Shown piece by piece: positions 1-42,173 of a DNA stretch of 42,173 nucleotides (position 1 is its first letter; each line of letters opens with the position of its first letter). Source of the stretch: an uncultured Candidatus Saccharibacteria bacterium (GTDB lineage Bacteria > Patescibacteriota > Minisyncoccia > Phycocordibacterales > JABMNX01); assembly GCA_964575755.1 (NCBI GenBank), contig CAZNRH010000002.1, forward strand, positions 136,351 through 178,523. Reading direction: 5' to 3'. The position numbers and the translations under genes were made by a program. The notes under the pieces were generated by a model. That model was not told the DNA's origin. It made no database searches and worked only from the letters and a program-made list of their open reading frames with translations.

Positions 1-1
1 C

Positions 2-397
2 ATGATAACGATAGCCCTTGGGTTTGCAGCACTTGAGAATACTCTTTTCCTTATTGAACCACTTAGGGACGGGAAGCTTATCGAGAGTATAATAAATGGT
101 AATTTCCGCTTCTTTGGTGCCACATTACTACACGTATTGTCATCAGCAACAGTTGGAGTATTTATGGCTTTCTCATTTTATAAAAGTAGAGCGAAAAAGA
201 TACTCTATACGACAGTTGGAATTATCCTCGCTATTTCATTGCATACTTTGTTTAACTTTTCTATAATTAACAGCAACGGAACTAATATTCTATTAGTGTT
301 TGCATTCGTTTGGTCTGGAATCATTATACTTCTACTTGCGCTTGAACGTATTAAATCCATCACGAACCGTTGTCTATCATTTTTAAAAATAAAATAA
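2..397 (+). CDS. PrsW-family intramembrane metalloprotease, C-terminal part (5'-truncated by window)
   Basis: Motifs ALGFAALEN, ATLLH and LHTLFN in a hydrophobic multi-TM ORF match the PrsW/M82 pattern. Confidence 0.8.
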   Translation: MITIALGFAALENTLFLIEPLRDGKLIESIINGNFRFFGATLLHVLSSATVGVFMAFSFYKSRAKKILYTTVGIILAISLHTLFNFSIINSNGTNILLVFAFVWSGIIILLLALERIKSITNRCLSFLKIK

Positions 398-400
398 ACC

Positions 401-937
401 ATGGTAAAAGAAAAACGATCATTTTTTGAACGACTTACAGGCACAGCATCTATCGATGACTACGATGACTCATTTGATATGGAGGAAGCTATTCCTGCCA
501 CAGAGAAAGGTAGTCTAAAAGTTGGAAAAACCAACAAAGAGCATAGTCTAGAGTTAGACGATGAACCTGAAAATGAACGTGAAAGTACTTGGGTAGAAGA
601 GGATGAGGAAGGACAACTCAGTGTTGATGTATACCAAACTAACACCCATATTATATTAAAAGCGGTTGTTGCTGGCGTTAAGCCAGACCATCTTGATGTA
701 TCAATTACACGTGACATGGTGACTATCAAAGGAAAGCGAGAAGAACAAAAGGAAGCAACTGAAGAAAATTACTTTTACAGAGAGCTCTATTGGGGTTCAT
801 TCTCACGAACTATTTTACTTCCACAAGAAATTGAAGTGGACGAGGCTGAAGCTAATGAAAAACACGGTGTGCTTATCATTAAATTGCCTAAAATCGACAA
901 GGACAGAGAGACAAAATTGAAGGTTAAGGCTAATTAA
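401..937 (+). CDS. Small heat shock protein (Hsp20/alpha-crystallin) with acidic N-terminal extension
   Basis: VDVYQT...VAGVKPDHLDV...RELYWGSFSRTILLP...A...HGVLIIKLPK alpha-crystallin domain. Confidence 0.92.
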   Translation: MVKEKRSFFERLTGTASIDDYDDSFDMEEAIPATEKGSLKVGKTNKEHSLELDDEPENERESTWVEEDEEGQLSVDVYQTNTHIILKAVVAGVKPDHLDVSITRDMVTIKGKREEQKEATEENYFYRELYWGSFSRTILLPQEIEVDEAEANEKHGVLIIKLPKIDKDRETKLKVKAN

Positions 938-958
938 TACAGCTGATTTAAGTCAAAA

Positions 959-988
959 ATAAATACCCCAAGTAGTTGGGGCATTTAT
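959..988. terminator. Probable bidirectional intrinsic terminator
   Basis: ataaatacccca/tggggcatttat inverted repeat between convergent hsp20 and the tRNA-Phe unit. Confidence 0.6.
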
Positions 989-1000
989 TGGTTTACGTGA

Positions 1001-1233
1001 TTGGTCTCGGCGTCAAGTTGCTAAATTCATGAAACATTCTTGGTGGCGTCAGGTTTCTAAGCTCAGAATTCGTGCTACGCACTCGTCTTCACTAAGAACC
1101 TCCTGCCCGAGCTCGACCGTTTCAACTCCTTGTGGTCGCTGAAACATGTCTCCGCTAAGCACCAAGGCACGAAAGCAAAGCAGTTTGCTTTCTAAAATAA
1201 AAACACATCTAAAAAAGATGTGTTTTTATTTTA
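1001..1233 (-). repeat. Structured tRNA 3'-trailer element, copy 1 (after tRNA-Phe)
   Basis: 31-bp identity (1168-1198 = 1943-1973) plus shared motifs gcccgagctc, ctccgct, taagaac and gtca(g/a)gtttctaa with the copy after tRNA-Arg. Confidence 0.75.
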
Positions 1234-1239
1234 CCTTAG

Positions 1240-1312
1240 TGCTCAGGGGCGGTCTCGAACCGCCGACCCTTTGTGCTTCAAACAAATGCTCTACCAACTG
1301 AGCTACCTGAGC
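1240..1312 (-). tRNA. tRNA-Phe(GAA)
   Basis: GCTCAGGTAGCTCAGTTGGTAGAGCA-TTTGT-TTGAAGC-ACAAA-GGGTCGGCGGTTCGAGACCGCCCCTGAGCA cloverleaf; CCA not encoded. Confidence 0.95.
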
Positions 1313-1440
1313 TTTTATGTATACTAAACTTCGGTTCAGTATACATAAAAGTTCATGTACTAAAAAGTCCTACTGCCTGCCCCGTAGGAAGCTTTGCTTT
1401 CCTTCGAAGAGCTACCTGAGTATGTTATCCATATTGGTTT

Positions 1441-1743
1441 CTATAATACTCCTTTCAAAGAATCAATCATATTCTGAATTCTACCTTGAAACTCTGTACC
1501 AGCTCCACCAACTTTATCTCCAACCTCTTGAACAGTCTCTGCTGCACCTAACACTTGATCAAGAACTGGTGATAGGTAATTTATATAAACATATACAGGT
1601 GCGCCAATAATTATAGCTATCCACACAAGCTTTAAGAGTCCACCAAGGAATGCGTTTCTACGCATCTTTTTAAGCATTTTATTATTCTCCTTAGCAAGTT
1701 CTAAGTTCTTTTTCAAAAGGTCTTGTGTATCTTGTTCTGCCAT
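1441..1743 (-). CDS. Hypothetical single-pass membrane protein
   Basis: Short coiled-coil N-terminus (LLKKNLELAKENNKMLKKMRR) then one TM helix; likely start MAEQ at 1743. Confidence 0.7.
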   Translation of the reverse strand: MAEQDTQDLLKKNLELAKENNKMLKKMRRNAFLGGLLKLVWIAIIIGAPVYVYINYLSPVLDQVLGAAETVQEVGDKVGGAGTEFQGRIQNMIDSLKGVL

Positions 1744-1789
1744 ACCCAAAGAGTATAGCAAATATAGCTTAAAGATAAAGAGTTAGCTT

Positions 1790-2014
1790 GTGGGGTCAAG
1801 TTTCTAAACTCACTTCGTTCATTAAGAACTTCCTAGCTTTGCACTTGATTCTGTAATGCTTCGCAACAGAATCTACGCCCGAGCTCACTCGTTTTTATTT
1901 CTAGGAATTGAAATAAAAACATCGCTCCGCTTGGCACAGAGACACGAAAGCAAAGCAGTTTGCTTTCTAAAATTAAAACAACTACCACACCAAGTGGTAG
2001 TTGTTTTAATTTTA
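1790..2014 (-). repeat. Structured tRNA 3'-trailer element, copy 2 (after tRNA-Arg)
   Basis: Same motif order as 1001-1233, with different but still pairing hairpin arms. Confidence 0.75.
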
Positions 2015-2020
2015 TTTCTG

Positions 2021-2093
2021 TGCCCCCAGCAGGAATCGAACCCGCATCGAGCCCTTAGGACGGGCCTGTTCTAATCCATTGAACTACAGGGGC
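2021..2093 (-). tRNA. tRNA-Arg(CCT)
   Basis: GCCCCTGTAGTTCAATGGATTAGAACA-GGCCC-GTCCTAA-GGGCT-CGATGCGGGTTCGATTCCTGCTGGGGGCA cloverleaf. Confidence 0.93.
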
Positions 2094-2099
2094 AATGTA

Positions 2100-2720
2100 T
2101 TACTTAATCATATATCTATATGTCTCGTCAATCAAAGCGTGCATTAACTTTAAAAAATGACCTCCTTTTTTAACACCTATCCTACATAAACCATACTTTG
2201 TTCTACTCCTAGTACCTCCATCATTCATACGGATTATAAAGTATTTTTTTGGTATTTTTGTAATACAAGACCAATATTTTACACATTCTTTTTCATTCAT
2301 ACCAGTAAATATTCTAATTGTTACTTGTATGGACTCATTTGGTATAAATAAAACATCTCTTAAGATTTGAAGATATAACGTAATCATTCTACCGTCAGAG
2401 TTTATAAACTCCGGAGACCCTTTACTGCCTTCAGCCCAATAAAGCATCGTAAAAGCTATAATAAATTCTCTGTTAGGATCTTTAAAGATCTTTTTAGCTT
2501 TATTAATAGCCAGTATTGTATTCCTTTCCTTTCTTGCTTTGCCACCACCTCTTTTAGACTTTAAAATTTCTTTATACTTTGGTAATACTTTAGTACCTTG
2601 AATATGGTGCCAAACTGTCGTCTTTGGCATATCTAGTTTATTCATAATTTCATGAATACTATGTCCAGTTTTACGAAGTTGTTTTAATTCCCTTATCTTA
2701 ATATCCGAGTGAATTCTCAT
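2100..2720 (-). CDS. HTH plus single-motif LAGLIDADG-like protein, tRNA-adjacent putative endonuclease
   Basis: N-terminal HTH (LRKTGHSIHEIMNKLDMPKTTVWHH); MLYWAEGSK..FINSD LAGLIDADG-like helix; very basic; likely start MRIH at 2720 (ORF open to 2801). Confidence 0.65.
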   Translation of the reverse strand: MRIHSDIKIRELKQLRKTGHSIHEIMNKLDMPKTTVWHHIQGTKVLPKYKEILKSKRGGGKARKERNTILAINKAKKIFKDPNREFIIAFTMLYWAEGSKGSPEFINSDGRMITLYLQILRDVLFIPNESIQVTIRIFTGMNEKECVKYWSCITKIPKKYFIIRMNDGGTRSRTKYGLCRIGVKKGGHFLKLMHALIDETYRYMIK

Positions 2721-2854
2721 ATAGTACATTATAAACAGTTTTGTATAAAAATACCGACTTATTCCTTGTTTATAAAAGTAAGTTCTATCTTTAATGTTCA
2801 ATACAAAACAATAAACCGCATAAGCGGTTTATTGTTCACCTAGGAGTCTAATCT

Positions 2855-3091
2855 TTAGAGTCCTATTGCGGTAGAAAGTTTATCCTTATCAAACCCAATA
2901 AACATCTCTTCTCCCACAAACACAACAGGGACTCCCATCTGACCGCTCTTGTCGATCATTTCTTGTCGTTTGTCCATATCTTCTGCAACATTATACTCTG
3001 TGTACTCTACGTTATTTTCCTTTAAAAACTCCTTTGTCAGCTGACAAAAGTGACATGTTGGTGTGCTGTAAATTACAATTCTTTTATCCAT
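2855..3091 (-). CDS. Glutaredoxin-like protein (NrdH/YruB type)
   Basis: IYSTPTCHFC active-site motif, SGQMGVPV and GFD, 78 aa. Confidence 0.9.
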   Translation of the reverse strand: MDKRIVIYSTPTCHFCQLTKEFLKENNVEYTEYNVAEDMDKRQEMIDKSGQMGVPVVFVGEEMFIGFDKDKLSTAIGL

Positions 3092-3160
3092 AATCTTTAT
3101 ATTTATCTCACGTTTATCTTGTAGTGAGAATATTATATCATACTTATAATGTGCACCTGT

Positions 3161-3547
3161 TTATCTCCAAAACATTACAGACCTTAAAAACCTATCAAAC
3201 CAACTCTTAGATTCTCTAATATTATACTCTGTATCGCTTGAGGGAGGTTCTATTATAACGATGATTTTCTCACCCTCTTTTGCGACCTCATACTTCTTAC
3301 GTATTTCCTCTTCTACGCCTCGCTCTGTGTTTAGTCTGTTAATTTCGCCCCCTAAGGCGTCCTTTCTTACTTCTAAGCCATCTAGATATACTGAACGCTG
3401 TTGCTTGTTTATGCGCGTCTGGCGCTCCTTTAGATACACACCCCATACACCATTTAAGAGAAATCCAGCTATAACAACCAAAAAAATGACAGTTGGCCAA
3501 GAATAGACCCATTGTTTTATTTTTCTGCGTTCATAAAAATCAAACAT
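3161..3547 (-). CDS. Septum formation initiator (FtsB/DivIC-like)
   Basis: One TM helix, coiled coil and VEEEIRKKYEVAKEGEKIIVI motif. Confidence 0.75.
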   Translation of the reverse strand: MFDFYERRKIKQWVYSWPTVIFLVVIAGFLLNGVWGVYLKERQTRINKQQRSVYLDGLEVRKDALGGEINRLNTERGVEEEIRKKYEVAKEGEKIIVIIEPPSSDTEYNIRESKSWFDRFLRSVMFWR

Positions 3548-3658
3548 ATTTTCAGCTTATAGCTTTTAGTTTACAGCTTTCAGTACACATATACTAAAGT
3601 ACATGTACACTATACATTATACTTTAAAAGCTGTAAGCTATTACCTAACAGTTATATT

Positions 3659-3772
3659 ATGCTTTTCGATAAACGAACAAAAAAAGTAGTGAAATACATA
3701 TGGATGGTCCTTGGAATACTTATTATTCTAAGCATGATCACCTTATTTTCTCCTGGACTTATTCCTGCTTAA
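3659..3772 (+). CDS. Small 37-aa membrane peptide not in the ORF track
   Basis: MLFDKRTKKVVKYIWMVLGILIILSMITLFSPGLIPA*: basic N-terminus plus TM helix, in an otherwise empty intergenic region. Confidence 0.6.
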   Translation: MLFDKRTKKVVKYIWMVLGILIILSMITLFSPGLIPA

Positions 3773-3824
3773 ATATATATAAGACAATAGCTCTGGGTCT
3801 GTACTACTGCACACAAACGTCATT

Positions 3825-3948
3825 TAAAGCAAGTGTCGTTGAGTGCAGTTCGAGAAGCACGAACTAAATATTATGAGCTGTATGAATATACAGCGAAAAA
3901 TATTTAGTGATGTAGCGACGAAGAAATGTGCCAACGATACTTGCTTTA
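3825..3948. mobile_element. ~123-bp palindromic MITE-like element, copy A
   Basis: Terminal inverted repeat taaagcaagtgtcgttg/caacgatacttgcttta with nested inner stems; abuts the lepA stop codon. Confidence 0.65.
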
Positions 3949-3949
3949 A

Positions 3950-5830
3950 CTATTTATCTTCGCTACGCATAACCTTAAGAAAAACCTCCTGAGGAATATT
4001 CACTTTCGCATGCTTTTGCATCTTCTTTTTACCCTTCTTTTGTTTTTCCCTTAGTTTCATTTTTCTTGTTATGTCTCCACCATAGAGATGTCCTGTTACA
4101 TCCTTCTTTAGGGCTGAAATTTTTCGTGAAGCTAAAATTTTTCCAAGAGCTTTTCCTTGTACTTTTGTGACAACCATTTGGCGAGGAATTAATTTATATA
4201 AACGCTCAACTAAACTCTCTACCTCTTCATGCGCGCGCCTTCTAGCAACTATGCGAGAAAAAGCTGGGACAATCTCCTCTGCAACGAGAATATCTATACG
4301 CACTACATCCGCTTCTAGCATCTCCCCTACTGTGTATAAAATTGAAGCAAACCCTGATGATGTGTTTTTTAATCTATCAAAGAAATTCCTCATAAGCTCA
4401 CGTAGTGGCATATCTGCGTGTATACGAACACGATTATCTCCAAAGTTTTCTGAATCCCCCACGATAGCTTCGTGCTCGAAAAGTAACTGCATAATACCTC
4501 CTATGTACTCAGATGGGACGATGATTTCTATATTGACCCACGGCTCGAGTATTTTATCGACAAGATTATGTTCAGGAAACTGAATAGCTGAATATATTTT
4601 TTTATGTTCTCCATTTTTAAACACTGCTTCATATGTAATACTCGGAGTCGTTACAACAAGCTCTAAGTCAAACTCCCTGCGTAATCGCTCAGTTATAATT
4701 TCAAGATGAAGCATACCTAAGAAGCCACAGCGAAACCCTCGCCCCATAACTCCAGATGTTTCTTCTTCGTATGAAAGTGATGAATCTGAGAGACTCAGCC
4801 TATCTAAAGCCTGCTTAAGCATAGTAAAATCGTCCTGACTCTCTGGGTACACAGATGCCCACACCACTGGGGTTGGCTTCATATATCCAAGTAAAGCAGT
4901 CGTGGTGCTCCCTTCAAGCACCACTGTGTCTCCGACAGATGCAATTCCTGGTTTTTTAATACCAGTTACTATATATCCGATAGCACCAGCTCTTAATTTA
5001 TCTACAGGTTTTTCCTCTGGAGAAAAGATACCAACCTCAAGTGCATTAAACTTCTCCACAGCACCCTTAAACAACATACGCTTGCCCTTCTCTATCTCCC
5101 CATCAAAAACCCTTATATACACTATGACACCACGGTGTGTTGAATACTGAAAGTCAAAGACCAGCCCTCTAAAATTATCTCCAAGATTTATACTTGAACC
5201 AATACTGATACCTTGTTCTTGACTAATATCAGCGCCAGAGCGAGGGACTGGTATCCTCTCTATGATTACATCAAGCAATTCTTCAACCCCTTCCCCTGTT
5301 TTACCAGAGCACTCTAAAATATCTCCCACATCACATCCAAGTAATTCTGAAACTTCGTTTTTTACATCAGCAATTCTAGATAAGGGAGAGTCTACCTTGC
5401 TTAACACTGGCACAATAACAAGCCCTGACTCCTGTGCCATTCGCAGTGTAGATAATGTCTGTGCCTGAACACCTTGTGTGCTATCGATAAGAAGTATCGT
5501 ACCTTCAACAGCCTTAAGAGCTCTTGATACTTCATAGTGAAAGTCTATATGCCCAGGAGTGTCTATCAAGTTAAGTGTGTACTCAATATCATTTTCTTTT
5601 TTTCCGCTCTTGTCTTTTTTCAGATACCGCATCGTTACTGGTTGCATCTTAATCGTTATTCCTCGCTCACGCTCAAGATCCATACTATCAAGTACTTGGT
5701 CCTTCATTTTACGCTCCTCAACAGTGTGTGTTATCTCAAGCATGCGGTCAGCAAGAGTTGATTTCCCATGGTCTATGTGCGCGATTATTGAAAAGTTGCG
5801 TATTTTACTTTGTTCTATTTTATCTTTCAT
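3950..5830 (-). CDS. lepA: Elongation factor 4 (LepA)
   Basis: IRNFSIIAHIDHGKSTLADR, GFRCGFLGMLHLEI and LYGGDITRKMKL. Confidence 0.97.
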   Translation of the reverse strand: MKDKIEQSKIRNFSIIAHIDHGKSTLADRMLEITHTVEERKMKDQVLDSMDLERERGITIKMQPVTMRYLKKDKSGKKENDIEYTLNLIDTPGHIDFHYEVSRALKAVEGTILLIDSTQGVQAQTLSTLRMAQESGLVIVPVLSKVDSPLSRIADVKNEVSELLGCDVGDILECSGKTGEGVEELLDVIIERIPVPRSGADISQEQGISIGSSINLGDNFRGLVFDFQYSTHRGVIVYIRVFDGEIEKGKRMLFKGAVEKFNALEVGIFSPEEKPVDKLRAGAIGYIVTGIKKPGIASVGDTVVLEGSTTTALLGYMKPTPVVWASVYPESQDDFTMLKQALDRLSLSDSSLSYEEETSGVMGRGFRCGFLGMLHLEIITERLRREFDLELVVTTPSITYEAVFKNGEHKKIYSAIQFPEHNLVDKILEPWVNIEIIVPSEYIGGIMQLLFEHEAIVGDSENFGDNRVRIHADMPLRELMRNFFDRLKNTSSGFASILYTVGEMLEADVVRIDILVAEEIVPAFSRIVARRRAHEEVESLVERLYKLIPRQMVVTKVQGKALGKILASRKISALKKDVTGHLYGGDITRKMKLREKQKKGKKKMQKHAKVNIPQEVFLKVMRSEDK

Positions 5831-5848
5831 TATGATTATATAACTCTC

Positions 5849-5971
5849 TAGGGCTTACGTAGTTGAATGCAGTCCTAGGCGCAAGCTGGAAATGGAGTGA
5901 GGTGTATGACAATACAGTGAACGACATTTCCAGTGCAGTAACAAAGGAATGCATCAACTATGTAAGTTCTA
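5849..5971. mobile_element. ~123-bp palindromic MITE-like element, copy B
   Basis: TIR tagggcttacgtagttga/tcaactatgtaagttcta; its terminal bases supply the murJ TAG stop. Confidence 0.65.
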
Positions 5972-7645
5972 CAATTCTGAACCTTCACCGCCGACAGCCG
6001 GACTCCTCCAAAACTTATGCAATAGAGAATTCTTAATCTCTTTGATTTCCTGATTACTAAGAATTATAAGTAATGTAATCCCAGCTATAATACCTAAAAT
6101 ACCTGATAAAAATCCTTGAGCAAATATACCCCAAAAAGTGTTTATATCAAAGACATTATCAAAGAGATCTAAAAATTGGTGTGTTACAAAACCCATTACA
6201 ACAGAAGCAGACAATATTTCGAAAAATACATGTAAAATCGGTCGAGAAAATTCATGAGTATCTCTCTGAAATAAGAACCAAAATACGCCAGCATTTATCA
6301 TCATGCTTATAGAGAATGCTAGCGGTAACATAAGTATTTCTGTACCAGGAATGCCTTCTACCTTCAAAAGTACCTCAAAGAAATTTTGCCACGTTGGAAC
6401 AGAACGAAACAATTCAATAAACGTAAAAGCGAGTAGTACAGTGAGCGTAGCTGAACATACATTAACTACAAGTGGTAGCCGTGTTTTACCTACGGCATAG
6501 TATCCACGAATAAACAAAAGTACGAGACCTTGTGCTATTAAAGAAGTCACAAAAAGTGCAAAGAGAGCTGCTGTTAATCTTGTATCAGCCCAATCAAAAG
6601 CTCCTGAGCCGAGGACAACGCGTACAATCTGTGCACGCAGAACAATAAACAAGACTATAATTGGAGTAGACCAAAATACAATATGGCGTGCTGCTACTAA
6701 CACATGTTGAATAAACTCATCTCGATTACCACTTGAAAACAGTCTAGCGAGTGTTGGAAATGCTGCAACAGAATAACTTGCTCCAATGATTGATAATGGC
6801 ACTGCCTGAAGATTAAAAGAAAATGTAAATACTGATATAGAGCCTTCTGCCATCATAGAAGCAAGTCCTATTAATACAAGTAACGCAACGTGTTGTGCAA
6901 ACAATGCTAGTGTACGTGGCAATGAAAGAAATACTATTTCTTTCAATTCACTAAAATTAAAACGTAGAGTTATTTTAGATAAAAATCTTCTAGATGTTAT
7001 AAATGGTATTTGTATACCGACATGAAGGAGTGCCCCTAAAATAACCCCATAACCAAGCCCTATAATGCCGAATTTTGGATATAAAAATATTACACCAAAA
7101 ATAATACCTGCATTATATAGCAGTGGCGCTATACCATATAAAATAAATCTTCCATATACCTGTGTGACACTAGCAAAAATATTTGAGATTCCAAGCAAGA
7201 TTGGTTGAAGAAGTAATATTCTCGTTAAAACAATAAGTGAATCAAAATACTCTGACCCAACAAGTCCAGGGAAAATATATGGTGTTATATACGGAACTAA
7301 GAAGAAAAGTAGAGCACTTACCGCACTAATAAAAAAGAAAAAAGCCGAGATAGTGTGCCCGATAAAACGTTTTTGTTCTTCTTTGTTTTCTTCAGTCTTG
7401 CTAAGAAACGGAATCAAAACATAAATAGAAACCATTGACGCAATAGATACAAATACAATATCTGGTATACGAAATGCTGCGTAGTATATATCAAGGGCTT
7501 CACCTGCACCGAAATAATGTGCAAGGAGTCTGTCACGAACAAGGGCAAGAACTGCTGAAAGTAGGGCGAAGAGCGCTAAGAAATATGCAGCTTCGTGTAA
7601 GCCTTGTATTTCTCGATGCAATAGGGAGAATAACCTCTTGACCAT
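5969..7645 (-). CDS. murJ: Lipid II flippase MurJ (MviN)
   Basis: LVRDRLLAHYFGAGEALDIYYAAFRIPD, FPTLAR and RGYYAVGKTRLP; many TM helices. Confidence 0.9.
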   Translation of the reverse strand: MVKRLFSLLHREIQGLHEAAYFLALFALLSAVLALVRDRLLAHYFGAGEALDIYYAAFRIPDIVFVSIASMVSIYVLIPFLSKTEENKEEQKRFIGHTISAFFFFISAVSALLFFLVPYITPYIFPGLVGSEYFDSLIVLTRILLLQPILLGISNIFASVTQVYGRFILYGIAPLLYNAGIIFGVIFLYPKFGIIGLGYGVILGALLHVGIQIPFITSRRFLSKITLRFNFSELKEIVFLSLPRTLALFAQHVALLVLIGLASMMAEGSISVFTFSFNLQAVPLSIIGASYSVAAFPTLARLFSSGNRDEFIQHVLVAARHIVFWSTPIIVLFIVLRAQIVRVVLGSGAFDWADTRLTAALFALFVTSLIAQGLVLLFIRGYYAVGKTRLPLVVNVCSATLTVLLAFTFIELFRSVPTWQNFFEVLLKVEGIPGTEILMLPLAFSISMMINAGVFWFLFQRDTHEFSRPILHVFFEILSASVVMGFVTHQFLDLFDNVFDINTFWGIFAQGFLSGILGIIAGITLLIILSNQEIKEIKNSLLHKFWRSPAVGGEGSEL

Positions 7646-7646
7646 G

Positions 7647-9989
7647 TTACTCTTCTATCGGCAAACCAAAACCTTCAAATGTATCGGCCGACTGAGTAAA
7701 CTCTTCAAATGGTGCCCGTCCAGCAATAAGGTTGTCGAGTATAGCTCTCACCTCAGTACTTTCTGGATTAAGATCTCTTATTACACTGAACTGGTTAATG
7801 GCATCTTGATAACGTTCCTGTTTATAATACGAAAGACCGAGGAAATATCTAGCATTTGAATAACGACTATCTAACGTTATCGCTCTCTCAAGTGCATTAA
7901 CAGCACCACCATAATCCCTCTCTGAATATTTAAGAATACCTAACTGAAAGAATACAAGTTGATTTTGTGGAGTAAGAAATGCTGCCGCTTCTATAGACTC
8001 AATTGCGTTTGAAATATTACCTTCTTCAATTTCTATCTGAGATAGAAGAAATATTGCATCTACATAGTCATTTTTTATGGAGAGAGAGTTAGCTATATGA
8101 CTTCTAGCAACATCATTATTCCCTCTAATTGCTTCTATACGCGCCAAATTAAGGGCTAGTTTAGGATTTAATGGATTAAGTGAAAAAGCTTTTTCATAAG
8201 AAGAACGTGCATTTTCGTAAGCTCCATCGACACCAAGGGGTATAATTATTTCATAAACCCTACCTAATACTTCCCAGTTTACAAAATTTCTATCGTCATA
8301 TGAAATCGCTAAACTACCCGCATTTATAGTTTGGGTTAAAATCGTCTGGAATTGTTGCTGAACATCTAGAGTACTTTCTCCAGCTCTAATTAAATTGTTT
8401 AGTTTAAACATTGATACTTCAGCGGAAGCTCGATATACAAAATCACTCTTATTAAAGGCGATTGCTTTGTTAATGTATCCTTCAGCCTTAACAACATCGG
8501 CACTGTAAATAGCCTCCATACTAGCCCGCTGAACATATACTATTGAAATAAATTTTTGTGTAGAAACGTAGAGTCCAAGCAAAGAGATTATTAAAACAGA
8601 AAATAATAATGCTACCCACAAAAACCCTGCTACTGGATTTTCATTGAATACAAATGTCTTTTCTTTTACTATTCCAGACTGAACTCTTACAGCAACAAAT
8701 ATTCCTGAGAAAAGAAAAGCGAAGAAAAACAATGTTGGATGTGGAATATAGAATATAGAAAGTATCCACAGAAAAGCGGCTGAAAAAAATGATGAGGTCG
8801 AAAGATAATTATCAAATGGATTTACACTCATATTAACAAACCCACGCATACCAGAAAATAAAAATAATACAATGAACAACAACCACATTAATGCACTAAA
8901 TATTCCATGTGTAATAAATAATGTTGGTATGATACCAACACCAAATGAAAAACTTGTATTCCAAAAAGGTGTGTTGTTTATCCCTTCTGGTTTATATTTA
9001 AGCCACTCTTTCGTAAAATTATTTGGTCCAGAACCGAACAAGAGATCTTCTGAATACACATCTTCTGCAAGATTTATAGTACCCTGCCAAGAAGGACGAG
9101 CTTCTATTTGCACAACCCCAAACTGATCACTTGTAAATTTCTCAAAACTGGCACCGGAAAAAATAAATAATATAGAAACAGCTAATACAAACAAGGTAAC
9201 CCCTGAAACATTATTACCATGTGAATGTGATAGATTATTTTCTTCACTCTCTTTTGCAAGAAATTTCTTCTTAAGAAATGACCGTAGAAATAGGATAAAT
9301 ATCGCTATACTTAACACAACCCATACTAATGAGAAGTTAACAATAATCATTGTTGCTAAAGACACTACTAGCGCTGTGTAGAAAAATACCTTTATTAACC
9401 CCTTAGGACGAAGCATATCCATTGTTATGAGCGATAATAATGTGGTAAATCCAGCAAATATTGCCAGGTCATTCCATTTACCTAAAAGATTTGATGTTGG
9501 TGTTGTAAACAAACCGAAATCCAGAAAATCTGCTCCTATTGTTAATTTCACTATTTGATATAAAAATAAAATGAGGGCTGAAGCTGTAATCGTTAAATAA
9601 AGCCTAACAACACTACCTCTCGAATTAAACAGGTACATACCCGCCATAAAAGCAAAGGATAAAATAAGTGTCATGAGTGCGGTGTCTACTTCTACCCCCT
9701 GACCAACCAACGAATGCATTAAATTACCAGAGAAGAATGAAGACAAAAGTGCGATAAGTGGAAGTATTGTGATTGGTATAATAAATTTTTCTTTAGGTAT
9801 TGTTATGCTGTTACCTTTAAGTCGAACAGTCGTCCATAATATAGCTACCAGTAAAACACCAATAGATAACATAAATATTTTAGTTTCATATAATGGAGCA
9901 GATAGGGATGGTATGAAAAAAATTGGCAATAAAAACGATATTACTAAAATAATACCTTTTCCTATGGCATCTAACTTATCACTTATCAT
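7647..9989 (-). CDS. Multi-TM membrane protein (O-antigen ligase/GT-C-like) with C-terminal TPR repeats
   Basis: About 13 TM helices, LLFGSGPNNF loop and C-terminal TPR-like repeats (ARYFLGLSYY). Confidence 0.7.
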   Translation of the reverse strand: MISDKLDAIGKGIILVISFLLPIFFIPSLSAPLYETKIFMLSIGVLLVAILWTTVRLKGNSITIPKEKFIIPITILPLIALLSSFFSGNLMHSLVGQGVEVDTALMTLILSFAFMAGMYLFNSRGSVVRLYLTITASALILFLYQIVKLTIGADFLDFGLFTTPTSNLLGKWNDLAIFAGFTTLLSLITMDMLRPKGLIKVFFYTALVVSLATMIIVNFSLVWVVLSIAIFILFLRSFLKKKFLAKESEENNLSHSHGNNVSGVTLFVLAVSILFIFSGASFEKFTSDQFGVVQIEARPSWQGTINLAEDVYSEDLLFGSGPNNFTKEWLKYKPEGINNTPFWNTSFSFGVGIIPTLFITHGIFSALMWLLFIVLFLFSGMRGFVNMSVNPFDNYLSTSSFFSAAFLWILSIFYIPHPTLFFFAFLFSGIFVAVRVQSGIVKEKTFVFNENPVAGFLWVALLFSVLIISLLGLYVSTQKFISIVYVQRASMEAIYSADVVKAEGYINKAIAFNKSDFVYRASAEVSMFKLNNLIRAGESTLDVQQQFQTILTQTINAGSLAISYDDRNFVNWEVLGRVYEIIIPLGVDGAYENARSSYEKAFSLNPLNPKLALNLARIEAIRGNNDVARSHIANSLSIKNDYVDAIFLLSQIEIEEGNISNAIESIEAAAFLTPQNQLVFFQLGILKYSERDYGGAVNALERAITLDSRYSNARYFLGLSYYKQERYQDAINQFSVIRDLNPESTEVRAILDNLIAGRAPFEEFTQSADTFEGFGLPIEE

Positions 9990-10123
9990 AATATAAATTT
10001 AATGTAAAAAAAATAATATATATATTATAACAGAAACAAAACGACTTATGTAACATACGCAATACACGTTGAGTAAAACATTAATATATTTTTAGAGATC
10101 AGATACGCAATAATTTAGTATAC

Positions 10124-10157
10124 TGAAAACAACCTCGCGCAAACGAGGTTGTTTTCA
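10124..10157 (-). terminator. Terminator downstream of rnpB
   Basis: tgaaaacaacctcg/cgaggttgttttca perfect inverted repeat. Confidence 0.65.
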
Positions 10158-10166
10158 TAATACATA

Positions 10167-10577
10167 ACTTGTATCTATAAGCCGAATTCTGTATCTAATA
10201 TATTTGTATGAATATAATTAGACGGTAATCATTTATCTGGGATCATTGTCGCCAACAACCTCAAGCGGCACTCATGAATATATCACTATTGTGACACATT
10301 CAAGCACGGCCTTGCATTCAGGTAAGGATTTAGCCGTTTCACTCTTCGACTTCACCCAGAGTAAACTCTGGACTGCTCCGAAGATTCACCCAATATATAA
10401 TAAATTAAACATTGGGTGCCTATCAGCTTTCACATCAAGGCGTCTCTGCTCGCACCTCTATATTTACATACGACGGGCGTTACCCGCTACCCTACTACTA
10501 AGCACCATTACTGATACTTAGTGAATGTTCGGACTTTCCTCTCTATATAAAATATAGAGTAACTACCCGATACAAGT
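10167..10577 (-). ncRNA. rnpB: RNase P RNA (bacterial, type A-like)
   Basis: Minus strand shows GAGGAAAGTCCG, GTGAAACGGCTAAATCC, AGATAAATGATT and ACAGAATTCGGCTTA; P1 ends pair (acttgtatc/gatacaagt). Confidence 0.93.
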
Positions 10578-10677
10578 CTGTTTATTATACCATAAAAAAT
10601 ATACTTAACAACAAAACTCCTTAATGTGGAGCTTTATTGCTTGCTTTTTAAAACCCTTTTCAACCTTTTAACTCAGT

Positions 10678-13071
10678 TTAGTCTATCTCACATGTGCCAC
10701 CTGCACACGCTAACTCTTTCTTTTGTTCTGTTTCATCTTGGAGCTCATACGTCATAAGTTTTGAGTAATCAACATTGTCGAATTTCTTTATCATTTCTTC
10801 GTACTGCTCTTTTGTGATTTCCTCGTATGGAGCAAGTTGATAAACATGATCGTTACGTGGCAAGAATGAAAGTCCGCCTATAATATCCCAATTTTCATAT
10901 ACCCAATCTGCTACCGCTATCCATTCATTATCTCCAACGGAAATAGTTGTGGAGGGATTATGTTCAGTATAGTTCTCTTTTACAATCTTCCAGTGCTCAA
11001 GCTGATCAAGTGCGGTCAAATCATTTTTAAACACAACACCTTTTGGTGATTCTACTGGGAACTCAAGTACAAATGTATTTGCTGTATCAAGAGGCTGCCC
11101 AACTTCTGGGTGATTAGGTACTCCCTGATCGTGAAGCATTTTAAACAGTGAATCTGTTGCTGAAATACGAATACGTCGAATGTAATATGGAGAGTGTCGT
11201 GGATGCATTCCTGAGGCACAATTAACTGTTTGTGATACTGTGCCAGAAGGTTTTACACATGTAACAGCGCTTGATTGATTTATCCCAAACTTCTTTGCGT
11301 ACTTTTGGTTTACTTTAACTGCTTCTGCTTTCAATTTCTTTAATACAACATCTTCACGAACTGCTTTAGAATCCCACTGCCCCGTTAGCGATACTCCAAG
11401 CAACCTCTCTGCTTCACAGTTTTCTTTCCATTCTTTTGAAAGATATTTGAAGTTGGTTAGTGTTGATTGATATGTGCCTAAAATTGCAGCTAGACGAACC
11501 TTTCGCATAAGAGTTGCCTCTGTGTCACTCGCTCGACAAATAACCTCTGAAAGATTACAAAACTGCTTTGATTGTAATATTATTTCCCCACAAGGGTTCA
11601 CTCCAAGTCGGTTAATACCATCGCGTCCACCTTCGTCGGGATTGTTTTTGTATTTATTTTTTAGATAATCAATACGTCGCTTCGGTAATTGATGTATGAG
11701 ACTTCCTCTGTTGAAGATACCTCGTTCTCCTGTCTTAGCTTTCATAAGTGAATACCACTCCTCCATAAACTCTAAATTTGATGGTTTTCCGTCGTATACA
11801 GCTGAGTTATTTGCAAGAGTTCTTTGAGGGTCAGTAAGCCAGAATTGTCCCGATTTAGCATCGCGGACCTCATTATCATCGAGGTCTGAGAGTGAAATCA
11901 TGGCCGAACGGCGCACTCCACCAGAAACTATTGCCTCTCCTATCTTGCAAATAATGTCATGTGCGTCAATATTTCTAAGGCGTCGTCCTTGTCTAGACAT
12001 GACCCTATTTCGTGTAAAATCAAGTAATTGTCGAAGTGGCTCAGGACCAGAAGCTTTACCTCCCATTGTCTTTAGTCGAGCTCCAGCTGGTCGAACTTTT
12101 GAGTAGTCAAACACTACATCTTTGCCGTCAAACCAAGTCTTTAGGCCATGAGTAAGCGCATCAGCCCACCCCTCTGCAGAGTCCGGCACAACGAAGTTTG
12201 CAATAGTCTTTCCTGTCTGCGGTTTAATTTGTGGTAGTTTACCTATATTCCAACTCTCTACACTGTAACCAACACCAGCACCTTTAGAAGATAAGTAGAG
12301 TATTTCCGCGAAGTCACCGATTTTTGATGGAGCAATGTATGAACAGTTGTATCCAGTAACATTACATCGTCGTGCTGGCTCACCTGCAAACTGCATCATG
12401 CGCATTGATGGCATGACTTCGTGATTCAATATAGCCTCACGCAATTCAGAATACTCTTTAGAAGAAAGTTTGTTGCCAATATTTTCTTTCATAAAAGAAA
12501 GATAGCGGTCAACTGTTTCAATCCAAGTCTCTCTCCTGCCTTCTTCTCCTATCCATCTTGAGTACGAACGTAAGTACACAAAGTACCCTAATTCATTTCC
12601 TTTAAAATATTTTGCACTTTTTTCAGAAAGTTCTTTTACTTTCTTTGATACAACAACACCAAGGTCTCGTAATTTTGCTCTCTCTGCTCGATATAGAATG
12701 TACGACTTTGCAGTCACTACATAATCAGAAAGTATAAGCTGTCGCTCAACCTCATCCTGACATCCTTCGACTGTTGGCATGAAGTTTTTGTACTTTCTTG
12801 CGATACGAACCATGTCCGCTGCAACTTGATGAGCCACCATTGTTGCCTCTTCATCTGAACCTTCAGAACTAGCAATCATGGCTTTATGTATAGCTTGAAT
12901 GACTTTATTAAAATCAAAAACAACAATTCTACCATCGCGCTTTTGTATCTCTGGTATGAATTTTTTGTAGTCCGTTACCTTTATTTTACCTGTTTTTTTC
13001 ATATCATTTTCAGGATTAATAAGGTCGTCAATCCTAGCTATGGCTTTCGCCTGTTTTTCTACATTTCGCAT
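10678..13071 (-). CDS. nrdJ: Class II (adenosylcobalamin-dependent) ribonucleotide reductase with N-terminal ATP cone
   Basis: IQKRDGRIVVFD ATP cone, YNCSY, GGVRRSA, NPCGEI, TCVKPSGT and C-terminal CAGGTCE. Confidence 0.9.
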   Translation of the reverse strand: MRNVEKQAKAIARIDDLINPENDMKKTGKIKVTDYKKFIPEIQKRDGRIVVFDFNKVIQAIHKAMIASSEGSDEEATMVAHQVAADMVRIARKYKNFMPTVEGCQDEVERQLILSDYVVTAKSYILYRAERAKLRDLGVVVSKKVKELSEKSAKYFKGNELGYFVYLRSYSRWIGEEGRRETWIETVDRYLSFMKENIGNKLSSKEYSELREAILNHEVMPSMRMMQFAGEPARRCNVTGYNCSYIAPSKIGDFAEILYLSSKGAGVGYSVESWNIGKLPQIKPQTGKTIANFVVPDSAEGWADALTHGLKTWFDGKDVVFDYSKVRPAGARLKTMGGKASGPEPLRQLLDFTRNRVMSRQGRRLRNIDAHDIICKIGEAIVSGGVRRSAMISLSDLDDNEVRDAKSGQFWLTDPQRTLANNSAVYDGKPSNLEFMEEWYSLMKAKTGERGIFNRGSLIHQLPKRRIDYLKNKYKNNPDEGGRDGINRLGVNPCGEIILQSKQFCNLSEVICRASDTEATLMRKVRLAAILGTYQSTLTNFKYLSKEWKENCEAERLLGVSLTGQWDSKAVREDVVLKKLKAEAVKVNQKYAKKFGINQSSAVTCVKPSGTVSQTVNCASGMHPRHSPYYIRRIRISATDSLFKMLHDQGVPNHPEVGQPLDTANTFVLEFPVESPKGVVFKNDLTALDQLEHWKIVKENYTEHNPSTTISVGDNEWIAVADWVYENWDIIGGLSFLPRNDHVYQLAPYEEITKEQYEEMIKKFDNVDYSKLMTYELQDETEQKKELACAGGTCEID

Positions 13072-13227
13072 GATTGGCTTCTTAGGTGTTATAGCTTCTA
13101 ATAATTGTTAATCTATTGTACATCTATTATTCGTCAATTTTCTGTGGAAAAGTGTCCAAAGTACCACCATGTAATAGAAAAAAATTGCGGTCAATACTCG
13201 TTTTAGGAGGAGGCTAAGTTACAGTAT

Positions 13228-13695
13228 TTAAAAAGTGTCCAAAGAATAAATATCTCCGATTTCAACATTATATTTTTCAGAAAATCCTGCATTAACCTCA
13301 AGAACAAACGTGGCTGGCATTTTTGGATGGAAAGATGTTGGGTATGTATCTTCAGAAATATTTTTATGAATATCCACAACTCGCAAATCTTTATTTAACC
13401 AAATAATATCAATTGGGAAATTCATGTCTTTCATCCATATTCCATACTTCTTACTATCAGTGAATACAAAAAGTAATCCGCGTTTTTGTGGAAGTATTTC
13501 AAGGTTTGATAATCCTGTCCTGCGTGTTTTTTGATTGTCAGCAATAGCTATCTCTACAGTGGTAGATTTTGAAGAAAATTCCCTAAGTGACGTCTCAAAA
13601 ATGTCGTTCTTTGGTTTACTCAAAGGAGTGAAGAATGTCCCTGTGAGTATCAGTAACGTTAACGCGAGTATACCTATACTGAAGAAATGTCTCAT
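13228..13695 (-). CDS. DUF192 family protein
   Basis: VEIAIAD..RRTGL, GLLFVF, IWMKDMNFPIDIIW and FVLEVNAG. Confidence 0.88.
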   Translation of the reverse strand: MRHFFSIGILALTLLILTGTFFTPLSKPKNDIFETSLREFSSKSTTVEIAIADNQKTRRTGLSNLEILPQKRGLLFVFTDSKKYGIWMKDMNFPIDIIWLNKDLRVVDIHKNISEDTYPTSFHPKMPATFVLEVNAGFSEKYNVEIGDIYSLDTF

Positions 13696-13768
13696 AATAT
13701 ATCCATTATATACCATAAAATATAGACTGGTGTACTAACTGGGCCGATAATGCTATAAACTACTTCAT

Positions 13769-14491
13769 ATGGAAGAAATAACATACCCAATTCGAATAAA
13801 TCGATACTTGTACCTGAAAGGAATCTGTTCACGAAGAAAAGCAGATCAATTAATTAAACAAGGTGAGATTTCAATAAATGGAAAAGTTACAGTGCTTGGT
13901 GCGAAGGTTCTTGAAGGTGACGATGTTACTGTAGGTAAAAAAGTTAAGCAACTTACTTCTGAATATAAATATTTTCTGTATCACAAACCAAGAGGTATCG
14001 TCTCTCACAACCCACAAAAAGGCGAGAAGTCCGTCGAAGATGTTTCAGGTCTTGGAAAAAACTTCTTCCCTGTCGGAAGACTTGATAAAGCTTCACATGG
14101 ACTCATGCTCTTAACAAACGACGGAAGAATCGTAAATAGTCTACTCAGTCCTGAGTTTGAACACGAAAGAGAGTATGTAGTGAAAGTAGATAAAAGAATC
14201 ACAAATTCTTTTATTACACGAATGAAAAAAGGAGTAAATATAGAAGGATACGTGACTAAGCAAGCAACAGCACGTAAAGTTAGCGATTTTGTATTTAATA
14301 TCACACTAACTGAGGGTAAGAAACACCAAATAAGACGTATGGTAGTAGCTCTTGGTAGACAAGTAACAGATTTAAAAAGAATACGCATTATGAATCTAAT
14401 GCTTACTGGTATAGAGGAAGGAAAACACAGAGAATTCTCAAAAGAAGAAAAAGAAACTCTGCTTAAGGCTCTATCTGTACCAATTACCTAG
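13769..14491 (+). CDS. rRNA pseudouridine synthase (RsuA/RluB/RluF family) with S4 domain
   Basis: S4 domain (GICSRRKADQLI), catalytic VGRLD and LTEGKKHQIRRM. Confidence 0.92.
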   Translation: MEEITYPIRINRYLYLKGICSRRKADQLIKQGEISINGKVTVLGAKVLEGDDVTVGKKVKQLTSEYKYFLYHKPRGIVSHNPQKGEKSVEDVSGLGKNFFPVGRLDKASHGLMLLTNDGRIVNSLLSPEFEHEREYVVKVDKRITNSFITRMKKGVNIEGYVTKQATARKVSDFVFNITLTEGKKHQIRRMVVALGRQVTDLKRIRIMNLMLTGIEEGKHREFSKEEKETLLKALSVPIT

Positions 14492-14528
14492 TAATCATAA
14501 TTTGGAGACTAGGTCTCCAAATTAATTG

Positions 14529-14803
14529 TTAACCTTGTATGTATTCAAAACGAGGGACTTCTTTTCCATCTACAACTATTTTTTCTTGAAACATTTCCAG
14601 TGGTCGTACCCATAGTTCCGATGATTTGTTGCCAGGGTGTTTATATACAACCAGTCTGTTCAAGAGCGAGAGCGATTGAGGACAAACTGTAGTGCCCTGT
14701 GGGTGCTACTAAATCTTCTAAAGTTTCAGAATGTTTAGATACTCCAATTACTTCGTATTCACCGCCTTTATAATGTTTATATACCTGGCTTTATTCCTTT
14801 CAT
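14529..14803 (-). pseudogene. Disrupted DUF1653-family gene
   Basis: Three frames join to MKGIKPGI/YKHYKGGEYEVIGVSKHSETLEDL/VVYKH..LWVRPLEMFQEKIVVDGKEVPRFEYIQG*; 2-nt loss near 14781 and ~58-bp hairpin insertion at 14653-14710. Confidence 0.8.
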
Positions 14804-14832
14804 GTTGTTTATTATACATAAAAACTATTAAT

Positions 14833-15077
14833 GATTGGAGACAGGATTTGACGACCAGTTGCTAAGTAAAATTTTCGTCTTTCAGACTCAATTTTAAAGG
14901 AGACAGGATTTGGTCACGAGTTTCTAATTCGCTTCTCTCATAAGAACTCTCGACCCCGACTCGGCGACAAGCCCTCGCTCCACTCGTCTTGTATACCGCC
15001 TCCGTCTTTCAAATCCTAACTCATCTCTACAACATACGTACAAAGACAACCCCTCGGTCGGGGTTATTTTTATACGT
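14833..15077 (-). repeat. Structured tRNA 3'-trailer element, copy 3 (after tRNA-Ser), with two direct copies of the tRNA 3' segment
   Basis: ggagacaggatttg occurs in the tRNA (15084-15097) and again at ~14837 and ~14898; shares gtttctaa, gttgctaa and taagaac motifs with the other copies. Confidence 0.7.
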
Positions 15078-15079
15078 TG

Positions 15080-15164
15080 CGGAGGAGACAGGATTTGAAC
15101 CTGCGGTGACTTACGCCACACATCGTTTCCAACGATGCACCTTAAACCACTCAGACACTCCTCC
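15080..15164 (-). tRNA. tRNA-Ser(GGA)
   Basis: GGAGGAGTGTCTGAGTGGTTTAAGGTG-CATCG-TTGGAAA-CGATG, long variable arm, GCAGGTTCAAATCCTGTCTCCTCCG. Confidence 0.95.
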
Positions 15165-15329
15165 GTATTATTCTAATGTTCGTAACTACCTCGTATATAT
15201 TATTGGAATATATTAAATATCAAACATTAATTCAATCTGCTACTCGATGTTACCACATCTTGTAGGATTTCATTGGATACTCAAAACATCCCCTCTATTT
15301 TATAACCAAATTTTATTTAGTTAAATATA

Positions 15330-16046
15330 TTAATGACTTATTGCCTTTATTGCATTAAGAAACCTGACACGTATTGTGTCATGGTGCTCCCCATCTTCTA
15401 TTTGTGGAGTCCATACCACAACCTTATTTCTTCCAGTATTTTTTGCAACATACACAGCACTATCAGCACGTCTTACATGTTCATCAAAAATTTTATCTAT
15501 CACCCCACCTTTAATTGACTCGTCAATAAACTCATTTTCTGTAGATGAAACACCAATACTAATTGTGACATGCAAACCTGGATATTTTTCAAAAGAAATA
15601 TTTTCAACAGAATCCTTAAGTTTATTAGCTACAGCTTCTGCTTCACTCTCAGATGTTTCAAAAAGGAAAATAAGAATCTCCTCTCCACCAAAACGAGAAA
15701 CTATGTCTTTGTCTCGAACATTTAATTCTATGGCTTTGGAAATCCGCCTAAGTACCTCGTCTCCAACAGCATGTCCAAATGTATCATTTACTTTTTTAAA
15801 GAAATCAACATCACAAAAAAGAAAACCTGCATGTACCTTACCTTTTTTATCTAATTTACGTTTGTCACCATGAGAAGGAAACATGGATTTTAAATACTCT
15901 TTTGAACTGGCAACGATATACCTTCTAGTTTTCAGCCCAGTGAGTTCATCATGAATTAAATCATATTTAAGAACATTAATTCTTTCTTTAAGAATCTTAT
16001 TCTCTTTCTCTAATTCTAATATTTTTCCTTTATTGTCACCCTTCAT
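15330..16046 (-). CDS. Diguanylate cyclase (GGDEF domain) with short N-terminal coiled coil
   Basis: DELTGL, DVDFFKKVNDTFGHAVGDEVL, RFGGEEI and ADSAVYVAKNTGRN. Confidence 0.9.
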   Translation of the reverse strand: MKGDNKGKILELEKENKILKERINVLKYDLIHDELTGLKTRRYIVASSKEYLKSMFPSHGDKRKLDKKGKVHAGFLFCDVDFFKKVNDTFGHAVGDEVLRRISKAIELNVRDKDIVSRFGGEEILIFLFETSESEAEAVANKLKDSVENISFEKYPGLHVTISIGVSSTENEFIDESIKGGVIDKIFDEHVRRADSAVYVAKNTGRNKVVVWTPQIEDGEHHDTIRVRFLNAIKAISH

Positions 16047-16119
16047 ATATACAAGATACCATATAAAAAACAAAAAGCTGTCATGCGCCATACTAACCTA
16101 ACTTAGCTGTTAATTTATA

Positions 16120-17025
16120 TTATAAATTAACTTTAAGTGCCTTAATTCTATCTTCTACCGGAGGGTGAGTTAGAAATAGTTTATTTAAGAATTTTCCTTT
16201 CTTGCCTTTTTCACCCCCAAAAGGGTTTGAGATAAACAAGTGAGCGGTAGCATGATTTGCTCGCTTCATCTGTGTTGGACGTGCACTAATTTTCTGTAAT
16301 GCAGAAGCGAGACCTTCAGGATAACGAGTAAGCAGTGCCGCGGAAGCATCTGCTAGAAACTCTCGCTTGCGTGATATGGCAAGCTGTATCAATTTCGCAA
16401 TAATTGGTGAAAGGATTGCTAATACAAGACCTGCAACTATCATGATAAGTTGCATTCTGCCGTCACCTTCTCTGTTTCTGTGTCCACCAAACAAAGTCAT
16501 GCGTAAGAAAAAATCAGAAAGGAGTGTTATAAATCCAAGAAGTACCACAACAACAGTCATGACAAGCATGTCACGATTGCCTATATGGGAGAGTTCGTGA
16601 GCTATCACTCCTTCTAGTTCATTTTTATCTAATATTGAAAGTAGCCCTGTTGTAACCGCAACTACAGCATGATCGGGATCTCGTCCTGTCGCAAATGCAT
16701 TTGGTGCTTCGTCGTTGATGATATATAGCTTTGGCATTGGAAGTCCTGCAGTAATTGAAAGGTTCTCAAGAATGTTCCAAAGATCTTTATGAGAATCCGC
16801 AGATACTGGATGTGCGCCAGACATTTTAAGAACCACTTTATCAGAGAACCAGTATGCTCCAACATTCATCAGTACACTGAAAATGACTGCGACCCATAGT
16901 ATCACTGGGCTTTGTAATATGTATGAAAAGGACCATGCTACACCGACAATCACTAAAAAGAACGTAAGCATGAGAAACCATGTCTTTCGAATATTTTTAT
17001 CTTGATGTGTGTAAAGTGTTGCCAT
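16120..17025 (-). CDS. htpX: Zinc metalloprotease HtpX (M48)
   Basis: APNAFATG, AHELSH, SRKREFLAD and THPPVEDRI. Confidence 0.93.
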   Translation of the reverse strand: MATLYTHQDKNIRKTWFLMLTFFLVIVGVAWSFSYILQSPVILWVAVIFSVLMNVGAYWFSDKVVLKMSGAHPVSADSHKDLWNILENLSITAGLPMPKLYIINDEAPNAFATGRDPDHAVVAVTTGLLSILDKNELEGVIAHELSHIGNRDMLVMTVVVVLLGFITLLSDFFLRMTLFGGHRNREGDGRMQLIMIVAGLVLAILSPIIAKLIQLAISRKREFLADASAALLTRYPEGLASALQKISARPTQMKRANHATAHLFISNPFGGEKGKKGKFLNKLFLTHPPVEDRIKALKVNL

Positions 17026-17036
17026 TACAAATATTA

Positions 17037-17567
17037 TTAACTTTTATGTTCCTTGAAATGCTTTATTGTCTTTTCTACCTCTTCATGTACCCCATCAATA
17101 CACTCATACTCTTTTACCTCTTGTGCATCCACCCATGCAAACTCAGTAAAGCCCCCTTTTTCTGGAACCACATCTCCACCCGCGTATCGTGCTGCAAATT
17201 TCACAAGCACCACAGGCACATTGTCTGGGCGGATAAATGCAACACTGTTGATGTAGTGTAGTTTTGTCTCAATATCTATATTTGCTTCTTCTTTTGATTC
17301 ACGCACAAGCAAGTCTTCAACAGCATCCTCGAAATCAAGCACATCACCGTTGATACGAGTCGGTTTATCCACTGGCATATCCTGCCACTCAAGTTTACCA
17401 CCAGGCACTGCCCACCTACCAGGGTGCACTTTTTCTCGTTCATCACGTTTTAAAATGAGGCATTTTCCATCCTTTTCTCTGTACACAACAACGTTAGCGA
17501 CGAAATAAAAAAGTTTGTCTTGCTTAGCTTTGTCTATACTTATTTCTCTTTCCTTTTTTTCTTCCAT
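17037..17567 (-). CDS. Nudix hydrolase
   Basis: PGRWAVPGGKLE...RESKEEANI Nudix box with an internal insertion. Confidence 0.85.
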   Translation of the reverse strand: MEEKKEREISIDKAKQDKLFYFVANVVVYREKDGKCLILKRDEREKVHPGRWAVPGGKLEWQDMPVDKPTRINGDVLDFEDAVEDLLVRESKEEANIDIETKLHYINSVAFIRPDNVPVVLVKFAARYAGGDVVPEKGGFTEFAWVDAQEVKEYECIDGVHEEVEKTIKHFKEHKS

Positions 17568-17584
17568 ATTATTTTATTTGATTA

Positions 17585-18091
17585 TTAAGAAAATAATTTA
17601 ATTGTTTTTAATATATCTACATCTATTCCTTCTATATGATCGTACTCGTTTATCTCCCCTGCATCAACCCACGCAAAATCGGTAAATCCATCCTTTGGTA
17701 TTACATCCCCTTCCACATAGCGTACAGCGAATCGAACCAAAACAGACGGAGTGCCGTCTTTACGTATAAAAAATACACTATCAAGATATTGAGGGCGCTT
17801 ATCAGCCACTATTCCAGCCTTTTCATCGACAACAAAGCTTACGTGACCCTCCAGTGGGTGATTAAAATTTAATACCCCATCACTAACAATGTCTGGCATC
17901 AGTGCATCAAAACCACCCCAACTTAGTCTACCACCAGGTAAAGCCCACTTACCTGGATATACGTCATCATCAGCACTGCGCTTTAAGATAAGGCACTTTT
18001 GGTCGCTCTCTCTATAAACAACAATTGTGGTGACAAAATAAAAAAGCTTGTCTTGTTCAGCATTATCTAGGCTAATTTTATTTGGTGTCAT
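17585..18091 (-). CDS. Nudix-fold paralog with degenerate Nudix box
   Basis: Clear tandem paralog of 17037-17567 (QDKLFYFV, KCLILKR, FAWVDA) but lacks RExxEE; start MTPNK at 18091. Confidence 0.8.
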   Translation of the reverse strand: MTPNKISLDNAEQDKLFYFVTTIVVYRESDQKCLILKRSADDDVYPGKWALPGGRLSWGGFDALMPDIVSDGVLNFNHPLEGHVSFVVDEKAGIVADKRPQYLDSVFFIRKDGTPSVLVRFAVRYVEGDVIPKDGFTDFAWVDAGEINEYDHIEGIDVDILKTIKLFS

Positions 18092-18120
18092 AGTTCTCAA
18101 CAATAATAGTCTCTGACTTT

Positions 18121-18243
18121 TAGAACTTATGCACTTGTGTACGATTCGAGGCACAAGTAGAAAATAGAAGAAGTCATATACGCATATGACGACAGATATT
18201 TTCTATGCAGTAACGAAGAAGCGTGCCAAGTGCGCAAGTTCTA
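18121..18243. mobile_element. ~123-bp palindromic MITE-like element, copy C
   Basis: TIR tagaacttatgcacttg/caagtgcgcaagttcta, 3 bp from the lemA stop. Confidence 0.65.
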
Positions 18244-18246
18244 ACT

Positions 18247-18807
18247 CTAGAATTTTACTTCGACAGGTTCCTTAGCTGCACTTTCATCTTCACCTAATTC
18301 AAAGAATTCCTGAGCACTAAACTTAAATACTCCCGCAACCATGTTTTGTGGAAATGATTCTATTGAAGTATTTAGATCACGAACATTACCATTATAGAAA
18401 CGTCGTGCTGCTTGGATTTTATTCTCTGTGTCAGAAAGTTCTTTTTGAAGTTCAACAAAATTTTCATTTGCTTTAAGATCTGGGTAATTCTCTGAAACTG
18501 CAAACAAGGACTTAAGTGCTCCTGTAAGCATATTTTCTGCTTGTCCTTTCTCTTCAAGTCCTCCAGCTCCCATTGCTTTAGCACGCATCTCAGTTACTTT
18601 TTCAAGTGTCTGCTTCTCATGAGAGGCGTACCCCTTCACTGTATTTACTAAGTTTGGAATTAAATCATAACGACGTTTTAACTGCACATCAATGTCAGCC
18701 CACGCCTCTTTTGTTCGGTTTATAAATGTTACAAATCTGTTGTACGCAAAGATTGTCCAAAGTACAATAACTGCAACCACTCCTAAAATAATGTAGAGAA
18801 TATTCAT
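18247..18807 (-). CDS. lemA: LemA family protein
   Basis: AWADIDVQLKRRYDLIPNLV, ENYPDLKAN and ARRFYN. Confidence 0.95.
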   Translation of the reverse strand: MNILYIILGVVAVIVLWTIFAYNRFVTFINRTKEAWADIDVQLKRRYDLIPNLVNTVKGYASHEKQTLEKVTEMRAKAMGAGGLEEKGQAENMLTGALKSLFAVSENYPDLKANENFVELQKELSDTENKIQAARRFYNGNVRDLNTSIESFPQNMVAGVFKFSAQEFFELGEDESAAKEPVEVKF

Positions 18808-18938
18808 AGATATATGTTTATATAATAATTTTAATTATTATAGCACGGAATAAATAAACTTGAACGGCTCAACCCATTGAGCCATTTACTGGTTTTGTCT
18901 ATATTTTAAGCCGTCTTAAATAACTAATAAAATCAAAA

Positions 18939-19028
18939 CTAATAAACTATGGACTCCGAAATGAATTTACCTGCTCTATTAAGAGTAACAAGATAGATCC
19001 CCACCATTCGTCTAAAAAACGATTTCAC
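18939..19028 (-). CDS. Candidate 29-aa small protein
   Basis: GTG-start MKSFFRRMVGIYLVTLNRAGKFISESIVY* with GAGGTG RBS and a hairpin at ~18863-18887 downstream. Confidence 0.3.
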   Translation of the reverse strand: MKSFFRRMVGIYLVTLNRAGKFISESIVY

Positions 19029-19204
19029 AACCACCTCATTTAATAAAGAAAATTAAAGACCACTTATAATAGATTCTGACATAAATAATCCAACAAGCCG
19101 ATGAAATAAGTTTATCTTTTTATAGAAGTCACTGTTTCTATCAGTGTGAGAATGTTTCTTTGGAAAATCTACAAGTTGTTCATGCTTTTGGTATACTCAA
19201 AATT

Positions 19205-19753
19205 ATGAACAGTCGGAATATATTTTTTATAGGTCCTGCTAGTGTTGGGAAATCAACCGTAGCTAAACTTCTAGCAGACAAGGTTAAATATGATTTTGTG
19301 GACATAGACTTAAAGTTTTGTGAAGAAATAGGTCTTATTCCTGACTATGTGAGACAACACAGCTACACAGAGTATTGTGAAAGAAATTCTAGGTTGGTTG
19401 ACGACTTATTAATACGCTATCCAAACAATACTGTCTTTGCAACACCTTCTGGCTTCTTAGTTCACGAAGATTCTCCTCATCTAGTAGAAAAACATATCAA
19501 ACTCATTAGACAAAAAGGTATTTCGATTTTACTATTACCTTCAAAAAACCCTCTGAACTCTGTTGATATCATTATTAAAAGACAACAATCACGATGGGAC
19601 GATGTCACAGTTTCCAAAGAAAAACGTCGTTTTATTCAACGTTTCCACAAGTACAAGAATTATGGAGATATCAAGATATTCTCCTTGGAAGAACCGACAA
19701 AAATTGCTACTAAAATTTTGCAACAGTTAAGACGTAAAAATCTATACATGTAA
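19205..19753 (+). CDS. Shikimate kinase-like P-loop kinase
   Basis: NIFFIGPASVGKSTVAKLLA..FVDID; likely start MNSR at 19205. Confidence 0.75.
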   Translation: MNSRNIFFIGPASVGKSTVAKLLADKVKYDFVDIDLKFCEEIGLIPDYVRQHSYTEYCERNSRLVDDLLIRYPNNTVFATPSGFLVHEDSPHLVEKHIKLIRQKGISILLLPSKNPLNSVDIIIKRQQSRWDDVTVSKEKRRFIQRFHKYKNYGDIKIFSLEEPTKIATKILQQLRRKNLYM

Positions 19754-19845
19754 CTGAACTTTTTAAAACAATTCTTGTCGGAGCAAACTCTTTCCTTTCA
19801 TAAAATTTACAAGAGGTAATTAGTAAATTAAGAAGTCACACTAGC

Positions 19846-19877
19846 AAAAAAACGACCTGTTTGTGCAGGTCGTTTTT
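19846..19877 (-). terminator. groEL terminator
   Basis: aaaaacgacctg/caggtcgttttt hairpin with T tails on both strands. Confidence 0.7.
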
Positions 19878-19894
19878 CCCTCTATGTGCTGTTG

Positions 19895-21580
<1,686 letters not shown>

Positions 21581-21597
21581 CTAATTTTTAAAATAAG

Positions 21598-21936
21598 TTA
21601 TTTAATCACTGCTAAAATAGCATCTTCCCGAAGCATGTAATGCACTATGTTATTAATAGTAATCTCGTCGTGCCCGTATTTTGAGAAAAGTACAATATCC
21701 CCAACTTTTACTTTCATGGGTACCACTTTCCCGTCATCAATAACCCTACCTTCCCCTACTGCAATAACCTTGCCTTGCTCTGGTTTTTCTTGATCTACTG
21801 TCTCTGGAATAATAATTCCAGCTTTTGTTTTCTCCTCTCTTGTGGGTAATTCGAGAAGCACTCTATCTCCTAAAGGAACTACTTTATAAGTCTCTTTCGA
21901 ACTCTTTTTTGCATTTTTTGGTGAGCTTTTTACCAT
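21598..21936 (-). CDS. groS: Co-chaperonin GroES
   Basis: PLGDRVL, KTKAGIIIP and VKVGDIVLFSKYG; directly upstream of groEL. Confidence 0.96.
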   Translation of the reverse strand: MVKSSPKNAKKSSKETYKVVPLGDRVLLELPTREEKTKAGIIIPETVDQEKPEQGKVIAVGEGRVIDDGKVVPMKVKVGDIVLFSKYGHDEITINNIVHYMLREDAILAVIK

Positions 21937-22070
21937 AATATTTTAACTATTTTATTATATTAATTAGGATTATATCGCGGTAATTATACAGTTCAAATAT
22001 TTTGTGTCAAACGTCAAACGAGGACACAGAGACTTGCCAATTTCTCTACCCCTGCTATACTAGCTTTCAA

Positions 22071-22304
22071 ATGGAAACACTTTCCGCGATATTACCATAC
22101 ATTCAAATCGCACTCTCTATACTCCTAGTCATTGCTATAATTTTGCAACAGACTGGTGCTGGCCTTGGAGGTGCTTTTGGTGGTAGTGACTCAAGCAGTG
22201 GCTTTCACACTAGGCGCGGTTTTGAAAAGGTACTATTCAACATAACAATTATACTTGCTGTTTTGTTCGCACTGTCGGCACTTATTGCTCTTATTGCTAA
22301 ATAA
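22071..22304 (+). CDS. secG: Preprotein translocase subunit SecG
   Basis: Two TM helices around ILQQTGAGLGGAFGG..TRRGFEKVL; start METL at 22071. Confidence 0.9.
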   Translation: METLSAILPYIQIALSILLVIAIILQQTGAGLGGAFGGSDSSSGFHTRRGFEKVLFNITIILAVLFALSALIALIAK

Positions 22305-22401
22305 TAATTACTAAAATATAAATCTTGCATTTATAAACAGAAATATTCTATTCTGTATTTATACATATTAACTACGTATATTACTGCATGAAGCTACTCC
22401 T

Positions 22402-24165
22402 GTGAAAGACTCTATAAAAAACTACATACAAAGCCTTATGTCTGTTATTAACACAGACATTAAAATCCCCCACTCAGACACACTTGAACATTCAATTCGC
22501 TCCCTTTCTTATTTTGAAAAAGTGGTGTTTTGGTTACTAGTCTTGGTGCTTATGTTTAGCACTCTGGGTATATTTTCAAACATAAATGACTCTATACTCG
22601 TAGAAGTAGAAGCGACTGGTGGTAGCTTTACAGAAGGAATTGTTGGTTCTCCACGCTTCATAAACCCAATACTGGCTATTTCTGATGCAGACCGTGACCT
22701 GGTTTCTCTTATTTATTCAGGACTCTTAAAAGCAACACCAGAAGGTGCATTAATTGAGGACCTTACAGAAAGCTATACTGTGTCTAACGATGGACTTGTG
22801 TATGAATTTAAAATAAAAGAAGATGCAGTGTTCCACGACGGAGAGAGGGTCACAACTGACGACGTTATCTTCACTATAAACAAAGCTCTAGACCCAGCAT
22901 TGAAAAGTTCCCAGCGTGCAAACTGGGACGGTGTAATTGTTGAAAAAATAGATGACACCACAGTGCGATTCATATTAGCTCGTCCATATGCACCGTTTCT
23001 ACAAAACACAACACTAGGTATACTGCCTGAACATATTTGGAATAACACAGACTCAGAGCAGTTCCAGTTTAGTGAAGAAAACATTGTCCCAATAGGCTCT
23101 GGACCTTATAAGATAAATCGTGTAAAAAAAGACTCTTCTGGAATACCAGAGACTTACGTATTAAAAGCTTTTAAAGACTACTCACTGAACAGACCTTTTA
23201 TTGATAAAATAATTATCCGTTTTTACAAAAACGAATCAGAGCTTATCTCAGCTTTTAATAAAAATTCTATAGACTCCATGAACAGCATTTCCCCAGAAAC
23301 AATCGCGGACATTAACCCTGAGAGAGTTGAGAAGGCACCATTACCACGAATCTTTGCTGTTTTTTTCAATCAAAACAAAGCGCAAATCTTCTCAAACATA
23401 GAAGTTCGCAAAGCCTTGGACACAGCCGTAGACAAAAATAAACTTGTAGAAAATATATTTAAAGGGTATGCTACTCCAATCAGCGGACCTATTCCTCCTT
23501 TAAGTATTACAACTTCTCTGCGTGATGTATCATCACAAGAAGAGTCTTTAAATGGGACAGAAGAAGCAAAAGATATTCTTGAGAGAAATGGATGGGAGAT
23601 TGATGAGGAATTAGGAATACGTGTATCTGAAGATGGTGAGCAACTGAAGTTCTCAATCGCAACATCAAACGTACCTGAGCTTAAAGCTGTAGCTAATATT
23701 CTTAAAGCTACATGGGAAGAAATTGGCGCAAAAGTAAATATTAAGATATTTGAAGCTGGAAATTTAAACCAAAATATTATTCGCCCAAGGGAGTACGACG
23801 CACTGCTGTTTGGAGAAGTGACAGGGCGCGAGCTTGACCTATTTGCATTTTGGCATTCATCACAAAGGAACGACCCTGGGCTTAACATAGCACTGTATGC
23901 AAATATCACTGCAGATAGCTTACTAGAAAAAGGTCGCACCCTACTTGATACTGACTTACGAGACGAAACATATTTAAAATTTGAAAAAGAAGTAAAAAAA
24001 GACGTACCTGCAATTTTCCTTTACTCACCTGACTTTATTTATGTTCTTCCAGAGTACATACAAGGAGTCGACCTTGGTTCTGTAACCACCTCAGGAGACA
24101 GATTCCTTAATGTGCACGAATGGTACATACGAACAGATAAGGTCTGGAATATATTTTCTAAATAA
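22402..24165 (+). CDS. ABC transporter substrate-binding protein, family 5 (peptide type)
   Basis: LIYSGLLK, SNDGLVYEFKIK, FHDGERVTTDDVIFT and PIGSGPYK. Confidence 0.88.
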   Translation: MKDSIKNYIQSLMSVINTDIKIPHSDTLEHSIRSLSYFEKVVFWLLVLVLMFSTLGIFSNINDSILVEVEATGGSFTEGIVGSPRFINPILAISDADRDLVSLIYSGLLKATPEGALIEDLTESYTVSNDGLVYEFKIKEDAVFHDGERVTTDDVIFTINKALDPALKSSQRANWDGVIVEKIDDTTVRFILARPYAPFLQNTTLGILPEHIWNNTDSEQFQFSEENIVPIGSGPYKINRVKKDSSGIPETYVLKAFKDYSLNRPFIDKIIIRFYKNESELISAFNKNSIDSMNSISPETIADINPERVEKAPLPRIFAVFFNQNKAQIFSNIEVRKALDTAVDKNKLVENIFKGYATPISGPIPPLSITTSLRDVSSQEESLNGTEEAKDILERNGWEIDEELGIRVSEDGEQLKFSIATSNVPELKAVANILKATWEEIGAKVNIKIFEAGNLNQNIIRPREYDALLFGEVTGRELDLFAFWHSSQRNDPGLNIALYANITADSLLEKGRTLLDTDLRDETYLKFEKEVKKDVPAIFLYSPDFIYVLPEYIQGVDLGSVTTSGDRFLNVHEWYIRTDKVWNIFSK

Positions 24166-24250
24166 AAACTATCAAAAAATTATTAACAACAAACACTATT
24201 CATAAATCAATTACAATAGAATTATTAAAACTAACTAACACATACAAACA

Positions 24251-26176
24251 ATGACTCCATATAAAAAATCTACATCATCAACATCAAAAAGTAACACTAG
24301 TAAACATCCCGTACGGTCGTATAGGGAGTCTTCAGCTTCTTCCACCACTAACAAAAGATCTTCCAAGAAACCTCATAAAAAATCTACGTCTTCAAACTCT
24401 CGACGCTCTTCTGGAAAGGTAGTGCGTAGACAAGCAACTACCAGTAAAAAGATGGTACACCGGAAATCTCAAGTCCCACGCCATAAAAAACAAGAATCAA
24501 TTCCAGATATAAAAGATGGTGTACGCATCATCCCACTTGGAGGAGTGGAAGAAGTTGGGCGAAACATGACTATCGTTGAGACAGATGAAGATATCGTTAT
24601 TGTAGACGCTGGGTTCCAATTTGTTAACGAAGAGGCGCCCGGTATCGACTATATTCTCCCTAATACAAAATACTTAGAAGATAGAAAACATAAAATACGT
24701 GGCCTGCTTATAACGCACGGACACCTTGATCATATAGGAGGTATCCCATTTATCCTTGACCGTATTGGCAATCCACCTATCTATACCGGTGAACTAACTT
24801 CAATCATGATTAAGAAGCGCGCTGAGGAGTTCGTTGGTGTTAAGCATGATGTTAATATTCTTAAACCGAATGTTCCATTAACTCTTGGTAAACTAAAAAT
24901 TAAAACATTCCCAGTAACTCACTCTATCCCCGACTCAACTGGTATGGTTATTGAGACCAAATACGGAAATGTAGTCTTAAGTGGAGACTTAAAGCTGGAG
25001 CATAATGACGGTATACCAACTGACGAAGAACAAAAAAACTTTGGCAAAGTTGGCGAAGGTAAAAACTTAATACTTATTGCTGACTCAACAAACGCAGAGC
25101 GTGCTGGCTTCTCGATACCAGAGCAAAAAGTTTACGAAACATTGGAACAAATCATACGGGCAACAGATGGACGACTTATCATTGGTACTTTTGCATCACA
25201 GTTTGAGCGACTTATTAAGATCATCGAAATCTGTGAGATTCTTGGTAAAAAAATCGTCGCTGAGGGAAGAAGCATTAAAGTGAATCTCGAAATAGCTGAA
25301 AAAGCTAATCGAGTAAAATTTAAAAGAGGTACGTTTATACCTGTTCAAGAAATTGCCGATTATGCTCCTGATAAAATCGTTATTCTTGCAACTGGCGCGC
25401 AAGGCGAAAAGTTTGCCGCACTTATGCGTATTGCAACAGGTAAGCATAAATTTATTAAGCTAACTAAGAGGGATACTATAGTACTCTCTTCGTCGGTAAT
25501 TCCTGGAAATGAGATATCTGTACAACGGCTTAAAGACAATTTATACCGACACGCGGGTAATATCATTCACTACAGAACTTCCGATGTGCATGCAACAGGT
25601 CACGGAAACGCAGGAGAGCTTGTATGGATCAACCAACAAATTGGCGCAAAGTTCTTTATGCCTGCATATGGATACTATTCAATGACCTGCTCTCATGCAA
25701 AAGCTGTTATTGAGGCAGGATTTCCTAAAGAAAATGTGGTGCTCGCAGACAACGGTACTATTGTGGACATCATTAAAGGAGAAAAGATGATTATACAAAA
25801 AATGAGCGCTTCTTCAGGGCCGATGATGGTAGACGGGTTCTCGATTGGTGACGTACAAGACGTGGTCATTCGCGATAGAAAATCAATGGCTCAAGACGGG
25901 ATGTTTGTGGTTATTGTAACCATAGACCCTAAGACAGGTAAGCTGCGTAAATCTCCTGATATCATTTCCCGTGGTTTTGTATATTTACGAGAATCTCAGG
26001 ATTTACTCCAGCAAACTCGTCTTATTATCAAAAAGAGTGTTGAGGAGACAACAAAAGGAATGCACCCTATTGACCTTGATTATGTAAAAGAAAATATTAC
26101 CGATACCGTTGCAGCCTTCTTATTCCAGAAGACAAACAAGCACCCTATCGTTATACCAGTTCCTATATTACTCTAG
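24251..26176 (+). CDS. rnj: Ribonuclease J with low-complexity N-terminal extension
   Basis: IIPLGGVEEVGRNM, THGHLDHIGG, HSIPD and HATGH. Confidence 0.93.
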   Translation: MTPYKKSTSSTSKSNTSKHPVRSYRESSASSTTNKRSSKKPHKKSTSSNSRRSSGKVVRRQATTSKKMVHRKSQVPRHKKQESIPDIKDGVRIIPLGGVEEVGRNMTIVETDEDIVIVDAGFQFVNEEAPGIDYILPNTKYLEDRKHKIRGLLITHGHLDHIGGIPFILDRIGNPPIYTGELTSIMIKKRAEEFVGVKHDVNILKPNVPLTLGKLKIKTFPVTHSIPDSTGMVIETKYGNVVLSGDLKLEHNDGIPTDEEQKNFGKVGEGKNLILIADSTNAERAGFSIPEQKVYETLEQIIRATDGRLIIGTFASQFERLIKIIEICEILGKKIVAEGRSIKVNLEIAEKANRVKFKRGTFIPVQEIADYAPDKIVILATGAQGEKFAALMRIATGKHKFIKLTKRDTIVLSSSVIPGNEISVQRLKDNLYRHAGNIIHYRTSDVHATGHGNAGELVWINQQIGAKFFMPAYGYYSMTCSHAKAVIEAGFPKENVVLADNGTIVDIIKGEKMIIQKMSASSGPMMVDGFSIGDVQDVVIRDRKSMAQDGMFVVIVTIDPKTGKLRKSPDIISRGFVYLRESQDLLQQTRLIIKKSVEETTKGMHPIDLDYVKENITDTVAAFLFQKTNKHPIVIPVPILL

Positions 26177-26218
26177 GATATAGTGATTATATGAAACTGT
26201 TGTTATTATTCTAGAGTA

Positions 26219-26269
26219 AGGGCACTGCAACTTGTATTCAATCGTTTCACTCTCGGACAAATCGTTGCA
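26219..26269 (+). repeat. Short hairpin element related to the DUF1653 insertion
   Basis: AGGGCACTGCAACTTGTATTCAATCGTTTCACTCTCGGACAAATCGTTGCA aligns with minus-strand 14698-14646. Confidence 0.55.
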
Positions 26270-26325
26270 CCTCATTACATAATACCGGTACTGATATTGT
26301 TATAAAAATTTAGTACAATTTAAAA

Positions 26326-27510
26326 ATGGATTCATTAAATAAAAAAATAGTAACTAACAACAGAGGCTTCGGGCTCTTGTATGTTATTAACTTTATTATC
26401 TCATTCCATCTATTTTTAATTGTCTACTTCAACTCAAACTTTCTAAATTCAGAAGGATTCTCTAATAGTCATGTCAGTGTCATATACATAATAGGATCTA
26501 TATTAAATATAGGCGCTTTATTTCTATTACCAAAAATGTTAAAGAAGTTTGGAAACTATTCATCTGTACTTGTTCTTATTGCGCTTGAGCTAGTTGCCTT
26601 CTGGACACTTGCTTTCACTGATAACACACAAGCCACTCTTCTCGCATTTATAGCTTACCTGCTTATATATCCACTTATACTGGTATCTTTTGATGTATTC
26701 CTTGAAAGAATGGTGAGTGACGAAAGCACAACAGGTAGCATTAGGGGTATATTTTTAACCATAACAAACTCAGCGCTTATTATAGCGCCTCTTACAGCTG
26801 GTTTCTTACTTGATGGAGACGGATTTAGAAACATGTACTTTATAGCTGGCGCATTTCTTATACCTCTATTTATAATTATTGGTTGGTATTTTAAAGGCTT
26901 TACTAACTTAGAATACGAGCAAATCCAGTATAGAAATGTTATTAATGAGTTCAAAGAAAAGAAGGATCTACGTAATATCTTTATATCATACTTCTCTCTT
27001 CGTCTTTTCTTCTCCTTTATGGTTATTTACACACCGCTATTTCTACACAACACTATTGGTTTTTCTTTCTCTGAGATTGGAATACTGTTTGCTATTATGC
27101 TCCTCCCATTTGCATTATTTGAGATACCCCTTGGTAAAATAGCTGACAAATGGCTCGGCGAAAAAGAAATACTAGTAGCTGGATTTATTATTGCAGGACT
27201 ATCAACTATGGCTATTCCTTTTATAACAACATCTAGTTTTGTTATATGGGCAACGGTGCTCTTTATTACACGAATAGGAGCAAGCGCAATAGAGATAATG
27301 ACGGAGAGTCATTTCTTTAAGCATGTTAATGGAGAAGATGTGGACACTATTAGCCTATTTAGAATGCTTCGACCTCTTGGTTATATCGCAGGACCAATGC
27401 TTGGTTTTGTATTCCTTAGTTTTATAGATATACGATTTGTATTTATTATTCCTAGTTTAATACTTTTACTTTCAATCTTCCCAGCTTCAAATATTGAAGA
27501 TACAAGATAA
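26326..27510 (+). CDS. MFS transporter
   Basis: About 12 TM helices and GKIADKWLGEK loop motif. Confidence 0.85.
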   Translation: MDSLNKKIVTNNRGFGLLYVINFIISFHLFLIVYFNSNFLNSEGFSNSHVSVIYIIGSILNIGALFLLPKMLKKFGNYSSVLVLIALELVAFWTLAFTDNTQATLLAFIAYLLIYPLILVSFDVFLERMVSDESTTGSIRGIFLTITNSALIIAPLTAGFLLDGDGFRNMYFIAGAFLIPLFIIIGWYFKGFTNLEYEQIQYRNVINEFKEKKDLRNIFISYFSLRLFFSFMVIYTPLFLHNTIGFSFSEIGILFAIMLLPFALFEIPLGKIADKWLGEKEILVAGFIIAGLSTMAIPFITTSSFVIWATVLFITRIGASAIEIMTESHFFKHVNGEDVDTISLFRMLRPLGYIAGPMLGFVFLSFIDIRFVFIIPSLILLLSIFPASNIEDTR

Positions 27511-27521
27511 AGACATTCTCC

Positions 27522-27770
27522 CTAGTTTGTATGTCCACCAACCTCAATGACTGTCTTTTGTAGACTTTGTCCTTTTTTGTGTGAGACTGGAATGATTAAA
27601 ATAGCGACAATATATATAAGTGTACCTGGAATGATTCCACTAAACACAGTAACAGCAACCCATCCCAGTCGTAGAATAGTTGAATCAATATCAAAATACT
27701 CCCCTAGCCCGCCACATACACCTGCTATAATCTTGTCTTCTTTTGATCTATATATTTTTTGTGTCGTCAT
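27522..27770 (-). CDS. PspC domain protein
   Basis: KIYRSKEDKIIAGVCGGLGEYFDIDSTILRL. Confidence 0.9.
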   Translation of the reverse strand: MTTQKIYRSKEDKIIAGVCGGLGEYFDIDSTILRLGWVAVTVFSGIIPGTLIYIVAILIIPVSHKKGQSLQKTVIEVGGHTN

Positions 27771-27810
27771 ATTTTTACATACTATATTACTTAAATTAGT
27801 TGACATAAAT

Positions 27811-28494
27811 TTATAATGAATAAATCACATCTTTACGCTCAACTACAACCTTCCAGCCCATACGTTTAGCATGTTCATACAAGTTACTGTTCGGATTGAA
27901 GCATATTGGATTTTCTACTAACTCAAGAAGAGAAATGTCCCCTTCTGTATCCCCAACTCCTATAGAGCCTTCAAGTGTAAGCCCTTCTTTTCCAACTGCA
28001 CGCTGTACAATACCAGCTTTATCTACTATCAAATGCTCGTCAATTATTTCACCGGTAAATAAATCCTGAGCATCTATTTCAAATAGACGTCCATATACTT
28101 TATTGAAGCCAAGATTCTTACAAAACCCATCTACGGCAGTTTTTGGGGATTGAGACACTGCAAGTAAATAATATCCGTCTTTTTTTAATTCTTTTATCAA
28201 GTCACGAGTATATCGGTACACACGCTTACTTTGTCTCTCTGTTACACTTCTCGCTACATCAATAAAAGTCCCGTAATGTACTCCTTTAATATTTTTCATA
28301 AACACTCTTACAACAGCATTTATGTATTCTTCGTAACTACCCTCCCTCTCAAACCATTTAAGATACTCTTTCTCATATTCTTCTGAAGCTTTTTTCGAAA
28401 AGATTCCTTCCTCCATCATAGTTTCAACAAGTTCAATTACCATACTAGAGCGAAATATAGTTCCATCTACATCAAAAATAGCTACTTTTTTCAT
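27811..28494 (-). CDS. HAD-superfamily hydrolase, subfamily IB
   Basis: AIFDVDGT, VSQSP and GVGDTEGDISLL. Confidence 0.88.
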   Translation of the reverse strand: MKKVAIFDVDGTIFRSSMVIELVETMMEEGIFSKKASEEYEKEYLKWFEREGSYEEYINAVVRVFMKNIKGVHYGTFIDVARSVTERQSKRVYRYTRDLIKELKKDGYYLLAVSQSPKTAVDGFCKNLGFNKVYGRLFEIDAQDLFTGEIIDEHLIVDKAGIVQRAVGKEGLTLEGSIGVGDTEGDISLLELVENPICFNPNSNLYEHAKRMGWKVVVERKDVIYSL

Positions 28495-28653
28495 ACCGAC
28501 ATATTAGCATAATACCTAAGAGAAAGAACGGTGAAATATCACACCACAATTCACTCCAAGTGCACCAGTTAACTAATGTACTTGTGGTGACAGTTAATAT
28601 AAATATGTACTAACGAACGTTTGTATTACTGCTTCAAGTTCAAATAAGTTTAA

Positions 28654-29322
28654 TTACTTAGACAATGGCCAAATGTCATTTGCTTCAGGATATATTTTAG
28701 TTAGTGGATGCTCTAAACAATCATGCTTTCGGGCTGGGCACATATAACGGCCGTACATAACCATTTGATGATTTACATATTTCCAATCTTCTTTAGGAAT
28801 AATTTCCATTAGATCCTTTTCAATCCTCGCAGGGTCTTTGTAGTCAGTTAGATCAAAACGTATTGCAAGCCTACGCACGTGGGTATCGACAGCTATACCT
28901 TCGTATATATCATACGCATTCCCGAGTACCACGTTTGCGGTCTTTCGAGCTACTCCAGGGATGGTAAGCATTTCTTCCGTGGTCTTTGGAAGTTTTCCTT
29001 TAAAATCATCTTTTATGACACGAGCAGCGCCAAGTATGTTCTTAGTTTTATTTCTGTAAAAACCAGTTGGCCGTATATCTTGTTCGAACTCTTCTTGTGT
29101 AGCTCTCACATAATCATCAAGGGTTTTATATTTTTTAAAAAGAGTTTCTGTAACCTCGTTTACTCGCTTATCGGTACACTGCGCTGAAAGAATCACAGAG
29201 ACTAAAAGCTCCCAATTGTTTGTACAGTTAAGTTCTGTTTTAGAATCTGGATAGAGTTTTTTCAAAACTTTAAGCATGCTCTTCACTCTCTCCTCCCTTT
29301 TTGTTTTTTTGATTTGCTCCAT
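28654..29322 (-). CDS. nth: Endonuclease III (HhH-GPD glycosylase)
   Basis: ILSAQCTDKRVN, IPGVARKTANVV and VDTHV. Confidence 0.93.
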   Translation of the reverse strand: MEQIKKTKREERVKSMLKVLKKLYPDSKTELNCTNNWELLVSVILSAQCTDKRVNEVTETLFKKYKTLDDYVRATQEEFEQDIRPTGFYRNKTKNILGAARVIKDDFKGKLPKTTEEMLTIPGVARKTANVVLGNAYDIYEGIAVDTHVRRLAIRFDLTDYKDPARIEKDLMEIIPKEDWKYVNHQMVMYGRYMCPARKHDCLEHPLTKIYPEANDIWPLSK

Positions 29323-29384
29323 TAAAAACTATCGTAACATAAATATTAATTTGTTGAGTTTTTATCAAAATTTTAGAACTTTGT

Positions 29385-29413
29385 TTGACAAATGTACTGG
29401 CTAATAGTATAAA
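29385..29413 (+). promoter_or_regulatory. Sigma70-type promoter
   Basis: TTGACA-17 bp-TATAAA upstream of the 29449 ORF. Confidence 0.5.
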
Positions 29414-29448
29414 TCACTCAGAACATTCCAGTATATAAAAACAATTTT

Positions 29449-30144
29449 TTGGAGGATAAAATGGACGTTTCATTTCCATTAGATAAACACCAAGACATTA
29501 TTGCGAGAAGAATACCAGCCGAATTGTTTGAACTACAGGTAGCTCTTGCTATCGAACAAGGAGTACACATCATCTTTGGTATGGACGCTCAAGGGCTTAG
29601 TCAATCACTTGAACCCCTGCTTGAGATAGCCCAAGATATACCAAAAAGTGACCCTGGAAATATCTCGTGCTTACTAGTGTTTCCTTACGAGTGCATACCA
29701 AGAAAAACAAAACTTCAAAAACGCAAAGCCCTTGTGCAACAAATTAAATTTGCAGGTGAAAAAATTAAATTTGACGGCAACCCAGCACATAATTATATGA
29801 GATGGGTAAAGGATACTCAAGAAGTTCCGCAAACTACATATCTTGCCATTGACGTATCCCTTGGAGGAGACCTAGAAGGAATTAAGGACTGTAAGGAGGT
29901 TTTGAAAATACAAAACCGAAAGCCGTCTACTTTTGACGAAGGAATCGCTCTTCACCTCCTTTACGGGTCAGCAGCACCATGGGCAGGCATACGACTGGTC
30001 GGAACTAACTACGCTGACTATGGGTGGCCAGACATGTGCATAGAGAACTCGGCTCTTCTGGTAGATAACCACACTCCTGATATGTCTCAAGAATCCTTAT
30101 GGAACATGTGGGCACCGCACTGTTCTGATCGAATTGGTCTCTGA
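29449..30144 (+). CDS. Hypothetical protein (possibly DUF5701-like)
   Basis: 231-aa ORF with promoter and downstream hairpin; YLAIDVSLG...RKPSTFDEGIAL recalls DUF5701 from memory only. Confidence 0.55.
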   Translation: MEDKMDVSFPLDKHQDIIARRIPAELFELQVALAIEQGVHIIFGMDAQGLSQSLEPLLEIAQDIPKSDPGNISCLLVFPYECIPRKTKLQKRKALVQQIKFAGEKIKFDGNPAHNYMRWVKDTQEVPQTTYLAIDVSLGGDLEGIKDCKEVLKIQNRKPSTFDEGIALHLLYGSAAPWAGIRLVGTNYADYGWPDMCIENSALLVDNHTPDMSQESLWNMWAPHCSDRIGL

Positions 30145-30257
30145 AGATAACGTCTTATGTGTTGACGACCACAATCTTACAATGGCAGAACTTGAAAGTA
30201 TACAAAGCTTATACGTCCTCCATTATAAAGACCGAATCAGTTGCTAAGCAATAAAAC

Positions 30258-30292
30258 AATCTCCTCTGCAAGAGCACCTTGCAGAGGAGATT
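30258..30292 (+). terminator. Intrinsic terminator
   Basis: aatctcctctgcaag/cttgcagaggagatt followed by Ts. Confidence 0.65.
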
Positions 30293-30597
30293 TTATTCGT
30301 AGTATAAAAAAAGGCGACCGACGTGTGGCGGTTGCCCCTTAAGCACGTGAAGTTGGTCATTGTTCAAAACAACCACCACGTCTGAAATGCGTCAATTGTT
30401 CCAAAATGCCTTCAGGCGGTGTGTGTTCATCGCCCATCGCTTCAGAACTTTATCCGAAACAACACCTGTTTGAGACGGCTTTTTGTCTGAAGAGTTCGAC
30501 ATAGATTCGTATTCATCTACATTTAACATTGCACATCTCCATCCACATTTCACATACCTTTAGTATACTCGTCAATATTGACATTGGTAAAGAAAAG

Positions 30598-30689
30598 TTA
30601 TCCACTCCTCTTTTTTAAACTAAGTTGTGGAAAATATGAGGAAACCTTGTGTAAAAGACATGGAAAAGGTGTGTAAATACAGTGTATAA
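30598..30689. promoter_or_regulatory. 11-bp-phased array of DnaA-box-like 9-mers
   Basis: TTATCCACT at 30598, then 9-mers starting at 30626, 30637, 30648, 30659, 30670 and 30681. Confidence 0.55.
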
Positions 30690-30751
30690 CCTATACTACA
30701 AACGGCTCGTGAACGAGCCGTTTATTTTCAATCATTTTTAATTATGCTTGT

Positions 30752-31513
30752 TTATGTGCTCGAAATCCAATTTTCAACCTGTTTAACTGCCTCATCTGCA
30801 TATTTTCCCATAAGGATTCCTGGATGTGTTGCGCCTTTAATCTCAATCACCTCCTTACCATAGTACTCAGCCATAGCTTTAGCTGTTTTGATACCTATTC
30901 CAAACGGAACCGTCTCACCATTCTCACCTCCAACAAAAAGAGTTGCTTTTGGTAATGCATCATTTTCAATTGAGATTCCTGCTTTGCGTTCACTGCGAGC
31001 TACTCCCGACTCCATACCAAGTATTTCTTTCATTTTCATTACCATGTCTTGCTCCATGTCTGGAAGAGCCTTCATTATTTGCAATGGGTTGGTTGGCATT
31101 CCTGCATCCATTATGGAATATATGTCTGGGTATGTTTTTTCTTCACTACCGGAGATCTCTTTCGTTGGACTTGGATCAATCGCAACAATTGCCTTTGTTT
31201 CATGCAGAGCTCCATACATAAGCACCACAAGCCCTCCCATGCTATGCCCTATGACAATAGGGTTTTTGAGATTATTTTCTTCTACTACCTGGTGTACGTC
31301 TTCTACATAATTCTGCATGGTTACACCACTAAGCTCTCCCTCGCTCTTACCATGACCGCGCAAATCAAGTGCGTACACATCCCAACCTTTTTTAGATAAA
31401 TATGGTATGTACATACCCCACATCATTGAACTTCCCCATGAACCATGCACGAGCACAATTTCCTCATCGTGCGTTTTGTTTTCTGCTTTTGTTATATGTG
31501 TAAATATTTTCAT
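30752..31513 (-). CDS. Alpha/beta-fold hydrolase
   Basis: VLVHGSWG, DLRGHGKS and GHSMGG nucleophile elbow. Confidence 0.9.
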   Translation of the reverse strand: MKIFTHITKAENKTHDEEIVLVHGSWGSSMMWGMYIPYLSKKGWDVYALDLRGHGKSEGELSGVTMQNYVEDVHQVVEENNLKNPIVIGHSMGGLVVLMYGALHETKAIVAIDPSPTKEISGSEEKTYPDIYSIMDAGMPTNPLQIMKALPDMEQDMVMKMKEILGMESGVARSERKAGISIENDALPKATLFVGGENGETVPFGIGIKTAKAMAEYYGKEVIEIKGATHPGILMGKYADEAVKQVENWISST

Positions 31514-31568
31514 ATGCAGTTATTATACAATACTACATACATTCTGTGACACACTACCTACTGACATA

Positions 31569-31597
31569 TTGACAAATGTATCTCTGTATATTATTAT
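31569..31597 (+). promoter_or_regulatory. Sigma70-type promoter of the DEAD-box helicase gene
   Basis: TTGACA-17 bp-TATTAT. Confidence 0.6.
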
Positions 31598-31705
31598 ATA
31601 GACAAGCTTTTGATTCTCGTGTAGGGCTAAATTTTGCGATATTGATGCATTACAGTCACTCTTAGAATTACTTTCCTGCACCAATAAGCCCTAAAACACA
31701 AAAAA

Positions 31706-33010
31706 ATGAATACAGCAACAAAAAACCGACAAAGTCGGAGCTCTTCAAACTCGAGCAAACGACGTACTTTTTCGAATTATAAAACAGGTTCTAAGCCATT
31801 TAGAGGTAAATCTAGTGGTGGTTTTAGGCGTAGCCATAGCACATCTAGATTTAGTGGAAGTTCTTCTAGACGCGGTGGTGCACAACGAGGTGGAGGGCGG
31901 AAAATGCCTACCTTCAACCCATCACAGTTTATTAATACAAACCCTGCTGAATTAAAAGAAGAGGTTTATACACCAAAAAACTCATTTGAGACATTTGGGC
32001 TGGTTGATAAACTTAAACAATCAATCGCAAAACTAGGACTAAAAACCCCTACCCCAATACAAGATCAGATAATTCCAGAAATTCTTAATGGTAATGATGT
32101 AATTGGTCTTGCTGAGACAGGTACTGGTAAGACAGCGGCGTTTTTAATACCACTTATTGAAAATACTCTTAAGGATAAGAACAAACAAACTCTGATACTG
32201 GCTCCCACACGTGAGCTTGCGCTTCAGATCAGCGAAGAATTATATAGACTCTCACGAGGCTTTGGACTTTACTCCACAGTGTGTGTAGGTGGTATGAATA
32301 TAACCCCTCAGATACGATCTCTTCGTCGTGATAATAGTTTTATTATTGGCACACCAGGGCGAGTACTCGACCTTATTAAACGAAAATGTATAAAACCAGA
32401 AGGTATCACAACGGTTGTTCTCGACGAGGCAGACCGTATGCTCGATATGGGATTTATTAATGATATGCGGTCAATTTTATCTGATACACCTAAAGACAGG
32501 GAAACACTTCTATTTTCAGCAACAATGTCTAAAGAAGCAGATAAAATAGTTAATGATTTCCTTCAAAACCCTATAGTGATTTCTGTGAAGAAAAAAGATG
32601 TTACAAACAGCATTTCGCAAGATGTTGTTAGATATAAACATAGTGAGAAGTATGAAACTCTTGTTTCTTTACTTCAAAATGTAGAGTTCAAGCGTGTAAT
32701 AATTTTTGGTGCAATGAAACACAGTGTTGAAAAATTATCAAAACAACTCAACTCGGACAGGGTATCAGCAGAATCAATCCACGGCAATAAAGGACACAGC
32801 CAGCGACAGCGTGCATTGAAGAAATTTAAAAATGGAGAAGTGCGAGTATTAGTCGCAACAGACGTTGCTGCTCGTGGTATACATGTAGACAACGTAACTC
32901 ATGTAATTAATTACGACCTACCTACCACATTTGAAGACTATGTTCACCGGATAGGACGAACTGGGCGTAGCACAAAGAAGGGTAAAGCACTTACCTTTAT
33001 ATCAGCTTAA
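31706..33010 (+). CDS. DEAD-box RNA helicase
   Basis: Q motif, AETGTGKT, PTRELA, DEAD, SAT, ARGI and HRIGRTGR. Confidence 0.95.
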   Translation: MNTATKNRQSRSSSNSSKRRTFSNYKTGSKPFRGKSSGGFRRSHSTSRFSGSSSRRGGAQRGGGRKMPTFNPSQFINTNPAELKEEVYTPKNSFETFGLVDKLKQSIAKLGLKTPTPIQDQIIPEILNGNDVIGLAETGTGKTAAFLIPLIENTLKDKNKQTLILAPTRELALQISEELYRLSRGFGLYSTVCVGGMNITPQIRSLRRDNSFIIGTPGRVLDLIKRKCIKPEGITTVVLDEADRMLDMGFINDMRSILSDTPKDRETLLFSATMSKEADKIVNDFLQNPIVISVKKKDVTNSISQDVVRYKHSEKYETLVSLLQNVEFKRVIIFGAMKHSVEKLSKQLNSDRVSAESIHGNKGHSQRQRALKKFKNGEVRVLVATDVAARGIHVDNVTHVINYDLPTTFEDYVHRIGRTGRSTKKGKALTFISA

Positions 33011-33030
33011 ATTCTAAATATTACTAGTAG

Positions 33031-33066
33031 AAAATAAATAACCCACTTTAGTGGGTTATTTATTTT
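33031..33066. terminator. Bidirectional terminator
   Basis: aaaataaataacccac/gtgggttatttatttt between convergent genes. Confidence 0.7.
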
Positions 33067-33078
33067 CTTATACTTCGA

Positions 33079-33546
33079 CTACATCCAGTTTCGTAATCGA
33101 GGACAGTCTCTAAAGATAGATAGCTGTTTCAACCACTCTGAAAGCCCATACACAGAACCCGCATTAATAGATCCTAGATAAAGGAATACTAGGGAAAATA
33201 TTACATGTAAATTTACTATATACGTGTGCTCATCTGGGCGCGGAAACCCATGCGCAAAATAATACAACATCAACATAATTGCACCGAAATAAGAAGATAG
33301 TCTTACACCAACGCCAAATATAAATGAAAGGCCTATCATGATTGCTCCCCATTCGTTTAGGAAATCTATAAAAGGTAAGATTAACGGCGATAAAAACAAA
33401 TTAAAGAAACCTGAGAATTGTGCGCCACTCAAGAACCCAGCAGAAGTCCATTCTGGATTAAGCACTTTTGTAATTCCAGCCCAGAACATGTACCATCCCA
33501 AACCAACCCTTAAGAGAAAAATGAGTACTTCTTGTTTTTTGATCAT
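33079..33546 (-). CDS. DoxX/DoxD-family membrane protein
   Basis: LLRVGLGWYMFWAGITKV, IGLSFIFGVGVRL and AGSVYGL. Confidence 0.8.
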   Translation of the reverse strand: MIKKQEVLIFLLRVGLGWYMFWAGITKVLNPEWTSAGFLSGAQFSGFFNLFLSPLILPFIDFLNEWGAIMIGLSFIFGVGVRLSSYFGAIMLMLYYFAHGFPRPDEHTYIVNLHVIFSLVFLYLGSINAGSVYGLSEWLKQLSIFRDCPRLRNWM

Positions 33547-33608
33547 ATATTGTGTGTTAATTAAAAAATCTTACGAAAAACTATCGAGTATTTACTAGTT
33601 ACAGCTTC

Positions 33609-33974
33609 TTATTTATCGAGAGTGAATCTCGGGTATTCATCTCGAAGTCCAGTTATATATACAATAACTCGTGTTTGCCACCTTATAACACCAACAACAA
33701 ACAAGTGAACTTTTGGTGGATATACTCCTGTAAACAACACCATAACTTGTCCAAATATACCAGCTATAACTGCTGCAATTCTTAAAAACCAAAGTACGAT
33801 CAAGTGCGGGATCAAAAGAATAATCTTAGGAATGAGTAAAAGTAACGTGAGTCCAGCAAGGAGTCTGGATGACTTCTCTGGAATCGAAACAATAACCTGA
33901 ACTAGGCTATCTTCTACTTCACCGCTATTAATATATTCATTATTATTTTTTACTACATTTTCTTGTGTTTCCAT
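33609..33974 (-). CDS. DUF4389 domain protein
   Basis: LLIPHLIVL..VLFTGVYP..GVIRWQTRV..GLRDEYPRF. Confidence 0.8.
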   Translation of the reverse strand: METQENVVKNNNEYINSGEVEDSLVQVIVSIPEKSSRLLAGLTLLLLIPKIILLIPHLIVLWFLRIAAVIAGIFGQVMVLFTGVYPPKVHLFVVGVIRWQTRVIVYITGLRDEYPRFTLDK

Positions 33975-34008
33975 ATGTGTTAATTATATCAAAACTTAAG
34001 TGTAATTG

Positions 34009-34326
34009 TTATTTTATCTTCATAGAGTTTATGGTTTCTTGTTTAACGCCTTTGGGCGCGATTCCTTGCGAGGAATCGTCTTCTTTTCGGACATTGGCCT
34101 TGATTGGCAACATATAAGTTCCGTCTTTAACTGGAAACACTGACGTTTTCCATTTCGTATTCCCTACCCTCACATTTACTGGTATAGAGCCAAACCCTCT
34201 TCGTACTTTTCCATATTTTTCTTTAATTTCTTTTGACTCTTCTTTATCTACAGTTATAAAGTGCCACGGAATAACACCTGAATACACCCACACTTCTGTA
34301 TTCATTTTATACTGTTTTGATTTCAT
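34009..34326 (-). CDS. DUF1905 domain protein
   Basis: WHFITV, RRGFGSIPVNVRVGNTKWKTSVFP and YMLPIKANVRK; start MKSK at 34326. Confidence 0.8.
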   Translation of the reverse strand: MKSKQYKMNTEVWVYSGVIPWHFITVDKEESKEIKEKYGKVRRGFGSIPVNVRVGNTKWKTSVFPVKDGTYMLPIKANVRKEDDSSQGIAPKGVKQETINSMKIK

Positions 34327-34569
34327 ATTAAATGTGTATATTGTAACCCAAGATTTCATCAAAACCTTCTCGAAGAAAATACAATACACTAGAAACAAAA
34401 GACACCGCTTGCGCGGCGTTTCTTGTTTGCCCAGAGTGTCTATAAGTCATTTGCATGACTCGCTGACTTCTCTTTTATTTCTCTCTTGCGAAAGAAACTC
34501 AAGATCAATCATCAACTCTCTAGTCTTATGTAAAATGATACTCCAATAAGAAATTTGGGCAAATCTATT

Positions 34570-34612
34570 TGTGAATAATTCTGTGTATATGATGTGGATA
34601 GAGTGTGTATAA
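34570..34612. promoter_or_regulatory. Array of four DnaA-box-like 9-mers
   Basis: TGTGAATAA, TGTGTATAT, TGTGGATAG and TGTGTATAA spaced 12/11/11 bp; two fit TTATNCACA exactly. Confidence 0.6.
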
Positions 34613-34626
34613 ACCTCGAGGTTTGG

Positions 34627-36435
34627 TTACCCTCTCTTCTGCTTTACTCGTTCGTTTTCTTTGAGAAATTGTTTACGTAATCGCACTGATGTTGGTGTTA
34701 CTTCTAAATATTCGTCCCTCTGCATAAGTTCAAGACCTCCTTCTATAGTAACTGCTATGTGAGGTATTAATACGATTGCTTCTTCTGAACCGGCTGCGCG
34801 AATGTTTGTGAGCTGTTTTCCTTTTATTGGGTTTACTGCCATTTCTTCACCTTTTGATGTATTCCCTATAACCATACCTTCATATACCTCTGTAGCGTGT
34901 CCGATATACATAACTCCTCGTTCTTGGAGATTCCATAGTGCGAATGCGACAGCCTTACCTGTAACCATAGACACCATAGACCCTACTGCACGCTTCTTCA
35001 CTTCACCTGCAAAGGGTTTGAAGCCAAGCACCTGAGAGCATAAGATTCCTTCGCCTTTTGTATCAATAGTAAATTGTCCACGATATCCAAGAAGTCCACG
35101 AGTTGGTCCTTCAAAAATTAACCTAACTTGATTACCGTCTACAATCATATTCTGCATAACAAATGCTCGATTTGAGAGTTTCTCAATAACAACTCCTTGG
35201 AATTGCTCAGGTACATCAATGGTTACTTCTTCAAATGGTTCTTGCTTCTTACCGTTTTCATCCTCACGGATAATAACTTGTGGTTGAGATACCATAACCT
35301 CAAACCCTTCACGGCGCATATTCTCAAGCAAGATTGCAATGTGCATCTCACCACGTCCATACACCTTAAACGCTCCACCTTGATTAAAATCTACCTGTAA
35401 ACCTACGTTTATCTCAAGTTCTTTCTCGAGACGTTCTTTTATTTCACGGCTTGTTACATACTTCCCCTCTCTTCCTGCAAACGGTGATGAATTCGGCATA
35501 AATTCAAGACCTATTGTCGGCTCATCGACAGAAATGGCTGGCATGGGTTCTGTGCTTTCGTCTGTTGTAAGTGTTTCTCCTATGTTTATATCACTGAGTC
35601 CTGCAATAAGTACAACGTCTCCAGCAAAAGCTTCTTTTACTCCAACCTTCTCTAAACCATTAAATGTTGAGAGTTTAGTTATCTTTCCTTTTCGTGTAGC
35701 ACCTCCATCCTCTTTTATAAAAATAGTAGAGCCATCTGTGATCTTTCCTTTATAAATACGAGCTACTGCGAGACGTCCTGTGTAGTCGTCATACCCAAGG
35801 TTAAATACCTGTGCACTTAGTGCGTCTTCTTTTTTATATGGATCCGCCGCTGGGACTGTTTCAAGTATGATGTCTAATATTGGAGAAAGGTCTTTCATCT
35901 CATCTTCTAGTTTTTTCTTTGCTACGCCATCTCGTCCAACTGCATACACTACTTCAAAATCTGACTGCTCATCGTTTGCTCCAAGCTCTAAGAATAATTC
36001 GAGCACTTGTTCTTCTGTACGGTCTGGGTCTGCTGCTGGCTTATCTATCTTATTAATAACCACTATTGGTTTAAGTCCAAGCTCTAGTGATTTCTTAAGT
36101 ACAAAACGAGTTTGAGGCATTGGTCCTTCTTGGGCATCAACTACTAAAAGCACTGAGTCAATTGAACGAAGCACTCGCTCAACCTCTGAACCGAAATCTG
36201 CGTGACCAGGAGTATCTACAATATTAATCTTAGTACCTTTGTAAGGCACTGATGTGTTTTTTGAATAAATAGTAATACCTCGCTCTTGCTCTAGAGTGTT
36301 TGAGTCCATTGATACGTTTCCTTCCATAACGCCAGTCTGACGCATAAAAGCATCAGTAAGTGTTGTTTTACCGTGATCAACGTGAGCTATTATGGCTATG
36401 TTTCTGATTTCTTGTTGTTTTTCTTTGTTTTCCAT
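34627..36435 (-). CDS. typA: Translational GTPase TypA/BipA
   Basis: IRNIAIIAHVDHGKTTL, DTPGHADFGSEVER, GRGEMHIAILLENMRREG and EVTPTSVRLRK; start MENK at 36435. Confidence 0.96.
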   Translation of the reverse strand: MENKEKQQEIRNIAIIAHVDHGKTTLTDAFMRQTGVMEGNVSMDSNTLEQERGITIYSKNTSVPYKGTKINIVDTPGHADFGSEVERVLRSIDSVLLVVDAQEGPMPQTRFVLKKSLELGLKPIVVINKIDKPAADPDRTEEQVLELFLELGANDEQSDFEVVYAVGRDGVAKKKLEDEMKDLSPILDIILETVPAADPYKKEDALSAQVFNLGYDDYTGRLAVARIYKGKITDGSTIFIKEDGGATRKGKITKLSTFNGLEKVGVKEAFAGDVVLIAGLSDINIGETLTTDESTEPMPAISVDEPTIGLEFMPNSSPFAGREGKYVTSREIKERLEKELEINVGLQVDFNQGGAFKVYGRGEMHIAILLENMRREGFEVMVSQPQVIIREDENGKKQEPFEEVTIDVPEQFQGVVIEKLSNRAFVMQNMIVDGNQVRLIFEGPTRGLLGYRGQFTIDTKGEGILCSQVLGFKPFAGEVKKRAVGSMVSMVTGKAVAFALWNLQERGVMYIGHATEVYEGMVIGNTSKGEEMAVNPIKGKQLTNIRAAGSEEAIVLIPHIAVTIEGGLELMQRDEYLEVTPTSVRLRKQFLKENERVKQKRG

Positions 36436-36612
36436 AAAAAAAAGCGTACCTCTGCGCCGCACGCATTAATAGAATACGCTTTTAATTAGTTTAAGTCAAT
36501 TGTAAAAAAGGGGGTGTCCTCGAAGTGAACCTGAGCTCCGAAAAACACGACCTGCGTCGTGTCTTTTGAACTCAAATTCAGCTGACTGTCTGGGACAACG
36601 TTAGAACTTTTA

Positions 36613-37167
36613 TTAAATTAACTTATCTATCTTCCTAAATATATCTAGAACTTCCTCACTAAGTATACTTGGTATAAATCTAGCCTTATCCTCTTTCGAG
36701 ATACCCAAAACAGTATCTATAGGCCAAGCTTCAAATCCTAATGATTTACCATTCTCTACAACGAGTTCAGAAATATTTTCATCAAATCTATATGCAAAAA
36801 TTTCTCTCAATGCATGATTAGTCATACCAGTGACTTCATCAAAATTTTTAGTCTTAGTTGTGGTTATGTGCACAACATCTGACTCCTTAACATTCAAACC
36901 TGATTCTTCTTCAAGTTCTTTTACTGCTGTTTCTCTAAATGAATCTCCAATCTCAACATGTCCACCAACAGAAGCGTCTAATAAATCTGGAAATGTATCT
37001 TTGTTTTTTGCTCTGTGTTGAAAAACAATCTCTCTGTTTGGAGTGTATAACCAAACATGAACTTCACGATGGAGTAGTCCGCCTTTATGGATTTTCTCAC
37101 GAGACTCCTCACCAATAATCTATCCTTTTTCATTAACAATATTTAATATCTCTCCATCTTTTTCCAT
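36613..37167 (-). pseudogene. Nudix/IDI-1-like hydrolase gene with one in-frame TAG at codon 16
   Basis: MEKDGEILNIVNEKG*IIGEESREKIHKGGLLHREVHVW...SVGGHVEIGDSFRETAVKELEEESGL continues in frame into the 36613-36897 ORF. Confidence 0.8.
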
Positions 37168-37195
37168 AACAAAATTATACCCTAAAACCCACTAG

Positions 37196-37266
37196 CTGCC
37201 GGACTAGGACTCGAACCTAGATGACAAGCGCCAGAAGCTTGCATCCTACCATTAGATGATCCGGCA
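37196..37266 (-). tRNA. tRNA-Gln(CTG)
   Basis: TGCCGGATCATCTAATGGTAGGATG-CAAGC-TTCTGGC-GCTTG-TCATCTAGGTTCGAGTCCTAGTCCGGCAG. Confidence 0.93.
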
Positions 37267-37281
37267 ATACTAAATACAATA

Positions 37282-37980
37282 CTAATATATCCTAAACTGT
37301 AATAATTTCATAGCTTTTGCCACTTCTGCTTTCCTAGATATTTGAACATTATATTTTGTCATATGTGGATGTAAACCAAGTCTCTTAAGAAGATTATAAA
37401 CGACATTTAGTAAAGACTGATTCATGTTAGTAAATATAAACTTATGTGTATATGTAGGCTCGTGTACGCAGTAACAGCCATCTGATTCGTATAATCCACG
37501 TAAATACCGACAAATATACTTCTCTTTCGTTAAAATCCATTTTGGAACAACGATTTTCAAATCTCGTTTCGACCCAGTTGGTATATTCAAGCGCTTACTA
37601 ATTTTTTTTTGATAAATTGTAATGTTATATGCATTTGCATCTTTCCTTTTTGCTACACTAGGCTTCTTTTTAAATACTAACTCTACTATCTTTGCATAAC
37701 GATTAACATACCCTGGGTTATTAGAGTTGCCTACAATACGTAAAGCTTCTGTTCTTGGAAATTTACAAATATTTCCATCTCCCAATATCACTCCAAGTAG
37801 TTCAGCTAAATTGCCGTCTTTTTTAAAAGAAGGGTAAGTAGATTTTATTTTTCCTTCTTGTTTCATTTCCTCTCTCCACGCAAAGAAATTATCTATACTT
37901 CTATTTCGCATAGTTTCAGATATTTTCCGAACAGACACGTCTGTTTCTTTCGTAAGTCCTTTATTCCAAACTTTTTTCAT
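37282..37980 (-). CDS. Free-standing double-motif LAGLIDADG homing endonuclease-like protein
   Basis: LAELLGVILGDG and YLRGLYESDG motifs, KIVVPKWI linker, N-terminal VWNKGLTKET; no intein splice residues; start MKKVW at 37980. Confidence 0.8.
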   Translation of the reverse strand: MKKVWNKGLTKETDVSVRKISETMRNRSIDNFFAWREEMKQEGKIKSTYPSFKKDGNLAELLGVILGDGNICKFPRTEALRIVGNSNNPGYVNRYAKIVELVFKKKPSVAKRKDANAYNITIYQKKISKRLNIPTGSKRDLKIVVPKWILTKEKYICRYLRGLYESDGCYCVHEPTYTHKFIFTNMNQSLLNVVYNLLKRLGLHPHMTKYNVQISRKAEVAKAMKLLQFRIY

Positions 37981-38001
37981 TATACTTATTATATCACACA
38001 T

Positions 38002-38037
38002 CCAGATAGAATATGCCTACCGTTAGACTAATCAGTA
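38002..38037 (-). pseudogene. Decayed 5' half of a tRNA-Gln
   Basis: TACTGATTAGTCTAACGGTAGG-9nt-TCTGG aligns ungapped to tRNA TGCCGGATCATCTAATGGTAGG-9nt-TCTGG (20/36 identical). Confidence 0.5.
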
Positions 38038-38090
38038 AAAGAAAAACGACCTGTGAAGTCGATTTTCTGAAACATTACATACTTTTTGAA

Positions 38091-38357
38091 TTACGCTCGG
38101 CTTTGTTTAAAACAATCTAAACAAAGTAAGTTGCTTGTGTCGCGTGGTTGAAACGGCAATTCTGTTATTGCTTTACTGCACCCGCTACACTTCCAGTCAC
38201 CTTCATGCTTCGTTTTTTCTCCACCGCCCGCAGAACTTCCTCCTCTGCTTTTAGAAAAACAGGCTTTACACATAAGTCCTGCTTCTCCACGCGGTTCAAA
38301 CGGGAGCTCTGTTATTGCTTCACCACAACCTCCACATTTCCAATTTCCTTGATGCAT
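38091..38357 (-). CDS. Tandem CxxC-x17-CxxC zinc-ribbon protein
   Basis: Two repeats of HxGxWKCxxCxxAITELPFxPR...CxxCF joined by a Gly/Ser linker. Confidence 0.85.
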   Translation of the reverse strand: MHQGNWKCGGCGEAITELPFEPRGEAGLMCKACFSKSRGGSSAGGGEKTKHEGDWKCSGCSKAITELPFQPRDTSNLLCLDCFKQSRA

Positions 38358-38401
38358 ATCTTTTGTTACATTATTTTAAGTGTTAATGATAACACTGTTT
38401 T

Positions 38402-40048
38402 TTATTTTTTCTGTTTTATAACAGCCTTGATAAACCCAGTAAAGAGTGGGTGTGGGTCGAGAGGACGCGCTTGAAACTCTGGGTGAAACTGCGTACCAAG
38501 GAAGAACGGGTGCTTCTTTTCAGAGAGCTCTGCAATCTCCATTAGACGTTTATCAGGTGAAACACCAGAAAACACAAGGTCTTTTGATGAAATCTCTTCA
38601 ACGTATTCAGGATTCACCTCATATCTATGCCTGTGACGCTCTCCAACAATTTCTTTGTTATATAACTTACGTGCTAACGTGCCTTTCTTTAGATACGCAG
38701 GGTATGACCCTAGTCGCATTGTCCCTCCATATTCTTTCTTCTCTAACTTCTTTTTTTGCTCTGGCATAATATCGATAACAGGATTCTTGCTCTTAGGATC
38801 TATTTCCGTAGTCTGTGCATCCTTAATATTGAGTACATTTCTAGCATACTCAATCACCATAAGTTGCATGCCGTAACACAATCCAAAATACGGTATCTTG
38901 TGCTCACGTGCGTATTTAATAACAGCAAGCTTGCCAACTATACCTGTCTCTCCAAACCCACCAGGTACAATAATACCTTGGAATTTTTTAAGTCTTTCTA
39001 GTTTTTGTTTATTTTCAAAATCTTTTGAGTTCAACCAATGGATATCTGGCTCGACACCAAGGTAGTATGAAGAAAATTTTATTGCCTCTATAACAGATAA
39101 ATACGAATCTGAGAGTGTAAAGTCTCCAGTACCAAAATATTTCCCTACTATTGCAATTTTAACTGTCCTCTTTTTCTTACTTACTTGTGTTACAAACCTC
39201 TTCCATTTAGAAAGGTCTGTCTTCTTTGCCTTCTTCTGAAGACCGAGTTTTGATATAACAATGCTGCTTAAGTGATCTCTCTCGAAGTTTACTGGTACGT
39301 CATAAATGCTTTTTATATCTGGTGCCGAGATAACATCTTCACTCTTTACACTACATTGGTTAGCAATCTTTTCTTTACGTTTTTTATCTAGAGCAACTTC
39401 ACTTCGTGCAATAATAATGTCCGGCTGTATGCCATACGAATTAAGTTGTCGTATTGCATTTTGCGTTGGTTTTGTCTTCATTTCACCAAGTTTCCCTGGG
39501 ATTGGTAAGAATGTAACCATTATGAATATTACATTTTTAGGGTGCTCCATTTTCATTACACGTGCCGCTTCCATAAATAATGCATTCTGGAAATCTCCAA
39601 CAGTACCACCTATTTCAATCACGGAAACATTAGAACCATTTACATCAGCCGCTAACTCTATCCGACGGACTATTTCATCGCGAATATGAGGAATTGCCTC
39701 AACACACTTACCTTTATAGCCAAGATTACGCTCCCTTTCTATTACATGCTGGTACACCATGCCACTTGTAATATAATTTTCTTCTCCAATATCTTTACCT
39801 AAGAAACGCTCATAGTTACCCATATCTTGATCTGTCTCAAGCCCACCATTAAGCACAAAAGTCTCCCCATGTTCTATGGGATTCATAGTGCCTGCATCTA
39901 CATTTAGATATGGGTCAACTTTTACCAAGTTAACGTTAAAGCCTTTAGATTGTAGTATTTTACCTATAGAAGATACCGCAATACCTTTACCTACACCTGA
40001 CATTACGCCACCCATTACAAATATGTATCTGTGGTCTTTTTTTCTCAT
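38402..40048 (-). CDS. pyrG: CTP synthase
   Basis: GGVMSGVGKG, DPYLNVDAGTM, GLCYGMQ, ERHRHRYE and QFHPEF. Confidence 0.97.
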   Translation of the reverse strand: MRKKDHRYIFVMGGVMSGVGKGIAVSSIGKILQSKGFNVNLVKVDPYLNVDAGTMNPIEHGETFVLNGGLETDQDMGNYERFLGKDIGEENYITSGMVYQHVIERERNLGYKGKCVEAIPHIRDEIVRRIELAADVNGSNVSVIEIGGTVGDFQNALFMEAARVMKMEHPKNVIFIMVTFLPIPGKLGEMKTKPTQNAIRQLNSYGIQPDIIIARSEVALDKKRKEKIANQCSVKSEDVISAPDIKSIYDVPVNFERDHLSSIVISKLGLQKKAKKTDLSKWKRFVTQVSKKKRTVKIAIVGKYFGTGDFTLSDSYLSVIEAIKFSSYYLGVEPDIHWLNSKDFENKQKLERLKKFQGIIVPGGFGETGIVGKLAVIKYAREHKIPYFGLCYGMQLMVIEYARNVLNIKDAQTTEIDPKSKNPVIDIMPEQKKKLEKKEYGGTMRLGSYPAYLKKGTLARKLYNKEIVGERHRHRYEVNPEYVEEISSKDLVFSGVSPDKRLMEIAELSEKKHPFFLGTQFHPEFQARPLDPHPLFTGFIKAVIKQKK

Positions 40049-40061
40049 TATATGCAACTCA

Positions 40062-40988
40062 TTACACGTTTAAATATTTCCTTACTGCAAGATAACTAGA
40101 TACCGCGCCAAGGACTATCCCTGTGCCTACTATAATAAGGAAGATCTGACCAAAGTTGTCGAGATAATATTGAAAGATATTTATATCATTGAAAAATCCT
40201 TCTGTAATAGGTCCAAGCCATAGAGTTAATGGGTAAAACAAAATAAGTGTTGTTATGCTCGATACAACCCCGTACAAAACACCCTCAAATACAAATGGTC
40301 CACGAACGTATGAGTTATCTGCGCCAACTAATTTCATAACAGAAATCTCGTCACGTGCTATATAAATTGCAAGTCTGATTGTGTTAAACGTAATCATTAT
40401 TGATGCGAGTAAGAGAAAGATGATGATCGCAATACCAAATCGTTCTGAAGAATCAATTATCCGCGTGAGTCTTTCTATGGCAACTTTATTTTGAAAAAAG
40501 TTTATCTTTTCTACTATAGGGTTATTGTCGGTTGAAACAGCGACATCATTTTCTAGAAAAATTGCGATTCCTTCATATTGTGAAGTCTCTTTTGCTCGTA
40601 TACTTAAACTCGCCCCTAGCGGGTTTTCATCAAGCTCTTCAAGTGCTTGGAGTGTTAATTGATCGTTTGCATGACGCTCCCTAAAACTTTCTAGCGCTTG
40701 TTCTCTGGAAACATACTCAACAGATTTAACTTCTGGTAGAGCTTCGATTGTCTTTTTTAAAGAAAGTATACTTCCCTCCTCTGCAGTTGTTACAAAATAT
40801 ACATTTATATCTACCTTATCACGCACTTGATTTAACGTACCATTTAAAACAGCACCGATAAAAATAAGAGAACCGATAACAAAGAGTGTTACGGTCATTA
40901 CTAAAATTGTAGATATGGAGACAAAACTATTTCGGAAAAATCCGACTGAACCATATTTTATAATTCGTTTTGCATTAGTCCACCACAT
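40062..40988 (-). CDS. ftsX: Cell division permease FtsX
   Basis: Four TM helices, FNTIRLAI..RDEISVMKLVGA..VRGPFVFEG; downstream of ftsE. Confidence 0.92.
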   Translation of the reverse strand: MWWTNAKRIIKYGSVGFFRNSFVSISTILVMTVTLFVIGSLIFIGAVLNGTLNQVRDKVDINVYFVTTAEEGSILSLKKTIEALPEVKSVEYVSREQALESFRERHANDQLTLQALEELDENPLGASLSIRAKETSQYEGIAIFLENDVAVSTDNNPIVEKINFFQNKVAIERLTRIIDSSERFGIAIIIFLLLASIMITFNTIRLAIYIARDEISVMKLVGADNSYVRGPFVFEGVLYGVVSSITTLILFYPLTLWLGPITEGFFNDINIFQYYLDNFGQIFLIIVGTGIVLGAVSSYLAVRKYLNV

Positions 40989-41012
40989 GCATCTATTATA
41001 CCTTACTCACCT

Positions 41013-41197
41013 TTAGAACCTATCCACAACCTCATCGCTGTAAAACAAAAATAGCTTGTCAACTGAAATTCCGAAATTCTTGCTACAAATTGCGTCTTTT
41101 TCCTCAGTGTATCTCGATATACTTCACCAAAATACACAATTTTTCGCTAAAAATTTCGGTAATTTCAACACGATATGAGATTGTAAATAGGCTCTTA
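41013..41197. mobile_element. ~185-bp palindromic MITE-like element between ftsE and ftsX
   Basis: Imperfect TIR ttagaacctatccacaacctcat/atgagattgtaaataggctctta; nested stems with apical gtgtat-ctcg-atatac. Confidence 0.55.
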
Positions 41198-41240
41198 GAA
41201 CTTATATACATTTTTACGTACTTGTGTTTCCGTTGTTAGA

Positions 41241-41921
41241 TTAGAGCGCGTATTTGCCTGATTTATCGTCTCTTACAATACTACCGCCATCCATCGTTAT
41301 AACGCGATGTCCCAGAGAGTCAATGACACCCTTATTATGGGTGGTTAGAATAATGGTGGTACCTAGGTCATTTATCTTTTTAAGAATTTGTACTATATCA
41401 AAAGTGCTTACAGGATCGAGGTTACCAGTAGGCTCATCTGCGATAACAACATCAGGCTGATTTACGATCGCTCTTGCAATTGCTACACGCTGTTTTTCTC
41501 CACCAGAAAGTTCCCTAGGAAAACTCCATATTTTGTCACCCAAATCAACTAGGTCAAGCACATACGGCACATCTGTGGCTATCTCTTCTTCTGAACGCCC
41601 AGCTGCTTCCATAGCAAACGCAATATTTTCATATGCAGTCTTATTTGGGATTAAACGAAAATCCTGAAACACCATACCGATACGACGTCTGAGTTTATTG
41701 AGTTCCTCCCTACTTAAAGTATGAATATTTGTTGACTCAAAAAAGATAGAGCCGCTTGTTGGAGTGTCCTCTGCTAAAAGCATTTTCAATAACGTCGTCT
41801 TGCCAGCGCCAGAATGACCGACGATTGACACAAACTCACTCGGCTCAATAGAAAGCGTGACATCTTGCAGAGCTGGCTCGTCGCCATTATAAATTTTAGA
41901 TACTTTGTCAAAATAAATCAT
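41241..41921 (-). CDS. ftsE: Cell division ATP-binding protein FtsE
   Basis: GHSGAGKTT, LRRRIGMVFQDFRL, LSGGEKQRV and ADEPTGNLDP. Confidence 0.93.
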   Translation of the reverse strand: MIYFDKVSKIYNGDEPALQDVTLSIEPSEFVSIVGHSGAGKTTLLKMLLAEDTPTSGSIFFESTNIHTLSREELNKLRRRIGMVFQDFRLIPNKTAYENIAFAMEAAGRSEEEIATDVPYVLDLVDLGDKIWSFPRELSGGEKQRVAIARAIVNQPDVVIADEPTGNLDPVSTFDIVQILKKINDLGTTIILTTHNKGVIDSLGHRVITMDGGSIVRDDKSGKYAL

Positions 41922-41955
41922 GTTAGGTTTTATTAATTAGTTTAAAAAATCTTAC

Positions 41956-42089
41956 ACCCTGTGAAATCTCTGCCGAAGGCGGGGAGGATGCTTTTTCTAC
42001 ATGCATCCATTTTACTGGGGTAGCGTTACCTGCCAACCCCAGTACATTCGCTTCGTTTCTCCTCGCTCACGCGAGAAATGTAACAGGGT
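41956..42089. repeat. GC-rich multi-hairpin element bounded by accctgt...acagggt
   Basis: Ends accctgtgaaat/atgtaacagggt; internal stems ggatgc/gcatcc and tactgggg/ccccagta. Confidence 0.5.
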
Positions 42090-42131
42090 TAAGAAATTGT
42101 AATTCATTTCATTCATAACATTTTCTAAATT

Positions 42132-42173
42132 TTACTCTAGATCACGCTCCGCGTCCACAAACACCTGTATATC
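42132..42173 (-). CDS. C-terminal end of a gene, probably peptide chain release factor 2
   Basis: ...DIQVFVDAERDLE* resembles RF2 C-termini, and prfB-ftsE-ftsX is a common order; only 14 codons visible. Confidence 0.45.
   Translation of the reverse strand, partial: DIQVFVDAERDLE

Follow-up and report, generated by a model that had tools for sequence, protein, structure and literature searches.

A LAGLIDADG endonuclease gene between a tRNA-Gln 5′ remnant and a variant tRNA-Gln(CTG) gene: a probable intron-less homing element of CPR/Patescibacteria

The window, that is, the whole stretch of 42,173 nucleotides analysed here, derives from an uncultured Candidatus Saccharibacteria bacterium and carries on its minus strand a compact unit consisting of a remnant of the 5′ part of a tRNA-Gln gene, a LAGLIDADG gene and a complete tRNA-Gln(CTG) gene, in that order (Table 1). 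The order and the positions of these features are the same as those given in a preliminary description that was made from the letters of the sequence. The LAGLIDADG ORF ends at 37282, which leaves a gap of 15 nt to the tRNA gene. The latter was called as tRNA-Gln(ctg) by both ARAGORN and Rfam at 37195/37196-37266 on the minus strand, with an Rfam score of 54.8 bits. In the host genome (645 kb, 96% complete) 32 tRNA genes were present, and the tRNA-Gln set consisted of one tRNA-Gln(ctg), located at this locus, and one tRNA-Gln(ttg).

Table 1. Features of the unit and of its upstream neighbourhood, given as positions in the window.
Feature	Position	Strand	Basis or remark
PyrG	40057-38402	-	upstream host gene
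Small CxxC treble-clef zinc-finger gene	38357-38091	-	Pfam zf_Tbcl_2, 1.5e-15
Terminator-like hairpin of the CxxC zinc-finger gene	38047..38061	-	6-bp stem, then T run
tRNA-Gln 5′ remnant, positions 1-36	38002..38037	-	ungapped alignment, D-arm box, collinearity with G001/G003
D-arm box of the remnant, best-kept core	38030-38015	-	TAGTCTAACGGTAGGC; 13/16 against the family box
Extended -10 box TGATATAAT	37988..37996	-	7 nt before the ATG; read from sequence
Gene of the 232-aa monomeric double-motif LAGLIDADG endonuclease, stop codon included	37282..37980	-	Pfam, fold, family alignment
Promoter-like site TTTACA, 16 nt, TATAAT (11/12)	37348..37375	-	inside the 3′ end of the ORF; consensus match
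Complete tRNA-Gln(CTG), variant D stem	37195..37266	-	ARAGORN and Rfam

The hairpin and T run that follow the CxxC gene were collinear in the congeneric genomes G001, G003 and G006, and the hairpin marks the host side of the left border of the unit. On the other side, the promoter-like site within the 3′ end of the ORF could drive the tRNA-Gln(CTG) gene, as judged from its match to the consensus; the evidence for it is weak, since the region holds three such sites against a mean of 4.8 in its own shuffles, which is fewer than expected by chance. The absence of an intron core, an intein and an integrase, noticed already in the preliminary description, was borne out by Rfam, Pfam and ORF checks. 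An Rfam scan of 36500-38800 with E up to 10 gave the tRNA as the single credible match and left the group I and group II intron models unmatched, and neither an intein domain nor an integrase domain (ORFs and Pfam) nor a recombinase ORF was found at the locus. Nor was a 3′ tRNA piece detectable in the window. The GC content of the endonuclease gene, 0.319 compared to 0.373 for the window, was not decisive. Recoding of TAG was ruled out, as TAG terminates 87 of 298 long frames. A Nudix-like gene was considered as shared cargo and rejected: its likeness to the ORF following the tRNA in L026 was confined to the Nudix box, and in a comparison with the flanks of the other loci similarity was seen in none except L073 and L074.

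Based on the family alignment, an ORF start at 38001 was dropped for the ATG at 37980; all homologues start at this second ATG, and the protein accordingly has 232 aa. LAGLIDADG_3 was the sole significant Pfam match (1.1e-6). Two LAGLIDADG motifs are present in one chain, motif 1 being LAELLGVILGDG and motif 2 YLRGLYESDG. In 32 aligned sequences both catalytic acids are kept, with one column invariant and the other at least 90% conserved; D68 is conserved in at least 90%, and the acid of motif 2 is E (D in the window) beside the invariant E165 and G168. A profile search of solved structures retrieved I-DmoI (E = 1.3e-3), and LGDG and YE[AS][ED]G aligned with its two motifs. The motif acids correspond to the residues that we take to be D21 and E117. 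An AF2 model was obtained with a pLDDT of 87.8 and a pTM of 0.76, and its top Foldseek matches were an intein endonuclease and I-DmoI (1.1e-8 to 1.2e-8, probability 1.0). The predicted structure conforms to the two-domain alpha-beta-beta-alpha-beta-beta-alpha fold that forms a saddle on DNA. The first 55 residues were modelled with lower confidence as two helices; a Pfam search with the N-terminal 58 aa returned no family, and an HTH domain was absent from the Pfam results. The dN/dS of the endonuclease gene was 0.07-0.16 in seven pairs, showing strong purifying selection.

The remnant aligned to tRNA positions 1-36 without gaps and with 20 of 36 matches (best ungapped score 20), including 11 of 12 in the D arm and a TCTGG in register with the anticodon, all as described before. 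Scores of 20/36 or better were reached by 123 of 20000 dinucleotide shuffles of the 110-nt spacer, and scores of 13/16 or better to the box that is conserved in the family (see below) by 35 of 20000. On both strands of the whole window, 13/16 to the box was found in the tRNA-Gln(CTG) gene and the remnant only. The whole 645-kb genome contained seven such sites, two of them being tRNA-Gln genes and four being neither tRNA-Gln nor the remnant. A search with the tRNA-Gln model in nhmmer matched 38031-37997 (model positions 7-41; E = 0.03-0.05). The preliminary description had asked for a match better than that of shuffled DNA; few of the shuffles equal the match, and 20/36 by itself is modest. 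Taken alone, the match is suggestive. The comparison within the family settles the matter, and the remnant is accepted as real because it is homologous to the conserved box.

Relatives of about 232 aa numbered at least 504, and the best 120 listed were 55-75% identical. They were named from many CPR groups, with a few records carrying an archaeal label, and the family in CPR/Patescibacteria is a large one. A total of 87 loci were compared. Apart from the window, two came from genome contigs, four were drawn from 401 sampled genomes of the phylum and 80 were the best of 369 matches in metagenomes. Merging of copies at least 95% identical gave 76 clusters, 73 of which had enough upstream sequence. 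A tRNA-Gln(ctg) gene was located 1-26 nt downstream of the endonuclease gene and on the same strand in 83 of the 87 loci, which are all 83 loci with room for it; in the remaining four the contig ends 4-77 nt past the ORF, and two of these show the start of the tRNA. The gene was intact in 86 of these 87 loci (the best 80 of 369 metagenome matches included). The genes flanking the unit vary between loci, and the downstream flanks were never alignable, even where the upstream genes were syntenic. Genes for serine recombinases abut the 3′ end of the tRNA in L076 and L085. Distant LAGLIDADG paralogues were detected beside tRNA-Ser, tRNA-Tyr and tRNA-Leu genes (L002-L005), where no 5′ remnant was found (best ungapped local score at most 9). 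Leader and trailer of the linked tRNAs were searched for extended pairing in 71 loci, and helices of at least 13 bp were absent.

The box TCGTCTAATGGTAGGA, corresponding to tRNA-Gln positions 8-24, was present upstream of the gene at 13/16 or better in 57 of the 73 non-redundant loci and at 12/16 or better in 65, whereas only one of 40 endonuclease-free tRNA-Gln(CTG) loci had it at 13/16 or better in the 230 nt upstream. The distance from the end of the box to the ATG was usually 30 nt (17 loci) or 20 nt (6 loci). The remnant resembled the common D arm more than it did the adjacent tRNA in 59 loci, three loci were tied and the reverse was seen in none. Among 63 remnants, positions 8-21 and 23 were kept at 78-100% and position 22 at 46%, and the acceptor strand (positions 1-7) was just half recognisable; the box columns are partly conserved through the selection of remnants, a bias of which the flanking columns are free. 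A sharp break was evident between positions 24 and 25 in the 3′ strand of the D stem, where the C of the tRNA is replaced by an A in 51 of the 63 remnants and A/T-rich sequence follows.

Two earlier proposals have to be revised in the light of this pattern. The old 5′ half was thought to have been left to decay, but D-arm positions 8-24 are kept across the family. This part is kept while both sides of it degrade, so that it is probably under selection or else travels with the element. The similarity was also thought to stop right after the anticodon. This is true of some loci, as TCTG was found near the anticodon register in nine of the 63 remnants (the window and eight more), compared to 1.4 expected and with none of 3000 shuffles reaching nine; in the window, L046, L076 and L103 the register is exact. 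Some remnants thus still extend to the anticodon, whereas the block shared by the family ends between positions 24 and 25. Upstream of the gene, 50 of 61 loci had a match of at least 5/6 to TATAAT no more than 30 nt away from the ATG. In 37 of the 61 it was positioned exactly 6 nt before the ATG, and an upstream TG was found in 36. The TGATATAAT of the window is likely to be the promoter of the endonuclease gene and to give a leaderless mRNA.

The tRNA genes linked to the endonuclease differed from those of loci without it. With one shared pattern applied to both groups, GGAC was found at positions 22-25 in 53 of the 59 tRNA-Gln(ctg) genes without the endonuclease versus 6 of the 59 linked ones, a contrast that overstates the independence of the observations because the genomes compared are related. 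The common 17-mer was kept in one of 70 linked tRNAs (L080), and D-stem positions 10-13 were GTCT in 9 of 70 linked tRNAs versus 47 of 65 remnants. Of 400 other genomes of the phylum, 114 contained the exact common D arm in the CTG register, and all five gene-bearing genomes lacked it; a reversed-pattern control was never present. The differences between linked and free tRNAs were found in the D stem (10-12 with 22-24), in the anticodon stem (26-30 with 38-42) and in base pair 2-71. The 40 free tRNAs of this position-by-position comparison were picked from GGAC-type matches, so the uniformity of their D stem is partly due to that selection. A candidate for the centre of the target is the contiguous block 22-31, where the linked tRNAs deviate and the remnants carry other sequence.

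The window tRNA has the D stem ATCT/GGAT instead of GTCT/GGAC. It was closest to the linked tRNAs of L085 and L058 (90.3%) and L070 (89%), compared to 72-82% identity with the tRNAs of five congeners and 85% with that of G007, a member of another genus in the same family. Its D stem, variable loop and T stem are as in linked tRNAs, and its acceptor stem is of the genus type. The suggestion that the element had rebuilt the 5′ half of the tRNA is too narrow, as the variable loop and T stem look foreign too. In L027, L099 and L104 a piece of a tRNA 3′ end was located 120-240 nt downstream with an acceptor strand unlike that of the inner tRNA, and in L027 this displaced 3′ end pairs with the acceptor strand of the remnant; at those loci a whole tRNA was thus inserted. 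On the 73-tip endonuclease tree the D-stem type changed 31 times, compared to 45.7 in shuffles, and close endonuclease relatives often adjoin tRNAs of different D-stem types. Such frequent switching implies that the tRNA is not simply inherited together with the endonuclease gene. Variant D stems were also seen in six endonuclease-free genomes (L112-L117), in which no remnant, scar or trace of the gene was found.

The gene has a patchy distribution. It was not found in six of six genomes of the same genus and three of three of the same family, all 92-100% complete, and it was present at E ≤ 1e-30 in five of the 401 sampled genomes of the phylum, G000 included. The orthologous PyrG-CxxC-tRNA locus without the gene was identified in G001, G003, G005 and G006. 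Among these, G005 and G006 display the clean empty allele that had been predicted, with the tRNA-Gln directly after the CxxC gene and the remnant absent. In G001 and G003 a split outer tRNA-Gln encloses an ORF-less insert with a complete tRNA. The 5′ piece of this outer tRNA-Gln follows the terminator and is collinear with the window remnant, so that the split at the window locus may predate the arrival of the gene. In five of seven syntenic pairs the endonuclease gene had a far lower dS than the host gene beside it (0.28 vs 1.42, 0.39 vs 0.64, 0.58 vs 1.21, 0.83 vs 2.82 and 0.64 vs 1.48), and no deficit was seen in the other two. The deficit points to a more recent shared ancestry of the cassette; codon selection could contribute. 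In contigs of four sequencing runs, the filled allele was detected in three runs from two studies, and no endonuclease-less allele, that is, no joint skipping the gene, was seen, nor any polymorphism of presence and absence within a sample.

The unit is probably an intron-less homing element that targets tRNA-Gln(CTG) genes and supplies a resistant replacement tRNA. The tie between an intron-less LAGLIDADG element and tRNA-Gln(CTG), put forward in the preliminary description, is upheld by the linkage in all 83 informative loci, the empty alleles, the patchy distribution, the altered tRNAs and the I-DmoI-like fold. The anatomy of the unit, its conservation, the empty alleles, the variant tRNAs, the purifying selection and the fold are computed results; how the enzyme would cut, which site it would target, how repair would proceed, what would confer immunity and what the D-arm box would do are inferred as follows. 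The element would consist of a left arm derived from tRNA-Gln, its own -10 promoter, the LAGLIDADG gene and the complete tRNA-Gln(CTG) 1-26 nt downstream. The enzyme would cut the common tRNA-Gln(CTG) gene between the D loop and the anticodon loop, with the centre of the target probably near positions 22-30. Repair would then use a filled allele as template, with the D-arm box as pairing partner for the left end of the break and the tRNA of the element for the right end, so that promoter, endonuclease gene and variant tRNA would all be copied in. The old 5′ piece would be stranded upstream of the inserted cassette. The new tRNA would escape cutting through its paired changes in the D stem and the anticodon stem, and the stranded piece through the A/T-rich sequence that has taken the place of all tRNA sequence beyond position 24. 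As the tRNA stays functional, no splicing would be needed.

Several observations do not fit this account easily. Immunity would not reside in the D stem alone, since six of 59 linked tRNAs keep GGAC and L080 the whole common 17-mer, and the tRNA-Gln(TTG) gene of the genome, with 15/16 of the box, is uninvaded. The intactness of 86 of 87 copies and their strong constraint are unusual for a decaying selfish gene, with the qualification that the loci were taken as the best 80 of 369 matches. The two syntenic pairs without a dS deficit, the lack of an endonuclease-less allele in the contigs of the four runs and the frequent switching of D-stem type between close endonuclease relatives are also to be weighed against homing, as are the six variant-D-stem tRNAs without a scar and the occurrence of tRNA-Gln fragments and nested tRNAs where the endonuclease gene is lacking.

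Another explanation would be a domesticated protein, a LAGLIDADG factor binding DNA or RNA to the benefit of the host, either as a WhiA-like regulator or as a helper specific for tRNA-Gln, with the tRNA co-expressed and the D-arm box as operator. We consider this unlikely. The dN/dS values, the intact copies, the invariant position beside one tRNA and a conserved box at a fixed distance from the promoter would all be expected of such a factor, but a regulator leaves the changes in the linked tRNAs unexplained. WhiA structures occur among the fold matches at ranks 45-49 (E about 1e-6), against I-DmoI matches about 100 times stronger. The vertically conserved regulator of WhiA type that the preliminary description held up as the contrary case is likewise at odds with the retention of both catalytic acids, with the lack of an HTH domain in the Pfam results and with the distribution, the gene not being found in any of the nine relatives of the genus and family and being present in just five of 401 genomes of the phylum.

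The remnant might also have come from another process, such as duplication of an integrase attachment site or the ORF-less tRNA-in-tRNA cassettes, in which case the gene would use the site as a safe harbour and cut elsewhere. Nested tRNA-Gln genes without an endonuclease were indeed found in G001, G003, G008, L125, L136, L155 and L156, with ORF-less nesting in four of 39 free loci, and pieces of tRNA 3′ ends lie downstream of some linked and some free tRNAs. Other processes therefore also make fragments at tRNA-Gln. To this may be added the serine-recombinase genes at the tRNA 3′ end in L076 and L085 and the collinearity of the window remnant with the pieces in G001 and G003, by which it may predate the gene. 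Such an origin is nevertheless improbable in view of the company kept by remnant and gene, found together in 57 of 73 loci compared to one of 40 free loci, and of the constant junction between positions 24 and 25 with its fixed spacing to the ATG. Integrases usually duplicate the 3′ ends of tRNA genes, not the 5′ ends; here, duplication concerns the 5′ part, and no integrase was found at the window locus. Finally, an accidental match beside an ordinary free-standing ORF that merely happens to adjoin a tRNA is hardly credible: the identity is just 55% and four other genomic sites reach 13/16 to the box, but the shuffles attained these scores in only 123 and 35 of 20000 cases, and the recurrence of the box at this place in 57 of 73 loci of the family already contradicts chance.

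The closest known systems to the probable homing element are the mORFs of fungal mitochondria and SegB of phage T4. The mORFs make gene hybrids, in atp6 of Allomyces macrogynus and in atp6, atp9, cox2 and nad3 of Glomus, and bring along a foreign replacement for the C-terminus of the host gene, which displaces the native one (PMC3630166). They share with the window unit a free-standing endonuclease gene (LAGLIDADG or GIY-YIG in mORFs) that enters a host gene without an intron, and a displaced native part nearby that still resembles close relatives. The same combination of a foreign replacement and a displaced native part is evident in the present family from the 59 loci in which the remnant is nearer to the common type. 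The mORFs replace the 3′ (C-terminal) end of organellar protein genes, often in frame with the host gene; here, by contrast, the host is a bacterial chromosomal tRNA gene, the 5′ part is displaced, the replacement is a whole RNA gene and resistance would come from paired changes in stems. SegB is presented in its abstract as a free-standing GIY-YIG homing endonuclease in a tRNA gene cluster (PMC2330249). Going by that abstract, intron-less homing, a recognition site in a tRNA gene and co-inheritance of neighbouring tRNA genes are as in the window unit, whereas SegB belongs to another nuclease family, has the T-psi-C stem-loop as its recognition site and is passed on among phages that infect the same cell; the abstract describes neither a stranded tRNA piece nor a dedicated replacement tRNA.

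With I-DmoI and the monomeric LAGLIDADG enzymes of archaeal rRNA introns, the protein shares the fold, the two motifs and the catalytic acids. LAGLIDADG genes were also reported from rRNA insertions of CPR, in the same phylum, and by a term search the word 'tRNA' occurs zero times in that text (PMC11270868). The I-DmoI-type genes and those of the CPR rRNA lie within introns or insertions which are excised from the rRNA, while the window gene lies outside its putative target. Integrative elements that target tRNA genes by tyrosine or serine recombinases rebuild the tRNA gene with carried sequence, and the displaced piece marks their border. These recombinase-driven elements usually duplicate the 3′ part of the tRNA; here it is the 5′ part, and the sole enzyme is a LAGLIDADG nuclease. 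No published description of LAGLIDADG genes at bacterial tRNA genes was found in the literature searched; supplementary files, which lay outside the search, might list such genes.

The general view is that homing endonucleases depend on an intron or intein in order not to destroy the gene they enter. If the proposed homing is true, a third solution would exist for an essential bacterial RNA gene, namely to bring a resistant copy of the whole target. The odd stems and stray fragments at tRNA-Gln(CTG) in minimal genomes would be explained, and a route would be added for the horizontal exchange of tRNA genes. The more than 500 related LAGLIDADG enzymes, each with its candidate target adjacent, would further lend themselves to studies of the co-evolution of specificity and target and to meganuclease engineering. 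As a wider and more tentative possibility, for which we would give somewhat less than even chances, the CPR may harbour, phylum-wide, a class of selfish elements that enter tRNA genes through breakage and repair and bring a resistant tRNA as replacement. Of these, the LAGLIDADG cassette would be autonomous, and the hairpin-clamped ORF-less inserts of G001 and G003 would be stripped-down or trans-mobilised forms, as suggested by the shared position of the split within the tRNA (positions 20-26). Under this reading, the horizontal replacement of tRNA-Gln and the evolution of its stems throughout the phylum would be driven by a nuclease arms race, and the conserved D-arm box would be homing arm and operator both.

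Arrangements of a 'tRNA in tRNA' kind were also found without any open reading frame, at seven loci (L009, L008, L018, L155, L156, L136 and L125). In these nests a split outer tRNA-Gln encloses a complete tRNA-Gln(ctg), and an inverted repeat of 11–14 bp clamps the inner gene, lengthening its acceptor stem. The repeat co-varies between genomes. Inverted repeats of at least 13 bp were present in 4 of 39 endonuclease-free loci, against none of the 71 loci with a linked tRNA-Gln(CTG). The outer tRNA-Gln is split in the D loop (positions 20–26) or, in L156, in the T loop, and the split point lies near the tRNA position 24|25 junction of the LAGLIDADG endonuclease family.

Coordinates of three nests without an open reading frame and of the Nudix-like gene
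Feature	Location	Positions	Strand	Remark
ORF-less nest	L009 (G001)	185-520		
ORF-less nest	L008 (G003)	1380-1760		
ORF-less nest	L018 (G008)	1390-1650		
Nudix-like gene	window	36613-37167	(-)	start 28 nt past tRNA-Gln

In L155 (genome G143), the decayed downstream (3′) piece of the outer tRNA-Gln carries CTA in place of the anticodon CTG. Because the stems of this piece are broken, the CTA most probably reflects mutation of a pseudogene rather than a suppressor tRNA.

Within the genus, synteny is broken at the tRNA-Gln of the window. The window genome (G000) has PyrG-CxxC upstream of the tRNA and TypA downstream; G001, G003, G005 and G006 have only the upstream side in common with it, and G002 (L014) only the tRNA-TypA side. 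G002 displays an upstream repeat of the leader and tRNA positions 1–17, and a piece of the tRNA 3′ end 160 nt downstream. The Nudix-like gene that follows the tRNA in the window was not found in any of the 12 relatives searched, so it is, as judged from these comparisons, strain-specific DNA 3′ of the tRNA-Gln. Codon 16 is an in-frame TAG (37122-37120), an ordinary stop codon in this genome, and the stretch covered by this gene showed zero differences in a contig from an independent study. Possibly this is a pseudogene, or a gene whose start lies downstream.

In one subgroup of the endonuclease family (L063, L065, L091, L092, L102, L109 and L111), the D-arm box of the tRNA is located 120–240 nt upstream of the aligned start, and the interval between them resembles coding sequence for an extended N-terminus of the protein. 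Distant LAGLIDADG paralogues (27–31% identity) directly adjoin other tRNA genes in L002, L003, L005 and L004, namely tRNA-Ser, tRNA-Tyr (twice) and tRNA-Leu. The open frame extends into the tRNA at three of these four loci, and a 5′ tRNA remnant was undetectable at all four.

Finally, large serine-recombinase-like ORFs of about 490–500 aa are encoded in L076 and L085 on the opposite strand directly after the tRNA, adjoining or overlapping the 3′ end of the linked tRNA-Gln. The endonuclease-linked tRNA-Gln thus apparently also serves elements of a second kind as an attachment site.
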